Source of the DNA: an uncultured Gammaproteobacteria bacterium
GTDB taxonomy: Bacteria > Patescibacteriota > Microgenomatia > CAZXEC01
Length of the DNA stretch: 64,000 nt
Assembly (NCBI GenBank): GCA_964639595.1
Contig: CAZXEC010000001.1
Span: forward strand, 88,111-152,110
Direction: 5' to 3'
Shown: piece by piece, positions 1 to 64,000 of the stretch
How positions within the stretch are numbered: the stretch's first letter is position 1
How the letters are laid out: the number at the start of each line of letters is the position of its first letter
Notes under the pieces: model-generated
What the model saw: the letters and a program-made list of their open reading frames with translations, nothing else
What the model was told of the DNA's origin: nothing
Databases searched by the model: none
Made by a program: the position numbers and the translations under genes

Positions 1-945
1 TTTACGCCGGTTGAAAAAGCTCTAAAAGATGCCAAACTGGATGCCAAAAAAATTGACGAAGTGGTGTTGGTTGGCGGTATGACCAGAATGCCCAAGGTAC
101 AAGAAGCAGTCAAACAGTTTTTTGGCAAAGACCCTCACAAAGGCATCAATCCTGATGAAGTAGTGGCAATTGGAGCAGCTGTCCAAGCTGGGGTGTTAAT
201 GGGTGAAACCAAAGATGTAGTGCTGTTGGATGTGACTCCGTTGACATTAGGAATTGAAACTTTAGGTGGTGTGTCCACCCCATTGATTTCCAGAAATACT
301 ACCATTCCTACTTCCAAGTCGGAAATTTTCTCCACAGCTGCTGACAATCAGACCCAAGTGGAGATTAATGTTCTACAAGGTGAGCGACCAATGGCGGCTG
401 ATAATAAATCACTGGGCAGGTTTATCCTGGATGGTCTGCCGCCGGCTCCTCGGGGTCTGCCACAGGTGGAGGTAACCTTTGATATTGATGCTAATGGTAT
501 TTTGAATGTTTCTGCGGCCGATAAAGCCACCGGTAAAAAGCAAAAAATTACCATTACCGGTTCTACCGGTTTGTCGAAAGATGAGGTCGATCGTATGATC
601 AAAGAGGCAGAAGTCAGAGTTGAAGAAGATAAGAAGAAAAAAGAACAGGTAGAGGTCAAAAATCAAGCCGACTCTTTGGTGTTTACCGCCGAGAAAGCCT
701 TAAAAGATGCCGGAGACAAAGTCAGCGCTGATGTTAAAAGCGCGGTGGAAGAAAAAATAGCCGCTGTCAAGCAAGCTTTGCAAAAAGATGACGTTGACGA
801 CCTGCAGAAAAAAACCAAAGAATTATCAGAGGCTTTGTCACAAGTTGGCCAATCAATGTACAGTGCTCAAACACCAGAACAGCCGGAGGATAAGAAAAAG
901 GATGAAGCAGTAGAGGGTGAAGTGGTGGATGAGAAGAAAAATTAA
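1..945 (+). CDS. dnaK: Chaperone DnaK (Hsp70), C-terminal part; the gene starts upstream of the window
   Basis: The in-frame translation from nt 1 reads [14 protein letters not shown]...[17 protein letters not shown]...[29 protein letters not shown]...[16 protein letters not shown]. This is the typical Hsp70 substrate-binding and lid region. Stop at 943-945. Confidence 0.95.
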
Positions 946-980
946 TAATGATGAATGATCAGTGATGAATTAAGAATTAG

Positions 981-1859
981 GTGGAAGCAGAAATAAAATT
1001 TATGAACAAGGATGATTATTACAAACTGTTAGGTATTTCCAAAAACGCTTCTGCTGATGAGATCAAGAGAGCCTATCGAGTATTGGCACGCAAACATCAT
1101 CCCGACGTCGATAAATCTCCAGGCTCAACCGAAAAATTCAAAGCCATCAATGAAGCTTATGAAGTTTTATCTGACCCGCAAAAAAAGCAAGCCTATGATC
1201 AGTTTGGCCATGCTGCTTTTTCCCCTGGCGGCGGCTTTTCCCAAGGGCAAGGTACCAGTCCCTTTCCGGGAGGATTTGGTTTTTGGACCGGTGGTAGCGG
1301 CGGGCAGAGAGTTAATGTTGATTTTGATTTTGGCGGCTTTTCCGACCCATTTGAAATTTTTGAACAATTTTTCGGTCGAGGTTTTGGCCAGGGTTATGCC
1401 AGAACGCCGGTTTATCAATTGACTTTGACTTTTGATGAAGCAGTTGGCGGTGTTGAGAAAGAGTTAAGTATTAACGGGAAAAAAATTAAGGTAAAAATTC
1501 CAGCAGGAGTTGATGATGGGTCTAGAATTCGTTTTGGCGATTTTTATGTGTTGTGCCAGGTGGCACCCCACCATATTTTCCGCCGGGAAGGCTATGATAT
1601 TTATGTTGATAAAAAAATCAATGTGGCTCAAGCAGTGTTGGGCGATACTATCGAGGTGGAGACGATTGACGGTAAAGTCAAAATCAAAATACCAACAGGC
1701 ACACAGCCACAAACCGCCATCAGACTGCGTGGTAAGGGCGTGCCTCATCCCAGAAGAAATCTGCGCGGCGATCAGTATGTCCGCATTAACGTGGAAATTC
1801 CCCAAAAATTATCCGGGAATGAGAAAAGATTATATGAAGACTTAAAAAAACTACGGTAG
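981..1859 (+). CDS. dnaJ: DnaJ-family co-chaperone (J domain, G/F-rich region, C-terminal domains) with no CxxCxGxG zinc-finger repeats
   Basis: J domain [31 protein letters not shown] with the HPD motif. A Gly/Phe-rich linker follows. No Cys-rich repeats. Lies immediately downstream of dnaK. Confidence 0.85.
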
Positions 1860-1925
1860 TTTACCGAGGTTTTTAAATCATAAAGATTCGTTACCCTTCT
1901 TAGTATACAATAGCCCTTGTAAATC

Positions 1926-2333
1926 ATGATCAGGATCAGAATAGCCAAACCCAAAAACGTTAAGGCCATTTTTAAATTAGTCAACCAGGAAGCCAGACAC
2001 GGTAAAATTTTGCCCCGCACCAGAAGTGAGATTCAAAAAGAGATCTCTTCTTTTTTTGTCGCTGAAGAAAAAAAACAAATTGTGGGCTGTGTACAGTTGG
2101 ATGTTTACAGTAAGAAACTAGCGGAAATACGTAGTTTGGTGGTGGATAAAAATTTTCGCTCCAATGGTATCGGCTCTAGCCTATTGCGATTATGCCTCAA
2201 ACGTGCCAAACAAAAAAGGATCAGGGAAGTGTTGGCAGTCACCGCGGACATGCCGTATTTCAAAAAACATGGCTTCAAGACTGTCTTGGATGAGAAATTT
2301 GCCTTGTTTTGGCAAGGATCAAAAAGAAGATGA
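1926..2333 (+). CDS. GNAT-family N-acetyltransferase
   Basis: 135 aa. Acetyl-CoA-binding-like motif IRSLVVDKNFRSNGIGSSLL (R/Q-x-x-G-x-G/A pattern). Confidence 0.65.
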   Translation: MIRIRIAKPKNVKAIFKLVNQEARHGKILPRTRSEIQKEISSFFVAEEKKQIVGCVQLDVYSKKLAEIRSLVVDKNFRSNGIGSSLLRLCLKRAKQKRIREVLAVTADMPYFKKHGFKTVLDEKFALFWQGSKRR

Positions 2334-2435
2334 GTTTGACCTTAGGGCCTACATTATAGTAATATAGTGTTAGGTTAAAGACGTATGGGGTGGGTCACAT
2401 GAGCCCGCCCTTGTTGGTCTTAAGGGATAAAAACT

Positions 2436-3524
2436 ATGCCGCAAGCCAGAACTGAATTTGTAGCAGCGATAAATCAGCTCGCGTCCGAGCGTGGCTTGGA
2501 TGTCGATACTATTATGGAGGCTATTAAAGCCGCCATTGTGGCAGCCTACAAAAAAGATTATTCACCAGAAGCTGTTGATAATATAGAAGCTAAGTTAAAT
2601 CCACAATCAGGTGAGGTTTCCCTGACCCAAGCAGGCAAAAATATCACCCCAGCCGGTTTTGGCCGAATCGCTGCTCAAACTGCCAAGCAAGTAATATTAC
2701 AAAGAATCAGGGAGGCAGAAAAGAGTGCTATTCTAGCTGAATACGAAAAGAGGGTGGGGACAATTGTTAATGGCATGATTCAAAGGATGGAAGGCTATAA
2801 TATCTATGTTGATTTGGGTAAAACCGATGCCTTGATGCCTCCATCTGAACAAAGTCAGCAAGAACATTACCGTCCTAATCAAAGATTAACTGTCTATATT
2901 TCAGCAATTTCCCAAACCCCCCGCGGACCAGTGGTGGTGGTATCCCGAGCTGCCAACGAGTTGGTATCGTTGCTTTTTAAGCGGGAAGTGCCGGAAATTT
3001 CCTCTGGAGCAGTGGAAATTAAAGCCATTGCCAGGGAAGCCGGCGCTAGGACTAAGATTGCCGTTTTTTCCAATCAAGCTGGAGTTGATCCGATTGGATC
3101 TTGCGTTGGCCAAAAAGGCGTTAGGGTGCAAGCAGTAATATCCGAATTGGGCGATGAGAAAATTGACGTGATTGCCTATTCCCAAGATCTGGAAAAATTC
3201 ATCGAGGCAGCCCTCTCGCCAGCCAAAGAGCTAAGAGTCAAAATTGATAAAGAAACGCAAACTGCCCTGGTGACTGCTCCTGACGATCAGCTATCCTTGG
3301 CTATTGGTAAAGATGGACAAAATGTCAGGCTGGCCTCCAAATTAACTGGGTATAGAATAGATATTAGGGGTAAAAGCCAGTCAGAGGCAGAAGAAAAGGA
3401 AAAACTGGCGACACCAGATACAAAACCAGCTAAAGCTAAAGGAACGACTAAAGCCAAAAAAGCTGCCAAGAAATCAAAAGTTAAAAAAGCAAAAAAAGAG
3501 GTAGAAATAACAGCGACAGAATAA
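2436..3524 (+). CDS. nusA: Transcription termination/antitermination factor NusA with a lysine-rich C-terminal tail
   Basis: N-terminal NusA domain, S1-like region and KH regions (GSCVGQKGVRVQAV..., LAIGKDGQNVRLAS). Conserved nusA-infB neighbourhood. Confidence 0.9.
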   Translation: MPQARTEFVAAINQLASERGLDVDTIMEAIKAAIVAAYKKDYSPEAVDNIEAKLNPQSGEVSLTQAGKNITPAGFGRIAAQTAKQVILQRIREAEKSAILAEYEKRVGTIVNGMIQRMEGYNIYVDLGKTDALMPPSEQSQQEHYRPNQRLTVYISAISQTPRGPVVVVSRAANELVSLLFKREVPEISSGAVEIKAIAREAGARTKIAVFSNQAGVDPIGSCVGQKGVRVQAVISELGDEKIDVIAYSQDLEKFIEAALSPAKELRVKIDKETQTALVTAPDDQLSLAIGKDGQNVRLASKLTGYRIDIRGKSQSEAEEKEKLATPDTKPAKAKGTTKAKKAAKKSKVKKAKKEVEITATE

Positions 3525-3553
3525 CATGCCAATTAGTTCCATGGCGTTAAATT

Positions 3554-5062
3554 TTGCCGAATATCAACCAGAAAGAAGTATTTATTGTGGACAAGAAAAA
3601 CCTAACCAGTGCTTTACCTATTCGCCCGCCGGTTGTGACAATTTTAGGCCATGTTGATCATGGTAAAACCACACTGTTGGATGCTATTCGTACTGCTAAT
3701 GTGGCTGTCCGTGAGCATGGCGGTATTACTCAACATATCGGTGCTTATCAAATAATCTATAAAAATTCTCCTATTACTTTCATTGATACTCCCGGACACG
3801 CAGCTTTTTCTGCCATGCGCTCTCGAGGCGCCAGAGTTGCCGATATTATTATTTTGGTGGTGGCAGCAGATGACGGAGTAAAACCCCAAACTAAAGAAGC
3901 CATCAAAATTGCCAAAGAGACGAAAGTGCCAATTATTGTGGCTGCCAATAAAATGGATTTACCGGGTGCTAATTTGGAAAAATTAAAGCAGCAATTGTCC
4001 CAGGAAGGAGTGTTAGTAGAGGGATATGGTGGTGATGTGGTGATTTTGCCAATTTCTGCCAAAACCAAACAGGGTCTTGATGATCTGCTGGGAATGATTG
4101 TGTTAGTTGCCCAGATGCAAGAGCTAAAAGCTGATCCCAAAACTACTCCATCGGCAGTGGTGATCGAATCAAGATTGGACAGGAATCGAGGGCCAGTGGC
4201 CACGGTCATTGTTAAGGAAGGAACATTGAAAGCAGGAGATCGAATTGAGGTAGAGGGGATAACTGGGAAAATCAAAGCACTAATCGATGACCAAGGAAAA
4301 AATATCAAAGAAGCACAACCTGCCAAACCAGTGGAGATTTTAGGACTGTCTCAAGTTCCTTCGGTGGGGACAGTTATAGAAGAGGCCAAGGGTGTACCAG
4401 CAAAACGTCAGGTTAGTATACGGAGATCTCCGGCATATCAAATGCAGACTATTGATAGCTTGCCAACATTGCTAACACCAGTCAGCACAGATAAAAAATT
4501 ATCAGTAGTGTTAAAAGCAGATGTGGCAGGATCACTGGAGGCAATTGTCGAATCCATACCAAAAGAGATTAAGATTGTATCAATGGCCACTGGTAACATT
4601 ACCCCTTCTGATATTTTGCAAGCTTCCAGCGTGGGGGGCCTGGTAATTGGTTTTAATGTTGGCTTCACCACCGAAGCAGAAAGACTGGCGGTCCAAGAGA
4701 AAGTACTGGTAAAAACTTACCAAGTGATTTATGAATTATTAGAAGAGATTGGGGAAGTATCTAAATCATTATCACAACAAGTCGGTCGCGGTAAGATTAG
4801 TAACAGGGCAGATATTATTGCTGAGTTCGGCTCTGGTAAATCCAGAGTTGCCGGTTGTTTAGTGCAAGAAGGCAGCATGAAAACTGGTCAGACTGTTAAC
4901 CTAGTCAGAGACGGGCAAACCATAGGCCAAGCCAAAATTGTTTCACTGCGGCGAGGCAAAGAGACAGTAGATCAAGCCCCTAAAGGAATAGAATGTGGGA
5001 TGGTTATTGATCCGCAACTTGACTTTCAAGTGGGTGATCAGATAGAATCCCATAGTAAGTAA
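3554..5062 (+). CDS. infB: Translation initiation factor IF-2, minimal form (G domain onward, 502 aa; TTG start)
   Basis: [13 protein letters not shown]1 motif about 30 aa from the start, then DTPGH and NKMD. C-terminal IF2 beta-barrel domains. An in-frame stop 6 nt upstream bounds the ORF. Confidence 0.9.
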   Translation: MPNINQKEVFIVDKKNLTSALPIRPPVVTILGHVDHGKTTLLDAIRTANVAVREHGGITQHIGAYQIIYKNSPITFIDTPGHAAFSAMRSRGARVADIIILVVAADDGVKPQTKEAIKIAKETKVPIIVAANKMDLPGANLEKLKQQLSQEGVLVEGYGGDVVILPISAKTKQGLDDLLGMIVLVAQMQELKADPKTTPSAVVIESRLDRNRGPVATVIVKEGTLKAGDRIEVEGITGKIKALIDDQGKNIKEAQPAKPVEILGLSQVPSVGTVIEEAKGVPAKRQVSIRRSPAYQMQTIDSLPTLLTPVSTDKKLSVVLKADVAGSLEAIVESIPKEIKIVSMATGNITPSDILQASSVGGLVIGFNVGFTTEAERLAVQEKVLVKTYQVIYELLEEIGEVSKSLSQQVGRGKISNRADIIAEFGSGKSRVAGCLVQEGSMKTGQTVNLVRDGQTIGQAKIVSLRRGKETVDQAPKGIECGMVIDPQLDFQVGDQIESHSK

Positions 5063-5063
5063 T

Positions 5064-6101
5064 ATGCTTCCAGCGCACGAGATAACTAAAGTCAGAGAAC
5101 TGCTCCTGCAGTCAAAAAATATTTTGATTGCTCTGCCTCAAAATCCCAATGTTGACCAAACAGCCGCGGCATTATGTTTATATTTTGCCTTAAAGAAAGT
5201 TGGTAAAAGTGCCCAGGTGGTTTGTGCTGATCGCCCGACTGTAGAATTATCAGCAGTGATTGGAGCAGATTTGATTTCAGATCAGGTGAGCGGCGGCAAT
5301 CTGGTGATCTCTATTGATTACACAGAAGGATCGATAGAAAAGGTCAGCTATAATGTGGAAGGTGACAAATTTAATTTGGTGATCCATACCCCGCCGGACG
5401 CATCCCCGGTTACAACTGACAAAATCCGTTTCTCTTCCAGTGGTATGGTGGCAGATTGTATAGTTTGTATCGGGGCTTTGTCCCTGGATGATTTAGGGAA
5501 AATAGTCAAAGATAATCAAGCATCATTTTCGCAAGCAACCATTGTTAATATTGATAGACAAACAGCCAATACCCGCTATGGTTCAATCAATGTAATTGAT
5601 AAAATAGCCAGTTCTATCTCGGAGATGGTTTTTTTGATTTTGAGATCTTTATCGCAGGAGCCAGACCCGGATATTGTCAGAAATGTTTTCGCGGGAGTTT
5701 TGTCTGCCACTGATAATTTCCAGAGTCCCCATGTTTCGCCGGAAGCATTTGAGGCAGCTGCCTGGTGTCTGCGTCATGGAGCTAGACCTAAAAATAAACA
5801 ACCTGATCAGGCACTGCTATTAGAACAAAAGCCGACTGCCATAACTAAAGATGCCAGCGAATTGTTTACCAAAATTTTTGCCAAAGATGCAGCAGATGTT
5901 TTACCGGTCGTAGGCAATCCCGTGCCAAACCCCAAGCCAGACGTTATCAATGAGCAAAAAGTCGTCAATCAACAGCTGGCTAATTTTAAGATGAGTCAAG
6001 AGCTGGATGATATCGAAGATGATGTCCCAGACGATCCATTGATGGTTGATCCCAACTGGACCAAACCTCCCAAAGTTTACAGGGGCAGCTCGGAATCTTA
6101 A
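5064..6101 (+). CDS. NrnA-like DHH-family phosphoesterase homologue (catalytic motifs not evident)
   Basis: 345 aa in the conserved infB-(rbfA)-nrnA-rpsO-pnp position. The N-terminal ILIALPQNPNVDQTAAALCL resembles NrnA motif I (HxNPDGDAxGS) but has substitutions. No DHH triad was found. Confidence 0.35.
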   Translation: MLPAHEITKVRELLLQSKNILIALPQNPNVDQTAAALCLYFALKKVGKSAQVVCADRPTVELSAVIGADLISDQVSGGNLVISIDYTEGSIEKVSYNVEGDKFNLVIHTPPDASPVTTDKIRFSSSGMVADCIVCIGALSLDDLGKIVKDNQASFSQATIVNIDRQTANTRYGSINVIDKIASSISEMVFLILRSLSQEPDPDIVRNVFAGVLSATDNFQSPHVSPEAFEAAAWCLRHGARPKNKQPDQALLLEQKPTAITKDASELFTKIFAKDAADVLPVVGNPVPNPKPDVINEQKVVNQQLANFKMSQELDDIEDDVPDDPLMVDPNWTKPPKVYRGSSES

Positions 6102-6158
6102 TGATTGCTAAAGTAAGATGATTTTGCTATAATAGACTTCAACTTAAAATAGAAGTGT

Positions 6159-6509
6159 ATGCCAAAGAAGAAAAAGGCAGTAGGAAAGAAGACAAAAACT
6201 ACTGCTAAATCCACTAAGAGTCAACCTAAAAAAATCAAACAGGCTATCCCTGTGGCTGGCAAAGCCAAAATTATTAAAGAATATGCCATACACAGTCATG
6301 ATACAGGCTCTCCTGAAGTGCAAGTCGCACTGCTGTCTTCCAGGATTGGTAATTTAACGAATCACCTGAAAGATCATCCCAAGGATGTACATTCCAGAAG
6401 AGGCTTGTTGTCAATGGTTAATAAACGTCGTAAACTATTGTTGTATTTAATGAAAAAAAATGATGAAAGGTATAAAGTAGTTATAGGCAAATTAGGACTG
6501 AGTAAATAG
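6159..6509 (+). CDS. rpsO: 30S ribosomal protein S15 with a lysine-rich N-terminal extension
   Basis: C-terminal two-thirds is [47 protein letters not shown], the S15 signature. A TGcTATAAT extended -10 lies at about 6123-6131. Confidence 0.9.
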
Positions 6510-6601
6510 TAGTAATTTTCCTTGAAAAAAGGACTTCCTCATAAAAAGAGAAAGAACTACTCGGCAAAAACCCTAACGAAAATTTGTTGAAAAGTTGTAC
6601 T

Positions 6602-8764
6602 ATGGAAAAAATAGTAAAAGAGCTAGATTTAGTTGGTAAAAAATTAAGCCTAGAAACCGGCCGTTTTGTTAAACATGCCAACGGTTCAGTCCTGGCGCGT
6701 ATCGGCGATACAGTAGTTTTGGCTACCGTGGTCATGTCAGTCCCCCGCCAAGATTTAGACTACTTTCCCCTATCAGTAGATTACGAGGAAAGACTTTATG
6801 CAGGAGGTAGGATTTCTTCTTCTAAATTTATCAAACGAGAAAATCGCCCTTCAGAGGCGGCAATCTTAGCAGGCAGATTAATTGATAGGTCAATTAGACC
6901 CCTTTTCCCCAAAGATCTTAACAATGAAGTTCAAGTAATTACTACGGTATTGTCGTTTGATGGAGCTAATGATGCGGATATGGTGGCATTATTGGGAGTG
7001 TCGGCAGCCTTGGCTATTTCTGATATTCCTTGGAAAGGCCCTATTAGTGCAGTGCGGGTCGGCTTGGTTGAAGGAGCGTATATTTTTTATCCCACCAGAC
7101 AAGAATTAGCCAACTCACAGCTTGATTTGGTTGTATCAGGAGGAAAAGACGGAGTAGTTATGGTTGAGGCTGGGGCTCGTGAACTGGCTGAGCAAGAAAC
7201 AATAACAGCCATTACCCAGGGTCAGGAATTTAATTTGAAACTGGTTTCTTTTATTGAAGATTTTGTCAAGGAAGCTGGAAAGTCCAAGGCAGCCTATACT
7301 ACCAAGACCCTTGACCCTGAACAGGAAAAAGCAGTCAGAGACTATATAGAAAAAGAATTTATTCCGCAGTTGTCTGACCCAGAAGTAGCGCAAGACGAGC
7401 AATTTGCCCCGATGTGTTATCAGAAACTAGAAGAAGTTTTTAGTGAAACAATAGCCAAGGGACAGTTAGTCCATCTGTTGGATGATTGTGTGAAGAAGTT
7501 TATTAGAAAACAAATCCTGGAGAAAGGTAAAAGGATTGATGGCCGCAAAAATAATCAGATTCGGCCTTTAACAATTGAAGTAGAAGTTTTACCAAGAACT
7601 CATGGGTCTGCACATTTTAAACGCGGTGATACCCAAATCTTGACTATTGTCACATTAGGCTCTCCTTCACTGGAGCAATTAATTGAAGGGATGAGGGGTG
7701 AAGAAACCAAAAGATACATGCATCATTATAATTTTCCACCTTTTGCCACTGGTGAGGTTAAAAGAATTGGGACAACCGGTAGGCGAGAAATCGGTCACGG
7801 TGCATTAGCAGAAAGAGCTTTAATTCCTGTTCTGCCACCAGAGGAAAAATTCCCTTATGCTATTAGGGTAGTGTCTGAAGTGTTAACCTCTGCCGGTTCT
7901 ACTTCGATGGGTTCTGTCTGCGGTTCTACTTTGGCATTAATGGATGCCGGGGTACCGATTACTGCGCCAGTGGCTGGTATTGCCATGGGGCTTGTGACCG
8001 ATGCGGCGTCTGATAAATACGTAGTTTTGACAGACATTGCTTACGCAGAAGATGCTGGTGGTGATATGGACTTCAAAGTAGCAGGAACAGAGAAAGGCAT
8101 CACTGCTTTGCAGATGGACGTTAAACTAACAGGGATTCCAGCCAAAGTTTTGGCGCAAGCCATTGCTGAAGCACGGGAAGGTAGAATGTTTATCTTGGGT
8201 AAGATGAAAGAAGCTTTGCCGGAAATCAGAGGAGAAGTTTCCCCTCATGCCCCCAGGATACAAATGATTAGTATTGACCCAGCGAAAATTGGTCAAGTGA
8301 TCGGTTCCGGTGGTAAAACCATAAACCAGATTATAGCAACCACCGGAGTCGCCATTGATATTGAAGATGATGGGAAGATTACTATTACCTCCAAAGATCA
8401 AACAGCCGCCCAGAAGGCAATTGGCATCATTGAAGGTTTAACCCATGAGGTAAAACCAGGCGAAATATATGAAGGCGAAGTAAAAAGAATCATGACTTTC
8501 GGGGCTTTTGTGGAGATATTACCAAGCAAAGAAGGTCTAGTTCACATTTCACAACTGTCTCCTGTTAGGGTAGAAAGGGTAGAGGACGTGGTACAGATTG
8601 GGCAGAAGGTTAGAGTGAGAGTTACTGAGATAGACCCGCAAGGTCGAATTAACTTATCTATGAAGTTTGGTCAAGATGCAGAGGATAATCCCAGAAGAGA
8701 TGATCATCGTTCCATCATCAGAGGCGACTACAGCGGGGAGAGGTTCAGACGGAAGAGATTTTAG
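6602..8764 (+). CDS. pnp: Polynucleotide phosphorylase (PNPase)
   Basis: Two RNase PH-like domains, then a KH domain (IGQVIGSGGKTINQI) and an S1 domain. The ATG at 6602 was chosen over the upstream TTG at 6584. Confidence 0.93.
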   Translation: MEKIVKELDLVGKKLSLETGRFVKHANGSVLARIGDTVVLATVVMSVPRQDLDYFPLSVDYEERLYAGGRISSSKFIKRENRPSEAAILAGRLIDRSIRPLFPKDLNNEVQVITTVLSFDGANDADMVALLGVSAALAISDIPWKGPISAVRVGLVEGAYIFYPTRQELANSQLDLVVSGGKDGVVMVEAGARELAEQETITAITQGQEFNLKLVSFIEDFVKEAGKSKAAYTTKTLDPEQEKAVRDYIEKEFIPQLSDPEVAQDEQFAPMCYQKLEEVFSETIAKGQLVHLLDDCVKKFIRKQILEKGKRIDGRKNNQIRPLTIEVEVLPRTHGSAHFKRGDTQILTIVTLGSPSLEQLIEGMRGEETKRYMHHYNFPPFATGEVKRIGTTGRREIGHGALAERALIPVLPPEEKFPYAIRVVSEVLTSAGSTSMGSVCGSTLALMDAGVPITAPVAGIAMGLVTDAASDKYVVLTDIAYAEDAGGDMDFKVAGTEKGITALQMDVKLTGIPAKVLAQAIAEAREGRMFILGKMKEALPEIRGEVSPHAPRIQMISIDPAKIGQVIGSGGKTINQIIATTGVAIDIEDDGKITITSKDQTAAQKAIGIIEGLTHEVKPGEIYEGEVKRIMTFGAFVEILPSKEGLVHISQLSPVRVERVEDVVQIGQKVRVRVTEIDPQGRINLSMKFGQDAEDNPRRDDHRSIIRGDYSGERFRRKRF

Positions 8765-8811
8765 GCTATAAAAATATATCCTCAAGCTGTAAAATTACTC
8801 CTAGAAAATCA

Positions 8812-9846
8812 ATGTTTACCTTATCGCGCCTACCGCTGCTAGTTCTTATTGTTTGTACCATTGTATTGATCATCTATTCTTTTGTAGGCGTTGGTTCGTC
8901 AGTTAAAATTATTCCTACATCGCAGGGGGTTGCTATGATTTTTCAAATCTATCCTGCTGATAAAGGTGTCTATGAAAAGTTAGGCCAACAGCTAGATGTC
9001 ACAGGATTATTTGATCAACCCATCACCTTATCTTTAGATGCCCAAAGTAGATTTTTAGTAAAAGATTGGCCAGGACTCACTTTCAATATTAGTTATTCTG
9101 ACAGTGTAGTTAATTTCGGCAGTCAATCAATAGTTGATAGACTAAAAGATTATTTCAAGACTGACAAAACTGAATGGAAAATCTTACAATTTTTGCCAGA
9201 AGATACTGTTTTATGGGCCAAAATGGCCAGCCATGATTTCTGGCAATTTTGGCCGGTCAGCTGGCCCAATGATACAAAAGACTTTTTAGAGGAATTTTTA
9301 ACTGGTGATGCAATTTTGGCGATAGTTCCTGATGGTGGTAATCTGGGGGTAGTTGCAATCAGTCGAGATTTGCCAGATCCAGAACAAACGATGAAGAAAT
9401 TCCAACAGTTGTCTAAGCCCATGATGGCTGTTTTTGCAGAAGATACCATAGAGGACATTCAGGTTTGGTCGCAAGTTTCTACCATGCCTGAAAATTCTTG
9501 GTGGCTGTTTTATTACCAAGACACTTGGGTATTATCATCATCGGCTAACTTAGCCAGACAAGAGGCAGCTCTTGTTAAAAGTAACGGTAGTAGTATTTTA
9601 CAAAACCTTGGTTTTATAACAGTTTCCCGTGATGCTGGCAAATTCTGGCAGAGGCAGATTTATTGGCGGGGCCCCAAAGAGAATATCAAATTGCCACAAA
9701 AAATTAACCTGGCCGCCTATGGTACAATCAATTTAGGACAAAAAGATTTAGTTTTTGAAAGTTTGATTAACAAGATCGCAGCTATAATGATTGTACAGTC
9801 GGATTACATTATCAAAGGCAAGGTGTTGTTAGATGACAGCAAGTAA
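8812..9846 (+). CDS. Hypothetical membrane-anchored protein (N-terminal TM helix)
   Basis: 344 aa. Hydrophobic N-terminus LPLLVLIVCTIVLIIYSFVGV. No recognisable catalytic motif. Confidence 0.4.
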   Translation: MFTLSRLPLLVLIVCTIVLIIYSFVGVGSSVKIIPTSQGVAMIFQIYPADKGVYEKLGQQLDVTGLFDQPITLSLDAQSRFLVKDWPGLTFNISYSDSVVNFGSQSIVDRLKDYFKTDKTEWKILQFLPEDTVLWAKMASHDFWQFWPVSWPNDTKDFLEEFLTGDAILAIVPDGGNLGVVAISRDLPDPEQTMKKFQQLSKPMMAVFAEDTIEDIQVWSQVSTMPENSWWLFYYQDTWVLSSSANLARQEAALVKSNGSSILQNLGFITVSRDAGKFWQRQIYWRGPKENIKLPQKINLAAYGTINLGQKDLVFESLINKIAAIMIVQSDYIIKGKVLLDDSK

Positions 9847-10882
9847 TCATCTTTTTTCAGAAATCACCCAACTAGAAAAAACCATTCAAAATTCGGAACT
9901 CCCGCAAAATTTGCGAGCAAAAATTAGCAATTCACTTTCAAGATTAGAAGGTGCTGCCCGCTTTGGCGGATATTTAAATGAGCATGAAAGCTTATTAAGG
10001 TATGCAGACTGGGTATTAAATCTTCCTTGGGAAAAAACTAGCGATGACATCCTAAATTTGGCGCAAGCTCGAAAAATCTTTGATAAAAACCATTACGGTC
10101 TGACCAATATTAAAGAGCGGATTTTGGAATATCTGTCAGTTCTATCATTAAAAAAAGGCCAAAATGCCGCAGTGAGAGCCCCTATTTTATGCTTGGTTGG
10201 TTTGGTTGGGACTGGCAAGACAACTTTGGCTGCTTCCATTGCCGAAGCAATGGGCAGAAAAATCGCCCGGATTCCTTTTGGTGGAATGGGAGATGCCAGG
10301 GAACTGCGAGGTCAATCAAGGACTTTGCCTGATGCAGAGCCAGGACAAATAATCAAAGCCTTAAGGCGTATTCAAGTCAAAAACCCAGTTATCTTGCTTG
10401 ATGAGATTGATCGAGTGGCCGAGTCAACCAGATCGGATTTGATGGGAGTGCTGGTAGAACTTTTAGATCCGGAGCAGAACATGGCATTTGTTGACCACTA
10501 TATTGATTATCCATTTGATTTGTCACAAGTATTATTTATCGCCACAGCCAATAATACTACTAATATTTCTACTGCGGTTTTGGATAGACTAGAACCAATT
10601 CAAATGCCTTCTTATACTGATGAGGAAAAAATTATGATTGCCGGTGCTTACATCTTACCCAAGGCTATAGCAGAATCAGGGTTGGCGCCGAATGTTGTGA
10701 TAGTTGATGGTGATGTTTGGCCAAAGATTGTCAGACCGCTGGGGTTTGATGCCGGTATCAGAACCTTAGAAAGAACAGTGAGCGGTATTTGCAGAAAGGT
10801 TGCTAAACAAATTGTAGAAGGCAAAGGCAAGCAATTTCATATCACACTTGCCAATGTCAACGAATTTCTGCCTGTTTGGTAA
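9833..10882 (+). CDS. Lon-like AAA+ ATPase module without an N-terminal LAN domain or a C-terminal S16 protease domain
   Basis: RYADWVLNLPWEKTSDD...HYGL..IKERILEYLSV pre-AAA helix. Walker A GLVGTGKTT. Walker B ILLDEIDR. LLDPEQN sensor region. ICRKVAKQIVEGK end of the small alpha-domain. Ends 10 aa later, where the Lon protease domain would start. Confidence 0.8.
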   Translation: MTASNHLFSEITQLEKTIQNSELPQNLRAKISNSLSRLEGAARFGGYLNEHESLLRYADWVLNLPWEKTSDDILNLAQARKIFDKNHYGLTNIKERILEYLSVLSLKKGQNAAVRAPILCLVGLVGTGKTTLAASIAEAMGRKIARIPFGGMGDARELRGQSRTLPDAEPGQIIKALRRIQVKNPVILLDEIDRVAESTRSDLMGVLVELLDPEQNMAFVDHYIDYPFDLSQVLFIATANNTTNISTAVLDRLEPIQMPSYTDEEKIMIAGAYILPKAIAESGLAPNVVIVDGDVWPKIVRPLGFDAGIRTLERTVSGICRKVAKQIVEGKGKQFHITLANVNEFLPVW

Positions 10883-10887
10883 TTTTT

Positions 10888-11526
10888 ATGACACAACAAG
10901 AGAAAAAACAGCAACTACAAGACTTGGCCAAAAAAATTCACAATTGTCGCAGATGCCCTTTGTACAAAGAAGCCAAGCAGGCAGTCCCAGGAGAAGGTGA
11001 TCCGGATAGCAAAGTAATGTTTGTTGGTGAAGCGCCTGGTTATCACGAGGATATGCAAGGCCGGCCATTTGTGGGGCCAGCTGGACAGCTGTTGGGCAAG
11101 TTGATTACCTTGGCTGGTCTTTCGCGCAGAGAGGTATTTATTGCCAATGTTATAAAACACCGGCCGCCCAATAATCGTGATCCTCGCGATGAAGAAATTT
11201 TAGCATGTGCTGATTGGCTAAATATGCAGATTAACATTATTGATCCCAAAATTATTGTTACATTGGGCCGGTTTTCTATGTCAAAATTTGTTCAAGGACA
11301 GTCAATATCCAGGGTTCATGGACTAGTCTTTAGGGCAGATGATAGAATTATTGTACCAATGTATCATCCGGCGGCCGCTCTGCGCTCAACATTAGTCATG
11401 CAGCAAATCAGACAAGATTTTGTCAATTTGCAAAATCTTATCAGTAGAGAGAAAGATCAGAAAATAAATCACAGTCAAAGTCAAGTAGATAAAAAGCTTG
11501 ATCATGAACAGCAAAGATTATTGTAA
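10888..11526 (+). CDS. Family-4 uracil-DNA glycosylase (Fe-S type) with a polar C-terminal tail
   Basis: CRRCPLYKEAKQAVPGEGDPDSKVMFVGEAPGYHED...GRPFVGPAGQLL motifs are typical of UDG family 4. The ATG at 10888 is preferred over the TTG at 10876. Confidence 0.85.
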   Translation: MTQQEKKQQLQDLAKKIHNCRRCPLYKEAKQAVPGEGDPDSKVMFVGEAPGYHEDMQGRPFVGPAGQLLGKLITLAGLSRREVFIANVIKHRPPNNRDPRDEEILACADWLNMQINIIDPKIIVTLGRFSMSKFVQGQSISRVHGLVFRADDRIIVPMYHPAAALRSTLVMQQIRQDFVNLQNLISREKDQKINHSQSQVDKKLDHEQQRLL

Positions 11527-11534
11527 GCATTACC

Positions 11535-13235
11535 ATGAGAAAGTTTAGGTTCAAAAGTCAAAGTAGACAATTTAACACCCCCGCCGGTGCTTTAACATTG
11601 GTGCCTTTGGGGGGGGTGGGAGATGTCACCAAAAACATGTATGTCTATGAATATGGTGAAGATATCATAATTGTTGATTGCGGCGTTGGGTTTCCTGATG
11701 AGGCCATGTTAGGTATAGATTTGGTGATACCGGACTTTTCTCATCTGAAACATAAGAGAAACAAAATTAGAGGTTTGGTAATTTCTCATGGCCACGAAGA
11801 CCACATTGGCGCAGTGCCGTATTTTTTGAAAGAATTTGATGTTCCGGTTTACGCTACTAAATTACCGATCGGCCTAATTAAATTAAAATTAAAAGAACAC
11901 AAATTAGAAACAGCGAGGCTGGTTACCATTGACCCTTCGCAAAGTCTGCAGCTGGGTGGATTCCAGTTGGACTTTTATCGCGTTTCGCACTCTATTCCAG
12001 ATGCTTTGGGTATCAGTATTAAAACTAATGCCGGGACCATCATCCACCAGTCTGATTTCAAATTCGATTGGACCCCTGTTAATCAGGAGCCGTTTGATAT
12101 GTCTAAATTAGCGTCACTTTGCCAAGAACCAATTTTAGCAATGTTGATTGATTGCCTTAGAGTGGAAAAACCAGGGTACACATTATCGGAAAAAATGATT
12201 GAAGAAACATTTGCCAAAGCCATTGCTGATGCAGATGGTAAGGTTATCATAACTACCACCTCTTCTAATGTCTCCAGGATCCAGCAGGCAGTCAATGTGG
12301 CAGCCCGTTTCAGCCGTAAAGTAGTATTTTCAGGTAGAAGTATGGAGCAGGTGGTGGAACTAGCTCAACAAATTGGGTATTTGAATATCCCCCGAGGGCT
12401 GCGTTTATCTCTGGAACAAGCACGACAGACCTCGGATGATCAGATGCTGGTAGTGGCAGCCGGTTCCCAGGGGCAAACCGGATCAGCTCTTTCACGTATG
12501 GCTCATGAATCGCATGAACATATCCGCATCAAAAACGGTGATGTGGTAATTTTTTCTGCTGACCCAATACCGTCAACCGAGAGTGCTGTGGGGTCACTGA
12601 TTGACGCCTTAACCAGAATAGGCGCTCAAGTTTACTATTCCGATGTTTTGGCTGATTTGCATGTTTCAGGACATGCTTCCCAAGAAGAGATTAAAATGAT
12701 GATTGGGGTGGTTCGCCCCAAATACCTAATTCCCATCGGAGGAACATTTAGACATATGCGCCAATTTGCCAAAGTGGCCCAGACCATGCACTATCCGTCT
12801 GAACAAATCCTGCTTTTGGAAGATGGTCAAACAGTTAATTTTATCAATAATCAGGTTTCAGACGGGCCCAAGATAGATGTTAAAAATATTATGGTAGATG
12901 GTTTAGGTGTGGGAGATGTAGGAGAGGTAGTTTTAAGAGATAGGCAGCACATGGCAGAGGATGGTATTGTGGTGGTGATTGTTCCAGTTGATCAGCATAC
13001 CGGACAAATTGTGGGAGATCCGGATATTGTTTCTAGAGGGTTCGTGTATATAAAGGAGTCAGGCGAATTAATTACCAGGGCGCGTGACATAGTAAAAAAA
13101 TGCCTCGGCCCCAGTCAAGGTAGAATTTCTGATTGGCGTTTTGTCAGACGGCAAGTGGAAGAGTCACTGGAGAAATTCCTTTATAAAGAAACGAAAAGAA
13201 ATCCAATGATCTTGCCTGTGGTTATGGAGGTTTAA
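11535..13235 (+). CDS. rnj: Ribonuclease J (metallo-beta-lactamase/beta-CASP RNase)
   Basis: VISHGHEDHIGAVPY motif, beta-CASP region, C-terminal domain; 566 aa. Confidence 0.9.
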   Translation: MRKFRFKSQSRQFNTPAGALTLVPLGGVGDVTKNMYVYEYGEDIIIVDCGVGFPDEAMLGIDLVIPDFSHLKHKRNKIRGLVISHGHEDHIGAVPYFLKEFDVPVYATKLPIGLIKLKLKEHKLETARLVTIDPSQSLQLGGFQLDFYRVSHSIPDALGISIKTNAGTIIHQSDFKFDWTPVNQEPFDMSKLASLCQEPILAMLIDCLRVEKPGYTLSEKMIEETFAKAIADADGKVIITTTSSNVSRIQQAVNVAARFSRKVVFSGRSMEQVVELAQQIGYLNIPRGLRLSLEQARQTSDDQMLVVAAGSQGQTGSALSRMAHESHEHIRIKNGDVVIFSADPIPSTESAVGSLIDALTRIGAQVYYSDVLADLHVSGHASQEEIKMMIGVVRPKYLIPIGGTFRHMRQFAKVAQTMHYPSEQILLLEDGQTVNFINNQVSDGPKIDVKNIMVDGLGVGDVGEVVLRDRQHMAEDGIVVVIVPVDQHTGQIVGDPDIVSRGFVYIKESGELITRARDIVKKCLGPSQGRISDWRFVRRQVEESLEKFLYKETKRNPMILPVVMEV

Positions 13236-13239
13236 GAAG

Positions 13240-15372
13240 ATGGCTCGTCGAGGAAGATATGGGCCTTTATTTAAGATTAAATTAAAGAGACAAACTTTAA
13301 TTGCGATTTCCGCTGTGTCATCTTTTGTGTTTTCCGGTCTGGTTTTGTTGTCTTTATCTTCTGGTGATCAGTCTGTGATATTGGCTACCTTGCGGTCAAT
13401 GCTATTTAAGATGTTTGGTTGGTCGACCATTTTAATCCCGATTCTGCTGATTTTATTGGGCTTATTGTTCTTGAGATTAAAAGCTTTTATAGCCAGACCA
13501 AATGTGCTGGTCGGGACATTGCTTATCAGCATCTCTTTTGCTGCTTTTACCGGACTATTTTCTGAAGAGAATGCCGGAATTGTGGGGAATGAATTATGGA
13601 CTGGTGCGCAAGAGGTAGTTACTAGTGTAGGAGCTTTTATTTTGTTTTTGGCAATGCTGGTGGTTGGTTTTATGGTAATTTTTGATACTTCTGTTGATCA
13701 GGTCTTTGTTGTGATTGGCCACGCCGTCTTTTTACCGATTAGTATTTTTTCTAAAATTTTCTCACACGGCGATAGAAATAAAAGATTCAAGGGGGTATTT
13801 AACCAGGAAAGGCCCCCTTTGAAAGTTAAAGGTCAGGAATCTGATAAGCAGAAGGTTGATAAAAAAATTACTCCACAAAAAGCAGTTCGTGAAGAGCCTT
13901 TAGGTTTGGGGACGATGGTTGTCACTAACTTACCAGCAACAGCTGGCGGTATTTGGGAATATCCGCCTCTGTCACTCCTGTCGGATGAAATTGCTGCCAA
14001 GGCTGAAAGAGGAGATTTAAAACAGAATGCTCAAATTATTGAGAAAACTCTGGAGAGTTTTGGGATACAAGCCAGAGTAGCAGAAGTTAACTTAGGGCCA
14101 GCAGTAACTCAATATGCCTTAGAATTGGCAGTAGGAACCAAAATTTCCAAGATTGCGGCACTGCAAAATGATTTAGCTCTATCATTGGCAACACCAACCG
14201 GAACAGTGAGAATCGAGGCTCCTATTCCCGGTAAATCGCTGGTAGGTATCGAAGTGCCTAATCGGTCACTGGAAATTGTTTCGCTAAAACACATTTTGAC
14301 ATCTTCTGATATGCAAGAGGCTAGATCAAGACTGACTGTGGCTTTGGGGCTAGACACTTCTTCTAACCCGATCATTGCCGATATTGCCAAAATGCCCCAC
14401 ATATTAATGGCAGGGACTACCGGTTCAGGCAAAAGCGTCTGTTTGAGTGCGTTTATCGCTTCCTTGTTGTATCGGGCTTCTCCAGCCGAGGTCAAGTTTA
14501 TCATGATTGACCCCAAAAGAGTAGAATTTCCCAATTTTAATGGTATCCCTCATTTGTTAACCCCGGTGATTGTTGAACCTGACAAAACTTTATCTGCCCT
14601 AAAATGGGCGATGGGAGAGATGGATAGAAGGTATAAATTATTTGCTTCAGCCGGCGTCAGAAACATCAGTGGGTATAATGAATTGTCTGGTTTCCAGGCT
14701 TTGCCTTATATAATGATTGTGATTGACGAATTAGCTGATTTAATGGCTTTTGCTCCGGTAGAAGTAGAAGATGCCATTTGTCGTTTGGCTCAAATGGCCA
14801 GAGCCACCGGTATTCATCTAATATTGGCCACCCAAAGACCATCAGTGGATGTTATTACAGGATTAATCAAAGCTAACATTCCCTGCCGTATAGCATTCAA
14901 TGTTTCATCCATGATCGATTCCAGAGTTATTATTGATCAGCCTGGTGCGGAAAAACTTTTAGGGAGAGGAGATATGCTTTATTTACCGCCAGATGCTGCC
15001 AAACCAATGCGTATCCAAGGTGTTTATATTTCAGAACACGAAATAAACAAATTAGTTGATTTCTTAAAACAAAGCGGAGTTTCTCCCGAATACACCGAGG
15101 AAGTTACCACAATTCCAATTGCACAAAAAGGGCAAGGACCAACCGGCTCGGAGGACGATTTATTTGACGAGGCAGTTAGAATAGTTTGTCAATATGATCG
15201 AGCCTCAGCATCTCTATTACAGAGAAGATTATCGATTGGATATGCCAGAGCAGCCAGGATTATAGATCAATTAGAATCAGCTGGTGTAGTCGGGGTAGGA
15301 GAGGGTTCTAAGCCCCGTGATGTGTTGGTAAAAAATGCCCAAGAGTTTTTATCCCAGAGACAAACGTTTTAA
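13240..15372 (+). CDS. ftsK: DNA translocase FtsK/SpoIIIE
   Basis: N-terminal TM helices. Walker A GTTGSGKS. C-terminal gamma winged-helix (LFDEAVRIVCQYDRASASLLQRRLSIGYARAARIIDQLE). Confidence 0.9.
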   Translation: MARRGRYGPLFKIKLKRQTLIAISAVSSFVFSGLVLLSLSSGDQSVILATLRSMLFKMFGWSTILIPILLILLGLLFLRLKAFIARPNVLVGTLLISISFAAFTGLFSEENAGIVGNELWTGAQEVVTSVGAFILFLAMLVVGFMVIFDTSVDQVFVVIGHAVFLPISIFSKIFSHGDRNKRFKGVFNQERPPLKVKGQESDKQKVDKKITPQKAVREEPLGLGTMVVTNLPATAGGIWEYPPLSLLSDEIAAKAERGDLKQNAQIIEKTLESFGIQARVAEVNLGPAVTQYALELAVGTKISKIAALQNDLALSLATPTGTVRIEAPIPGKSLVGIEVPNRSLEIVSLKHILTSSDMQEARSRLTVALGLDTSSNPIIADIAKMPHILMAGTTGSGKSVCLSAFIASLLYRASPAEVKFIMIDPKRVEFPNFNGIPHLLTPVIVEPDKTLSALKWAMGEMDRRYKLFASAGVRNISGYNELSGFQALPYIMIVIDELADLMAFAPVEVEDAICRLAQMARATGIHLILATQRPSVDVITGLIKANIPCRIAFNVSSMIDSRVIIDQPGAEKLLGRGDMLYLPPDAAKPMRIQGVYISEHEINKLVDFLKQSGVSPEYTEEVTTIPIAQKGQGPTGSEDDLFDEAVRIVCQYDRASASLLQRRLSIGYARAARIIDQLESAGVVGVGEGSKPRDVLVKNAQEFLSQRQTF

Positions 15373-15384
15373 GATTTATATTCC

Positions 15385-16044
15385 ATGCAAAGAGTTAGCG
15401 ATGTATTAAAATCTGCTCGTATTAAAAAAGGCTTGAGCCAAGAGCAAGTCGAAAAAGATATTAAAATCAGACTGACAGTGCTGCAAAATTTAGAAGAAGG
15501 ACGGTTCGATAGATTGCCGTCTGCGACATTTGTCAGAGGTTTTATCAAAAACTACGGTGATTACCTTGGTTTGTCATCAGATTTTCTTTTGGCTCTCTAT
15601 CGACGGGAAGCCTCACCTGCCAAAAGCAATAAAAGTAAACAATCAGCGCTTTTTCCTTTAGGAAAGACGGCGTTTTCTTTAAGTAATCATCAAAAGATTA
15701 GTTTATCTCTGGTAATTTTTGTAGTAGTTTTTGGCACATACCTGGCTTTTCAGTATTTTCTGTATTCAAAAAAGCCCCTGCTGGAGATCAGTACCCCGCA
15801 GGACAAGTTAAAAGTTAGCACAGCCAACATTGATGTTGTGGGTAGAACTGATCCTGATGCTAAAATTTTTATCAACGGCCAAGAAATTCAATTAAAAAAT
15901 GGTGGAATTTTTTCTCAAGATATAGTCTTACGTGAAGGACCGAATACCATTTCCATCACCGCCATTAGCAAATCTGGTCAAGAAACCAAAGTGGGCAGGA
16001 CAGTTCTCTATCAAACATCCAGCCTGGCGCCGGTTTCTCCTTGA
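15385..16044 (+). CDS. RodZ-like HTH (XRE) membrane protein
   Basis: N-terminal HTH (LKSARIKKGLSQEQVEKDIKIRLTVLQNLEEG). One TM segment in the middle, then a C-terminal beta-rich domain. This matches the RodZ architecture. Confidence 0.6.
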   Translation: MQRVSDVLKSARIKKGLSQEQVEKDIKIRLTVLQNLEEGRFDRLPSATFVRGFIKNYGDYLGLSSDFLLALYRREASPAKSNKSKQSALFPLGKTAFSLSNHQKISLSLVIFVVVFGTYLAFQYFLYSKKPLLEISTPQDKLKVSTANIDVVGRTDPDAKIFINGQEIQLKNGGIFSQDIVLREGPNTISITAISKSGQETKVGRTVLYQTSSLAPVSP

Positions 16045-16089
16045 CGTTCGATGCTACTATTGCTACTATTTTCTTAAGCTTTCCCTAAT

Positions 16090-16383
16090 ATGTTGGACGT
16101 AACACAGATCCTTTTAGTCTTGGTGGTAATGATCTTAACAGTGATGTTAGTGGTTATTGGTATTCAGGTGGTGTTTATTCTTAAAGAGCTAAAGAAATCG
16201 ATTGACAAATTAAATCGAGTATTGGATAACGCTGAGGAAATAACAGATAATATCGGCAGACCAGCCATGGGAGTAAATGGAATTTTGGGTGCTGGGGTAT
16301 TGGCAGGGATCAAAGAAGGCCTGCAGCTATTTAAAACTATCAGAAAAAAGGAGCACGATGAACGATCACCATCACGAGAGTAA
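16090..16383 (+). CDS. DUF948-like small membrane protein
   Basis: One N-terminal TM helix followed by a coiled segment (ILKELKKSIDKLNRVLDNAEEITDNI), the typical DUF948 layout. Confidence 0.5.
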   Translation: MLDVTQILLVLVVMILTVMLVVIGIQVVFILKELKKSIDKLNRVLDNAEEITDNIGRPAMGVNGILGAGVLAGIKEGLQLFKTIRKKEHDERSPSRE

Positions 16384-16747
16384 TGGATTTTTAACAGGAT
16401 TGTTGATCGGTTCTGTGATTGGCGTGGGACTGTCCATGCTTTTTACCACCGAAAATGGTAAAAAAATCCGCCAAAGGTTATCTGATGCCGCCCCAGATCT
16501 AGCCCTGGAGCTGGATAAACTAGTGCAAGAGTTAGATGTAAAAAGTGAAGAGCCAGAAGCCAAAATCCAGCAGGTAAAAGAAACAGCAGCCGATAAAGTC
16601 GAGTCCTCCCCAAGAGTAAAGGAAATAGAGGATAGAGTAGATCAACTGCGAGTAAGCACCAAAACATTTGCTAGATCCCTAGCACCTGGAATTGGCAGAC
16701 GTTTTTTTCATCGCTCTGCCGCCACCAACGGTCACATTAAAAAATAA
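16358..16747 (+). CDS. YtxH-like protein
   Basis: Start chosen at MNDHHHESNGFLTGLLIGSVIGVGLSMLF (GFLTGLLIG is the YtxH signature), with aaaaaGGAG 6 nt upstream. Overlaps the DUF948 gene by 26 nt in another frame. The track ORF at 16277 is a spurious upstream extension. Confidence 0.55.
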   Translation: MNDHHHESNGFLTGLLIGSVIGVGLSMLFTTENGKKIRQRLSDAAPDLALELDKLVQELDVKSEEPEAKIQQVKETAADKVESSPRVKEIEDRVDQLRVSTKTFARSLAPGIGRRFFHRSAATNGHIKK

Positions 16748-16759
16748 TACAATTCTTCA

Positions 16760-18646
16760 TTGTCAGAGCGGGTTGATTTTTCGTATAATTCTGCCATGAC
16801 ATCACGAGATTTACGTAGCAAATTTTTGAAATTTTTCCAAAAGAGAGGGCATACCATTATCCCCTCCGCTTCCTTAGTACCTGAACATGATCCGACAGTA
16901 TTATTCACTACTGCCGGTATGCACCCCTTGATTCCGTACTTGTTAGGGGAGGTGCATCCAGGAGGAAATCGTTTGACTAGTGTGCAGAAATGTTTAAGAA
17001 CTGACGATATCGATGAGGTGGGCGATACTGTTCATGGGACTTTCTTCGAAATGTTAGGCAATTGGTCGTTGGGGGATGCCACCTCACCTGCCAGCATCGG
17101 GCAAGGCAGACCAGCCTCACCAAACCTGGGCGGGTATTGGAAAAAAGAAGCTATTTCTTGGAGTCTTGAGTTTTTGACAGCAGAATTAAAATTGCCCATG
17201 GAATATTTGGCAGTATCAATTTTTGCTGGTGACGATGATGCTCCCAGAGATGATGAATCGTATAGGATTTGGACAAATTTAGGGATCTGCAAGTCAAGAA
17301 TAAAAGCATTGGGTAAAAAAGATAATTGGTGGGGTCCAGTTGCTAAAACCGGCCCCTGCGGGCCAGATACGGAAATGTTCTATTGGACGGGAGTTGGATT
17401 GCCCCCCAAAGAATTTAACCCGGATGATAAAAAGTGGGTGGAAGTCTGGAACGATGTTTTTATGGAATTTACCAAGCAGTCAGACGGTAAGTTCGTTCCA
17501 CTTGGTCAAAAAAACGTTGATACCGGTATGGGGCTGGAGAGAATTTTAATGGTTTTACAAAAAGCAGGCAGTATTTATCAGACTGATGTTTATAAGGAAA
17601 TTTATCAGGCAATTGAAAAAATGATGACTACTTCAGAAATCAGGTTTACCAGAATTATTGCAGATCACCTGCGAGCCAGTTGTTTTTTGATTGCCGATGG
17701 AGTTGTCCCAGCCAACACCGATCGTGGTTATATTTTAAGGAGATTAATCAGAAGGGCTGTCAGGTCTGCCCGTCGGAGCGGTATAAAAAACAGATTCACT
17801 GGCGATATTGCCGAAGTTATTATTGAACAATTTGCCGCTGTCTATGTTGAGCTTGCCAAAGGCAGAGAGAACATCATCCAAACATTACTTGAAGAAGAAG
17901 ATAAGTTTCAGCAACCGATCAATTGGTTGGCACAGTACAGACAAGACCTGCAGGTGGCCGCAACCAGCGGTTTTATTAAGAAGATCGGTCAAATCCCCAT
18001 CTTGTCTGGTGACGGAGCCGCCTCTGGTAGATATATTTTTGAGAACTACCAAACATATGGAGTACCGCCGGATTTAGCGGAAGATATTATCAAAGAGTTG
18101 GGGTTGCAATATGATAAAGCAAGCTTTGATCAAGCCTTAGAAAAACACCAGTCAAAATCCCGCAGTGCGAGTGTGCAAGCAGGCAAATTTGCCGGTGGAT
18201 TGGCAGACCATTCAGAGCAGGTTGTCAAAGGCCATACTGCCACTCATCTACTGCATCAGGCACTCAGAGAAGTACTTGGCACAAGCGTACAACAAACAGG
18301 ATCCAGTATCACCCCCGAGAGGATTAGATTTGATTTTTCTTTTGAACGCAAGTTAACCGAAAACGAGCTTAAAAAAGTCGAAGAATTAGTCAATTTAAAG
18401 ATTAAAGAAGATTTGCCTATCCACTACGAAATAATGCCTATTGCGCAAGCCAAACAAACCGGGGCAATCGGACTATTTGACGAAAAATATGGAGAGATGG
18501 TTAAAGTTTATTCGATCGGTGATTACTCTCGCGAATTTTGTGGTGGTCCTCATGTTGATCACACAGGAATGCTTAACAATTTCCACATCACCAAAGAAGA
18601 AGCAGTATCCAAAGGGGTCAGAAGAATTAGGGCTCAAGTGGCGTAA
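16760..18646 (+). CDS. alaS: Alanine-tRNA ligase, short form with catalytic, tRNA-recognition and editing domains but no C-Ala/DHHA1 domain
   Basis: FTTAGMHP, GNWSLGD...YWKKEAISWSLEFLT, editing-domain HTATHLLHQALREVLG and GGPHV. An alternative start is the ATG at 16796, just after a TATAAT at about 16784-16789. Confidence 0.9.
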   Translation: MSERVDFSYNSAMTSRDLRSKFLKFFQKRGHTIIPSASLVPEHDPTVLFTTAGMHPLIPYLLGEVHPGGNRLTSVQKCLRTDDIDEVGDTVHGTFFEMLGNWSLGDATSPASIGQGRPASPNLGGYWKKEAISWSLEFLTAELKLPMEYLAVSIFAGDDDAPRDDESYRIWTNLGICKSRIKALGKKDNWWGPVAKTGPCGPDTEMFYWTGVGLPPKEFNPDDKKWVEVWNDVFMEFTKQSDGKFVPLGQKNVDTGMGLERILMVLQKAGSIYQTDVYKEIYQAIEKMMTTSEIRFTRIIADHLRASCFLIADGVVPANTDRGYILRRLIRRAVRSARRSGIKNRFTGDIAEVIIEQFAAVYVELAKGRENIIQTLLEEEDKFQQPINWLAQYRQDLQVAATSGFIKKIGQIPILSGDGAASGRYIFENYQTYGVPPDLAEDIIKELGLQYDKASFDQALEKHQSKSRSASVQAGKFAGGLADHSEQVVKGHTATHLLHQALREVLGTSVQQTGSSITPERIRFDFSFERKLTENELKKVEELVNLKIKEDLPIHYEIMPIAQAKQTGAIGLFDEKYGEMVKVYSIGDYSREFCGGPHVDHTGMLNNFHITKEEAVSKGVRRIRAQVA

Positions 18647-18683
18647 GATATCCAGCAAGAAAATCTAGGGTTGGTAGGTCACC

Positions 18684-20987
18684 GTGGCGCAAGCCGTGGC
18701 AGTTTGTAACTTATGTGATAGACTTACAATGATGCTCACTTTATTTTCCAAAATTAAATCACTCTTGCCTAACAGGCCATCACCGCAGGTTCATTATCTA
18801 TTGGCTGTGGTGATTGGTAAAACTGAAATTGAGGTGGGTGTTTGGTATTTGTCGTCAGCTGGAGTAGAAATTATAGCTGTTGCTGCCCAACCAATAGAAC
18901 AAGGGTTGTCGTTGGAAGAGATCATTGCTCAAGCAACAGATCAAGCGGAGATTCGAGCCAGACTGCAAGCCAGTCATGTAGTTTTTGGCTTACCACAAGA
19001 TTGGTTTGTCCAGGATAAAATTTCCCCAACTAAATTGGATGAGCTAAAACAGGCCTCGCAACATTTAGACTTGATACCGATTGCCTATGTCTCTTGCCCA
19101 CACGCCTTAGTACATCTTATCAAAACTCAAGAGAAAACACCGCCATCGGCGATTTTATTGGGATGGGATGGCGATCTGTTGACTATCAACATATCCAGGA
19201 CTGGTAGAATTGAATTTTCTCAAGATGTACCATATTATCACAACCTTGAAGAAACACTCAAAAATACTCTTTTCTCTATATCAAGATCTATTCCAGGAGC
19301 AGTCCCCTTACCAGCCAGGATTATTCTATGGGGTAAGAGTTGGTCTGGGGAAGACAGAGAGCTTTTGACCTCTGCCGGCTGGTTATCACAATTACCGTTT
19401 TTGCACCTGCCCAGGGTTGAGATACTGCCTGGTGATAGTCGGCTAAAAGCTGTTGCTCTGGCAGGTGGTGTGGATCAGGCGCAGGAGTTGCAACTGCCAA
19501 ATCTACCACTGTCAGTAAGAATCAAAGAAGAATCTGTCAAAATCGTATCCTCTCCGGAAAAGCAGTCAGTAGGATCAGAGATGCCAGAGGAGGATAATTT
19601 TGGTTTCGTGGTGGATTTTGATATTGCCAAAACTATAACTCAAGAAACTCCCCTGGTAGCAGTACCTGCAAATAAGGTAGCTTTCAAAAATAGCGATAAT
19701 TTAGGCTTTTCGCCGCCTCCCAAGATAAGCAATAAACTGTTTGGCTGGTCGCAAATTGCTCTACCGAATATTAATTGGCCTTCGGTTGCGTTTCCCAGTC
19801 ATTTATCCAGATTGGCAGTTTTTGCAGGGGCGGCAATAGTTTTAGTTGGTGGAATTATCTTTGGCCTGGTTTGGTTAATTCCTTCTGCTAGGGTAGTTGT
19901 TTACGGAGAAGAAAAAGTAATCCAAAAAGAGGCAGAAGTTATTGCAGACCCGAGCTCGCCATCGCTTAATGTAGAAATCAAGGTAATACCAGCTGCTGTT
20001 CTTGAAGTTGGCCATGAAGGGTCAGCAAAAGGGGTAGTTGAGGGAACAAAGACTATCGGCGACAAGTCCCGGGGAGAAGTAGTTATTTATAATAAAACTA
20101 CCACCAAGAAAACTTTCTCTACTGGCGCTGCCATCATATCTGTCCAAGGGTTAAAGTTCTTATTGGAAAGTGATGTGACTGTTGCTTCCCAATCTGCTAC
20201 CACCAATGAGCAAACTCAAGCTATAACTCTTACTCCTGGTACTGCCAAAGTGGCGGTGATTGCCGAAAAAATAGGCTCTGACTATAACCTGGCAGCTAGT
20301 CCGGACAAGTCAAATTTTACCATCGCTGGGTTTGCAGAGGGCCAATTTAATGCTAGAAACTTTCAAGCATTTGCTGGAGGCTCATCCAGGGAAATAAGAA
20401 TGGTAACTGAAAATGATCAAAAAAACTTGACAGAACAGTTGGCCAAACAATTGACTTCTCAAGTAAAAGAGAAACTAATTCTCCAAGTGCCTGCCGATAA
20501 ACAATTGCTAGAGCAGGCCATCAGACAAGAAGTTACCAAAAAAGTTTTTGACAAAAAAATAGGTGACGAGGCGCGAGAGTTAACTTTAACGATGAATGTT
20601 ATTGCCAAAGCCACCATCTATTCTGAAAACGATCTCAAGGAATTACTGACACGTTATGTCACAGCCCTTGTTCCGGAAAATTATCAACAATTGGAAATGT
20701 TCACTACTACAGAAGCTCAAGTTACCAAAGTTGATAATAACGGCAAACTGTTTTTTACAGGTAAGTTAAACGCTATTCTTTTGCCTAAAATGCCCACATC
20801 AGAAATAGCCCAGAGCCTGGCCGGGAAATCCATTAATGATGCTCAAGAATACTTAAAAACGCTTGCTAATTCTGTCGGATTTCAGGTACAAATTTCTCCC
20901 AGCTGGTTAAAATTTTTGCCAGATCCCCTAAAAACCATGCCGCGTAATCCACAAAGGATATCAGTTGAGGTAACTCACAAAAACTAA
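18684..20987 (+). CDS. Hypothetical large bitopic membrane protein (cytoplasmic N-terminal domain, one TM, extracytoplasmic C-terminal domain)
   Basis: 767 aa. Central TM LAVFAGAAIVLVGGIIFGLVWLIP. The N-terminal region resembles an actin-like FtsA/PilM fold (this is inference). The GTG start at 18684 is uncertain; the ATGATG at 18729 is an alternative. Confidence 0.4.
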   Translation: MAQAVAVCNLCDRLTMMLTLFSKIKSLLPNRPSPQVHYLLAVVIGKTEIEVGVWYLSSAGVEIIAVAAQPIEQGLSLEEIIAQATDQAEIRARLQASHVVFGLPQDWFVQDKISPTKLDELKQASQHLDLIPIAYVSCPHALVHLIKTQEKTPPSAILLGWDGDLLTINISRTGRIEFSQDVPYYHNLEETLKNTLFSISRSIPGAVPLPARIILWGKSWSGEDRELLTSAGWLSQLPFLHLPRVEILPGDSRLKAVALAGGVDQAQELQLPNLPLSVRIKEESVKIVSSPEKQSVGSEMPEEDNFGFVVDFDIAKTITQETPLVAVPANKVAFKNSDNLGFSPPPKISNKLFGWSQIALPNINWPSVAFPSHLSRLAVFAGAAIVLVGGIIFGLVWLIPSARVVVYGEEKVIQKEAEVIADPSSPSLNVEIKVIPAAVLEVGHEGSAKGVVEGTKTIGDKSRGEVVIYNKTTTKKTFSTGAAIISVQGLKFLLESDVTVASQSATTNEQTQAITLTPGTAKVAVIAEKIGSDYNLAASPDKSNFTIAGFAEGQFNARNFQAFAGGSSREIRMVTENDQKNLTEQLAKQLTSQVKEKLILQVPADKQLLEQAIRQEVTKKVFDKKIGDEARELTLTMNVIAKATIYSENDLKELLTRYVTALVPENYQQLEMFTTTEAQVTKVDNNGKLFFTGKLNAILLPKMPTSEIAQSLAGKSINDAQEYLKTLANSVGFQVQISPSWLKFLPDPLKTMPRNPQRISVEVTHKN

Positions 20988-21026
20988 GCAAAAATGCTAC
21001 CAATTGATGTATGTTAGAATGTCTGC

Positions 21027-21803
21027 ATGCGATCGTATTTATTGATTAAGAAATATCCTAAAAATAGTACAATTGCCCAGAATAATATTCTGACTGCAAA
21101 AATTGTCCCCCTGGCTGTGATGATGATGGGGCTGATGATATTAATCTATGTGGTTTGGCCATTGGTTGTTTATGAAATCAGTTATGCTCCACGCTTCGTG
21201 TCGCCAGAGTTGGCAAGCCCCCTGCAAGATACCAATTCTCCGGCTCAAGTTTTATCGACTCAAAACAAGAACCTGGAGTTTGATAATATTATCAATAATG
21301 TTAACCAGGTAGTACCCCAGAAAGATGATTTGGCAAAATTCTTGAGACCTTTACCAATAGTTGACGGTGTTGAGTCCTTTGTAATCTCCATCCCTAAATT
21401 GAAAATCGGCAGTGCTCAAGTTAATGTTAATGCCCAAACTTTTGATACGGCACTGGCGCACCTGCCGGGATCTGCGCTACCTGGGGAAAGGGGTAATTCG
21501 GTAATAGTTGGTCATTCAGCCTTGCCGCAATTTTTCAACTCTGAAAATTATAAGACTATTTTTTCTACTTTGCCTGATTTGGAAATAGGAGATGAAATCG
21601 TCGCTACTATTGCTGGTACGACTTATCGTTATGCTGTTGAGAAGTCAGAGGTAGTCAAACCCGAACAAATCAGTGCTCTTATTCCTCCTTCCCAAGATCG
21701 TTATTTGACACTTTTGACTTGCGTGCCCCCAGGCCTAAGATCTGACAGACTGTTAGTGAAGGCATCTCTGGTTGGTTTTATTCGTGAGGGTAATAATTTA
21801 TGA
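21027..21803 (+). CDS. Sortase-family transpeptidase
   Basis: N-terminal TM. Catalytic His context NSVIVGHSA. LTLLTCVPPG (TLxTC) cysteine motif, with a conserved Arg downstream. Confidence 0.8.
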   Translation: MRSYLLIKKYPKNSTIAQNNILTAKIVPLAVMMMGLMILIYVVWPLVVYEISYAPRFVSPELASPLQDTNSPAQVLSTQNKNLEFDNIINNVNQVVPQKDDLAKFLRPLPIVDGVESFVISIPKLKIGSAQVNVNAQTFDTALAHLPGSALPGERGNSVIVGHSALPQFFNSENYKTIFSTLPDLEIGDEIVATIAGTTYRYAVEKSEVVKPEQISALIPPSQDRYLTLLTCVPPGLRSDRLLVKASLVGFIREGNNL

Positions 21804-22207
21804 TTTTAGGGATAGATTATGGTCGTGCCAAGATTGGTCTGGCTGTGTCAGAAGGAGAAATTGCCAGCCCTTTGGGAGTTATTCAGGCTGCTGCTGGCAC
21901 CTTCTCCTCCGCTTTTGCTAAAATTAAAACCATTTGCGACCAGAATGGAATAGGTAAAATAGTGGTGGGGGTTTCTGAAGGTAAAATGGCCAACGAATCA
22001 AAACAATTCGGTCAAAAGCTGGGGCATTTTTTACAAATAGCAGTAGAATTCGCTGATGAAACACTCTCCACCTACGAGGCCCAAAGGGCCATGATTGAAA
22101 AAGGCAGCAAACTAAAAGACAGAAGAGAGAAAGAAGACGCAATAGCAGCGGCCATCATTTTACAAAACTGGATAGACCAACAAAAAGTTTTACAATCGCC
22201 CAGATGA
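21800..22207 (+). CDS. ruvX: YqgF/RuvX-like putative pre-16S rRNA nuclease (Holliday-junction-resolvase-like)
   Basis: MILGIDYGRAKIGLAVSEG N-terminus, 135 aa. ATGA overlap with the sortase gene. Confidence 0.85.
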   Translation: MILGIDYGRAKIGLAVSEGEIASPLGVIQAAAGTFSSAFAKIKTICDQNGIGKIVVGVSEGKMANESKQFGQKLGHFLQIAVEFADETLSTYEAQRAMIEKGSKLKDRREKEDAIAAAIILQNWIDQQKVLQSPR

Positions 22208-23151
22208 AAAAAACCTTCGTTATTGTAGCGGCTTCTTCATTAGTTGTGTGGTTATCTTTCCAGTTTCTTTTGACAGCCCCTTCTGCTGATAGTGTCAAAG
22301 AAGTATTTGTGATTACTAGGGGCCAATCAGTTGCGCAGGTTGCCAAAGCTCTACAGGCAAAAGGTTTTATTCGTAATGATCTAGTTTTTAAGATTTATGT
22401 TCAAATAGCCGGGCTGTCGAAAAATATTCAAGCTGGAGATTTTAAGTTATCCAAAAACATGTCTGCTGATCAGGTTGCCGAAGAGCTGACGCACGGGTTA
22501 GTCGATGTCTGGGTAACTTTGCTTGAGGGATGGCGAGTTGAAGAAATGGCCCAAAAGTTGCATGAAGAAGTAGGAATTGATGATGAAGAGTTTTTAAAAG
22601 CGGCCAGTGAGGGTTACATGTTTCCTGATACCTATTTGATACCCAGAACTGCCACTGCGGAGCAAGTAGTGAGAATTCTAAGAGATAATTTTGACCAAAA
22701 AACCCAAAGCCTAAAATTAAAACTGGCAACTCGCCGGCTGTCGGAAAAAGATTGGGTAATTTTAGCATCAATTGTGGAAAGGGAATCAAAAGATAAGGGC
22801 GATAACGAAAGGAAAATCATTGCCGGAATCATTTTAAAAAGATTAAAAGCCGGTATGCCCTTGGAAGCGGATGCCACTATTCAGTATGCCCTGGGTTTTG
22901 ACGAGCGAGAAAAAACTTGGTGGAGGAAAGGACTAACAAGTCGAGATTTACAAATAGATTCGCCATATAACACTAGGCAATATGCAGGTTTGACTCCGGG
23001 GCCAATTGCCAATCCCGGTCTGGCCTCGCTGGAAGCAGTAGTCAACCCTATGGAAACTCAATACTGGTTTTATCTTCATGACAAGCAAGGTAATCCGCAT
23101 TATGCCACGACCATTGACGAACACGTCGCCAACATCCGCCGTTATCTCTAA
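22204..23151 (+). CDS. mltG: Endolytic murein transglycosylase MltG (YceG family)
   Basis: N-terminal TM, a LysM-like region and the YceG fold. ATGA overlap with ruvX. Confidence 0.8.
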   Translation: MKKTFVIVAASSLVVWLSFQFLLTAPSADSVKEVFVITRGQSVAQVAKALQAKGFIRNDLVFKIYVQIAGLSKNIQAGDFKLSKNMSADQVAEELTHGLVDVWVTLLEGWRVEEMAQKLHEEVGIDDEEFLKAASEGYMFPDTYLIPRTATAEQVVRILRDNFDQKTQSLKLKLATRRLSEKDWVILASIVERESKDKGDNERKIIAGIILKRLKAGMPLEADATIQYALGFDEREKTWWRKGLTSRDLQIDSPYNTRQYAGLTPGPIANPGLASLEAVVNPMETQYWFYLHDKQGNPHYATTIDEHVANIRRYL

Positions 23152-23169
23152 TTAGAAAAAATTTTCTCG

Positions 23170-24120
23170 ATGTACGATACCACCAAGCCCTACAAACAGC
23201 AAATACTGGTAGAAATTAAAAAAACCTGGAGAGGCTCTTTACTGGAAGTTAAAAGTAATATCTATCCAATTTTTTATAAGAAATTCCAAAAACAAGCGGA
23301 GGTTGACCACACAGACGGTATCGGCACCAAGGGTATATACCATTGGCAAAAGAGGACTTTTGCCAATGCGGTTCAAGACGCTTTGGCCATGAATTTGAAT
23401 GATTTAGCCTTGGTGCTGGCCACCCCGTATAAATTACAAAATCATATCATCTTACCTATTGATGACCATAAAGCAATTTTGAGCATCATCAAAGCCTTAT
23501 CAAAACAATGCCAAAGCAGAAAGATTGCACTAACTGGAGGAGAGACTTCCATCCACAACAATAGCATCGGGATGGATATTAGTATGACAGTTTCTGGATT
23601 GATAACCCAAAATTATCAAAATAAGTTTGAAGTGGGGGATATGGTGATTGGTCTTGCTTCTGCCGGTTTGCATGCTAACGGTTTTACCAAAGTGAGACAA
23701 ATTTTTGGATCACATACCAGAGTTGATTTTACCAAACCCACACTAATTTATCATCAGGCGATACTAGCTATTAGTAAAAAATTTCCAATTCATGGCATGA
23801 TGCATATTACTGGTGGAGCTTTTACCAAAATTAAAGATTTGATAAAAAAACAAAATATTTTGATAAATAAAAGTCATAAACTTATACCACAGCCAATATT
23901 CTACCAGCTGTATCACAAAAACATTGCTGATGAGGAGATGTATCAAACTTTTAACTGTGGTATTGGTTTTATACTGTCGGTTGGCAGATTTGATAGCGCC
24001 AAAGTACTGGCCATGTTAAAAAGACAAGGATTTACGGCTGATATTATTGGCCAAATTAAATCTGGGTCTGGGCAAGTGATTATAGAATCCATGTTTTCTG
24101 ACAAAATAGTCACCTACTAG
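23170..24120 (+). CDS. AIR-synthase-related (PurM-like) protein
   Basis: DGIGTKG motif and LTGGETS motif, spaced as in PurM (DGVGTK ... GGETAEMP). Confidence 0.55.
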   Translation: MYDTTKPYKQQILVEIKKTWRGSLLEVKSNIYPIFYKKFQKQAEVDHTDGIGTKGIYHWQKRTFANAVQDALAMNLNDLALVLATPYKLQNHIILPIDDHKAILSIIKALSKQCQSRKIALTGGETSIHNNSIGMDISMTVSGLITQNYQNKFEVGDMVIGLASAGLHANGFTKVRQIFGSHTRVDFTKPTLIYHQAILAISKKFPIHGMMHITGGAFTKIKDLIKKQNILINKSHKLIPQPIFYQLYHKNIADEEMYQTFNCGIGFILSVGRFDSAKVLAMLKRQGFTADIIGQIKSGSGQVIIESMFSDKIVTY

Positions 24121-24137
24121 ATCAGCCAGGCTTGATC

Positions 24138-24166
24138 TTGACAGGCGGGTCATCTTATGATATAAA
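24138..24166 (+). promoter_or_regulatory. Sigma70-like promoter upstream of rpoB (TTGACA-17 nt-TATAAA)
   Basis: TTGACA 24138-24143, 17-nt spacer, TATAAA 24161-24166. Confidence 0.55.
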
Positions 24167-24190
24167 ATCTATAAGTTTATAGAAAACCTC

Positions 24191-24231
24191 ACCTAACACC
24201 AAGCTAGGTTAGGTTGGTTTTCTGTATTTTT
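24191..24231 (+). terminator. Attenuator-like hairpin with a U-rich tail in the rpoB leader
   Basis: 7-bp stem ACCTAAC...GTTAGGT followed by TGGTTTTCTGTATTTTTG. Confidence 0.4.
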
Positions 24232-24269
24232 GTGATCTCTTAGAGGAAATTCACCCGAAAAGTAAGCCA

Positions 24270-27200
24270 ATGCCGCAATTATTTCAGCCTAGAAAATCGA
24301 AAATTGGTAAAACGGATGGGCAAAGTACCAACCGTTTTTTTTGGGGCAAAACTAACCTACCGCTACCACCCTTGAACTTAATTCAAATCCAAAAAGATTC
24401 TTACGTCAGATTCTTAGAAGAAGGCATCAAAGACGTCTTAAATGAGATTTCTCCCATAGAAGACTTTACTGGTAAAAATTGGAGGTTGGAGTTTGGTGAT
24501 TATTCTATTGGTAAGCCTAAGTATACTCCTTTGGCAGCAATGGATAAGGAAGTTACCTATGAACACCCCATTAAAGTTAAAGCTACCTTAACTAATAAAC
24601 AAACAGGAACGTCCCAAACCCAGGAAGTATTCCTGGGTGAAGTTCCCGCCATGACTGCAAGAGGCACTTTTGTGGTTAATGGTATAGAAAGAGTGGTCGT
24701 TAGCCAATTGGTGAGGTCTCCTGGCGTATTTTTTTCAGGCGAAGTTGATCCAATCACTGGTAGAATGCTCTACAGTGCAGAGCTGCGCCCGGTCAGGGGT
24801 TCATGGTTAGAATTTTCTATAAGCCGTCAGGATGTTCTCACAGTGAAAATTGACCGTCGACGTAAATTTGCGGTAACCACCCTACTTAGGGCACTGGGTC
24901 TGTCTACTGATGAGCAAATCGCCAAGATTTTAGGCGAGATTGACACTTATCCTGACCGTCATTATCTAGCCAATACTCTAGCTAAAGACTCTACTAAATC
25001 GCAAAATGAAGCCCTGATGGAAATTTACCGTAAAATGAGGCCAGGAGAACCAGTGGTATTGGATAATGCCAGAGCCTTAATTGAGGCCATGTTTTTTAAT
25101 GCCAGAAGGTATCACTTGGGTAAAGTTGGCCGCTATAAGATTAACAAAAAGTTGGCACTTGATGTTGCCAATACCGAAGAAAATTGGACTATAAAATTAG
25201 ATGATATTATCGTCACGATCAAGTATCTGGTGGGGCTTGCCAACGGTGTGGGAGAGGTTGACGATATTGACCATTTGGCTAATCGTCGGGTCAGGTTGGT
25301 GGGCGAATTAGTACAGCAATTAGCATTTAGAATAGGCATTTTACGCTTAGAGAGAGTTATTAGGGAGAGAATGAGTTTCACACCTCCGGGAAATGAATTA
25401 ACCCCAACCAGTCTAGTCAATGCTCGCCCGGTCATCTCGGTGATTAATGAATTTTTCAGGTCTTCACAATTGTCGGCTATTTTGGATCAGACTAACCCCT
25501 TATCAGAAGTAGATAATTTAAGAAGGTTGTCAGTTATGGGAACAGGTGGTATTACCAGAGAAAGAGCTTCGTTTTCTATTCGTGATATTAACCATTCCCA
25601 ATACGGCAGGATTGATCCGATTAGATCGCCAGAGGGTCCCAATATTGGTTTGGTGACTTATTTAGCGCTGTACGCTCGAGTTAATGACCATGGGTTTTTA
25701 GAGACTCCTTATAGAAAAGTAGAAAAAGTCAAAAAATGGGGCGGAGAGAAATCTCGAGTGACAGATGAGATTGTTTACCTAACGGCAGATGATGAAGAGA
25801 ATTATTATATAACTTATGCTGAAATACAGATAGACGACGAGGGGTTTATCAAAGAAGATCGAGTTCCAGTCAGACATAAGGGGGAGTTTTTTGTCAGCGG
25901 CACTACCAGCGTTGCTTTTGTCGATTTGGTGACCAGGCAGGTGGTAGGAACATCTGCTTCCCTAATTCCATTTTTATCTCATGATGAAGCCAATCGTGCT
26001 TTAATGGGTACTCATATGCAATGTCAAGCCGTGCCGCTGCTGGTACCGAACTCACCAGTGGTTGGTACTGGTATGGAAGGCTTAGTAGCCGAAAGCATGG
26101 GCAGAGTAGTCAGGGCAGAAGATGATGGCAGGGTGACAATAGCTGAAGCCACCAAAGTGCAAATAGAATATGGAACAGGAGCCAAAAAGAAAATGGTGGA
26201 ATATCCAGTTCGTAAATTTGTCAGGACCTCACAAAGTACTTGTTTTTCCCAAAAACCGCAAGTCAAAACTGGCCAAAGAGTCAAAAAAGGAGACTTATTA
26301 GTTGATGGCCCGTCAACACAAGATGGAGAATTGGCTTTAGGTCAGAATTTGACGATTGCTTACATGAGCCATGACGGATTAGGCTATGAAGATGCTATTG
26401 TGATTTCTGATCGCCTAGTCAAACAAGACCTGTTGACTTCCATACACATAGAAGAGTATGAATCTGCAGTAGTTGATACCAAGCTTGGCCCTGAAGAAAT
26501 TACTCGTGATATCCCCAATGTCGGGGAAGAAGCTCTAGCTAACCTTGATGAAAACGGCATTGTGGTAATTGGCGCTCAAGTTAAACCAGGAGACATTTTA
26601 GTTGGGAAAATTGCTCCCAAAGGCGAAACAGAACTGACAGCAGAAGAAAGGCTATTGAGGGCGATTTTCGGAGAAAAAGCTCGGGAAGTTCGCGATACGT
26701 CATTACGTATCCCACACGGAGAAAGAGGGACTGTTATTGACGTCAGGATTCTTGATCGAGAAAAGGGAGACGATCTTGAACCTGGTACTAATAAACTTAT
26801 CAAAGTTAAAGTTGCCCAAATGCGTAAGGTTTTAGTGGGAGATAAATTAGCTGGTCGGCATGGCAACAAAGGTATTATTTCCAAAATAGTCCCTGTTTAT
26901 GATATGCCTTATATGGCAGACGGGACTCCGGTTGATATTATCATTAGTCCATTATCAATTATTTCTCGTATGAATTTAGGGCAACTACTGGAAGCCCATC
27001 TTGGTATCGCTGCTCAAAAATTAGGGTACAAAGTAGCAGTGCCGGTGTTTGAAGAAGCCAATGAGAAAATGATTGTCCAGGAATTAGAAAAAGCCAGTCT
27101 GCCCATATCAGGTAAAACTGTCTTATTTGATGGGAGAACTGGTCAGGCTTTAGAGAACGAAGTAGTAGTTGGCGTGGGTTACATTATGAAGCTTATCCAC

Positions 27201-27707
27201 ATGGTTGAGGATAAGCAACATGCCAGGTCAACTGGTCCATATTCGCTGGTTACTCAACAACCATTAGGAGGAAAAGCTCAAATGGGAGGTCAACGTTTGG
27301 GGGAAATGGAAGTCTGGGCACTAGAGGCGTATGGAGCAGCAGCAGTATTGCAAGAGATGTTAACCATCAAATCAGATGATGTAATAGGCAGGTCTAAGGC
27401 CTTTGAGGCGATTATCAAGGGTGTTGATATCCCTCAAGCCATGGTGCCGGAATCATTCAAAGTACTGGTTAAAGAGCTACAAAGCCTGTGTTTGGATATT
27501 GTACCAATTGGCGCAAAAGTTGCCAGCCAAAAGATCCCCACAGAACAAGAATTAAAACAGGAAGCCAAAGTTGAACAACAAGCCAAAGAGCTGGAACAGG
27601 TTTTAGAAGCAGTCCCGGTTGTTCAAAGCGCGGAGGTTTTAGCACCAGCAGGCTTGATGGAAGTAGAAGAAACGTCATCCGCCCCAGAGGAAGGTCGGGA
27701 GGAATAA
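24270..27707 (+). CDS. rpoB: DNA-directed RNA polymerase beta subunit
   Basis: 1145 aa with canonical RpoB blocks (GEMEVWALEAYGAA, NMQRQAVPL-like region). Confidence 0.97.
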   Translation: MPQLFQPRKSKIGKTDGQSTNRFFWGKTNLPLPPLNLIQIQKDSYVRFLEEGIKDVLNEISPIEDFTGKNWRLEFGDYSIGKPKYTPLAAMDKEVTYEHPIKVKATLTNKQTGTSQTQEVFLGEVPAMTARGTFVVNGIERVVVSQLVRSPGVFFSGEVDPITGRMLYSAELRPVRGSWLEFSISRQDVLTVKIDRRRKFAVTTLLRALGLSTDEQIAKILGEIDTYPDRHYLANTLAKDSTKSQNEALMEIYRKMRPGEPVVLDNARALIEAMFFNARRYHLGKVGRYKINKKLALDVANTEENWTIKLDDIIVTIKYLVGLANGVGEVDDIDHLANRRVRLVGELVQQLAFRIGILRLERVIRERMSFTPPGNELTPTSLVNARPVISVINEFFRSSQLSAILDQTNPLSEVDNLRRLSVMGTGGITRERASFSIRDINHSQYGRIDPIRSPEGPNIGLVTYLALYARVNDHGFLETPYRKVEKVKKWGGEKSRVTDEIVYLTADDEENYYITYAEIQIDDEGFIKEDRVPVRHKGEFFVSGTTSVAFVDLVTRQVVGTSASLIPFLSHDEANRALMGTHMQCQAVPLLVPNSPVVGTGMEGLVAESMGRVVRAEDDGRVTIAEATKVQIEYGTGAKKKMVEYPVRKFVRTSQSTCFSQKPQVKTGQRVKKGDLLVDGPSTQDGELALGQNLTIAYMSHDGLGYEDAIVISDRLVKQDLLTSIHIEEYESAVVDTKLGPEEITRDIPNVGEEALANLDENGIVVIGAQVKPGDILVGKIAPKGETELTAEERLLRAIFGEKAREVRDTSLRIPHGERGTVIDVRILDREKGDDLEPGTNKLIKVKVAQMRKVLVGDKLAGRHGNKGIISKIVPVYDMPYMADGTPVDIIISPLSIISRMNLGQLLEAHLGIAAQKLGYKVAVPVFEEANEKMIVQELEKASLPISGKTVLFDGRTGQALENEVVVGVGYIMKLIHMVEDKQHARSTGPYSLVTQQPLGGKAQMGGQRLGEMEVWALEAYGAAAVLQEMLTIKSDDVIGRSKAFEAIIKGVDIPQAMVPESFKVLVKELQSLCLDIVPIGAKVASQKIPTEQELKQEAKVEQQAKELEQVLEAVPVVQSAEVLAPAGLMEVEETSSAPEEGREE

Positions 27708-27710
27708 ATC

Positions 27711-30700
27711 ATGGATCTAGTAGATTTTGAAGCTTTAAAAATAACTTTAGCATCACCAGAGCAAATTAAATCTTGGTCTCACGGTGAAGTACAAAAACCA
27801 GAGACGATTAACTATCGTACGCTAAAACCTGAAAAGGGTGGATTGTTCGCTGAAGAAATTTTCGGTCCCACCAAAGATTGGGAATGCTATTGCGGTAAAT
27901 ATAAGAGAGTCAGGTATCGTGGTATTGTTTGCGATAAATGTGGAGTTGAAGTAACCCAAAGCAAGGTCCGTCGAGAGAGAATGGGTCATATCACTCTGTC
28001 TGCTCCAGTGGCTCACAATTGGTTTTCCCGCGGAGCCCCATCAAAGATTTCTCTACTCTTGGATATCTCACCCAGGAATTTGGATGCAGTGATTTATTTT
28101 GCTACCTACTTAGTTATTTCAGTCGATGAGACAAAGAAACAAAAAACAATAAAAGATCTAACAGCAGAAGCATTGGATAGAAAAAAAGAATTAATTCAAG
28201 ATGCAGATAAATTGATCAAGAAAGAAGAACAAGACACCAGAGAACAGATTATTAAATTAAAGAAAAACTCAACCAACGGCGATGTTCAGGAATTAAAAAT
28301 CCAAGAATTGGAACTTAGTTCGCGTCAAAGGATTGCCGTTTATCGCGATCAACTGGCTGCTGAACAAACCCGGCTGGAAGAGTTGTACAAAACATTAACT
28401 GATATGGTAGATCGGGTCCAACCGCTGACTATTTTATCGGAAGAGGAGTATTTCAAATTGTCAGAATATGGAGTTGGTAATGTTTTCGAAGTTGGTATGG
28501 GCGCAGAAGCGGTCATGAAGGTGTTAGTTAATTTAGATTTAGGCAAATTGACCCAAAATTTAAGAGGAGAAATCACAAAATCTACTGGCCAAAAACACGT
28601 CAAAGCCATCAAAAGATTAAGAGTGGTTGAGGGTTTGCGTCAGGCAGGGATTCAGCCAAGCTCCATGGTAATTAAAGTTTTACCTGTACTTCCGCCTGAC
28701 CTGCGCCCGATGGTTCAGTTATCCGGTGGCAGGTTTGCTACGTCAGATTTAAATGATTTGTATAGACGAGTAATAAATAGAAATAACAGATTGAAGAGAC
28801 TGATTGAGTTAGGAGCCCCAGAGATTATCTTACGCAACGAAAAAAGGATGTTGCAGGAGGCTGTTGATGCTCTTATTGACTCGGCAGCCAGAGTCAGAGG
28901 TAGAGCTAACCAAAACCAATCTTTGAGGTCTTTGTCAGATATGTTGCGAGGTAAGCAAGGTAGATTCAGACAGAACTTGTTGGGTAAAAGAGTTGACTAC
29001 TCTGGCCGTTCAGTTATTATTGTTGGTCCAGAATTGCGCCTTAATCAGATCGGCTTGCCAAAAGAAATGGCCCTGGAGTTATTTAAACCATTTGTTTTGC
29101 GTGACATTATCTCTGGAGGTTTGGCTCCCAATATGAAGAGCGCCAAGCATGTTTTGGAACGCCGACCACCGGAAGTATTTGATATCTTAGAAAACATCAC
29201 CAGAAACCATCCAGTTCTTGCCAACCGTGCGCCCACGTTACACAGATTAGGAATTCAAGCTTTTTTCCCGGTTCTTATTGAGGGTAATGCCATTAAACTG
29301 CATCCTTGTGTTTGTTCAGGATATAACGCAGATTTTGATGGTGACCAAATGGCGGTGCATGTGCCTTTATCACAAATTGCCCAGCAAGAAGCTGTTGATT
29401 TAATGATGTCAACACAAAACCTACTTCGTCCATCAGACGGCTCACCGATCACCATTCCTGATAAAGAAATGGCTCTGGGATGTTATTTTATGACCACCTT
29501 GATACAAGTTGATAATCCCGTGATGTTTGCCAGTTCAGAAGAAGCAGTATCTGCATATCAGCATGGCAAGATTAATCTGAAAGAACTAATTAAAGTTAGA
29601 TTGGATAATCAAATTGTTGAAACTAATGTTGGTCGATTGCTATTCAATGAATTACTTTTGCCCAAACTGCGATTTTTCAATGAGCCAGTCATAGGTTCCA
29701 GGATCAGGTCCCTTATTACTAAGGGTCTTAATCTATATCATAACGCAGAAATTGCTTTGATGATTGACCGTATCAAAGAGCTTGGCTTTTGGGGTGCCAC
29801 AGTATCTGGATTATCCATGTCAGTGTTTGACAATAAAATTCTTCCGGAGAAACCAGATATTATCAAAGAAGCCAACAGAAAAGTTGAAGGCATAGATCAT
29901 GATTTCCGCCGAGGTCTGATTACTCGAGAAGAAAGACGCCAGCTATCTATTGATGTCTGGATGGAAACTACTGACCAGGTAGCAGTCAAAACATGGGAAT
30001 ATTTAGGAGTTGCCAATCCGGTGAGAATGTTGGTGGAGGCAGGTGCTAGGGGTAGTAGGGAACAGGTTAAGCAATTAGCAGGTATGAGAGGATTGGTTAA
30101 CGACCCAACCGGCCGAATTGTAGAACTGCCTACTATTTCTAATTTTAGGGAAGGTCTATCCATATTTGAATATTTCACCTCAGCCAGGGGTTCTAGGAAA
30201 GGTTTGGCAGATAAGGCCTTGAAGACTTCAGAGTCAGGATATTTAACCAGAAGATTGGTTGATGTGGCGCATGATGTGATTGTCAGACAACAAGATTGTG
30301 GGACTGAAGAAGGTATTTGGATTTCTCGACAAGATCCACGTCAATTCCCCAATCCTAATGTGGCCTTTGTCAGCAGGATTTTGGGGCGAGTAGCGATCAA
30401 TAAAATAGTTGATCCTGGCGCCAAGAAGATTTTAGTCAAAATTGGCGAAGAAATTAACGAAGACAAACTGGAATTGATTCAAAAAGCCCAAGTAGAAAAA
30501 GTAATGGTTAGATCCCCCTTGACTTGCCGGGCCAGATGGGGCATCTGCGCTTTGTGCTATGGACGGGATTTATCAACCAAACAGCTTGTCAAAATTGGTA
30601 CTCCTACAGGAGTTATTGCTGCCCAGTCAATTGGAGAACCAGGAACCCAATTAACCATGAGAACATTCCACTTGGGAGGAATTGTCGGCTTGGATATTAC

Positions 30701-31424
30701 TCAAGGCCTGCCCAGGGTAGAAGAATTATTTGAAGCCAGAATTCCTAAAGCCGTGGCGCCAATTTCTGAGATTGCTGGCAAGATTTCTATTATTGAGACC
30801 CAGGAAGGTATTAAGGTGCGAGTCATATCAACTGTCTCAAAGCCAGCAGAAGAGAGAGAATATGTTATGCCGACTGCCATAGAGTTGGCAGTAGAAGATG
30901 GTCAACAAGTTGCGGCAGGTTCACCACTGGCCAAAGGCCATTTGGATGTCAAACAAATTCTGGAGGTTCAAGGTCTGCGGGCTTCCCAACGCTACATTAT
31001 CGATGAAGCACAACGAGTGTATGAATCGCAAGGTGTGCCAATCAATGATCGGCATTTTGAAGTCATCGTCAAAAAAATGAGTGATAAAGTAAAAATAGAT
31101 CAACCTGGTGATACGATTTTGTTGCCAGGAGAGTTAGTTGACAAAACCAGATTTGCCAGCGAAAATGCTAGAATTTTAGCAGAAGGTGGAGAGCCTGCCA
31201 CAGCCCAGGTTATAATTTTGGGTATTACCAAAGCCGCCATTAATACCGAATCATTTTTGTCAGCAGCATCATTCCAAGAAACCACCAGTGTTCTCACTGA
31301 CGCAGCATCTCAAGGCAGACTGGATCCCTTGCTGGGGTTGAAAGAGAACGTCATTATTGGCAGGTTGATTCCCACCAGTCCTGAAAGAGCCAAAATTGAA
31401 CAAGACACTCCTCCTTTAAACTAA
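27711..31424 (+). CDS. rpoC: DNA-directed RNA polymerase beta' subunit
   Basis: 1237 aa. Zn-binding [37 protein letters not shown] catalytic motif. Confidence 0.97.
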
Positions 31425-31425
31425 A

Positions 31426-31455
31426 TTGACACCCAGGGCAGGATTTGGGTATAAT
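31426..31455 (+). promoter_or_regulatory. Promoter for the str operon (TTGACA-18 nt-TATAAT)
   Basis: TTGACA 31426-31431 immediately after the rpoC stop. TATAAT 31450-31455. Confidence 0.5.
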
Positions 31456-31532
31456 TTATAGGTAGTCCCAATGCGAAAAGGAGGCGTGCCGATCAAATAA
31501 AAAAAGCCTGAAATTAAAAGGGAGATAGCAAA

Positions 31533-31559
31533 GGCTCGGCGTGTCGGGCTCTTTTTTTG
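31533..31559 (+). terminator. Weak hairpin plus U7, a terminator/attenuator-like element in the rpsL leader
   Basis: GGCUCG..CGGGCU stem with G-U pairs, followed by CTTTTTTT. Confidence 0.35.
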
Positions 31560-31577
31560 GCAGAAGGTAAAAAATAT

Positions 31578-32018
31578 ATGCCGACAGTTAATCAATTAGT
31601 GAGAAAAGGTAGAAAGCCGCTTATCAAAAAGAGCAGGGCCAAAGCCCTACGCCGTTTTTTTAATACCAAAACTGGTGAATTTAAACAGCTGGTTGCACCC
31701 CAAAAACGGGGCGTGGCAGTTCAAGTCAAAACTACAACTCCCAAAAAACCAAACTCTGCCTTGAGAAAAATTGCCCGAGTGAGGTTATCTAATAAGCAAG
31801 AGGTAACAGCCTACATTCCGGGTATCGGACACAATTTGGCAGAGCATGCTGTACTTTTGGTGAGGGGGGGCAGAGTCAAAGACCTGCCAGGTGTTAAATA
31901 TCATGTTATCCGGGGCACCTATGACACTGCAGGTGTTGCAGGTCGCAGACAAGGCCGGTCCAAATATGGCGCCAAAAAAGAAGCAGGACAAGGGTCAGCC
32001 AGCAGTTCCACTACCTAA
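31578..32018 (+). CDS. rpsL: 30S ribosomal protein S12 with a C-terminal extension
   Basis: [13 protein letters not shown]...[13 protein letters not shown] at 31578. Confidence 0.95.
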
Positions 32019-32037
32019 AGAATTTTAAGGAAATTTT

Positions 32038-32550
32038 ATGCCACGTTCAGGAAAAATTAATAAAAGAACCATTGCTCAAGATCCCATCTATAATAGCAGG
32101 TTGGTCAGCAGATTAATTAACAAAGTGATGGTCTCTGGCAAAAAAGATTTAGCCAGGAGAATCGTTTATGGAATGGTTGAAATAATCAGATCCAAAACAG
32201 ATCAAGACCCGATTGCGCTTATTGAGAACGCGATTCGCAATGTCTCTCCTCGCATGGAAGTGCGTTCCAGACGGATCGGTGGAGCTTCGTACCAAGTTCC
32301 CACTGAAGTGAGAGGTAATCGTAAAGAAGCCCTGGCCATTAGATGGTTGATTGATGCGGCTCGTGCTCGTCCAGCTAAAGACTATGTCAAAGAAGCCAAG
32401 GATATCAAACAAAAGTTCCCTATTTTTTGCCACAAATTAGCATCAGAAATCATGGATGCTTGGCAAAACCAAGGGGCAGCCATCAAAAAAAGAGACGATG
32501 CTCACAGGATGGCAGAAGCCAACAAAGCTTTTGCCCACTTCAGGTGGTAA
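32038..32550 (+). CDS. rpsG: 30S ribosomal protein S7
   Basis: MPRSGKINKR...SPRMEVRSRRIGGASYQVP. Confidence 0.95.
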   Translation: MPRSGKINKRTIAQDPIYNSRLVSRLINKVMVSGKKDLARRIVYGMVEIIRSKTDQDPIALIENAIRNVSPRMEVRSRRIGGASYQVPTEVRGNRKEALAIRWLIDAARARPAKDYVKEAKDIKQKFPIFCHKLASEIMDAWQNQGAAIKKRDDAHRMAEANKAFAHFRW

Positions 32551-32553
32551 TTT

Positions 32554-34692
32554 ATGGCCAAAGCAGCTAAAACAGACAGACTTTATCCTCTGAACCGAAT
32601 TCGCAATATTGGCATTATTGCCCATATTGATGCAGGTAAAACTACTACCAGTGAGAGGATACTTTTCTATACAGGCAGGACTTACAAAATTGGTGACATT
32701 GATGAGGGGACCACTGTGACAGACTGGATGGAGCAGGAAAAAGAAAGAGGCATCACCATAGTATCGGCTGCCATTACTACTTTCTGGACTCCCAAAAGCG
32801 GTATTTTTGCCGGTCAAGATACCCGTATTAATGTCATTGATACACCAGGGCATGTTGACTTTACCGCAGAAGTGGAAAGATCCCTGCGTGTTTTAGACGG
32901 AGGGGTAACAGTGCTGGATGCAGAAGAAGGTGTGCAATCACAATCAGAAACGGTTTGGAGACAAGCTGATAAATATAATGTGCCGCGAATTTGTTTTGTT
33001 AACAAGATGGACAAGTTGGGGGCAGATTACTACAAAACTGTAGGAATGATTAGAGACCGACTGGGAGCTCCAGCTGTTTGCTACAATATTCCGATTGGTT
33101 CTGAAAATTCCTTCCGCGGAGTGGTTGATTTGCTGACCCGCCAGGCTCTGATTTGGGAAGGTGATGAAACTGGGGCAAAATTTACCGCAGCCCAAGTGCC
33201 ACCAGACATGGTTGAGGAAGTAGAAAAATATCGCCATGAACTGGTAGAGAAAATTGCCGAATGCGACGATATTCTGCTTGATAAATATTTATCAGGCCAG
33301 GAGCTGGCGACCGATGAGCTGAAGCAGGCCTTAAGGAAAGCGGTTATTGCCTATAAAATAGTGCCTGTTTTGGCAGGGTCTTCTCTCCGCAATAAAGGTG
33401 TCCAGCCATTATTGGATGCAGTGGTAGAATTTTTACCGTCTCCGCTTGACATTCCATCGATTTCAGGCTACAATCCAAAAGCAAGCCAAAAAGATTCAAG
33501 AGAGCCAAAAATCGAGGCTCCATTTTCTGGACTGGCTTTCAAGATTCAAGTTGATCCGCACGTAGGGAAATTAACATACGTGAGGGTTTATTCTGGTACG
33601 TTAAAAGCTGGGTCATACGCATATAACTCAACCAAACAAGAGAAAGAACGTGTAGGCAGACTTCTTCTGATGCATGCCAATGACAGAGAAGAGATAGATG
33701 AAGCCTACGCCGGTGAAATTGTAGCAGTGGTTGGTTTGAAATCAACCGGTACAGGAGATACCCTTTGTGACGAAACACATCCGATCATTCTGGAATCAAT
33801 TACTTTTCCAGAACCAGTTATTGCTTTGGCAATTGAGCCAAAGACCAAAGCCGACCAAGAAAAGATGGGCTATGCCCTATCAAAATTGGCGGATGAAGAT
33901 CCGACTTTCAAAATTAAGTCAGATCCGGAAACAGGACAGACAATTATTGCTGGGATGGGCGAATTACACCTAGAAATCTTAGTTGACCGGATGAAAAGAG
34001 AGTTTAAGGTCGGAGCCAATGTTGGCCGGCCGCAGGTTGCCTATAAAGAAACTGTTAAGAGAGTAGCGGAAGGTGAAGGTAAGTATATTAGGCAATCAGG
34101 TGGACGTGGACAGTATGGTCATTGTTTTTTGAGAATTGAACCCAAAGGTCGTGGTGAAGGATATGAATGGAAATCAGAAATTGTGGGAGGGGCAATTCCG
34201 CGAGAATTTATTCCAGCAATCGAAAAAGGTGTTAAAGAGGCTCTGGATTCAGGAATGCTGGCAGGTTACCCGATGGTAGATATATTTGTGGCAGTATTCG
34301 ATGGGACTTACCATGAGGTAGACTCATCAGAAGCAGCTTTCAAGATTGCCGGCTCAATGGCTTTAAAAGATGCGGTAAAACGAGCTGATCCAATTATTCT
34401 TGAGCCAATCATGAATGTAGAAGTGGTAGTCCCTGACGAATTTATGGGCGATGTAATTGGTGATTTATCTGCCAAAAGAGCTCAAATTTTAGGGACGGAA
34501 AAACGAGGTAATGCCACGGTAATTCGGGCACAGGTGCCACTTTCGGAAATGTTTGGATACTCAACTACTTTGCGTAGTATGACTCAAGGTCGAGGCAACT
34601 TCGTCTTGTTGCCAAGTCATTATGAAGAAGTGCCAAAAAATATTACTGAACAAATTATTGCCAAAGCCAAAGGCGAGGCAGGAAAAAATTGA
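32554..34692 (+). CDS. fusA: Elongation factor G
   Basis: [23 protein letters not shown], 712 aa. Confidence 0.97.
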
Positions 34693-34826
34693 TAGTATTT
34701 TTATTAAGTTTATTTATAAGCAAAATGCTACTTTTAAAGTTGCAGATTGAAGTATTTTGATTACATAATCGTTTAACGAGAGTGACAAACCCGAGTTAAA
34801 TGAGTATATTAATTAAGGAGGAAAAA

Positions 34827-36014
34827 ATGGCTGATTCAACTAAAAAATTTGAACGAACTAAACCACATGTCAATGTGGGGACTATTGGTCATGTCGACCA
34901 TGGTAAGACTACCTTGACTGCGGCTATCACTAATGTTTTATCTAAACAAGGCTTGGCAGAGGCCAAAGCTTTTGATCAAATTGATAATGCCCCTGAAGAA
35001 AAGGCTCGGGGTATTACGATTAATATTGCTCATGTTGAGTATGAAACAAAAAACCGTCACTATGCTCACATTGACGCACCCGGTCATGCTGACTATATCA
35101 AAAACATGATTACCGGAGCTGCCCAGATGGATGGTGCCATCCTGGTAGTATCGGCGCCAGACGGGCCAATGCCGCAAACCAGAGAACATATCTTGCTGGC
35201 GCGCCAAGTGAATGTGCCGGCGGTTGTGGTATTTATGAATAAGGTCGACATGGTTACCGACAAAGAACTACTGGATCTGGTAGAGATGGAAATTCGGGAA
35301 CTGTTGAATAAGTATCAATATCCCGGAGATACCACTCCAATTATCCGAGGTTCAGCTCTTAAAGCTCTGGAAGGAAACCCGGAAGCTGTTAAATCAATTG
35401 AAGATTTGATGGCAGCAGTAGACGAGTTTATTCCTACTCCAGTAAGAGATTTAGATAAACCATTCTTAATGCCGATTGAGGATGTTTTTTCCATCAAAGG
35501 AAGAGGGACTGTTGTAACCGGTCGGGTGGAAAGAGGAGTAGTAAAGGTCAACGAAGAAATAGAGATCGTTGGCATTCGCGATACTCGGAAGACTGTAGTT
35601 ACTGGCGTGGAAATGTTCAGGAAGCAATTGGAACAGGGTCAAGCCGGTGACAACGTCGGTGTCCTCTTAAGAGGAATAGAAAAGGAAGATGTAGAAAGAG
35701 GCCAAGTTTTAGCAAAACCAGCAACTGCTAAGCCTCATTCCGAGTTTGAGGCAGAAGTCTATGTCTTGACTAAAGAGGAAGGTGGCAGACACACCCCATT
35801 TTTCTCAGGGTACAGACCTCAATTTTACATCAGGACTACTGATGTAACCGGGGAAACAACCCTGCCGGCTGGAACAGAAATGGTTATGCCGGGTGACAAC
35901 GTTAAAGTTAGTGTAAAATTAATCACTCCAGTGGCCCTGGAAGAAGGCCTGCGGTTTGCCATCAGAGAAGGCGGTCGCACAGTCGGTGCCGGAGTAATTT
36001 CCAAGGTCAAATAG
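34827..36014 (+). CDS. tuf: Elongation factor Tu
   Basis: [31 protein letters not shown] before the ATG at 34827. Confidence 0.97.
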
Positions 36015-36030
36015 CATAACAAAGTAAAAT

Positions 36031-36055
36031 AAAACCCCGCTCGAGCGGGGTTTTT
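36031..36055. terminator. Intrinsic (bidirectional) terminator after tuf
   Basis: AAAACCCCGCTCGAGCGGGGTTTTT, a perfect GC-rich palindrome flanked by A4 and T5. Confidence 0.85.
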
Positions 36056-36095
36056 AACTAAAAGTCGGTTAACTTGCGCACTTTGAAAGAATACT

Positions 36096-36404
36096 ATGCC
36101 CAGAGGTAGAATTAGAGTACGGTTGAAAGCATACGATCACCGAGTGATCGATCAGTGTTGTGCACAAATTTTAGATACAGCTTTGCGTACCGGAGCCAAA
36201 GTGGTGGGTCCTATCCCTCTACCTACAAGACGAGAGCGTTTTACCGTACTCACCTCGCCTCATACAGATAAGGATGCCAGGGAACATTTTGAAATAAGAA
36301 ATCATAAGAGATTGATTGATATACATGAGCCGACCGATAAAACCATTGACTCTTTGATGCATCTAGAATTGCCTGCGGGTGTAGATATCGAAATTAAAAT
36401 GTGA
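36096..36404 (+). CDS. rpsJ: 30S ribosomal protein S10
   Basis: [15 protein letters not shown]...[12 protein letters not shown]. Confidence 0.95.
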
Positions 36405-36557
36405 ATTTGACCTACGACTATAGGGTATGTTAAAATAATCTAACAGCTGGCTAAAACATATCTTGCAAAAAAGAGGGGTTGCCTGAAGTCATCTAAGGCT
36501 TCCCTAATTTTTAATGCGTCAGTATTTGGATATTACAAATTAGTCAAAAGAGGTTTA

Positions 36558-37253
36558 ATGATGCCTGTATTACTGGGTAGAAAACAAAATATGACAATGA
36601 GGTTTGATGTAAGCGGAAAACAAATTCCTGCGACTTTAATATCCGCAGGTCCGTGTGTGGTTGTTAGAAAACGGATTCCTGAAAAAGATGGCTATTCTGC
36701 ATATCAAATAGGTTTTGAGAAAAACAGTAAAGCCACCAAACCTCTCCAGAAAAAACTGCAAGATCTCCCTTTTTTGCCCAAGATCATCAGAGAAATAACA
36801 GAAGACCAAGAGTTGGCAATTGGGCAAGAATTAAAGGCTGATATTTTTCAAACTGGTGATTTGGTCAAGGTAACAGGAGTATCAAAGGGACGCGGATTCG
36901 CAGGTGTTATCAAGCGCTATGGTTTTGCCGGCGGACCCAAAACCCATGGTCAATCAGACCGTGAAAGAGCACCTGGCTCCATTGGTTCAACCACGACACC
37001 AGGTAGAGTGTTCAAGGGGAAACGAATGGCTGGCAGAATGGGACAAGACAAAGTGACAATTCGCAACTTGACAGTTGTCGATATTGACCCTGAAAAAAAT
37101 ATTTTGATAGTTTCTGGTTCTGTCCCTGGCGCTAGAGGCGGCTTATTAACTATCAAGAAAATCGGCACAGCTAAAAATTTTCAGCCGCTCATCAAAGAAC
37201 CAATTGAACAATCAAATCAAGTAGAACAAGTTAAAAGTGAAACGCTAGAGTAA
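36558..37253 (+). CDS. rplC: 50S ribosomal protein L3
   Basis: GFAGVIKRYGFAGGPKTHGQSDRERAPGSIG. Confidence 0.95.
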   Translation: MMPVLLGRKQNMTMRFDVSGKQIPATLISAGPCVVVRKRIPEKDGYSAYQIGFEKNSKATKPLQKKLQDLPFLPKIIREITEDQELAIGQELKADIFQTGDLVKVTGVSKGRGFAGVIKRYGFAGGPKTHGQSDRERAPGSIGSTTTPGRVFKGKRMAGRMGQDKVTIRNLTVVDIDPEKNILIVSGSVPGARGGLLTIKKIGTAKNFQPLIKEPIEQSNQVEQVKSETLE

Positions 37254-37267
37254 AGGAAGTATTCAAT

Positions 37268-37963
37268 ATGCCAAGAGTAAAAAACGACAAAGTAAAAAAT
37301 GTGCCCAATCATTTATTAATTGATGTGGTTGACATCAATGGTAAAGCCATAGAAAGGTTGGAATTACCATCAGCATTTTTTGGAGCCAGAGTTAATCCCC
37401 AGCTGATGACGCAGGCAGTATACGTATTTTTGCAAAATCAAAGAAGTGGTACTGCTAAAGCAAAAAACCGTGGAGAGGTAAAAGGTACTACCAAGAAACT
37501 ATACCGACAAAAGCACACTGGTCGCGCCAGACATGGTGCCGAAACTGCCCCGATTTTTGTAGGTGGAGGCGTAGCTCATGGGCCTAGGCCGAAAGATTGG
37601 GCTATCTCATTACCTAAAAAAATGAAGCACCAAGCCTTATGTTCTGCTCTTTCTAATAAATACCAAGATCAATCTATCAGAGTAGTGGCTGGTTTAGAAA
37701 CAATTGCACCAAAGACTAAGAATATGGCCAAGATCTTAGACAAAATTAATTTATCAAATTCTCAAGCAGGCAAGTTGTTGTTGGTGCTGCCAGGTAAGAT
37801 TGATAATGTGGAGAAAGCAGCCAGAAACATCCCTTATGTGAATATGGGAAAGACAGCCAATCTTAATACCTATCAGGTGTTGGCTGCCAATACCCTGCTG
37901 TTTACCAGGGATGCAGTCCAAAGTTTGGCAGGCAGAGTTAAAAGTGATTCTCAAGAAGGGTAA
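37268..37963 (+). CDS. rplD: 50S ribosomal protein L4
   Basis: YRQKHTGRARHG motif. Confidence 0.93.
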   Translation: MPRVKNDKVKNVPNHLLIDVVDINGKAIERLELPSAFFGARVNPQLMTQAVYVFLQNQRSGTAKAKNRGEVKGTTKKLYRQKHTGRARHGAETAPIFVGGGVAHGPRPKDWAISLPKKMKHQALCSALSNKYQDQSIRVVAGLETIAPKTKNMAKILDKINLSNSQAGKLLLVLPGKIDNVEKAARNIPYVNMGKTANLNTYQVLAANTLLFTRDAVQSLAGRVKSDSQEG

Positions 37964-37968
37964 ATTTT

Positions 37969-38265
37969 ATGGCTTTGTATCAAACGATTAAAAGACCAAT
38001 TATTACCGAAAAATCTATGCAAGACGCAGCTTCGGGTAAGTACACTTTTGAGGTAGACAAGCAGGCAAACAAAAAAGATATAAAAACAGCTATTGCAAAA
38101 CAATTCGGGGTGACACCAATCCGGGTATTTACCAGGTTGGTTAAGGGGAAAACATACAAAAGTGGTAGCCGTAGACAAAAGACTGCCCGAAAAACCCCAT
38201 GGAAAAAAACCATTGTTCAAGTTAAAACGGGTGAAAAAATTGGCCTATTTGAGCTATCAACTTAA
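37969..38265 (+). CDS. rplW: 50S ribosomal protein L23
   Basis: [10 protein letters not shown]...[18 protein letters not shown]. Confidence 0.93.
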
Positions 38266-38275
38266 GAAGGAAATA

Positions 38276-39097
38276 ATGCCATTAAAGATTATAAATCCAA
38301 CATCATCGGGACGTAGACACTCTGTCAGGTTGACTTTTGGGGAGATCACCAAAAGAAAACCGGAAAAAAGATTAATTAGTATCCTCAATAAAAATGCTGG
38401 TCGGGCAGGCGGCACAGTGTCTGTTAGGCATCAGGGTGGCGGCCATAAACGCTATTTGAGGATGGTTGATTTTAAGAGGAATAAACAAGGGGTAGAGGCA
38501 CAGGTGGCGGCCATAGAATATGATCCTAACAGGACTAGTAATTTGGCCCTTTTACATTATGTAGACGGAGAGAAGCGCTATATTTTGGCAGCTGAAGGTA
38601 TGAAAGTTGGTGACAAAGTTATGTCAGGCCCTGACGCAGAGGTCAAACTTGGGAATGCCCTGCCGCTTGGCAAGATTCCAGTTGGAACTCAAATTCACAA
38701 TATTGAGCTGACACCAGGTAGGGGTGGTCAAATGATCAGATCAGCCGGCTCATATGCGGCTATCATGTCTAAGGAAGGTAAGTTTGCCCAAATTAAATTA
38801 CGTTCCGGAGAAATTAGGTTAGTGCCAGTTAAGGGATATGCCACCATTGGTCAGGTAGGTAATATTGACCATTCATCAGTGAAGTTAGGCAAAGCCGGAG
38901 CTTCTCGTCATCGAGGGATTAGGCCAACTGTCCGAGGCGTAGTAATGTCACCCAGGGATCATCCACACGGTGGTGGAGAGGGACGCTCCGGCATAGGTAT
39001 GCCTTCGCCTAAATCTCCTTGGGGCAAACACACACTCGGTAAAAAGACCAGAAAACCAAAATATTCCGATAAATATATTATCAAGAGAAGGAAGTAA
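38276..39097 (+). CDS. rplB: 50S ribosomal protein L2
   Basis: Start at [29 protein letters not shown] motif. Confidence 0.95.
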
Positions 39098-39103
39098 TTA
39101 CAT

Positions 39104-39388
39104 ATGGCAAGATCAACCAAAAAAGGGCCATGGATAGATCCGAAACTGGCCAAAAAAGTGGCCAGGCAGGAAGCTGTTGACAAGAAAGAAGCTATAAAAA
39201 CTTGGTCAAGAGCCTGCCAAATTCCGCCGGAATTTGTGGGTTTCACATTTCATGTTCACAATGGCAGGACCTTCGTGTCGGTCTTTGTATCAGAAGCAAT
39301 GGTGGGTCATCGTCTCGGGGAGTTTGCCCCGACTCGTACTTTTAGGGGACACGGCAGAATTACGGAGAAATCAACTACTAAAACGTAA
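39104..39388 (+). CDS. rpsS: 30S ribosomal protein S19
   Basis: [38 protein letters not shown]. Confidence 0.95.
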
Positions 39389-39401
39389 CGTTAATATCTT
39401 T

Positions 39402-39737
39402 ATGGAAATAACAGCTCAAGCCAAATATGTCAGAACCAGCCCCAGGAAACTAAGGCTGGTCCGTGATGCTATAAAAGGCGTCAGTTCACCTAAACAAGCT
39501 CAAGTCATCCTGAAATTCTTAAACAAAAGAGCAGCTGGTCCTCTGTCGAAGGCACTGGGGTCGGCTGTAGCTAATGCTACTTTTAATGCCAAAAAAGATG
39601 AAGCAAACTTAAAAATTAAAAAAATCGATATTAATGAAGGTCCAACTTTATGGCGTTGGCGGGCAGGTTCCAGGGGGACAGCCAAAACAATTGCCAAAAG
39701 AACCAGTCACATTAAAGTTATTTTGGAGGCAGAATAG
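39402..39737 (+). CDS. rplV: 50S ribosomal protein L22
   Basis: Start at MEITAQAKYVRTSPRKLRLV (ATG 39402). The track's 39234 start is an upstream shadow extension. Confidence 0.93.
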   Translation: MEITAQAKYVRTSPRKLRLVRDAIKGVSSPKQAQVILKFLNKRAAGPLSKALGSAVANATFNAKKDEANLKIKKIDINEGPTLWRWRAGSRGTAKTIAKRTSHIKVILEAE

Positions 39738-39739
39738 AC

Positions 39740-40372
39740 ATGGGTCAAAAAGTTAATCCAATTGGTTTTAGAACTGGAGAATTTTATAACTGGAGTTCTC
39801 GCTGGGTAGCATCTGATAGCCAATATAGGAAGTTCTTGTTGGAAGACTTCAAAATTCGCAAATTGCTGATGGAGAAACTAAGGCCGGCGGGGATTGCCAA
39901 AGTTGAAATTGAGAGGCTGTTAAATAAATTAGTTCTAAGAATTCATGTATCCAGGCCCGGGGTGGTGATTGGCAGGGGTGGGCAGGGGTTAACAGAACTG
40001 AAGAAATTTTTGATAGCTCAACTGGATATTCGCGATGAGGGTAATTTAGAATTGAACGTCGAAGACATCAAAAATCCAGATCTGTCGGCCTACCTGGTTG
40101 CCACTTATGCGGCAGAACAGCTGGGCAAGCGGATGCCATCACGCAGAATAATGAACCAGGCAGTCGACAGGGTCATGAGATCTGGAGCCAAGGGGGTTAG
40201 AATCCTTTTGGCTGGTCGTATTGGTGGGGCAGAGATTGCCAGAAAAGAACAAGCCAAGTCTGGATCCATTCCGCTACATACCTTAAGAGCCAACATTGAT
40301 TTTGCCAAAGTTGATGCTCATACCCAATCAGGGATAATTGGTGTCAAGGTTTGGATTAATAAAGGAGAGTAA
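39740..40372 (+). CDS. rpsC: 30S ribosomal protein S3
   Basis: [15 protein letters not shown] domain. Confidence 0.95.
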
Positions 40373-40377
40373 GTTAT

Positions 40378-40791
40378 ATGTTGCAACCAAAACGGCAGAA
40401 ATATCGCAAACAATTCAGGGGAGTGATGAAGGGCGTAGCTACCAGAGGCAGTACTTTGGTTTTTGGCAACTACGGGCTCAAATCGCAAGAGCTGGCTTGG
40501 ATAACGGCCAGGCAACTGGAGGCTGCTCGTCGGGCCATGACTCATCATACTAAAAGAGGTGGACGGATTTGGATCAGGATTTTCCCCGATAAACCAATCA
40601 CTAAAAAACCGGCAGAAACTAGGATGGGATCTGGTAAAGGTGACATTGCCGAATACGTGGCGGTGGTAAAACCCGGAACAATACTTTTTGAAATGGGAGC
40701 GGTCAGTCTTCAAGTTGCGCAAGAAGCAATGAGACTGGCTGCTCACAAGCTGCCGATTGCTACCAGATTTATCAGTAGGGAGGCTCAGTAA
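40378..40791 (+). CDS. rplP: 50S ribosomal protein L16
   Basis: [15 protein letters not shown]...RMGSGKG. Confidence 0.95.
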
Positions 40792-40797
40792 AATAAT

Positions 40798-41010
40798 ATG
40801 GCTACAAAAAACAAAACAAACCTAACTGGTGAATCTGTACAACAATTACATGTTCAACTCAACCAGAACAGGATCCAGCTAGCTGCCCTCAAACTGGATT
40901 TGAGCATGCATAAATTAAAGGATGTTAGGCAAGTTAGAAAGATGCGTCGCCAGATAGCCCGTATTTTAACAGTTATTGCTCAAAAAAGGCTGGAGGATCA
41001 ATATGTCTAA
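40798..41010 (+). CDS. rpmC: 50S ribosomal protein L29
   Basis: 70 aa, the helical L29 pattern. Confidence 0.85.
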   Translation: MATKNKTNLTGESVQQLHVQLNQNRIQLAALKLDLSMHKLKDVRQVRKMRRQIARILTVIAQKRLEDQYV

Positions 41011-41236
41011 AGTCTTAACAGGCCAGGTAGTTTCTGACAAAATGACCAAAACAGTGGTAGTTAAAGTACAGAGGCTTAAAATGCATCCTTTATACAAAAA
41101 AGCTATCAATTGGTCAAAAAAATTTTTGGCTGATAACCAAATTAGTGCCAAATACGGGGATTGGGTCAAAATTAGCGAAACCAGACCATTATCAAAAAAT
41201 AAAAAGTGGTCAATTTCCGAAATAATTAAAAAATAA
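41003..41236 (+). CDS. rpsQ: 30S ribosomal protein S17
   Basis: MSKVLTGQVVSDKMTKTVVVKV. Overlaps rpmC by 8 nt. Confidence 0.92.
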   Translation: MSKVLTGQVVSDKMTKTVVVKVQRLKMHPLYKKAINWSKKFLADNQISAKYGDWVKISETRPLSKNKKWSISEIIKK

Positions 41237-41238
41237 AC

Positions 41239-41308
41239 TACCTCGTAGTAAACTACGAGGTATTCCGCAAGCGGGACGTCAAACGTCCCAGCCACGTTCG
41301 ACTGTGGC
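41239..41308 (+). promoter_or_regulatory. Three consecutive stem-loops between rpsQ and rplN
   Basis: TACCTCGTAG-TAAA-CTACGAGGTA (10 bp, 41239-41262). GGGACG-TCAAA-CGTCCC (6 bp, 41273-41289). GCCAC-GTTCGACT-GTGGC (5 bp, 41291-41308). Confidence 0.55.
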
Positions 41309-41351
41309 GGAAAAGTTTGATTCTCGCTTGCAGTTCGAAATAAGGAGAGTT

Positions 41352-41720
41352 ATGTTACAACATCGTTCCATTGCCAATGTTGCCGATAACACTAAAGCCA
41401 AAAAGGTCATGGTAATTAACATCCCTGGCAAGTCCAGGATGCGTTTTGCCCATTTGGCGCAGGTGATAACTGGTGTGGTTAAAGAAGCTGACCCTGATGG
41501 GGTTGTCAAAGATGGAGAAATAGTCAAAGCAGTCATAGTCCGGACCAGGAAAGAAAATCGTCGCCGGGATGGTTCGTATATAAGGTTTGATGACAATGCT
41601 GTGGTCATCATTGACAAAGATGGTTCTCCAAAGGGCAGTAGGATTTTAGGCCCGGTAGCCAGGGAAGTGAGAGATGCCGGTTTTGTAAAAATTGCGTCAA
41701 TGGCGGAGGAAGTATGGTAA
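41352..41720 (+). CDS. rplN: 50S ribosomal protein L14
   Basis: Start at MLQHRSIANVADNTKAKKV, with AAGGAGAG before the ATG at 41352. Confidence 0.95.
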   Translation: MLQHRSIANVADNTKAKKVMVINIPGKSRMRFAHLAQVITGVVKEADPDGVVKDGEIVKAVIVRTRKENRRRDGSYIRFDDNAVVIIDKDGSPKGSRILGPVAREVRDAGFVKIASMAEEVW

Positions 41721-42025
41721 GCGTGAAATTCCATAAGAACGATGAAGTGATAGTGACTGTTGGTCGCCAAAAAGGCAAAAAAGGGAAAATAGATAAAGTT
41801 TTTCCGGATATTGGCAAAGTGCGTATTGTTGGTATCAACACATACAAAAGGCATCCTAAGTCGCATGCCAAGCAGTCAGGAGGAGCCGTAGAAGTAGCCA
41901 AGCCGCTACCTATTGCCAATGTGGCCTTGTTTTGTCCTAAGTGCGGGCAGGCGACTCGGGCAGGATGGAGGTTTGAGAAAGGCAAAAAGTTGCGGGTTTG
42001 TAGAAAATGCCAAGGGAGTTTTTAA
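41714..42025 (+). CDS. rplX: 50S ribosomal protein L24 with a Cys4 (CxxC...CxxC) C-terminal segment
   Basis: KOW motif KGKKGKIDKV. C-terminal FCPKCGQATRAGWRFEKGKKLRVCRKCQG. Confidence 0.9.
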   Translation: MVSVKFHKNDEVIVTVGRQKGKKGKIDKVFPDIGKVRIVGINTYKRHPKSHAKQSGGAVEVAKPLPIANVALFCPKCGQATRAGWRFEKGKKLRVCRKCQGSF

Positions 42026-42028
42026 TTT

Positions 42029-42580
42029 ATGAATCGTCTAAGGGAAAAATTTAATAAAGACATCAAGGGCGATCTTGCCAAGACCTTGGGGCTTCCTAAT
42101 GTTTTTGCTGTGCCAAAGGTTGTTAAAGTAGTCCTAAATATTGGGGTGGGAGAGGCAACTGTCAAAAAAGAACTAGTTGACCATGCCGCAGAACAATTGA
42201 CTGCTATTACTGGCCAAAAGGCTTCCATCAGACATGCTAAAAAATCTGTTGCCTCTTTTAAATTAAGAGAAGGTCAGCCTATTGGGACGATGGTGACCTT
42301 AAGAGGAGATAGGGCCTATGCTTTTCTAGACAAATTGTTCAATATAGTTCTGCCCAGACTACGGGATTTTAGAGGTTTGGCAATGTCTGGGTTTGATGGC
42401 AGGGGCAACTTTTCCCTAGGTCTAAGGGAGCAGACTGTTTTCCCCGAAATTGAATATGCCAAAATAGACAAAATTAGAGGTTTGGAGATAACTATTGTTA
42501 CAACTGCCTCAAATGATCAACAAGCCAAAGAATTATTGCTAAAATTGGGCATGCCTTTTAAAAAGGATCAAAATGGCTAA
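42029..42580 (+). CDS. rplE: 50S ribosomal protein L5
   Basis: [23 protein letters not shown]. Confidence 0.95.
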
Positions 42581-42758
42581 AGTATCAAAAATTGTTAAAT
42601 CACAACAAGCTCCCAAATTCGGGGTCAGGGCTCGTAATCGTTGTTTGTTATGTGGTAGACCGAGGGGTTTTATACGTAAATTCGGCCTCTGTCGTTTGTG
42701 TTTCAGAGAGCTGGCACACCGCGGAGAATTACCAGGAGTAAAAAAAGCCAGCTGGTAA
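42573..42758 (+). CDS. rpsZ: 30S ribosomal protein S14, zinc-binding type Z
   Basis: 61 aa. [23 protein letters not shown]. Confidence 0.93.
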
Positions 42759-42770
42759 GAAAGAATATAT

Positions 42771-43166
42771 ATGACAGATCCAATTGCAGATCTATTAACC
42801 AGAATCAGAAATGGATATATGGCCAAAAAAAGCCATATTACAGTTGAGGTTTCAAAACAAAAAGAAAAACTAGTGGAGATATTAAGAGAACAAGGTTATG
42901 TGGGTGAAACCAAGAAAGATGGTCCATTGCTGAAAGTGGCACTGTTGTATCATGTGGATAGTTTCGGCCGTCGACAAGTGCCAGCGCTAATAGGGATTAT
43001 CAAGATATCAAAACCAGGCAGAAAAGTCTATGTTGGTCGTGATCGCTTGCCAAGAGTCTTGGGTGGTTTAGGAGTAAGTATTATTTCTACGCCGCAAGGA
43101 ATGATGACTGACAAAGATGCCAGGAAAAAAGGTTTAGGAGGAGAAGCCATCTGTAAAGTTTGGTAA
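42771..43166 (+). CDS. rpsH: 30S ribosomal protein S8
   Basis: MTDPIADLLTRIRNG. Confidence 0.95.
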   Translation: MTDPIADLLTRIRNGYMAKKSHITVEVSKQKEKLVEILREQGYVGETKKDGPLLKVALLYHVDSFGRRQVPALIGIIKISKPGRKVYVGRDRLPRVLGGLGVSIISTPQGMMTDKDARKKGLGGEAICKVW

Positions 43167-43176
43167 AGGATAAATT

Positions 43177-43731
43177 ATGTCAAGAGTAGGACAAAAACCA
43201 ATATCACTGACAAAAGATACCCAGATTAAGCTGGAGGGTTCAACCATTACTGTGGTTGGCCCTAAGGGCCAGTTGTCTTACACGTTCAGGCCAGAAGTGA
43301 CAGTTACACAGCAGGATGATGCCGTAAAAGTAGATGTTCGCGACAACTCAAAGTTTACTAACTCTCTACACGGTTTGACTAGAACTTTGATTGCCAATAT
43401 GGTTCATGGTGTCAGTGAGGGTTGGCAAAAAACTTTGGAATTGGTGGGAGTTGGCTATAGAGCACAAAAGCAAGGTGATAACCTGCTGCTATCAGTAGGT
43501 TATTCACATCCGGTCGTAATTGAGCCGCCTGCCGGTATTCAGTTTGCGATAGTTGAGGGCAAAATCGTAGTTTCAGGGATTGATAAATCACAAGTTGGTC
43601 AAGTGGCAGCTACGATCAGACAAGTCAGGGAGCCGGAACCCTATAAAGGTAAAGGTATCCGCTATGCTGGAGAAATAGTCAAAATTAAGCCAGGTAAGGC
43701 CGCCAAAGCTGGCTTGGCTCAAGGTAAATAA
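43177..43731 (+). CDS. rplF: 50S ribosomal protein L6
   Basis: MSRVGQKPISL, two-domain L6. Confidence 0.95.
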   Translation: MSRVGQKPISLTKDTQIKLEGSTITVVGPKGQLSYTFRPEVTVTQQDDAVKVDVRDNSKFTNSLHGLTRTLIANMVHGVSEGWQKTLELVGVGYRAQKQGDNLLLSVGYSHPVVIEPPAGIQFAIVEGKIVVSGIDKSQVGQVAATIRQVREPEPYKGKGIRYAGEIVKIKPGKAAKAGLAQGK

Positions 43732-43733
43732 AA

Positions 43734-44078
43734 ATGAAAAAAGCAACACCTAAAAAAATCAGGCATCTAGCACAAAGAAAAAAAATCAAAGGGACAAATG
43801 CCAGACCAAGGTTGGCAGTGTTTAGGTCTAATAAGCACATCAGCGCCCAGATTATTGATGATGTTGCGGGACGCACTTTAGTATTTGTGTCAGACAGGGA
43901 AATTAAGTCAGATGGAAAAGCTAAAATAGATTTGGCATATCAGGCAGGTAAGTTAATTGCCCAAAAAGCAAAAGCCGTAGGATTGTCGCGAGTAGTTTTA
44001 GATAGAGCTGGTAATAAATACCATGGTCGTATCAGGGCTTTTGCCCAAGCTGCTCGAGAGGAAGGTTTAATTTTTTAA
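43734..44078 (+). CDS. rplR: 50S ribosomal protein L18
   Basis: [20 protein letters not shown]. Confidence 0.93.
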
Positions 44079-44079
44079 T

Positions 44080-44559
44080 ATGGCAGAAGCTAATTTTATC
44101 ACATCTGAAATAAAAGAATTTCAAGAGAAGGTAGTTCAAGTCAACCGAGTGTCTAAAAAGACTAAGGGGGGTAATAGGTTTAGTTTTTCAGTAGTGGTGG
44201 TAGTAGGAGATAGAAAAGGTAGGGTTGGTGTTGGTTTAGGTAAGGCCCCGGATGTAGCTTCAGGTGTGAGGAAAGGCGCCAGTTACGCCAAAAAACATCT
44301 CATTACAGTGCCCATGAAAGGAACGACTATTACCCACGATATCAGGCATAAACGAGGAGCGGCTGTGGTGCTTTTGAAGCCAGCTCCCCCAGGCACTGGG
44401 GTTATTGCCGGAGGTCCGGTTAGAGCAGTACTGGAAGCAGCCGGCGTCAGAGATGTGGTGGCCAAAATTTTAGGGACTAACAATCAGGCATCTAATGTTT
44501 ACGCTACGTTGGAAGCTTTATCGCTGCTCAAACAAGCCAAAGCAGCACGAAAGATTTAG
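44080..44559 (+). CDS. rpsE: 30S ribosomal protein S5
   Basis: [39 protein letters not shown]. Confidence 0.95.
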
Positions 44560-44565
44560 TAAATT

Positions 44566-45060
44566 ATGCAACTATCACGCCTACCCCAAATAGGACCAAA
44601 GAAAAAATCAAAAAGCAGGCTTGGCCAAGGCCTGTCTACTGGCCATGGCAAGACAGCAGGCAGAGGCACCAAAGGGCAAAAGGCCCATTCGTCAGTCCCG
44701 TTTGGTTTTGAAACCGGATCAAGAACCGGCAGGCTCCTCAAAAGGCTGCCATTCAAAAAGGGTATTGGTAATGATGTGCTGGGTAAAAAGTTCCTAGCTA
44801 TTAACCTGGGGCAATTATCAAAACTTAACAAGAATGATACGGTTGATGCGCTCTTGTTGATCGAAAAAGGTTTAGTCAAAGCGGGCGCCATCAGAAGGAG
44901 AGGTGTTAAAATTTTATCAGGCGGAGACTTTAACATTCCGCTGACTTTCAAATTACCGGTATCGCAAAAAGCCCGGCAAAAGATCGAGCAGGCAGGCGGT
45001 CAGGTGATTTGGCCAAACAAAACCAACAAGACAGAAAACACGACAGAAGATTCAGACTAA
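44566..45060 (+). CDS. rplO: 50S ribosomal protein L15 (follows S5 directly; no L30 gene)
   Basis: [21 protein letters not shown]. Confidence 0.93.
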
Positions 45061-45071
45061 TAAAAAATTTT

Positions 45072-46349
45072 ATGATTATCAATCAACTTAAATTAATTTT
45101 TCAGATTCCTGAATTAAAAAGAAAAATTCTATTTACCCTATTTATTTTAACGATTTTCAGGATTGCGGCTCATATTCCCATCTCTGGAGTTGACTTGTTG
45201 GCATTAAAAAATCTTTTTGCCCAAAACCAATTATTATCATTGTTAAATTTATTCTCCGGCGGGACATTGGCCAACTTTTCCATTATTGCCCTGGGCTTAA
45301 ACCCCTATATCAATGCTTCAATTATTATGCAGCTTTTAACTATGGTGTTTCCCCAACTGGAGGCTCTGTCCAAAGAAGGAGAATTCGGCAGACAAAAAAT
45401 TAACCAATATACCCGTCTGTTGACTATTCCCCTATCCCTGGTTCAGGCTGTGGGCATGTACAGTCTGTTACAAGGCCAGCAGGTTTTGAAACAGCAAGAT
45501 ACTTTAACAATAGCCTCGGTTATCATCACGATGACTGCCGGCACAGTTTTTTTAATGTGGCTGGGAGAGTTATTAACAGAATATGGAGTTGGCAACGGTA
45601 TTTCACTGATTATTTTTGCCGGAATTGTGGCCCAACTGCCCATTTCTTTAGGACAGACTTTTTCAGTATTTGATGAGTCCCAACTGTTTAACCTATCAGT
45701 CTTTTTTGTCATGTCAGCCCTGCTTATTGCCGCCATTGTCGTGATTAATGAAGGGAAAAGACAGATTTTAGTACAGTACGCCAAGCGTATCAAAGGTGAT
45801 AATCTGCAAGGTAGCCAGTCTACTTATCTACCCTTGAGAGTTAACCAAGCAGGGGTTATCCCCATTATCTTTGCCGTATCACTGGTTTTGATCCCATCAC
45901 TGATTGGCGGGTATTTGCAAAATATTCCCAATCCCGCCATTGCCAGTATGGCGGCCAGGGTAGTGTCCTGGTTTGCCCCCACGAGTATTACTTATAATGT
46001 AGTTTACTTTTTGTTGGTGATCGGTTTTACTTATTTTTATACGGCTGTTACCTTTAACCCCAAAAAAATTGCCGACGAAATCAGGAAATTTGGCGGTTTT
46101 ATCCCTGGTATTAGACCAGGTGCGACTACTGCCGGCTATCTTAATTATATTTTAACCAGGATTACCTTGGCAGGTGCGGTATTTTTAGGGCTGGTGGCCA
46201 TCTTACCGTCAATTGCTCAACAGTTGACCGGCGTGACAACTTTTGCCTTAGGCGGGACAGGAATTTTAATTATAGTTTCGGTAGTTTTGGAAACAACCAA
46301 GCAATTAGAATCAATGCTAGTCATGCATAATTACGAGAAGTTTTTATAA
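45072..46349 (+). CDS. secY: Preprotein translocase SecY
   Basis: Start at [23 protein letters not shown]. Ten TM segments. Confidence 0.93.
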
Positions 46350-46374
46350 TTTATACATTGACAAGAAGAGTCCT

Positions 46375-47130
46375 TTGCAAACTAAAACTAAACAGCAACT
46401 AAAATCTATGGCAGCAGGCGGCAGGGTCGCTTGTCAAATATTAGCCGAGGTAATAAAAGCCGCCCGGCCCGGCATAACCACTCTGGAGCTTGATCAGATG
46501 GCCGACCAGATGATGGTAGAAGCGGGAGTCGAGGCAGGGTTTAAAAAAGTTGCAGGATACAGTCATGCTACCTGCATCAATATTGGCGCAGATATAGTCC
46601 ATGGTATTCCTGACAGTTACGAGATCAAATCTGGTGACCTAGTCAGTATTGATCTGGGAGTTTATCATCAAGGTTTGCATACTGATTGCGCTTGGACTAT
46701 CCAAGTTGCTAGCCAGAGCCAAGCTCAATTTTTAGCAGCCGGCAAGCAGGCATTACTGTCAGGCATTGCCCAGGCTGTCAGCGCTAACAAAGTAGGAGAT
46801 ATATCACAAGCCATTCAGAACATAATCGAAGAACAGGCTGGATACCATGTGGTCAGAGAGTTAGTCGGACATGGTGTAGGAAGCCAGCTACATGAAGACC
46901 CGCAGGTTCCCGGCTATGGCAGGGCGGGCCGCGGAGAGCAATTGGCAAATGGGGCAACTTTGGCAATTGAGGTGATTTATAGCCAAGGTAAAACGCCAGC
47001 AATCTTTAAAAATAAAGACGGCTGGACAATAACTACTGCCGACGCTAGCCTATCTGGTTTATTTGAGGAGACTATTGTGGTTTGGGAAGGTCAGCCCAAG
47101 ATTTTAACGCCGACCCATCAGTACTTGTAA
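46375..47130 (+). CDS. map: Type I methionine aminopeptidase (follows secY directly; no adk)
   Basis: Pita-bread fold motifs DLVSIDLGVYHQGLHTDCAWT and VGHGVGSQLHE. Confidence 0.93.
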   Translation: MQTKTKQQLKSMAAGGRVACQILAEVIKAARPGITTLELDQMADQMMVEAGVEAGFKKVAGYSHATCINIGADIVHGIPDSYEIKSGDLVSIDLGVYHQGLHTDCAWTIQVASQSQAQFLAAGKQALLSGIAQAVSANKVGDISQAIQNIIEEQAGYHVVRELVGHGVGSQLHEDPQVPGYGRAGRGEQLANGATLAIEVIYSQGKTPAIFKNKDGWTITTADASLSGLFEETIVVWEGQPKILTPTHQYL

Positions 47131-47170
47131 TCTGACTATGGGTTTGGTATACTAGAAAGGATTTTTTATC

Positions 47171-47410
47171 GTGGCCAAACAAGGCTATTTCGAAATAGAA
47201 GGTGAAGTTCAAGAAGCTTTGCCAAACACTCTTTTTAGGGTGCTTGTCAAACAGGCCCCAGAACAAGGGTTGGTAGGCAAAGTTATTTTGTGCCATATTT
47301 CCGGCAAAATGCGGATGCGTTACGTGCGGATTTTACCGGGCGATATGGTCAGAGCGGAGATGACTCCTTATGATTTAGATAAGGGGCGGATTACTGCTCG
47401 GGCCAGATGA
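47171..47410 (+). CDS. infA: Translation initiation factor IF-1
   Basis: S1-like fold. [39 protein letters not shown]. Confidence 0.93.
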
Positions 47411-47420
47411 AGGCTAATTT

Positions 47421-47537
47421 ATGAAAGTTCAAGCATCAGTCAAAAAGCGTTGTCAGGATTGTCAGTTTATCAAAAGACATGGAGTTTTATACGTAGTTTG
47501 CCGGCGCAATCCCAGGCACAAACAAAGACAATGGTAA
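47421..47537 (+). CDS. rpmJ: 50S ribosomal protein L36 (absent from the ORF track because it is too short)
   Basis: Manual translation gives [38 protein letters not shown] (38 aa). Confidence 0.9.
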
Positions 47538-47540
47538 AAT

Positions 47541-47954
47541 ATGCGTATTTCAGGAATAGATAGAAAAGATCAAAAAAGAATTGAAGCAGCTCTGCCTTAT
47601 ATTTATGGTGTGGGCAGATCTAATGTCAAAACCATCTTACAACAAGCTGGCATCAGTCCCAATAAGAGAACTAAGGATTTGACCGAAGGTGAAGTTGGCA
47701 AGATTCAGAAGATACTGGAGACTATCCGTACAGAGGGAGAATTACGCCGAGAGGTACAACAGAATATATCCAGACTGAAAGAAATTGGCGCCTATCGGGG
47801 AGCCAGGCATACCAGAAACCTGCCAGCCAGAGGCCAAAGAACCAAGACTAATGCCAGGACCAAAAGAGGTAAAAGAGTCACCATTGGCACGGTTCGTAAG
47901 GATGTTGTTACCAAGATGGGGACTGCCAAAACTCAACCTGGACAAAAAGCCTAA
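47541..47954 (+). CDS. rpsM: 30S ribosomal protein S13
   Basis: MRISGIDRKDQKRIEAALPYIYGVG. Confidence 0.95.
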   Translation: MRISGIDRKDQKRIEAALPYIYGVGRSNVKTILQQAGISPNKRTKDLTEGEVGKIQKILETIRTEGELRREVQQNISRLKEIGAYRGARHTRNLPARGQRTKTNARTKRGKRVTIGTVRKDVVTKMGTAKTQPGQKA

Positions 47955-47962
47955 AATAGACA

Positions 47963-48349
47963 ATGGCCAATACTAAAAAAAGCAAAAAAAAGCAGACGAG
48001 GCAAGTTGTTGCCGGACGAGTTTATGTAACTGCCACTTTTAACAATACAGTGGTAACCATCACTGATACGGAAGGCAACACTTTGTGTTGGGGTTCATCG
48101 GGCGCATCTGGTTTTAAGGGCGCTAGAAAATCCACCCCATTTGCCGCCACTACCAGTGTGGAACAGGTGGCGCGCAAGGCTCAAGGCATGGGAATAAAAG
48201 AAGTTGAGGTTTATATAAAAGGCCCTGGACCTGGCCGGGATAGCGCTATCAGGGCGTTAAGGTCGCAAGGTCTGAATATTACCTTAATTGCTGATGTAAC
48301 TCCCATGGCACATAACGGACCTAGACCAAAAAAGCGCCGGAGAGTGTAA
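47963..48349 (+). CDS. rpsK: 30S ribosomal protein S11
   Basis: TFNNTVVTITDTEGNTLCWGSSGASGFKGARKSTPFAA. Confidence 0.95.
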   Translation: MANTKKSKKKQTRQVVAGRVYVTATFNNTVVTITDTEGNTLCWGSSGASGFKGARKSTPFAATTSVEQVARKAQGMGIKEVEVYIKGPGPGRDSAIRALRSQGLNITLIADVTPMAHNGPRPKKRRRV

Positions 48350-48354
48350 TTTCT

Positions 48355-48963
48355 ATGGCAAGATATACAGGACCAAAAAGAAGATTGTCAAAGCGTGAAG
48401 GTATGGCTCTGTTTGCCAAAGACGAGAAAGCAATGGAGAGGAAAGGGGGAGTGGCGCCAGGACAGCACGGTCATAGGGGTGGCAGAAAGTTATCAGAATA
48501 TGGCGTGCAACTTAGGGAAAAACAAAAAGTTAAAAGAATTTATGGACTGATGGAAAGGCAATTTGCCAACCTGGTTGAGAAAGCTGCTCGTAAAAAAGGC
48601 GATACAGGAGAAAATATGTTGGCACTTTTAGAAACCAGACTGGACAACGTGGTCTATAGATTAGGTTTTGTCCCATCAAGAATGATGGCCAGACAATTGG
48701 TTGGTCATGGACATATTTTGGTCAATGGCAAGAAATTGACTATCCCTTCCTACCAAGTCAGGCCCGGACAGACGATTTCTTTATCAGGTAAAGCTCTGAA
48801 TATGCCGGTTGTTGTAAGTCAGTTGAAAAAGACTAAAGAAGAAAAATTAGCCAGTTACTTGAAGAAGAAAGCTGCGGCCGGACAATTGGATCATCTGCCC
48901 AAGAGAGATGAAATAGAATTGCCGGCAGCCGAATCGTTAATTGTTGAGTTTTATTCAAGGTAA
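48355..48963 (+). CDS. rpsD: 30S ribosomal protein S4
   Basis: MARYTGPKRRLSKREG, S4 domain. Confidence 0.95.
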   Translation: MARYTGPKRRLSKREGMALFAKDEKAMERKGGVAPGQHGHRGGRKLSEYGVQLREKQKVKRIYGLMERQFANLVEKAARKKGDTGENMLALLETRLDNVVYRLGFVPSRMMARQLVGHGHILVNGKKLTIPSYQVRPGQTISLSGKALNMPVVVSQLKKTKEEKLASYLKKKAAAGQLDHLPKRDEIELPAAESLIVEFYSR

Positions 48964-49000
48964 AGGTTATTTATTAATAAAAGAAAGGAGATTTTTTAAA

Positions 49001-49921
49001 ATGGTTGACTTAGTCAAAATAACTGTTCAGGAGGAAAACGACACTTTTGGTCGTTTTGTAGTAGAACCCCTAGTTCAAGGATATGGCCAAACTATTGGCA
49101 ATAGCTTGCGCCGGGTACTGTTATCAAGTTTAGGAGGTGCGGCCATCACCGCTGTTAAAATCAGTGGAGTTAGCCATCAATTCTCTGCCATTTCGGGAGT
49201 TAAGGAGGATGTGGCGGAATTGTTGCTGAACCTGAAACAGGTCAGGCTGTCCATGAGTGGCAAAGATAGCGCTAAAATCACTTTGTCACAAAAAGGCGAA
49301 GGTGATATTAATGCCAGCCAAATAAAAACCGTGGCAGGAGTTGAAGTAGTCAACCCAGATTTATATATTGCTCACCTATCTGGTGCCAAAAGCAAACTGG
49401 ATATTGAAATGACGGTGGAAAAAGGCTATGGCTATGCGCTGTCTGATGAAAGGCCTCAAACAGAAGTTGGGGTGATTGCCCTGGATGCCCTATTTTCTCC
49501 GGTGGTGCGAGTCAATTATAAAGTTGAGGCTACCCGTGTTGGTAGAAGGACTGACTTTGACAAATTGACCATGGAGATTTTCACCGATGGGACAATTGGG
49601 CCATCAGAGGCGTTGAAAGAGGCTGCCAAAACACTGGTATCTTACTTTACTATTTTTTACCAGCCTCAAAGTCGACCGGTAGTAGTTTCCGATGAAGGTC
49701 AGATAGTGTCGTCTAAAAATGATGAAACTGCTAGCCTGACTATCGAAGAACTGGATGTGCCGGCTCGCATAGTCAATGCGCTACGGGCTGCCAAAATTGA
49801 GACAGTGGGAGATCTGACATCTTACCAGAGAAAGGATCTGTTAAAGATTAAAAATCTGGGAGCCAAGTCACTGTCAGAGGTGGAGAAAAAACTTAAAGAA
49901 AGGGAAGTGCAACTACCCTAA
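49001..49921 (+). CDS. rpoA: DNA-directed RNA polymerase alpha subunit
   Basis: Start at MVDLVKITVQEEND, with AAGGAG upstream. C-terminal domain LTIEELDVPARIVNALRAAKIETVGDL. Confidence 0.93.
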   Translation: MVDLVKITVQEENDTFGRFVVEPLVQGYGQTIGNSLRRVLLSSLGGAAITAVKISGVSHQFSAISGVKEDVAELLLNLKQVRLSMSGKDSAKITLSQKGEGDINASQIKTVAGVEVVNPDLYIAHLSGAKSKLDIEMTVEKGYGYALSDERPQTEVGVIALDALFSPVVRVNYKVEATRVGRRTDFDKLTMEIFTDGTIGPSEALKEAAKTLVSYFTIFYQPQSRPVVVSDEGQIVSSKNDETASLTIEELDVPARIVNALRAAKIETVGDLTSYQRKDLLKIKNLGAKSLSEVEKKLKEREVQLP

Positions 49922-49931
49922 AAGGGAATTT

Positions 49932-50393
49932 ATGCGTCATCAAGTTTTTGGCAGGAAACTGGGACGTAACAGCGGCGAGAGGCAAGCCCTCTTCCGTGGT
50001 TTGGCTCAAGCGCTGGTGTTGCGAGGCGCTATCATCACAACTGAAGCCAAAGCTAAGGCCATCAAGGGCTTGGTGGAAAAATTAGTCACCAAAGCCAAAA
50101 AAGACAAAAAACAAATGTTGTTTGATTTTTTCCAAAATAGCGAGACTGTTGATTTTTTGGTTAAAAATATTGCTCCCCGGATGATGAGCAGAGTCGGCGG
50201 ATATACCAGAATCGTATCATTGGGCCAGAGGAAAGGTGATGGTGCTGAAATGGTCAAGATGGACTGGATGGAAGCAAAATTAGCCAAAGAGCCGCCGGCA
50301 GCGGATGCCAAAAAAACATTAACTCTAACAAAAACCAGAAAGCCGGTTGCCAAAACTGCCAAAACCAAAACAACTTCCAAAAAAACTAAATAA
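49932..50393 (+). CDS. rplQ: 50S ribosomal protein L17 with a lysine-rich C-terminal tail
   Basis: MRHQVFGRKLGRNSGERQALFRGLA. Confidence 0.93.
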   Translation: MRHQVFGRKLGRNSGERQALFRGLAQALVLRGAIITTEAKAKAIKGLVEKLVTKAKKDKKQMLFDFFQNSETVDFLVKNIAPRMMSRVGGYTRIVSLGQRKGDGAEMVKMDWMEAKLAKEPPAADAKKTLTLTKTRKPVAKTAKTKTTSKKTK

Positions 50394-50396
50394 TTT

Positions 50397-50816
50397 ATGC
50401 AATCAACAGCCAGCGTTAAAGCCAAAGATATTAAAAGACAGTGGCAACTAATTGATGCCAGAGACCAAATTTTGGGCAGGATGGCTACCAGGATTGCCAC
50501 GCTTTTGCTGGGTAAGGGCAAGCCGTATTTTGTTCCCCATATGGATTGTGGTGATTATGTAGTAGTGGTCAATGCCGGCAAGGTTAAAACCACTGGTCGT
50601 AAACAAGAGCAAAAACAGTACAGTCGGTATTCAGGTTATCCGGGCGGACTCAAAAAAACATCCCTGGCTATCTTGAGAGAGAAAAAACCAACAGAGGTAA
50701 TCAAACATGCAGTGCGGGGAATGATGCCGCACAATAAATTAGGCCGGCAAAGTATTAAAAAATTATTTGTTTTTGAGGGGGGAAATCATCCCTATCAAGG
50801 TCAGGTGAAAAGCTAA
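50397..50816 (+). CDS. rplM: 50S ribosomal protein L13
   Basis: WQLIDARDQILGRMATRIATLLLGK. Confidence 0.93.
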   Translation: MQSTASVKAKDIKRQWQLIDARDQILGRMATRIATLLLGKGKPYFVPHMDCGDYVVVVNAGKVKTTGRKQEQKQYSRYSGYPGGLKKTSLAILREKKPTEVIKHAVRGMMPHNKLGRQSIKKLFVFEGGNHPYQGQVKS

Positions 50817-51268
50817 TGCCCAGAAAGAAAAAAGCAGCGCCGGTTATCAAGGAAGTAGTAAGTGAGAAACCTAAAGAGCAGGTAGTCTATCAAGCGGTGG
50901 GCCGCCGCAAATCGGCAGTGGCTCAAGCCAAACTTTTTGCCGGCGCCGGTAACTTAACGATTAACAGTCACCCCATATTGCAATATTTTTCCGGCCAGGT
51001 ATCAAAGCTGGCTTGGCAAAAACCTTTTCAAACAGTGGGAGCATTAGGTAAATTTGACGGTACGATTAAAGTTTACGGCTCCGGCAAAAGCGGCCAACTG
51101 GTGGCAGTTACTCATGCCATCTCCCGCGCCCTGCTGCAAGTCAATCCGGATTGGAGAAAGCCTCTCAAAAAACAAGGACTTTTGACCCGTGACCCCAGAG
51201 TTAGGGAAAGACGCAAATACGGCAACGCCCAAAAAGCGAGAGCGAAAAAGCAGTCACCCAAACGATAA
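50816..51268 (+). CDS. rpsI: 30S ribosomal protein S9 with an N-terminal extension
   Basis: YQAVGRRKSAVAQAKL...RERRKYG. Confidence 0.93.
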   Translation: MPRKKKAAPVIKEVVSEKPKEQVVYQAVGRRKSAVAQAKLFAGAGNLTINSHPILQYFSGQVSKLAWQKPFQTVGALGKFDGTIKVYGSGKSGQLVAVTHAISRALLQVNPDWRKPLKKQGLLTRDPRVRERRKYGNAQKARAKKQSPKR

Positions 51269-51422
51269 ATATTTTCGCCCGAAGTCCTGCTAAATCACTG
51301 CACATAACAAATTTTAAACGGGGAATTATACCTAAAGGCGAGCGAGGGCAACGGAAGCCGCTTCCTCGCCGATTCAAGGAGTGAGATATTCGTATTAAAT
51401 AAACACATCCTAATATTAGCTA

Positions 51423-51451
51423 TTGACAAGCTTGGCAGTTTATGCTATACT
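51423..51451 (+). promoter_or_regulatory. Near-consensus sigma70 promoter driving the island operon (TTGACA-17 nt-TATACT)
   Basis: TTGACA 51423-51428, 17-nt spacer, TATACT 51446-51451. Lies about 30 nt upstream of the first island ORF. Confidence 0.6.
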
Positions 51452-51480
51452 AGTCTCTGTTTTTAGATAAAATCAAAAAA

Positions 51481-51696
51481 ATGTCAGAGACACGTAAAGA
51501 AAAATTTGTAAGGTTAGCAACTTATCGGACTAATGTTGTGTTAGAGAAGCTCCGCATCCTCGGCAACCTTTCCAACAAAGCTAACTATGAATACTCCGAA
51601 GAGGAAATAAATAAAATCTTCTATGCTATTGATTCACAACTCCGGATCATAAAAGCTCGTTTTAGTGGTAAAAGGAAAAGAGAGTTTAAATTATGA
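51481..51696 (+). CDS. Hypothetical small basic protein (71 aa), first gene of the island operon
   Basis: No recognisable motif. Overlaps the next ORF by 4 nt (ATGA). Confidence 0.45.
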   Translation: MSETRKEKFVRLATYRTNVVLEKLRILGNLSNKANYEYSEEEINKIFYAIDSQLRIIKARFSGKRKREFKL

Positions 51697-52262
51697 AAAG
51701 AACCAGAAATACATTAGATGATTTACTCTTGCTTTGCATTAGTGATATTTTGGGGAAAAAACAAAAGTGTTCCTACGGAAATCTTGTTAAAAAGGCCTCT
51801 ACGAAATATCCCGAAGTTTTTAGTTTGTCAGATTATCCCAAATGGCCAGATTCTCTTAAGTTGGATCGGCCACTAAGGCAATTAAGAAGTGAAAGATTGA
51901 TAACAGGTAGCCCGACAACGTTTTATTCGTTGACTTCTCTGGGTAAAGAAAAAGTCAGATTTTTAAACAACAAACGGTTTCCGGTAAAAGACAACACTAG
52001 TAGGCCAACAAGAAGCCCCTCTTTGACATTTCTAAAAGAACTAGAAAATAGTGATGACTTTAAAGATTTTGCTTCAAACAAAGAAGACTTCAAGCCAAAT
52101 AATATGAAAATAAGAGCTCTGACAAGATTTACTCTAGAGACGCCTAAGAAAGTTATTTTAGACCACTTGCTCTTTTTAAAAAAAACTGCTCATCGAGAAA
52201 AAAAGGGAACTTTGGAAGATTTTTTAATCACTTACATAAATTACATCGAAAGAATTAAGTAA
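51693..52262 (+). CDS. Hypothetical protein with a putative N-terminal winged-helix domain (189 aa)
   Basis: Helix-turn-helix-like N-terminus with a wing-like ...LRSERLITGSPTTFYSLTSLGKEKV. Only 2 nt separate it from the downstream ATPase gene. The fold assignment is inference. Confidence 0.45.
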   Translation: MKRTRNTLDDLLLLCISDILGKKQKCSYGNLVKKASTKYPEVFSLSDYPKWPDSLKLDRPLRQLRSERLITGSPTTFYSLTSLGKEKVRFLNNKRFPVKDNTSRPTRSPSLTFLKELENSDDFKDFASNKEDFKPNNMKIRALTRFTLETPKKVILDHLLFLKKTAHREKKGTLEDFLITYINYIERIK

Positions 52263-52264
52263 AT

Positions 52265-54163
52265 ATGGATTTTCAAAGCGCAGAGTCGGGGCAACTGTCA
52301 GTTAACGAAGGAAGGTTAGTTAAGTCTCTTGCAGATAGTACAGTTAGAGGCATAATGGACGCAGTTGTAGAACTAGTAACGAATTGCGACGATAGCTATG
52401 TACGTCAAGAGCAAGAAGGTAGTAATTCTTCTGGTAGGATAGACCTCTATATTGATCGAGGTGCTGGTGGACATTGTAAAGAATTGAGGGTAATCGATGA
52501 GGCGGCCGGCATGGATTACCAAGCATTACGAAGAGCAATAGAATTTAGCGGGGAAACCAGCGGTTTTAAAGAAGGAAGAAGTGTCAGGGGTTTTTTTGGA
52601 CGCGGCCTAAAAGAATCCATACTCGCTTTGGGGATAGGGACGATATTTACCTTAAAAAAAGGTGTTCTTAGCAGAGCAATTATTTCTTATGACGAAAAGG
52701 AAAGGCAATCAAAATACGACCTATCAGTTCCTGTACAGAACCTTTCACAGGAAGAATTAATTAATTATGGTTTTTCGGGCAATTCAGGGACTTTAGTAAC
52801 AATTAAGATAACAAACACAAAGAAAGATTACATCCCAGGAAGAAATCATATAAAAGAACAGTTCCTAAAACACTATGCTTTCAGAGATATTAATTCTTCC
52901 ACAAAAAGAGCAGTGTATTTACACTTCTCGGATGTAGAAAGTAAAGATAAATATAGCTCAAATATCCCATTGGTTTATAAATGGCCGGAAGGGAAATTAG
53001 TTTTCGATAAGGATATGAAAATACTTAATTCAGTAGCTCATTTTAAAATTTACGAGAGCTTAGAACAGTTGCAAACTCCTAAAAATCCTACTGGTGAAGC
53101 AGGTCTATTGATAAAGACCGAAGGGGCGATTCTGGACAACCAATTATTTGGCTTCGAGACTGATCCAAACGGTCTATTTTTCTTCGGAGAAATAACTGCT
53201 CCGGGGATAGCCCAAGCAATTAGAAGCGGTGATGAATCTATCGTGGATACCAACAGAACAGGTTTAGCTCGGAACCACCCGTATAATAAAGAGCTTGAAA
53301 ATATAAGTAAGGAAATTCTAGGAAAACTTATTCAGGAAAGAAAAGAAAGACTAAAATCAGAGAAAAAAGCTGAGTTGGCAGAACCTATAAATAACCTTTT
53401 TAATAAATTATGCAAAGAATTATCAGATCTAGCAAAAGATGAACTCGAGGATAAGGAACCTGGTCCAGGAGAAGTCAAAGCATTTATGATCAAGCCTCTT
53501 TTTGCAAACATAGACCCTGAATCACCTAGGACACTTTCCGTATATTGTCCAAAGTATTTATCAGAAGATGAAGGAACAAAGGTTGTAAATCTTTTGAGTT
53601 CTAACGGGAATATAAAATTATCTAATGAATCCATAATTCTTGAACAATACAAAAGAGACCCAGATGTACTAAAGTCAACTTTTAAATTAAATGGAGAAAA
53701 CGAAGGCGAAGTGGCTCTAATAACGGCCACATTGGGACGAGTTACCGCCAATAGTGAAGTAAGGGTGCATAAATTAGGACACATAGGTCCAGGCTCAGAA
53801 AAACCTCCGACTGGTTCAGGAGGAGGAGTTTTTAGAAAGATAGAGCCTGCTTATGATGAAAGCCCAATACAAAGATTTGAATATGTTTCTGGAGGAATAA
53901 TAAAAGTATATATAAAGTTTCCTGGAGTTGGAGACATTTTAGGAGAAAATTTTGAGACTATAGAAACTCAGGGTGCAAGAGTCGCATTATCAGAGATTGT
54001 TATAGAAGCGTTTTCAAGACATATTTCCAGACAACGAGTTGGAAAATATGTAGAGGAGCAGATAGACCCTTTTACATCAGAGATGGATAGATTAAGAAAG
54101 AAAGCCACAAAGACTGTTTATAATATCCTTCTCCGAGCAGATTTGAGAGAATTATTAAATTAG
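52265..54163 (+). CDS. GHKL-superfamily (Bergerat-fold; MutL/MORC/histidine-kinase-like) ATPase, 632 aa, with a long domain of unknown function
   Basis: N-box ELVTNCDDS, G1-box RVIDEAAGMD, G2-box GFFGRGLKESILALGIGTIFT, all within the first 130 aa. No Hsp90 middle-domain signature. No HK dimerisation/His box. Confidence 0.75.
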   Translation: MDFQSAESGQLSVNEGRLVKSLADSTVRGIMDAVVELVTNCDDSYVRQEQEGSNSSGRIDLYIDRGAGGHCKELRVIDEAAGMDYQALRRAIEFSGETSGFKEGRSVRGFFGRGLKESILALGIGTIFTLKKGVLSRAIISYDEKERQSKYDLSVPVQNLSQEELINYGFSGNSGTLVTIKITNTKKDYIPGRNHIKEQFLKHYAFRDINSSTKRAVYLHFSDVESKDKYSSNIPLVYKWPEGKLVFDKDMKILNSVAHFKIYESLEQLQTPKNPTGEAGLLIKTEGAILDNQLFGFETDPNGLFFFGEITAPGIAQAIRSGDESIVDTNRTGLARNHPYNKELENISKEILGKLIQERKERLKSEKKAELAEPINNLFNKLCKELSDLAKDELEDKEPGPGEVKAFMIKPLFANIDPESPRTLSVYCPKYLSEDEGTKVVNLLSSNGNIKLSNESIILEQYKRDPDVLKSTFKLNGENEGEVALITATLGRVTANSEVRVHKLGHIGPGSEKPPTGSGGGVFRKIEPAYDESPIQRFEYVSGGIIKVYIKFPGVGDILGENFETIETQGARVALSEIVIEAFSRHISRQRVGKYVEEQIDPFTSEMDRLRKKATKTVYNILLRADLRELLN

Positions 54164-54175
54164 CGTCAACAACGA

Positions 54176-54409
54176 ATGTTTCAAGCGAAGAGGGCAAAAA
54201 AAATTACAATCGGTCAGGATGGAATCTATCTACTTAGACTAGCGCTTGAATCTTTTGAAGTCATTACCGAAGGTTTCAATCGGCAGGTCAATAAATTCCC
54301 AAGTATGCAATCTTCAATAAGGGCAAGAAAGATAATTCCAAAACTTAACAAGGCGATAATCGAAATACGGACAATTATTAAAAGACTTGAGAGAAATCTT
54401 AACTTTTAG
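54176..54409 (+). CDS. Hypothetical small protein (77 aa), last gene of the island + operon
   Basis: 12 nt downstream of the ATPase gene. Basic and helical. No recognisable motif. Confidence 0.4.
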   Translation: MFQAKRAKKITIGQDGIYLLRLALESFEVITEGFNRQVNKFPSMQSSIRARKIIPKLNKAIIEIRTIIKRLERNLNF

Positions 54410-54430
54410 GCTTAAAGATACCTATTATAT

Positions 54431-54487
54431 AAAAAGTTCTTTCCTCCTTCGCTAGGGCTACGGAAAGACAGGTAAAATTTTTGCGTG
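54431..54487. repeat. Copy A of an imperfect direct repeat of about 50 bp (AAAAGTTCTTT...TAAAATTTTTGCGTG)
   Basis: Shares an 11-nt 5' core and a 14-15-nt 3' core with copy B at 55829-55878. Located in the convergent intergenic gap. Confidence 0.5.
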
Positions 54488-54490
54488 ATT

Positions 54491-55114
54491 TTATCCTCTT
54501 TTAATCTTTTTCCAAAATCCGTCTGGAACGACCACTAATTTTAGAAAACTTAACCTTACCAGGAGACTATCAGCTGTAACTTCAAATTCTTGAGCCAGAT
54601 CGGGAAAAGTATCTGGAAGATCAAAAACCGAACAGGGGGTTGGAATACGATTTCGGCTCATAAATTGATCCCATCTTTCCTTCAAGACTTTTTCCGGCAT
54701 TAATACCATACTAGCAAAAGTTCTGGCTTGTCTTTCAATATAGTCGAATAACTTATTATCTAATTTCTCCTGCCATGTTATATATGGTTCTAAGCCTTTT
54801 GGGCCATCCTTGCTGTACCATTCTTTGTGAAGATATAAATGACCGATTTCCTCAGCAATAGTAAATCTTATTCGTTCCGGTTGTTTGGTATACATTCCTT
54901 CGTCTATCACGATAGAATCGAAGTTTTGGTTAATAAATGCATTTACTCCAAAATTTTTGATCAATCCACTAATTAAGATAATCCTAAGTCCTAATTTTAA
55001 TTCAGCTATATCCTCAATAGGTACTGGAAGAGTTAAAGAAGGATGACAATTTTCTAAAAATAAATTCGCTTGATTCTTAACGTCCTGAATATTTATCTCG
55101 TTGGGATTTTTCAT
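54491..55114 (-). CDS. ImmA/IrrE-family (M78-like) metallopeptidase-domain protein, second gene of the HTH-peptidase pair
   Basis: RFTIAEEIGHLYLH aligns to the ImmA/IrrE HEXXH helix, but the first His is replaced by Glu. Directly abuts the upstream HTH gene. Confidence 0.65.
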   Translation of the reverse strand: MKNPNEINIQDVKNQANLFLENCHPSLTLPVPIEDIAELKLGLRIILISGLIKNFGVNAFINQNFDSIVIDEGMYTKQPERIRFTIAEEIGHLYLHKEWYSKDGPKGLEPYITWQEKLDNKLFDYIERQARTFASMVLMPEKVLKERWDQFMSRNRIPTPCSVFDLPDTFPDLAQEFEVTADSLLVRLSFLKLVVVPDGFWKKIKRG

Positions 55115-55501
55115 TCATTTGTCTAGTAGAGTTATTAACTGCTCCAGTTTTTTTCTATCCAGTTTTTTATTTCTCATGGTTCTGAAGAATGCTGGTAGCA
55201 GATCATTTATATTTTCTTGATTTTTTATATCTGTGGGGATTTGTCCTTTGGCTGTATGTGCCAAATCATGAAATTTAATCCATTCTTCAGTGTCACGTTT
55301 TATTTTCAGAGCAGTTGCATATCCTGCTAATTTTTCATCATCTAGCGTAGGCGGCAAGATATTTCTTTCAAGTCTACTGATATTTCCTGGATCATAACCA
55401 TATCTTTCGCAAAACGCACGAAGGGAAAATCCAAGTTCTATTCTCTTTACTCTGAAGAAATCACCGAAATTTTGATTAGAAGCATCTTGAATTTTATTCA
55501 T
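55115..55501 (-). CDS. XRE-family helix-turn-helix transcriptional regulator
   Basis: FRVKRIELGFSLRAFCERYGYDPGNISRLERN, a Cro/C1-type HTH. ATG at 55501 chosen. The track ORF extends to a GTG at 55525, which lies inside a palindrome. Confidence 0.7.
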   Translation of the reverse strand: MNKIQDASNQNFGDFFRVKRIELGFSLRAFCERYGYDPGNISRLERNILPPTLDDEKLAGYATALKIKRDTEEWIKFHDLAHTAKGQIPTDIKNQENINDLLPAFFRTMRNKKLDRKKLEQLITLLDK

Positions 55502-55502
55502 A

Positions 55503-55556
55503 GTGTTGTAATAATAATACAACACTATTCTAGTATAGACTTTGACAGGTTGTCAA
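55503..55556. promoter_or_regulatory. Two operator-like inverted repeats in the divergent HTH/HNH promoter region
   Basis: GTGTTGTA-ATAATAA-TACAACAC (55503-55525). TTGACA-GGT-TGTCAA (55542-55556), the latter carrying a -35-like TTGACA. Confidence 0.55.
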
Positions 55557-55569
55557 GTTTTGAAAGGAG

Positions 55570-55812
55570 ATGAAGGTAAAAAATATAATGAATTATAAAT
55601 GTAGATATTGTGGATGGACAGGTCCAAGAAAAGATTTCGAGATTGACCATGTAATCCCAATTGTTAGGTCAATTTTACAGAATATCTTACAGCCAGCGCT
55701 AGATTTAATTTGTTCTGGTTGCAACAGACAAAAAGGCAGAATGACAGGAGCAGGATATATGGAGATTGCTAAATTCATTCGAAGCAAATTTAGGACCAAT
55801 TATCTAAAATGA
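55570..55812 (+). CDS. Small standalone HNH endonuclease (80 aa)
   Basis: CRYCGW...FEIDHVIP...N...CSGCNRQKG, the HNH beta-beta-alpha-Me with two CxxC pairs. Confidence 0.75.
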   Translation: MKVKNIMNYKCRYCGWTGPRKDFEIDHVIPIVRSILQNILQPALDLICSGCNRQKGRMTGAGYMEIAKFIRSKFRTNYLK

Positions 55813-55828
55813 AAAGATTGAATTTTTG

Positions 55829-55878
55829 AAAAGTTCTTTGCCTCGCCTTTGGCGAGGGGCGTGTTAAATTTTTGCGTG
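55829..55878. repeat. Copy B of the roughly 50-bp imperfect direct repeat; contains the CCTCGCC-TTT-GGCGAGG hairpin
   Basis: AAAAGTTCTTTG CCTCGCCTTTGGCGAGG GGCGTGTTAAATTTTTGCGTG. Confidence 0.5.
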
Positions 55879-55909
55879 TCAAATAATTGGCCTACCGAAT
55901 TTTATCAAA

Positions 55910-55943
55910 TTAACTAATCTCACCTGTTAACTAATCTCACCTG
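55910..55943. repeat. Perfect tandem duplication of the 17-mer TTAACTAATCTCACCTG
   Basis: 55910-55926 and 55927-55943 are identical. Confidence 0.8.
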
Positions 55944-55968
55944 GGAAGTGGATTAGCTTGACACCGAT

Positions 55969-56814
55969 TTAAGAAAATTTCAAAATTTGATCAAGTTTGT
56001 TGTTAGGAAATAAGTCTTTTGGATAAATAGAGATAACATTTAACCTTTGTTGTTGCCAGAACTTTTTCTTTCTTGCAATCAAAGCGTCGTATGCTTTAAC
56101 CTCTCCTTTTAATCCAAAAAATTCAATAAGACAGCCATTAACCTTAAAATCGGCAGTCATATTATCCTTACCGTAAGGAATATTTCTATCGTGGAGAATT
56201 TTTCTAGCATAAAACCAATCATCAATAATCTTCTCAGTTAATGAGTCGCATTTGTGTCCATCATTAGCAATATACTTTTTGGCATACTTAACCGGGTTAG
56301 GATTAAAACCTGCAGCTATGATAGCAGCATTCCAGCTACCAAAGCGAAGGCGTGCTGCTTTGTGTTGGCTAAATTCTCTTTTAAGAGGAATCCTTCCAGT
56401 CTTTTTATAGAACGATTGAATTTGCTCAATAATTATTTCTTTTACTATAATTTGACCAGCATTTTTACACGCCTTTGAGCAATACTTCTCTCGACCTTTA
56501 AATTCTTTATTGCAATAACCACACATTTTAATAACAGCATGCCTTTTGGGAAATCTTGAGTTATTTATTGTCGCTGCGCAAGAGCGAGAGCAATAGTAAG
56601 ATCTGGCATTCTTGAGTTCCTTCAATTGCCGTTTGAAGATCTTGCCACAAGAAGGATTAGTGCAGATAAGCGCTTTTTGTTTATTTCTTGCCTTGCTTAT
56701 ACATTCTAGAGAGCAATATATATTCCAGTCAAACTTTTTACCTTCATTGATTCTCCCTTGACTACGAAGAATAATTTTTTTACATCGATCACATTTAACA
56801 GGCAAAAGTTCCAT
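55969..56814 (-). CDS. Multi-zinc-ribbon protein with a C-terminal Vsr/DUF559-like PD-(D/E)xK endonuclease domain
   Basis: Six or more CxxC pairs in the N-terminal half. C-terminus DSLTEKIIDDWF...ADFKVNGCLIEFFGLKG...YDALIARKKKFW...LNVISIY matches the Vsr/DUF559 core. Start codon is 2 nt from the tRNA-like 3' end. Confidence 0.6.
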   Translation of the reverse strand: MELLPVKCDRCKKIILRSQGRINEGKKFDWNIYCSLECISKARNKQKALICTNPSCGKIFKRQLKELKNARSYYCSRSCAATINNSRFPKRHAVIKMCGYCNKEFKGREKYCSKACKNAGQIIVKEIIIEQIQSFYKKTGRIPLKREFSQHKAARLRFGSWNAAIIAAGFNPNPVKYAKKYIANDGHKCDSLTEKIIDDWFYARKILHDRNIPYGKDNMTADFKVNGCLIEFFGLKGEVKAYDALIARKKKFWQQQRLNVISIYPKDLFPNNKLDQILKFS

Positions 56815-56815
56815 G

Positions 56816-56889
56816 TCGGGGGAACTGGTTCCGCCCCAGCGACCTCTCGCACCCCATGCGAGTGCTCTAACTATCTGAGCTACCCCCCG
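56816..56889 (-). tRNA. tRNA-Pro(GGG)-like gene, 74 nt, CCA not encoded, atypical D- and T-loops
   Basis: Minus-strand RNA is CGGGGGG-TA-GCTC-AGATAGTTA-GAGC-A-CTCGC-ATGGGGT-GCGAG-AGGTC-GCTGG-GGCGGAA-CCAGT-TCCCCCG-A. C1:G72 pair and A73 fit tRNA-Pro. Anticodon loop has U33, GGG, G37. The D-loop lacks GG and the T-loop is GGCGGAA, not TTCRANY. Confidence 0.55.
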
Positions 56890-56980
56890 AATATTGTTAT
56901 TTTACCATAAAAGAAGCCTGTTAAATACCAGTTGATTTTTCACCATCAGATGATATACTGCCCCTAAAAGAAAAAAACTT

Positions 56981-58039
<1,059 letters not shown>

Positions 58040-58054
58040 TTTGTTTTTTGCCAA

Positions 58055-58693
58055 ATGCCCAGAATTACTGATATTGCTCCACAGAAAAAACGTCCCAATT
58101 ATTTTAATATTTTTCTGGATGGAAAATTTGCATTTTCTGCCTCTGCCCAAACTGTTGCCGAAAAAAAATTAAAAGTCGGTCAAGAATTATCTGACGTGCA
58201 ACTGGATCATACCCGAAAACAAGTAGGGATAGAAAAACTGCTAACTAAAGCCCTTTTTTTTCTATCTTTCAGGTCCAGATCAGAGCATGAGATCAGACAA
58301 TATCTTGCTCAAAAAATCACCGATGAGAAAGATACCATTTTGGCAGATGAGGTGATTGCCAAACTCAAAAAGATTGGCCAGGTTGATGATTTGGCTTTTG
58401 CCAGAGCGTGGATCGACTCCAGATCTCGTTCCAAACCCAGAAGCTTAAAATTTATTAAATTTGAACTTATTAGAAAAGGGATTGATAGAGCGATAATTGA
58501 CCAAGAACTGTCCCAAGTTGGGCCTGCTGATCAGGTTGAGCTGGCTCTCAAGGTGCTTATCAAAAAAAGGCAAAAATTGCACAAACTCCCGGAAAAAGAG
58601 CAGCAGCTCAAAGCTTGGGGGTATCTCTCGCGCTTAGGGTTTGACTGGGAGACGGCAAAAGTTGCATTTGACCAATTCCGGCAAATCAAGTAG
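58055..58693 (+). CDS. recX: Regulatory protein RecX
   Basis: 212 aa, three-helix repeat architecture. Immediately downstream of recA. Confidence 0.8.
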   Translation: MPRITDIAPQKKRPNYFNIFLDGKFAFSASAQTVAEKKLKVGQELSDVQLDHTRKQVGIEKLLTKALFFLSFRSRSEHEIRQYLAQKITDEKDTILADEVIAKLKKIGQVDDLAFARAWIDSRSRSKPRSLKFIKFELIRKGIDRAIIDQELSQVGPADQVELALKVLIKKRQKLHKLPEKEQQLKAWGYLSRLGFDWETAKVAFDQFRQIK

Positions 58694-58805
58694 AATATAA
58701 GTTAACTTTCGGGCAAGATGAGGCCAAATTATATGATGTATCTTCGAAAGCTCAATTTAATCCCAGCCAAACCTTTGGCTGCTGGCAGACTTTCGCATCG
58801 TGTAT

Positions 58806-58828
58806 AAACTCTCCTTTTAGGAGAGTTT
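58806..58828 (+). promoter_or_regulatory. Perfect 9-bp hairpin AAACTCTCC-TTTTA-GGAGAGTTT in the rny leader
   Basis: The 3' arm mimics an SD (GGAGAG). The 5' arm is anti-SD-like (CTCTCC). The genuine SD GGAGAGAG is at 58866-58873. Confidence 0.5.
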
Positions 58829-58875
58829 GTTGACCTCATCTTCCCCTAAGCAGTTTTAAGTTTAAAAAGGAGAGA

Positions 58876-60378
58876 GTGATGATTAATATTTTTGGAAAAA
58901 TTTTTAATGCCAATGAGCCAGATACCAGTAAGGCTCGTCAACAACCGGCCCAAGTAGCACCAATTAGCAAACCGGACGAGTCGGCCAGATCCATGCCACC
59001 GGTCAAAAGTGCTCAAGACGAGGCTCGTCGCATCAAGGAACAAGCAGAAGAAGAAGCCAGAAAGGTCAGACAGGAAGTGCTGGCTCTGGAAACCAGGCTG
59101 GCCCAAAAAGAAGAAGATGTCGATCAAAAACTGCAAAAGTTAGAAGAACAAGAAAGAGCTTTAAGACAGGCAGAAGAACATCTGCAAGGCCAACGAACAG
59201 AAATTAATAATCTCAAACAAGATCTGGTGACGCGATTGGAAAAAGTATCTTCCCTGACCCGGGAAGAAGCCAGAAACTTAATGCTGGCATCTATTGAAGA
59301 AAGACTAGCCGATGATGTCGCCAAACGCATCAAAGAAGCGGAGGAAAAAATCAAGCGTGAATCAGAAAAACTGGCCAAACAAATTTTGGCTGATGCCATG
59401 CTGCATGGGGCGACCGATTATGTGCCGGAGTTTACTGTTTCCCTGGTCAAATTAGCGGATGAGGAAATGAAAGGTAGAATTATCGGCAAAGAAGGCCGCA
59501 ATATCCGTGCCTTTGAACAAGCCACTGGCGTGGATGTGGATTTGGATGAAGAAGGAATCATCAGATTGTCTTCTTTTGACCCGGTGCGTCGAGAAATTGC
59601 CAAGGTGGCTTTAGAAAAACTGATTCGTGACACCAGAATTCAACCATCCAGAATTGAAGAGGTGGTGGCCCAAACTACTCGTGACATTGACAGGACCATT
59701 CACCAGGAGGGTGAAAAACTCTGCCATGTGGTGGGGGTTTATAACCTACCAGGCGATCTGGTCAATATGTTGGGCAGGTTTAAATACAGATTTTCCTACG
59801 GTCAGAGCCTCATTGCCCATACTTTGGAGGAAACCAAAATAGGTATTGCTATTGCCCAAGAGCTCAAAGCTGATGTCAATGTGGTTAAGCTGGGCTGCCT
59901 ATTCCATGATATCGGTAAAATTGTCACCGATGAGGAAGGAACTCATGTGCAACTAGGGGTTGACCTGTTGAAAAAATATCATATTCCTGATGCGGTAGTG
60001 GCTTGTGTGGCCGAACACCATGAGGATCGGCCATTCTCTTCGGTGGAATCGATGATTGTTTATATCGCCGATGCCATTTCCGGTTCTCGTCCAGGCGCCA
60101 GACATGAAAACGTGGAAGAATATATCAAAAGAATGACTGATTTGGAAAACATTGCCAAGTCTTTCAAGGGAGTCAAAGAGGCCTATGCCCTGTCTGCCGG
60201 TCGCGAGGTGAGAGTGGCAGTTGTTCCGGAAGAAGTTGACGACAACCAAGCAGTGAAACTGGCTCATGATATTGCCGATCGGGTTAATAAAGAAGTGATG
60301 GTACCGGGAAATGTCAAGATAACAGTAGTTAGGGAGATCAGAGCCCAAGTTACCACCAGTGCCCACGGTCCCAGATAA
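58876..60378 (+). CDS. rny: Ribonuclease Y (KH + HD domains)
   Basis: KH RIIGKEGRNIRAFEQATGVDV. HD LGCLFHDIGK...AEHHED. Confidence 0.9.
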   Translation: MMINIFGKIFNANEPDTSKARQQPAQVAPISKPDESARSMPPVKSAQDEARRIKEQAEEEARKVRQEVLALETRLAQKEEDVDQKLQKLEEQERALRQAEEHLQGQRTEINNLKQDLVTRLEKVSSLTREEARNLMLASIEERLADDVAKRIKEAEEKIKRESEKLAKQILADAMLHGATDYVPEFTVSLVKLADEEMKGRIIGKEGRNIRAFEQATGVDVDLDEEGIIRLSSFDPVRREIAKVALEKLIRDTRIQPSRIEEVVAQTTRDIDRTIHQEGEKLCHVVGVYNLPGDLVNMLGRFKYRFSYGQSLIAHTLEETKIGIAIAQELKADVNVVKLGCLFHDIGKIVTDEEGTHVQLGVDLLKKYHIPDAVVACVAEHHEDRPFSSVESMIVYIADAISGSRPGARHENVEEYIKRMTDLENIAKSFKGVKEAYALSAGREVRVAVVPEEVDDNQAVKLAHDIADRVNKEVMVPGNVKITVVREIRAQVTTSAHGPR

Positions 60379-60408
60379 TTGGAAAAAGTCTTGTGAGATT
60401 TTAGTGTC

Positions 60409-60437
60409 TTGACAATCAATTTAGGCTGTGTTAAAAA
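60409..60437 (+). promoter_or_regulatory. Promoter for hup (TTGACA-17 nt-TAAAAA)
   Basis: TTGACA 60409-60414. TAAAAA(T) 60432-60438. Confidence 0.5.
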
Positions 60438-60492
60438 TCTGCCAAGGATCCCCACGTCTCCGCCAGCTGGCGGATTTGCGGGGCAAGTCAAA

Positions 60493-60765
60493 ATGACTAA
60501 AAACGAACTAATTGAAATTGTCGCCAAAAAAGTGGGGCTAACCAAAAGAGCTGCTCGTCAAACCATTGACACTGTTTTTGGCTTGATTGGCCAAAATTTA
60601 TCAAAAGGTGAAAAAGTGGTCATTCAAGGTTTTGGCACCTTTAGAGTCAGGTCCAGATCCGGCCGTCGCGGCCGCAATCCGCAGACTGGGGCTGCCATTC
60701 AAATCGCCTCCCACAAAACTCCCGGTTTTTCTGCCGGTAAAGCCTTAAAAAAAGTTATTAAGTAA
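60493..60765 (+). CDS. hup: DNA-binding protein HU
   Basis: MTKNELIEIVAKKVGLTKRAARQTIDTVF...GFGTFRVRSRSGRRGRNPQTG. The track's 60409 start is a TTG shadow extension. Confidence 0.92.
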   Translation: MTKNELIEIVAKKVGLTKRAARQTIDTVFGLIGQNLSKGEKVVIQGFGTFRVRSRSGRRGRNPQTGAAIQIASHKTPGFSAGKALKKVIK

Positions 60766-60800
60766 ACTCCATTTAGCTCTGCTGTTGATGTTACAATTGA

Positions 60801-61601
60801 ATGCAGGTCTCTATGAGGGCAATTTGGGCGCTTTTCAAAATTCATTGGCTGGAAATTTTTGAATATCGGGTAGACTCCCTGATTTACACGTTAGGGAATA
60901 TCTTATTCCCGCTGGTGATGTTAGTGGTCTGGTTAAAGATTTCTCAAACTTCAGGCAATGAGCTGGCCTATTCTGCAAATCAGCTTACCATATATTATTT
61001 AACTTTAGGATTTGTCCAACTGGTTACTTCAGTTTGGGGTGCCTGGTTTATGAACGAAGACATCAGAAACGGCCGTTTATCAAAATATTTGACTAAACCG
61101 ATCTCCTATTTTTGGTATAGCGCCACTCAAAACATTTCCGAAAAAGCTTTCAGATTATTTATTCTGTTACCCTTTCTGCTGGCAGCATATTTTACTTTTA
61201 AAGTAGATTTTAATTTTAATACCTGGTCGCTGATGTTGTTTTTCATGTCACTGGTCTTGGCGCTTATTTTAAGATTGCTGGTCGATTTTTCCCTGGGCCT
61301 GTTGGCGTTTTGGTTATCGGATAACCGGGCTGCCTTGTCATGTTATCTGCTTTTGGACACGATTTTGTCCGGCCGGGTGATTCCATTGGTCTTTTTTCCG
61401 GCAGCTTTTGGATCTATTTTATACTTCTCTCCCTTTAGATTTTGGGTATCTTTTCCCATTGAAATTATGGTGGGGAAGGCAACTCCCAGTGAAATTTGGC
61501 AGGGATTTATCTTGCAGATCGGCTGGATTCTGATTGCCTTTGTGGTTATGAGGCTAGTTTGGTTTTTTGGTATTCGCGAGTATCAGGCGGTGGGAGCATG
61601 A
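60801..61601 (+). CDS. ABC-2 family exporter permease
   Basis: 6 TM segments. DIRNGRLSKYLTKP motif typical of ABC-2 membrane proteins. Confidence 0.65.
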   Translation: MQVSMRAIWALFKIHWLEIFEYRVDSLIYTLGNILFPLVMLVVWLKISQTSGNELAYSANQLTIYYLTLGFVQLVTSVWGAWFMNEDIRNGRLSKYLTKPISYFWYSATQNISEKAFRLFILLPFLLAAYFTFKVDFNFNTWSLMLFFMSLVLALILRLLVDFSLGLLAFWLSDNRAALSCYLLLDTILSGRVIPLVFFPAAFGSILYFSPFRFWVSFPIEIMVGKATPSEIWQGFILQIGWILIAFVVMRLVWFFGIREYQAVGA

Positions 61602-62377
61602 GAATCGTCAGAGTTGTCCTGGCATTATTTTTGCAAAATTTAACCAGGGAAATGGAGTTTAAAAATAGTTTTTTTATCAATACTTTTCTTACCATAGGCT
61701 GGTTTGGCTCAACACTGGTGACGGTTTATTTACTATTTCTGCATACTAATAATTTAGCCGGCTGGACTAAGCAGCAGGTATTTTTACTGCTGGGAATTTA
61801 TCGGATTATCGAGTCTGTGGCCAACAGTTCTTTCAGGGCTAATTTTGAAAGGCTGCCATATTGGATAGAAAATGGCGAGTTGGACCTGTTTTTAACCAAG
61901 CCGGTTCCTACTCAATTGTTGTTGAGTTTTAGATACTTTCGGATTTTTGAATTGCCCAATTTATTGGCTGCCATCGGCCTGGTGGTTTGGGCGCTAGTTC
62001 AAACAGGTTTTACTATATCGAATGTATTTTTGGGGATAATATTTACATTTTTGGGCCTGTTGATCTTGTATGCCTTATGGTTTGCTATTTCCCAGATTGC
62101 TTTTTGGACCACCAGGCTGACCTCTTTGTGGGAAATATTTAATTTAACTCAAACTCCCGGCATGGTGCCGATTTCTGTTTACGAAGGGACAGTCCGCTTT
62201 ATATTGACTATTATTATCCCGGTGGCTTTTGTGACCACTGTTCCTGCCCAGGCTTTTGTGGGCTTGTTGTCTTGGCAGTATGCTCTAGGGGCAATTATAA
62301 TTTGTGCCGCTTTCTTATATGGATCAAACAGATTATTTCGTGTGGCACTGCGCACATATTCAAGCGCCAGTTCATAA
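61598..62377 (+). CDS. ABC-2 family exporter permease (second)
   Basis: Start at MRIVRVVLALFLQN (ATGA overlap with the previous gene). ENGELDLFLTKP motif. Confidence 0.65.
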   Translation: MRIVRVVLALFLQNLTREMEFKNSFFINTFLTIGWFGSTLVTVYLLFLHTNNLAGWTKQQVFLLLGIYRIIESVANSSFRANFERLPYWIENGELDLFLTKPVPTQLLLSFRYFRIFELPNLLAAIGLVVWALVQTGFTISNVFLGIIFTFLGLLILYALWFAISQIAFWTTRLTSLWEIFNLTQTPGMVPISVYEGTVRFILTIIIPVAFVTTVPAQAFVGLLSWQYALGAIIICAAFLYGSNRLFRVALRTYSSASS

Positions 62378-62399
62378 GGTATATAATGGTAAAAAGCAT

Positions 62400-63374
62400 A
62401 TGTCGGCAATAGTAGTTGATCACCTGTTAAAATATTATTCAGCTCACCAGAAACAACCGGGCCTGTGGGGGTCAGTTAAAAGTTTATTTGTCAGACGCTA
62501 CTTTGATGTTAAGGCTGTCGATGATGTTTCTTTCTCAATAGAACCGGGAGAATTAGTCGGATTTATCGGTCCCAATGGCGCCGGCAAGACTACCACCCTG
62601 AAAGTCTTGTCAGGGCTGCTTTATCCCACTGGCGGCAAGGTGAGCGTCTTAGGGTATGAACCATGGAAAAGACAAGCCGAATTCCAAAAGCAATTTGCCC
62701 TGGTAATGGGTCAGAAAAACCAGTTGTGGTGGGATTTGTCGGCCATGGAATCATTTATCCTCAACAAGGAAATCTATGAAGTACCAGATGATAAATTTAA
62801 AAGCATTATCGCCGAATTATCAGAAATGCTTGACGTTGCTGATGTTTTGAATGTTCAAGTGAGAAAGCTATCGTTGGGGCAAAGAATGAAAGCAGAACTA
62901 ATTGCCGCTCTGTTGCATTCTCCCAAAGTGCTATTTTTGGATGAACCGACTATTGGTTTGGATGTGGTGGCCCAGAAAAAAATGCGTGATTTTATCAAGG
63001 GATATAACCGTAAGTATGGCGCCACGGTTATTCTGACTTCCCATTATATGGAGGATGTCAAAGAACTGTGCCAAAGAGTGGTGATAATTGATCACGGTAA
63101 GATTTTATTTGACGGGCCCTTGTCTGATGTGGTGGCCAAATATGCCGACCACAAAACTATTGTGGCCACCTTTGATGGCGAAGTGAAAAGAGAAGATTTA
63201 TCAAAAATAGGCCAGGTGCAGGAATTTGACCCGCCCAAAGCTACTATTAATGTCGCCAGAGCCCACACCTCTCAAAAAGCCAGCCAACTTTTAAATGAAT
63301 TTCCGGTAGTTGACCTGACTATCGAAGAGCCGCCGATTGAAGATATTATCAGAGAACTATTCTCTGGCCGCTGA
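62400..63374 (+). CDS. ABC transporter ATP-binding protein
   Basis: Walker A GPNGAGKTT. Signature LSLGQRMK. Walker B LFLDEPT. ATG at 62400 chosen. Confidence 0.9.
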   Translation: MSAIVVDHLLKYYSAHQKQPGLWGSVKSLFVRRYFDVKAVDDVSFSIEPGELVGFIGPNGAGKTTTLKVLSGLLYPTGGKVSVLGYEPWKRQAEFQKQFALVMGQKNQLWWDLSAMESFILNKEIYEVPDDKFKSIIAELSEMLDVADVLNVQVRKLSLGQRMKAELIAALLHSPKVLFLDEPTIGLDVVAQKKMRDFIKGYNRKYGATVILTSHYMEDVKELCQRVVIIDHGKILFDGPLSDVVAKYADHKTIVATFDGEVKREDLSKIGQVQEFDPPKATINVARAHTSQKASQLLNEFPVVDLTIEEPPIEDIIRELFSGR

Positions 63375-64000
63375 TGAAAAAATATCAAACAGTTTTTACC
63401 GTTACTCTAGCCAACATTTTTCAGTATCGAACCAATTTTTTCCTGGAACGTTTGCGCAGTCTGATTTCTTTGGTGACTTTATATTTCTTGTGGCAGGCGG
63501 TATTTGCAGAGCAGAATTTCTTATTTGGATACAGCAGAGAGCAGATATTTACCTATGTATTGATTTCACATTTGGCTAGTTTTTTAGTGCTTTTAACCAC
63601 CACGGGAGAAATTGCCGGAGAAATTGCCGGAGGCGGCAAATTCTTTTCTTATTTAGTAAGACCAGTTAGCTACATCAAATATTGGCTGGCTGTTGATTTG
63701 GGATATAAGCTGGTGAGTACAATTTTTGCTTTGCTGGAAATTATCATTTTTGTTCGATTGTTTAATGTCACTGTATACTTTCCTTTAATTTGGTCAATTT
63801 GGATATTGGCACTGGGTGTATTTTTACTGGCCATGATGCTAAATTTTTTGTTGGGATTCTTAGTGAGTTTAGTGGCTTTTTGGACCCAGGAAGTATGGGC
63901 GCCCCGCTTTTTGTTTATTATTATTTTGGGTTTGGCCAGTGGTAGTTTTTTCCCTTTGGATGTGTTGCCATCGTTGGGTCAGCAAATTATATCCTGGACT
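63374..64000 (+). CDS. ABC-2 family permease (third), partial; runs off the end of the window
   Basis: ATG at 63374 overlaps the ATPase stop (TGATG). Open to nt 64000. MKKYQTVFTVTLANIFQYRTNFFLERLRSL. Not in the ORF track because no stop falls inside the window. Confidence 0.7.
   Translation, partial: MKKYQTVFTVTLANIFQYRTNFFLERLRSLISLVTLYFLWQAVFAEQNFLFGYSREQIFTYVLISHLASFLVLLTTTGEIAGEIAGGGKFFSYLVRPVSYIKYWLAVDLGYKLVSTIFALLEIIIFVRLFNVTVYFPLIWSIWILALGVFLLAMMLNFLLGFLVSLVAFWTQEVWAPRFLFIIILGLASGSFFPLDVLPSLGQQIISWT

Follow-up and report, generated by a model that had tools for sequence, protein, structure and literature searches.

The two nuclease genes that lie between rpsI and recA in the window, the 64,000-nt stretch of DNA analysed here, are two unrelated things. 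Both ORFs of the preliminary description exist, at 55570-55812 on the plus strand and at 55969-56814 on the minus strand, and both products carry nuclease domains, identified by Pfam in the small HNH protein and by structure in the 281-aa protein (called here ZnPD). We tentatively favour, at somewhat less than even confidence, a reading in which HNH is a small switch-controlled nuclease carried on an insert and ZnPD is a resident nuclease of the homing-endonuclease type, tethered to the tRNA-Pro locus. This corrects an easy mis-annotation: the low-GC nuclease gene beside an island is a resident one, conserved within an uncharacterised family that is seen only in the candidate phyla radiation (CPR).

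Domains and fold of the 281-aa protein

The ZnPD gene (55969..56814, minus strand) was delineated by homologue search and synteny. Its N-terminal part holds three FCS/MYM-like Cys4 zinc fingers (56467..56793, minus strand; C8/C11/C34/C38, C51/C56/C75/C79 and C98/C101/C112/C116), each forming a beta-hairpin and a helix in the AlphaFold model. The 12 cysteines (six pairs) are invariant in 32 sequences, and what had been described as six or more CxxC zinc-ribbon units thus turns out to be three Cys4 fingers. A weak PDB sequence match links the fingers to a MYM-type zinc finger (E=0.22), and residues 46-144 resemble the phage HNH endonuclease family phrog_1271 (E=5e-9). The FGSWNAAIIAAGF helix pointed out earlier falls within a match to the Pfam HNH_repeat, or 'homing endonuclease associated repeat' (PF18780, E=5e-11, residues 125-170; 56305..56442, minus strand), a three-helix module whose helices occupy residues 125-139, 151-158 and 161-167 of the model. 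Judged from their sequences, the zinc fingers and the HNH_repeat are nucleic-acid-binding parts that ZnPD has in common with phage HNH homing endonucleases.

The C-terminal part is a Vsr-like PD-(D/E)xK nuclease domain (55972..56289, minus strand), recognised by Foldseek, by the PADLOC PDC-S69 profile and by its invariant columns. In the AlphaFold model (pLDDT 85.5), the nuclease core has the order alpha-beta-beta-beta-alpha-beta, and its best PDB fold match is the catalytic domain of I-Bth0305I (3r3p_A; Foldseek probability 1.0, TM(target) 0.72, E=8.7e-3, rmsd 3.0, 91 columns), followed by Vsr (1vsr/1cw0, probability 0.94-0.97) and then by TnsA and the DUF559-like 3hrl. Toxoplasma mitoribosome proteins are also among the fold matches, as is, weakly, the tRNA splicing endonuclease 1a79 (probability 0.51). 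The Vsr/DUF559-like domain proposed at first therefore stands as a fold, from Foldseek on the AlphaFold model, and finds no counterpart in profile searches: the Vsr (PF03852) and DUF559 (PF04480) profiles gave nothing at E<1 in Pfam or NCBIfam, and a PDB sequence-profile search returned no 3r3p or Vsr match at E<=10. A sequence-level proof of the assignment was accordingly rejected, and it is the structure that supports it. The 32 sequences agree fully at D185, G186, H187, C189, E194, D222, E231, Y242 and K249, and nearly so (at least 90%) at D243.

Among known nucleases, the closest likeness is to I-Bth0305I (PDB 3r3p) which, as ZnPD, joins an N-terminal DNA-binding region to a C-terminal Vsr-like domain. 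The helix Glu and the strand Asp of its family are conserved in ZnPD, where an extra acidic residue, E231, stands at the position of Vsr F62. This enzyme is the prototype of the EDxHD homing endonucleases, listed together with phage Hef and defined by a composite motif of E, D, x, H and D that includes a general-base His (PMC3239194). The family includes free-standing members, and the prototype and ZnPD are both found in or near recA. By contrast, EDxHD enzymes carry NUMOD/HTH modules at the N-terminus where ZnPD has three Cys4 fingers and an HNH_repeat, and there is no match between them at the sequence level. Moreover, no conserved His was found between D222 and D243 of ZnPD, E231, Y242 and K249 being invariant instead (positions mapped by motif order, not by superposition). 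Where Vsr (H69) and I-Bth0305I (H213) place their general-base His, the aligned column of ZnPD conserves no equivalent, so the chemistry of ZnPD may differ. Unlike its EDxHD relatives, ZnPD lies outside any intron or intein, as a chromosomal, single-copy gene with a mainly vertical signal that adjoins a tRNA, and homing would belong to its inferred history.

ZnPD is of the same fold class as Vsr and DUF559 proteins (1vsr, 1cw0, 3hrl; Foldseek probability 0.82-0.97), with E...D...E on the same secondary-structure elements, but the zinc site and the intercalating Trp residues of Vsr are not evident, equivalents of its His64 and His69 are absent, there is no dcm partner and the N-terminal modules are additional. 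Modular phage nucleases (phrog_1271, phrog_22655) resemble it in placing a zinc-finger array and/or HNH_repeat/NUMOD modules before a DUF559, Vsr or HNH nuclease, and 79 phage proteins in BFVD, which combine zinc-finger arrays with DUF559, Vsr, NUMOD3 or HNH domains, match ZnPD at E<1e-3. These proteins are phage-borne, whereas ZnPD is fixed at one chromosomal site and has no full-length viral orthologue: viral contigs yielded partial or distant relatives only (best 33% identity), and a phage origin was rejected. Finally, PDC-S69, a PADLOC candidate single-gene defence family, matches residues 176-278 of ZnPD (E=7e-11), which correspond to its C-terminal nuclease domain. The equal position of the match in the profile (176-277 of 289) suggests a similar overall length. 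By contrast, the N-terminal 175 residues of ZnPD are unmatched, PDC-S69 has candidate status only and the context in the window is no defence island.

The modelled fold by itself would not separate a DNA from an RNA substrate, and the Vsr-like RAP domains of FASTK proteins reportedly act on RNA. We take DNA to be the most likely substrate, ZnPD being in that case a site-specific endonuclease with its target in or beside the tRNA-Pro(GGG) locus. The combination of zinc fingers, HNH_repeat and a small Vsr-like domain makes ZnPD a possible new scaffold for site-specific cleavage.

Synteny and inheritance of the ZnPD family

The homologue search returned 777 ZnPD homologues of about 280 aa with 50-62% identity. 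Orthologues are present in at least 147 Patescibacteria species genomes, at one locus per genome among the 80 inspected, and the family, as far as sequences tell, is single-copy across the CPR and seen only in Patescibacteria. In 81 of 87 loci, no more than 130 nt separate a tRNA-Pro(GGG) gene from the 5' end of ZnPD, the two sharing a strand in 71 loci and lying on opposite strands in 10; the six exceptions are without upstream sequence or have variants seen by eye. Over deep divergence, a single tRNA species is thus the sole conserved neighbour. The reverse does not hold. Of about 42 metagenomic tRNA-Pro(GGG) loci that extend far enough downstream, only 13 have ZnPD and about 29 do not, and at many of the gene-less loci recA, the tRNA and rpsI are contiguous with nothing between. 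Clustering of neighbours for recurrent partners beyond the tRNA gave only recA/recX and ribosomal genes. It should be noted that the tRNA junction tolerates other arrangements: in the locus L094, the N-terminal module of ZnPD is replaced by an HTH with the junction retained, and in L179 a GIY-YIG gene adjoins the same tRNA.

In the window, recA (56981..58039, plus strand; Pfam RecA, E=2e-129) is divergent from the tRNA and belongs to a conserved recA-recX-rny-hup block. This proximity raises the question of whether ZnPD could be a cellular DNA-repair or recombination nuclease, a Vsr-like nicking enzyme working with RecA, its position beside the tRNA reflecting an old compact gene order. Compatible with such a role are the Vsr-like fold with its invariant catalytic residues, the largely vertical inheritance, an HhH-GPD glycosylase-like gene that follows ZnPD in L003 and the presence, within 2.5 kb, of recA at 36 and of recX at 32 of the 93 non-redundant loci (recA being divergent upstream in 17 and directly downstream on the same strand in 19). 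We nevertheless consider it unlikely. Adjacency to the tRNA is essentially universal, against about 39% for recA, and in many lineages recA and tRNA-Pro are adjacent without ZnPD. Because recA stays beside the tRNA where ZnPD is absent, the position of the tRNA accounts for the ZnPD-recA adjacency. Further, no dcm-type methyltransferase partner was seen, ZnPD does not conserve the catalytic His of Vsr, its N-terminal modules are of the kind found in phage homing endonucleases and the HhH-GPD neighbour is not recurrent.

The identity matrices of RecA and ZnPD correlate (Mantel r=0.57, a value reached in 0 of 2000 permutations) and no pair with high ZnPD but low RecA identity was found. There is consequently no positive sign of horizontal homing. 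A comparison of L154, which has the gene, with L180 and L179, which do not, was rejected as a case of recent gain or loss: the tRNAs are 94-97% identical but the flanks only 68-77%, which shows that these are not close relatives and leaves the comparison uninformative. Across deep divergence, ZnPD has strictly kept its length and its catalytic residues, which suits a cellular function under selection better than a selfish gene in decay. In the reading that we favour, ZnPD would be a homing-type element turned into a long-term, mostly vertically inherited resident.

The preliminary description placed the 281-aa gene as cargo at an island edge, and here synteny contradicts it. The orthologues are single-copy and syntenic; in L005 and L006 the gene sits directly between rpsI and tRNA-Pro/recA with no island, and in L003 and L007 it stands beside unrelated inserts, so that conserved orthologues do exist outside island contexts, a finding that the preliminary description had itself named as refuting. 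In favour of both nucleases being island cargo, as toxin or defence effectors under the control of the HTH/ImmA pair discussed below, are the low GC that both genes have in common with the insert, the PDC-S69 match of the C-terminal domain and L094, where an HTH/M78 pair again lies just downstream of a ZnPD homologue. We regard this as very improbable. ZnPD has a GC content of 0.340 against a locus mean of 0.396 and is below recA in 38 of 38 loci; as low GC is family-wide, it is no sign of cargo. In addition, the HNH/HTH/M78 trio moves without ZnPD (L010), and ZnPD is transcribed from its tRNA end, the HTH control region lying beyond its other end.

A remodelled tRNA and its junction with ZnPD

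The tRNA-Pro(GGG) gene of the window (56816..56889, minus strand), established by cloverleaf, covariation and synteny, has a remodelled elbow and encodes no CCA. Its T-loop reads GGCGGAA and its D-loop AGATAGTTA, with A18 and G19, departing from the canonical T54 Psi55 C56 R57 A58 and G18 G19. The cloverleaf has an MFE of -34.2 kcal/mol and presents the GGG anticodon in a 7-nt loop. Among 28 relatives, pairing holds in 99.8% of the cells and compensatory changes occur at 16 of 21 pairs, values reached by 0 of 500 shuffles, and slid controls pair at 35-50% only. On this comparative evidence the tRNA is genuine. ARAGORN finds 0 tRNAs here and Rfam (RF00005) is silent even at E<=10, because the T-loop is remodelled; the canonical tRNA copy of L005 scores 61.1 bits in the same Rfam control. 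Both programs are therefore blind to genuine tRNA-Pro(GGG) genes of this class, whose T- and D-loops are non-canonical. This matters for reports of 'missing tRNAs' in CPR genomes as well as for how the elbow is read by RNase P, RNase Z, the CCA-adding enzyme and the ribosome.

The start codon of ZnPD had been tied to the 3' end of this tRNA, and the tie is both real and family-wide. The discriminator A (56816), a single C (56815) and the ATG (56814-56812) follow one another, leaving a 1-nt gap, and the tRNA-to-start distance is 0-10 nt in 17 ZnPD loci from many lineages. In the window there is no room for a promoter or a ribosome-binding site before ZnPD: a promoter between the tRNA and the ATG is impossible, and a minus-strand promoter match at 56732-56703 falls within the ORF, probably by chance in AT-rich DNA. 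The 1-nt gap thus implies co-transcription and a leaderless mRNA. Where ZnPD does have a promoter to itself, only 5-8 nt separate the end of the -10 box from the start codon, so a leaderless mRNA is predicted there too. By eye, a candidate -10 box, TAAAAT (56899..56904, minus strand), was seen 9 nt before the tRNA begins, too weak to pass the threshold of the promoter scan; relatives carry TATAAT-like boxes 15-25 nt upstream of the tRNA. A promoter at this box, if true, would drive a tRNA-mRNA co-transcript. ZnPD would then be transcribed from the tRNA promoter and an endonucleolytic cut at the tRNA 3' end would free an essentially leaderless mRNA, 5'-C-AUG. Since the tRNA is on the opposite strand in 10 loci, co-transcription is not the sole reason for the linkage. 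An SOS-like operator common with recA was also considered and rejected: the promoter-spacer motif TTCGGGTTTTATTYGG occurs almost only before members of the ZnPD family; recA does not have it, nor does the window.

Organellar genomes use mitochondrial tRNA punctuation, and bacteria have tRNA-mRNA operons such as thrU-tufB. As in these, the coding region of ZnPD abuts a tRNA whose excision would set the 5' end of the mRNA. The case differs from tRNA punctuation in being bacterial and chromosomal, in joining one gene-tRNA pair across many lineages and in being predicted here from DNA. If the co-transcript is true, the locus would be a compact bacterial analogue of organellar punctuation and a natural source of leaderless mRNA in organisms whose translation apparatus is already unusual. 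A stricter version, in which ZnPD would be expressed only by excision from the tRNA-Pro(GGG) precursor, leaderless, and its product would be a partner of the tRNA or its gene (processing, protecting or targeting it), strikes us as rather improbable. In that version the elbow of the tRNA has also been remodelled in concert (G54 G55 C56 R57 G58 with A18), which hides it from standard finders.

The junction also bears on whether ZnPD may act on RNA, dedicated to processing or stabilising either tRNA-Pro(GGG) or the tRNA-mRNA precursor from which it would itself arise, in the manner of the RAP domains of mitochondrial FASTK proteins, which act at transcript junctions. The obligate link to one tRNA species, kept even where the tRNA is inverted, and the start codons abutting the tRNA 3' end in the 17 loci would suit such a role. 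FCS/MYM-type fingers, the type found in ZnPD, are RNA binders, and the lineage of the window has a remodelled elbow, the part of the tRNA that RNase P and RNase Z recognise. A possible precedent is the Vsr-like protein FASTKD4, which reportedly regulates MT-ND3 mRNA stability and polyadenylation (PMC11879112); the fold matches to Toxoplasma mitoribosome proteins and, weakly, to 1a79 point the same way. We hold an RNA substrate to be improbable all the same. ZnPD also stands beside fully canonical tRNA-Pro(GGG) genes, found in the equivalent position in L003 and L005; the remodelled tRNA does not need ZnPD, since about 29 of 42 such loci are without the gene; and the binding modules and the nearest structures belong to DNA enzymes.

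The HNH gene and its putative HTH/M78 switch on the low-GC insert

The left border of the variable insert is rpsI (ribosomal protein S9; 50816..51268, plus strand; Pfam Ribosomal_S9, E=2e-35), the last gene of a conserved ribosomal block. Defined by GC and synteny, the insert extends over 51269..55968 (51.3-55.9 kb), with a GC content of 0.359 against 0.426 for the remaining window. It carries ORFs of 71 aa (51481-51696), 189 aa (51693-52262) and 77 aa (54176-54409), a GHKL-type ATPase of 632 aa (52265-54163; Pfam HATPase_c_3, E=1e-7) and the genes for an M78 peptidase, an HTH repressor and the HNH protein. The equivalent interval measures 57 nt in L005 and is filled by the single HhH-GPD gene in L003 and by unrelated ORFs in L007. 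No integrase was found in the insert, no direct or inverted repeat of at least 11 nt links its two borders and no repeat of the tRNA 3' part, as expected of a tRNA-derived att, was detected; on these grounds a classical tRNA-att island was rejected.

Pfam assigns the HNH protein to PF01844 (34.4 bits against a gathering cut-off of 21.4, E=2.4e-8, residues 11-57) and also to HNH_5 (E=5.5e-7). The catalytic and zinc residue set is complete, with C5/C8, D20-H21 and C42/C45-N46 (74-aa numbering) invariant in an alignment of seven family members. The gene had been described as a minimal 80-aa HNH: the HNH core and the CxxC pairs hold, the length does not. Pfam, the family alignment and the alignment with the orthologue in L010, the Daviesbacteria genome CP066688, place this stand-alone gene at 55588..55812 on the plus strand instead of 55570-55812. 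A 5-nt indel relative to L010 precedes the conserved ATG, making a start at 55588 (74 aa) more likely. A 5-nt deletion near 55758 relative to L010 shifts the frame of the tail, and the alternative frame at 55754-55807 reads DIWRLLNSFEANLGPII followed by a stop, in agreement with the consensus tail of the family. The conserved WRLLN..AN.GPII is thus out of frame in the window and the full-length frame, compared with the family, is not intact. This may be a true deletion or an assembly error; in the former case the window may hold a decaying copy. The minimal shape is therefore partly an artefact of the wrong start and of the frameshift. A promoter/terminator scan places a terminator-like hairpin 3' of the gene (55844..55861, plus strand).

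Divergent from the HNH gene are an XRE-type HTH repressor gene (55115..55501, minus strand; 128 aa from the ATG at 55501; weak HTH_31 and HTH_3 matches in Pfam, E about 1e-3) and, directly after it with a 1-nt junction, a gene for an M78 (ImmA/IrrE/CapP-type) metallopeptidase (54491..55114, minus strand; 207 aa; Pfam Peptidase_M78, E=1.4e-13). The repressor probably does not begin at the GTG at 55525 that the ORF list gives: its 253 homologues (62-92% identity) measure 128-133 aa, and the alignment with the 94% identical copy in L010 begins at residue 9. The intervening region (55500..55556), characterised by inverted repeats, promoter scan and comparison with L010, contains candidate operators, namely an inverted repeat with 14-nt arms at 55500-55528 and the palindrome TTGACAggtTGTCAA at 55542-55556. 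The scan predicts the HTH promoter as TTGACA-18-TAGAAT on the minus strand (55556 to 55527).

That the HNH gene shares an operator-bearing region with the divergent HTH/ImmA pair, as first proposed, is borne out by these palindromes and by a second genome. The trio recurs at another locus in L010 (83%, 94% and 90% identity for HNH, HTH and M78), where it travels without the 281-aa gene, and 55497-55567 differs between the two at 3 positions only, the adjoining codons being more diverged. Because the trio and its control region are conserved at a different locus in a second genome, it is reasonable to read HNH as the regulated effector. The HTH and M78 genes form a module found widely in the CPR, with a divergent partner that changes from case to case, be it HNH, a large serine recombinase or small ORFs; HNH occupies that slot in only 2 of about 7 contexts, and was rejected as a widely conserved partner.

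From its gene order, the trio fits a switch of the ImmR/ImmA, DdrO/IrrE or CapH/CapP type, a portable module on the low-GC insert. The repressor would sit on the palindromes of the roughly 68-nt shared control region, the M78 peptidase would cut it upon a DNA-damage or infection signal and the HNH gene would then be expressed. In the three known systems as in the window, an XRE-HTH gene is followed by an M78 gene and the controlled gene is divergent over a palindrome-bearing promoter region; published capH/capP genes lie upstream, on the opposite strand, with a common promoter region (bioRxiv 10.1101/2022.04.27.489752). ImmR/ImmA pairs flank the integrases of mobile elements, and relatives of the pair studied here flank large serine recombinases. 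The PADLOC capP profile matches the M78 protein (E=1.8e-15) over the N-terminal peptidase part only (profile positions 3-124 of 242), which brings no sign of the C-terminal GAF domain that CapP and IrrE also have, and the metal motif is EEIGHxxxH instead of the HExxH zinc site of such switches, EE[IV]GH being common to four of five relatives. The controlled gene in the known switches is a CBASS operon or an excisionase, whereas in the window it is a lone 74-aa HNH.

Distribution and setting of the ZnPD family

The two ORFs of the preliminary description, an HNH gene and a gene for a 281-aa putative nuclease, are both present, and the description proved largely correct in detail. A protein search with the latter (called here ZnPD, 55969-56814, minus strand) found 777 homologues, about 280 aa long and 50-62% identical to it, all from bacteria of the candidate phyla radiation (CPR, another name for the Patescibacteria), and a ZnPD profile search of cluster representatives yielded 226 clusters at E<1e-30. 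When one genome per species was scanned, the family was detected in at least 147 genomes, all of them Patescibacteria despite some mislabelled records, and the 80 loci kept contain one ZnPD locus per genome.

In long contigs, the ZnPD orthologue adjoins tRNA-Pro(GGG) and recA. ZnPD had been regarded as cargo at the edge of an island. This was not upheld, as conserved orthologues occur outside island contexts: in two loci (L005 and L006) rpsI and the tRNA flank the gene directly, leaving 57 nt to spare and no island, whereas in two others it stands beside other genes, with one HhH-GPD-like gene (L003) or unrelated ORFs (L007) between rpsI and ZnPD. Low GC content is a property of the family: the value for ZnPD is 0.340, that for the locus mean 0.396, and in 38 of 38 loci ZnPD is lower in GC than recA.

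The linkage to the tRNA was examined from both sides. ARAGORN placed tRNA-Pro(GGG) just 5' of ZnPD in most loci, and where a call was lacking, the ZnPD locus bears a tRNA-Pro(GGG) whose T-loop is unusual. Among the 87 loci with a definable ZnPD start, the tRNA is on the same strand in 71 and on the opposite strand in 10, and it lies less than 130 nt from the ZnPD start codon in all but one of these 81 loci; the six exceptions comprise four loci with less than 65 nt of upstream sequence and two (L040 and L079) in which tRNA variants were seen by eye. Scanning metagenome contigs for the remodelled tRNA described below gave 61 matches, about 49 of them real tRNAs, of which about 42 have at least 300 nt downstream. 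ZnPD follows the tRNA in 13 of these approximately 42 loci, its absence from the others being confirmed by a profile search of all ORFs, and many lineages carry recA, tRNA-Pro and rpsI in this order with less than 100 nt between tRNA and rpsI. ZnPD is therefore always found at this tRNA, which often occurs without ZnPD. In three loci devoid of ZnPD, another gene starts 2-5 nt past tRNA-Pro(GGG): a GIY-YIG nuclease (L179, 3118-3408, plus strand), an adenosine-specific kinase (L174, 587-1069, plus strand) and an HhH-GPD-like protein (L150, 1292-2260, minus strand). At this locus, ORFs may generally tend to be fused to the tRNA end.

The remodelled tRNA-Pro(GGG) and its junction with ZnPD

The 74-nt tRNA-Pro(GGG) of the window (56889-56816, minus strand) folds as a cloverleaf. 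ARAGORN reported no tRNA in the window and also missed most of the relatives, detecting a few, and Rfam, with the threshold relaxed to E<=10, gave no match to the window tRNA in the 121 nt searched; the canonical syntenic tRNA of L005 scores 61 bits with Rfam. Alignment of 28 distinct relatives showed standard pairs in 99.8% of the pair cells and compensatory changes at 16 of the 21 pairs, all four stems covarying strongly, and this pairing and covariation far exceeded those of shuffled and slid controls. The remodelling consists of a coordinated change of the elbow, with GGCGGAA, GGCAGTA or GGCAGGA as T-loop in place of TTCRANN, and with G18 replaced by A18. The conserved positions are A18, G19 and, in the T-loop, G54 G55 C56 R57 G58 N59 A60, and remodelled-elbow relatives were found in L007, L016, L017, L026, L028, L030, L032, L046, L067 and L123-L183. 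Further T-loop variants (TGCAATC, TCCGANN and AGCGTNA) occur among 109 distinct CPR tRNA-Pro(GGG) genes, a biased sample, and the remaining tRNAs at those loci are mostly canonical. In the literature collection searched, no paper on these unusual tRNAs was found.

The preliminary description had placed the ZnPD start codon against the 3' end of the tRNA-like gene and suggested co-transcription. The junction is as described, since the tRNA ends at A56816 and is followed by one C and then the ATG, and adjacency to the tRNA extends to the whole family. The tRNA-ZnPD gaps are bimodal, being 0-10 nt in 17 loci and about 30-90 nt in the rest. The long gaps often hold a terminator hairpin and a promoter of ZnPD's own, with 5-8 nt between the end of its -10 box and the start codon, so that for the abutting and the own-promoter layouts alike the mRNA is predicted to be leaderless or nearly so. 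Within the -35/-10 spacer of these promoters, TTCGGGTTTTATTYGG is conserved about 10-25 nt 5' of the start codons (L003, L005, L019, L026, L032, L035, L048, L052, L079, L082, L131, L151 and L156), and 15 of its 21 matches in 1.16 Mb fall in ZnPD promoter spacers. It is a candidate operator, possibly one of autoregulation. TTCGGGTTTTATTYGG is absent from the window, where ZnPD has no promoter of its own. As the window junction leaves no space for a promoter or a ribosome-binding site, co-transcription followed by cleavage would be the only simple route of expression: ZnPD would be transcribed from the tRNA promoter, and endonucleolytic cleavage at the 3' end of the tRNA would free its message. 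Such cleavage is needed in any case, as no CCA is encoded. The obligate linkage to tRNA-Pro(GGG), the start codon abutting the tRNA and the remodelled tRNA make the family moderately interesting.

Domain organisation and origin of ZnPD

ZnPD contains 12 invariant cysteines, corresponding to three Cys4 fingers, and a Pfam HNH_repeat match (E=5e-11). Its N-terminal fingers and HNH_repeat are similar in sequence to phage HNH homing endonucleases (phrog_1271, E=5e-9), and the overall architecture, in which a zinc-finger array precedes a DUF559, Vsr, NUMOD3 or HNH nuclease, is found again in 79 phage proteins (E<1e-3). The C-terminal domain had been described as Vsr/DUF559-like. Neither Pfam nor NCBIfam gave a Vsr or DUF559 HMM match, and a PDB sequence profile search gave no such match either, but the predicted structure (pLDDT 85.5) agrees with the description, this domain being closest to the Vsr-like catalytic domain of the homing endonuclease I-Bth0305I, with Vsr, TnsA and a DUF559-like protein as the next matches. 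The PADLOC candidate family PDC-S69 also matches it. Residues E194, D222, E231, Y242 and K249 are invariant and D243 nearly so, and ZnPD is therefore probably active.

In the EDxHD family, a Vsr-like domain is joined to N-terminal DNA-binding modules, and some members are free-standing phage genes (PMC3239194). The modelled nuclease domain of ZnPD resembles theirs. However, ZnPD has no conserved residue corresponding to the His that serves Vsr and I-Bth0305I as general base, so that membership in the EDxHD family is not established. In one CPR sub-lineage, the homologue (L094, 2722-3483, plus strand) carries another N-terminal region in place of the fingers, HTH-like by eye and with no Pfam match of its own, HNH_repeat being all that Pfam detects in the protein. 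It retains HNH_repeat, the nuclease domain and an ATG abutting the tRNA 3' end. Homing endonucleases typically swap modules in this manner.

The RecA and ZnPD identity matrices are correlated (Mantel r=0.57, none of 2000 permutations being as high), and their comparison revealed no locus pair with high ZnPD and low RecA identity. No full-length ZnPD orthologue was detected in viral contigs, and the family is single-copy with a tightly conserved length. The correlation, the lack of viral orthologues, the single copy and the fixed length argue for a long-established gene that was inherited mostly vertically, with losses; active horizontal homing is not indicated. The fixed site, patchy presence, low GC content and modular build are such as a homing history would leave. 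We therefore tentatively favour, at somewhat less than an even chance, the view that ZnPD is a resident nuclease of the homing-endonuclease type tethered to the tRNA-Pro(GGG) locus. A repair nuclease linked to RecA could be suspected since, of 93 non-redundant loci, 36 have recA/recX within 2.5 kb of ZnPD, arranged in two ways; this proximity is explained by the ancestral position of the tRNA itself beside recA, and such a role seems unlikely. The Vsr-like protein FASTKD4 reportedly acts on a mitochondrial mRNA (PMC11879112), which speaks for a factor directed at RNA, either the tRNA or its co-transcript, a proposal that we consider quite improbable.

The low-GC insert and its HNH, HTH and M78 genes

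The region is flanked by a ribosomal-protein/rpoA block, whose last gene, rpsI, ends at 51268, and by recA-recX-rny, and its GC content is 0.33-0.37 across 51.3-56.9 kb compared to about 0.43 elsewhere in the window. As ZnPD orthologues adjoin rpsI without an insert or with unrelated ORFs, the 4.7-kb low-GC stretch is an insertion at a variable spot that separates rpsI from ZnPD. Four plus-strand ORFs (51481-54409), encoding 71 aa, 189 aa, a 632-aa GHKL-type ATPase (HATPase_c_3, E=1e-7) and 77 aa, run convergent to an M78/HTH pair; none of them was matched by PADLOC, NCBIfam or PHROGs, and they could be uncharacterised cargo that serves defence or a mobile element. Just 3' of the ZnPD stop codon, where the insert has its right border, lies a perfect 17-bp tandem duplication (TTAACTAATCTCACCTG x2, 55910-55943).

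The XRE-HTH gene (128 aa from the ATG at 55501, minus strand) and the M78 peptidase gene (207 aa, 54491-55114, minus strand) overlap at the usual stop/start junction and are divergent from the HNH gene. Their control region contains an inverted repeat with 14-nt arms (55500-55528), the palindrome TTGACAggtTGTCAA and a strong predicted minus-strand promoter for the HTH gene. The relationship proposed earlier for these three genes finds support at an unrelated locus of Daviesbacteria CP066688, where the divergent layout is kept (identities of 94% for HTH, 90% for M78 and 83% for HNH) and the control region is almost invariant. As a module, the HTH/M78 pair is widespread in CPR bacteria (253 homologues, 62-92% identity), and its divergent partner differs, being a large serine recombinase (L184, 4048-5295, and L186, 4096-5646, both minus strand), a small ORF or the HNH gene. 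Immunity regions of the ImmR/ImmA type in integrative elements show this pattern, as do defence operons under CapH/CapP control. A further large serine recombinase (L013, 7669-9231, plus strand) lies beside a relative of the HNH gene, and these associations suggest that the modules belong to CPR integrative elements. In L094, the swapped ZnPD homologue is followed by an HTH/M78 pair (3714-4741, plus strand) 65% and 39% identical to that of the window, in the same relative position and with no HNH gene. The M78 motif of the window is EEIGHxxxH, not HExxH, and is kept in four of five relatives: EE[IV]GHxxxH replaces the canonical zinc motif in the window, L010 (the Daviesbacteria locus), L185, L187 and L191, whereas L094 retains HEIGH.

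For the HNH ORF (about 55588-55812, plus strand), matches were obtained to Pfam HNH (E=2.4e-8) and to numerous phage HNH PHROGs, and CxxC, DH and CxxCN are invariant in an alignment with six relatives. Its Daviesbacteria orthologue has a 5-nt indel upstream of the ATG common to both copies, so that the start is probably at 55588, giving 74 aa. Compared to this 83%-identical orthologue, the window copy is 5 nt shorter near 55758, which shifts the conserved C-terminal tail into a different frame, where it is still readable (55754-55807, DIWRLLNSFEANLGPII*); the deletion reflects a recent frameshift or else an error of the assembly. The minimal 80-aa HNH protein described initially was hence slightly mis-delimited and is a frameshifted member of a 74-76-aa family, unless the deletion is an assembly error, and the gene is possibly inactivated in the window genome. 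Further relatives of the HNH lie after a Type ISP restriction enzyme and beside a serine recombinase. In kind, the HNH gene is ordinary; judged from its sequence context, it is plausibly the derepressible member of a module for mobility or defence. A public contig, JACQJB010000003.1 (from the matching Candidatus Daviesbacteria MAG GCA_016198195.1), ends at about 55314, within the HTH gene, which hints at strain heterogeneity or at a repeat at the insert disrupting assembly.

Follow-up and report, generated by a model that had tools for sequence, protein, structure and literature searches.

Four nucleotides of the tRNA elbow, G18, T54, Psi55 and A58, are near-universal in cytoplasmic elongator tRNAs, and they underlie gene finders, TrmA, TruB, TrmI and the models of elbow recognition. 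In the folded molecule the elbow bases stack in the order A58-G18-G57-G19-C56, and the ribosome, RNase P and T-boxes recognise this stack by its outer face, the G19:C56 pair (PMC4810234). As a motif, the T-loop comprises five nucleotides: position 2 is U or G, positions 1 and 5 form a pair that can be of several kinds, a base intercalates between positions 4 and 5, and two bulged nucleotides come after. Riboswitch T-loops follow YGNRA, with an intercalator that is almost exclusively an adenosine, and one rRNA T-loop reads GGAAG (bioRxiv 10.1101/2022.12.26.521914). As for tRNAs themselves, a review of non-canonical forms lists only tRNAPyl, tRNASec and mitochondrial cases without G18/G19/T-Psi-C (PMC7609411). 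A further described system matters here because of what lies next to our gene: the homing endonuclease I-Bth0305I, which cleaves next to its own insertion site (PMC3239194). In this work we describe what reads, from its sequences, as a family of tRNA-Pro(GGG) genes conserved among tiny groundwater bacteria (Microgenomates), in which four near-universal elbow nucleotides appear to have been replaced in coordination. Our search of the literature, whose coverage was incomplete and which leaves an earlier description possible, returned no account of this variant or of any G54/G55/A18 tRNA.

The gene that led us to the family lies on the minus strand at positions 56816-56889 of the window, by which we mean the whole 64-kb stretch of DNA analysed. 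It is 74 nt long, from C1 (56889) to A73 (56816), followed by C74 (56815), and does not encode CCA. Its sequence, CGGGGGG UA GCUC AGAUAGUUA GAGC A CUCGC AUGGGGU GCGAG AGGUC GCUGG GGCGGAA CCAGU UCCCCCG A, adopts as its minimum free energy fold exactly the cloverleaf that a sequence-only reading had drawn (-32.7 kcal/mol; z = -2.2 against shuffles, a modest value for a single sequence), with stems of 7, 4, 5 and 5 bp, a variable loop of 5 nt, C1:G72, A73 and U33-GGG-G37, and the covariation of the family, presented below, is decisive in its favour. The same reading had held that the D-loop lacks G18G19, that the T-loop lacks T54-Psi55-C56 and A58, and that both partners of the D/T interaction had been lost together. 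Placed in register, the D-loop AGAUAGUUA (56868-56876, minus strand) runs A14 G15 A16 U17 A18 G19 U20 U20a A21, with A18 (56872) in place of the universal G18 and with G19 (56871) kept, and the T-loop GGCGGAA (56829-56835, minus strand) runs G54 G55 C56 G57 G58 A59 A60, with positions 54, 55 and 58 changed and C56 kept. The first two statements are thus correct for G18 and for positions 54, 55 and 58 but not for G19 and C56, and the third has to be abandoned, because G19:C56 is intact and what has changed are the inner contacts, 18-55 and 54-58. Indeed, the elbow departures of the window tRNA are confined to G18→A, U54→G, U55→G and A58→G, and U8, A14, G15:C48, A21, G46, U33, G53:C61, purine 57 and G19:C56 are all intact.

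The anticodon loop (56851-56857, minus strand) reads A32 U33 G34 G35 G36 G37 U38, with the anticodon at 56853-56855. The identity set of E. coli ProRS consists of G35, G36, A73 and G72, all of which are present by sequence in the window tRNA, as is G37, the m1G37 site. We infer that ProRS would charge the variant and that the ribosome would use it. It would then decode CCC and CCU, at a locus where related genomes have a canonical tRNA-Pro(GGG). Codons for a GGG anticodon are common here, since CCC and CCU make up 355 of the 795 proline codons (45%) in the long ORFs of the window (CCA 256, CCU 185, CCG 184, CCC 170). The variant gene would be dispensable if the four CCN codons were all read by a tRNA-Pro(UGG), and the genome may also have a second, canonical tRNA-Pro(GGG) outside the window.

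Relatives of the gene were sought on public metagenome contigs with the pattern TGGGG-N6-ANGT-N5-GGGCGGAAC-N8-CCGA, which fixes the loop bases and the CCGA end, leaves the stems unspecified except for G53:C61 and C70-G72, and specifies neither A18 nor G19. It returned 60 loci (individual loci and contigs are given below by their L numbers), which together with the window amount to 37 distinct sequences (alignment A2). Followed in the 5' direction, each of the 60 completes a full tRNA-Pro(GGG) cloverleaf, and their D-loops follow the scheme AG-N-N-A-G-N-N-A. Across the 37 distinct sequences every stem cell is paired (777/777), with standard pairs throughout, and in 13 of the 21 pairs both partners have changed in a compensatory way (102 cells). 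The score for covariation, 0.422, falls to 0.132 ± 0.010 on shuffling (0 of 500 shuffles reach 0.422) and to at most 0.065 when the partners are slid. A18 and G19 are invariant in all 37, and so are the core tertiary nucleotides outside the search pattern. The universal set of G18, U54 (T), U55 (Psi) and A58 is absent from the window and from the family, which carry A18, G54, G55 and G58 instead; for the T-loop, the invariance among the 60 loci is imposed by the pattern itself. The complete pairing, the covariation and the invariance of A18 and G19 are the mark of purifying selection on the tRNA fold and not of decay. This bears directly on the proposal, made in the sequence-only reading, that the gene is a degenerate pseudo-tRNA or an att remnant of the neighbouring island, for which 21 intact pairs of 21 in the window, and the compensatory changes elsewhere, are hard to accommodate. 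The divergent flanks of the 60 loci also exclude their origin in one sequence through an assembly artefact.

Other properties delimit the family. A covariance model built from alignment A2 (R1) gives its members 95-102 bits (window 99) and canonical tRNA-Pro genes 37-72 bits. C74 follows A73 in all 61 copies (family loci L086-L146) and CCA is encoded in 13 of them; this one encoded C, right behind the discriminator, may act as a determinant of processing or of CCA repair. No other tRNA species with the same T-arm was found by regular expression in 535 kb of related loci, which hold few other tRNAs. Viral contigs gave no match to the variant pattern, so that a phage origin is not supported.

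Most members of the family escape standard annotation. ARAGORN, which had been named as a check in the first reading of this DNA, reports in bacterial mode no tRNA anywhere in the 64-kb window, and none at 56816-56889 with thresholds at 60%; its mitochondrial mode alone makes a call there, mtRNA-Pro(ggg). Rfam likewise reports no tRNA, whether at the gathering threshold or, for the 301 or 84 nt around the window tRNA, with the limit at E<=10. In the family at large, ARAGORN in default mode reports 21 of the 60 loci and misses 39, and the Rfam tRNA model (RF00005) reports a single one of the seven copies searched, window included (L125, with 48.6 bits for a gathering score of 29). L146, L130, L087, L094 and the window copy go unreported, though they are nearly identical family members; low scores may account for this silence, but filters are the more probable cause. 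For comparison, the canonical tRNAs of L125 and L147 reach 58-74 bits. Where tRNAs are G-rich, a negative scan should be read with caution. Rejection by tRNA finders is the first of the observations that a pseudogene would explain. Given how often both tools miss the family, it has a broader consequence: tRNA-Pro(GGG) will score as absent in many CPR genomes, biasing inferences of decoding capacity and of genome completeness.

The surroundings of the gene are conserved as well. In the window, rplQ-rplM-rpsI (49.9-51.3 kb) is followed by a block of low GC content, by a 281-aa homing-endonuclease-like gene (HEG) and the tRNA, both on the minus strand, and by recA-recX-rny-hup on the plus strand. 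Searches of the family loci with the window proteins (tblastn) recover the order rplQ-rplM-rpsI-(HEG)-tRNA, divergent from recA-recX-rny-hup. A candidate extended -10 element, TGGTAAAAT (56899-56907, minus strand), ends 10 nt upstream of tRNA position 1. A TGnTAAAAT-like element (TAnWWT) lies within ~25 nt upstream in 29 of 47 distinct family upstream regions, for a background of 14%, and most of the remaining regions have the same -10-like element slightly farther upstream; a strict two-hexamer promoter scan made no call at TGGTAAAAT.

The low-GC block that separates rpsI from the HEG (51.4-55.9 kb; 51481-55812) has a GC content of 0.34-0.37 against ~0.43, and is absent from relatives, where rpsI adjoins. 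Besides small ORFs it contains genes for a 632-aa HATPase_c_3 protein, an 80-aa HNH protein and an ImmA/IrrE (CapP-like) peptidase paired with an XRE regulator, which gives it the look of a regulated island, defensive or mobile, devoid of an integrase. The presence of such an island is the second observation that an att remnant would explain, and the tRNA had been described as sitting at its boundary. This holds loosely, but the gene that actually abuts the tRNA, the HEG, is in relatives a conserved partner of tRNA-Pro(GGG) and not island cargo, and the island lies beyond it. When 50800-57000 was searched for repeats, the 3' part of the tRNA did not recur at the far end of the island, and no integrase domain was found within the island; we have rejected the att-site reading on these two grounds.

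The third such observation is that the closest relatives are canonical. The window belongs to a Candidatus Daviesbacteria MAG (Microgenomates, CPR), and its RecA and the 281-aa neighbour of the tRNA are identical to proteins of GCA_016198195.1. A RecA scan of genome contigs gave 80 loci, most of them from other phyla owing to the strong conservation of RecA, with L003, L004, L054 and L064 as the informative ones. A canonical tRNA-Pro(GGG) is found beside recA in L083-85, L003-4, L054, L147 and L149-151, among them all six of the RecA relatives nearest to the window (L083-85 and L149-151, several labelled Daviesbacteria). The sequence-only reading had advised looking at homologous loci in relatives, and would have taken rejection by the tools, together with canonical genes elsewhere, as the sign of a pseudogene. 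The tools do miss the gene and the closest Daviesbacteria are canonical; the same variant loops recur, however, in many other Microgenomates, and for this reason the test would have misled. Since the stems covary, and since synteny and the promoter element are kept across more than 60 loci, we regard a pseudo-tRNA or att remnant as refuted for all practical purposes, with a probability close to nil. It is the other possibility raised at the outset, that of a genuinely unusual functional tRNA, that covariation, conserved synteny and recurrence in other Microgenomates support. Judging from these features, the gene is very probably an expressed and functional tRNA-Pro(GGG) whose elbow has been re-implemented, orthologous by position to the canonical gene.

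How the two alleles came to coexist at one locus can be approached through a RecA tree (single gene, neighbour-joining, 200 bootstraps). The window, with its variant, groups with the canonical L083-85 at 94.5%; the canonical L004 is nested in a clade supported at 100%, the other eight members of which carry the variant; and the canonical L147 is sister to six variant loci, again at 100%. The variant needs four coordinated changes, which makes a repeated origin or a point reversion unlikely, and the interleaving of alleles on this tree points to several allele replacements at the locus, unless recA has itself recombined. The window lineage may also have kept the variant by vertical descent, since the upstream synteny, with rpsI adjoining the tRNA, is common to this lineage and to the variant loci; it is absent from the Daviesbacteria crown group. 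In one Daviesbacteria contig (L151), a called ORF for a 604-aa serine recombinase (Resolvase; 1156-2970) overruns the canonical tRNA-Pro(GGG) (2799-2869), just upstream of recA. This recombinase may belong to another mobile element that exploits the tRNA locus.

Variants that our pattern could not have imposed are informative about the elbow itself. A second subtype, found by R1 at 77.7 bits and missed by ARAGORN, lies on the minus strand of L064 (7353-7425), 575 nt upstream of recA in a MAG labelled Saccharibacteria, and encodes its CCA. Its D-loop AACUAGCA and T-loop GGCAGCA give A18 G19 and G54 G55 C56 A57 G58, with other bulged bases. An intermediate elbow is found in the tRNA-Pro(GGG) of L153 (2425-2495; the same in L154 and L155), where the D-loop AAUAGUA has A18 G19 and the T-loop UGCAAUC has U54 G55 C56 A57 A58; an endonuclease-like gene begins 5 nt later, in a different genomic context. 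Both the L064 and the L153 tRNAs keep U33-GGG-G37. Contigs L147, L148, L152 and L153-155 were reached through homologues of the 281-aa protein, and the others among them carry a C55 form of tRNA-Pro (L148, 3912-3982; AGCGGUA / UCCAACU) and canonical tRNA-Pro(GGG) genes (L147, AGUUGGUA / UUCGAAU; L152, AGUUGGGUA / UUCGAAU). G18 is present in all 11 canonical tRNA-Pro(GGG) genes (U55) and in the C55 gene of L148. Among all the genes examined, then, A18 occurs if and only if G55 does, with positions 54/58 being either U/A or G/G. That A18 tracks G55 follows from the intermediate (L153-155) and from the second subtype (L064), which were found independently of the pattern and carry A18 with G55. 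On L125, C55 also occurs outside tRNA-Pro, in Thr-UGU (8219-8291; T-loop UCCGAAU) and in Trp-CCA (8527-8600; UCCGAUU), a hint that Psi55 is not required there.

By its letters, the variant is compatible with the T-loop motif: two nucleotides that vary come after GGCRG, and A18 and G55 covary. By analogy with described T-loops, the most likely interpretation is that the elbow has been re-implemented and not lost. The outer G19:C56 platform, G53:C61 and purine 57 are retained, and in our proposal the T-loop would have switched flavour, from U54 U55 C56 R57 A58 with G18 intercalating to G54 G55 C56 R57 G58 with A18 intercalating. The stack would be retained as G58-A18-G57-G19-C56, and the inner contacts would be swapped, A18-G55 taking the place of G18-Psi55, and G54-G58 that of T54-A58. 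The tRNA would thus fold into its L-shape, G54 and G58 forming the closing pair and A18 touching G55.

Why the elbow should have changed is a separate question, and the neighbouring HEG (55969-56814, minus strand), which we characterised through Pfam (PF18780), an AlphaFold (AF2) model and Foldseek, offers one possible answer. Its 281-aa product contains three CxxC...YCSxxC zinc ribbons, an HNH_repeat (PF18780, 'homing endonuclease associated repeat') and a C-terminal Vsr/EDxHD-like nuclease domain. The AF2 model has a pLDDT of 85.8, and its best PDB match is the catalytic domain of I-Bth0305I (3r3p; TM 0.73, prob 1.0), followed by Vsr and TnsA. E194, D198, H208 and D222, as well as the Cys residues, are invariant in an alignment of 32 homologues, and in our reading of this alignment the four would map to the EDxHD motif. 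Its homologues, ~283 aa in length, number at least 775, and those that carry a name come from Levybacteria and Daviesbacteria; NCBIfam, a PDB sequence search and PADLOC gave nothing decisive for the 281-aa protein beyond a PDC-S69 match. On every contig opened the gene follows tRNA-Pro(GGG), in three genomic contexts. It comes directly after the tRNA in 22 of the 60 family loci, and does so also in L146, L147, L148, L152 and L153. In four of the 22 (L099, L133, L137, L138) it is decayed, through frameshift, truncation or fragmentation, which is consistent with the decay phase of the life cycle of homing endonucleases in a family that is overall well conserved. The protein was also considered as a dedicated partner of the variant elbow; this idea was rejected, since the gene also follows canonical tRNA-Pro(GGG) genes (L147, L152).

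The junction between the two genes is tight. The ATG of the HEG (56812-56814) comes 1 nt after C74 in the window, and the gap from C74 to the ATG is 1-5 nt in at least 12 loci; at least 11 loci other than the window have a gap of 2-3 nt. This leaves no room for a ribosome-binding site or Shine-Dalgarno sequence, and the HEG mRNA may be released nearly leaderless by the 3' processing of the tRNA. The T-loop itself was considered as a Shine-Dalgarno for the HEG ORF and excluded by spacing, as 18 nt or more separate it from the ATG. Such an arrangement could suggest that the RNA is tRNA-shaped and works outside translation, as a processing or punctuation signal from which the nearly leaderless HEG mRNA is freed, or as a donor of proline to a non-ribosomal reaction, in the manner of the staphylococcal cell-wall tRNA-Gly; tRNAs without G18/T54/Psi55 are, moreover, often specialised (tRNAPyl and mitochondrial tRNAs; PMC7609411). 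Yet most variant loci have no downstream HEG, the variant takes the place of the canonical decoder at this locus, and neither the anticodon loop nor G37 nor the ProRS identity set is lost, with U33-GGG-G37 also preserved in the independent L064 and L153 copies. With its decoding and identity features conserved and most loci lacking the HEG, a role of the variant outside translation seems very unlikely to us.

A conflict with the HEG is compatible with a functional tRNA. In this scenario the enzyme would recognise the tRNA-Pro(GGG) gene near its own insertion point, in line with I-Bth0305I, which cleaves beside its own (PMC3239194); changes in the T-loop DNA would resist cutting, A18 would compensate for them in the RNA, and the HEG-plus-tRNA cassette would spread by gene conversion. 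Immediately 3' of tRNA-Pro(GGG), an EDxHD/Vsr-like HEG does occur in several genomic contexts unrelated to one another, and the T-loops beside it are unusually diverse (UUCGAAU, UCCAACU, UGCAAUC, GGCGGAA). The interleaving of canonical and variant alleles on the RecA tree (94-100% bootstrap) and the HEG decay in 4 of 22 loci, as the homing cycle predicts, would also fit, as would the placement of the window HEG among HEGs from another RecA clade. However, these trees are single-gene neighbour-joining trees, and HEGs are just 46-62% identical between loci, which gives no sign of recent transfer. Fully canonical tRNAs can have the HEG next to them as well, ~38 of the 60 variant loci lack it, and the Thr-UGU and Trp tRNAs of L125 deviate at position 55 without any HEG. 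On balance we consider a conflict of this kind an unlikely, if arguable, source of the elbow change. Its most explicit form, an arms race over the DNA of the T-loop, the most conserved loop in biology, in which the HEG drove UUCRA → UGCAA → GGCRG with a compensating G18→A, the resistant allele spreading among Microgenomates lineages by co-conversion and the leaderless mRNA being a by-product, strikes us as improbable. A relaxed constraint in Microgenomates is another reading of the elbow change, in favour of which the C55 of Thr-UGU and Trp-CCA on L125 can be cited; by their sequences, U55/Psi55 may be generally relaxed in the lineage.

Whatever drove the change, the very probable functional tRNA-Pro(GGG) described here can be set against what is known of other systems. 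The canonical bacterial tRNA-Pro(GGG) (E. coli proL type) shares with it the cloverleaf, C1:G72, A73, the GGG anticodon, G37 and a 5-nt variable loop, as well as the 9-nt D-loop on a stable 4-bp D-stem, a feature of tRNA-Pro recognised by EF-P (PMC11231383). In Microgenomates both also occupy the same genomic position, beside recA. The variant differs from it by G18→A, U54→G, U55→G and A58→G, and because of the last three it cannot carry m5U54, Psi55 or m1A58. Like the T-loops of riboswitches and rRNA, it has a G at motif position 2, a purine at position 4 and two variable bulged nucleotides on the 3' side (AA or CA); its presumed intercalator is an adenosine, as in riboswitches, and it has G at positions 1 and 5, as in the GGAAG loop of rRNA. 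Unlike in those RNAs, this flavour sits in a tRNA elbow and is combined with the tRNA-specific C56:G19. By analogy, the T-loop flavours of riboswitches and rRNA may therefore be able to stand in for the usual one inside a tRNA.

The family also departs from the universal D- and T-loop nucleotides as tRNAPyl and the type II metazoan mitochondrial tRNAs do, and those tRNAs function (PMC7609411). They lose G19:C56 and alter loop sizes or stems, whereas the family keeps standard loop sizes, the core tertiary positions and G19:C56. Replacing four positions and yet keeping this pair makes it, together with the A18-G55 intermediate, a natural experiment on which features of the elbow are required. 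The HEG, for its part, resembles I-Bth0305I and the EDxHD enzymes in joining N-terminal DNA-binding modules to a Vsr-like C-terminal nuclease domain (PMC3239194), and resembles both I-Bth0305I and SegB of phage T4 (in a tRNA gene cluster) in being free-standing beside a highly conserved gene. With tRNA and endonuclease so tightly paired, the idea of a selfish gene bound to one tRNA becomes open to test here. The HEG differs from I-Bth0305I and SegB in that the 281-aa protein, a putative nuclease, has three zinc ribbons and sits in Microgenomates chromosomes, directly 3' of one tRNA.
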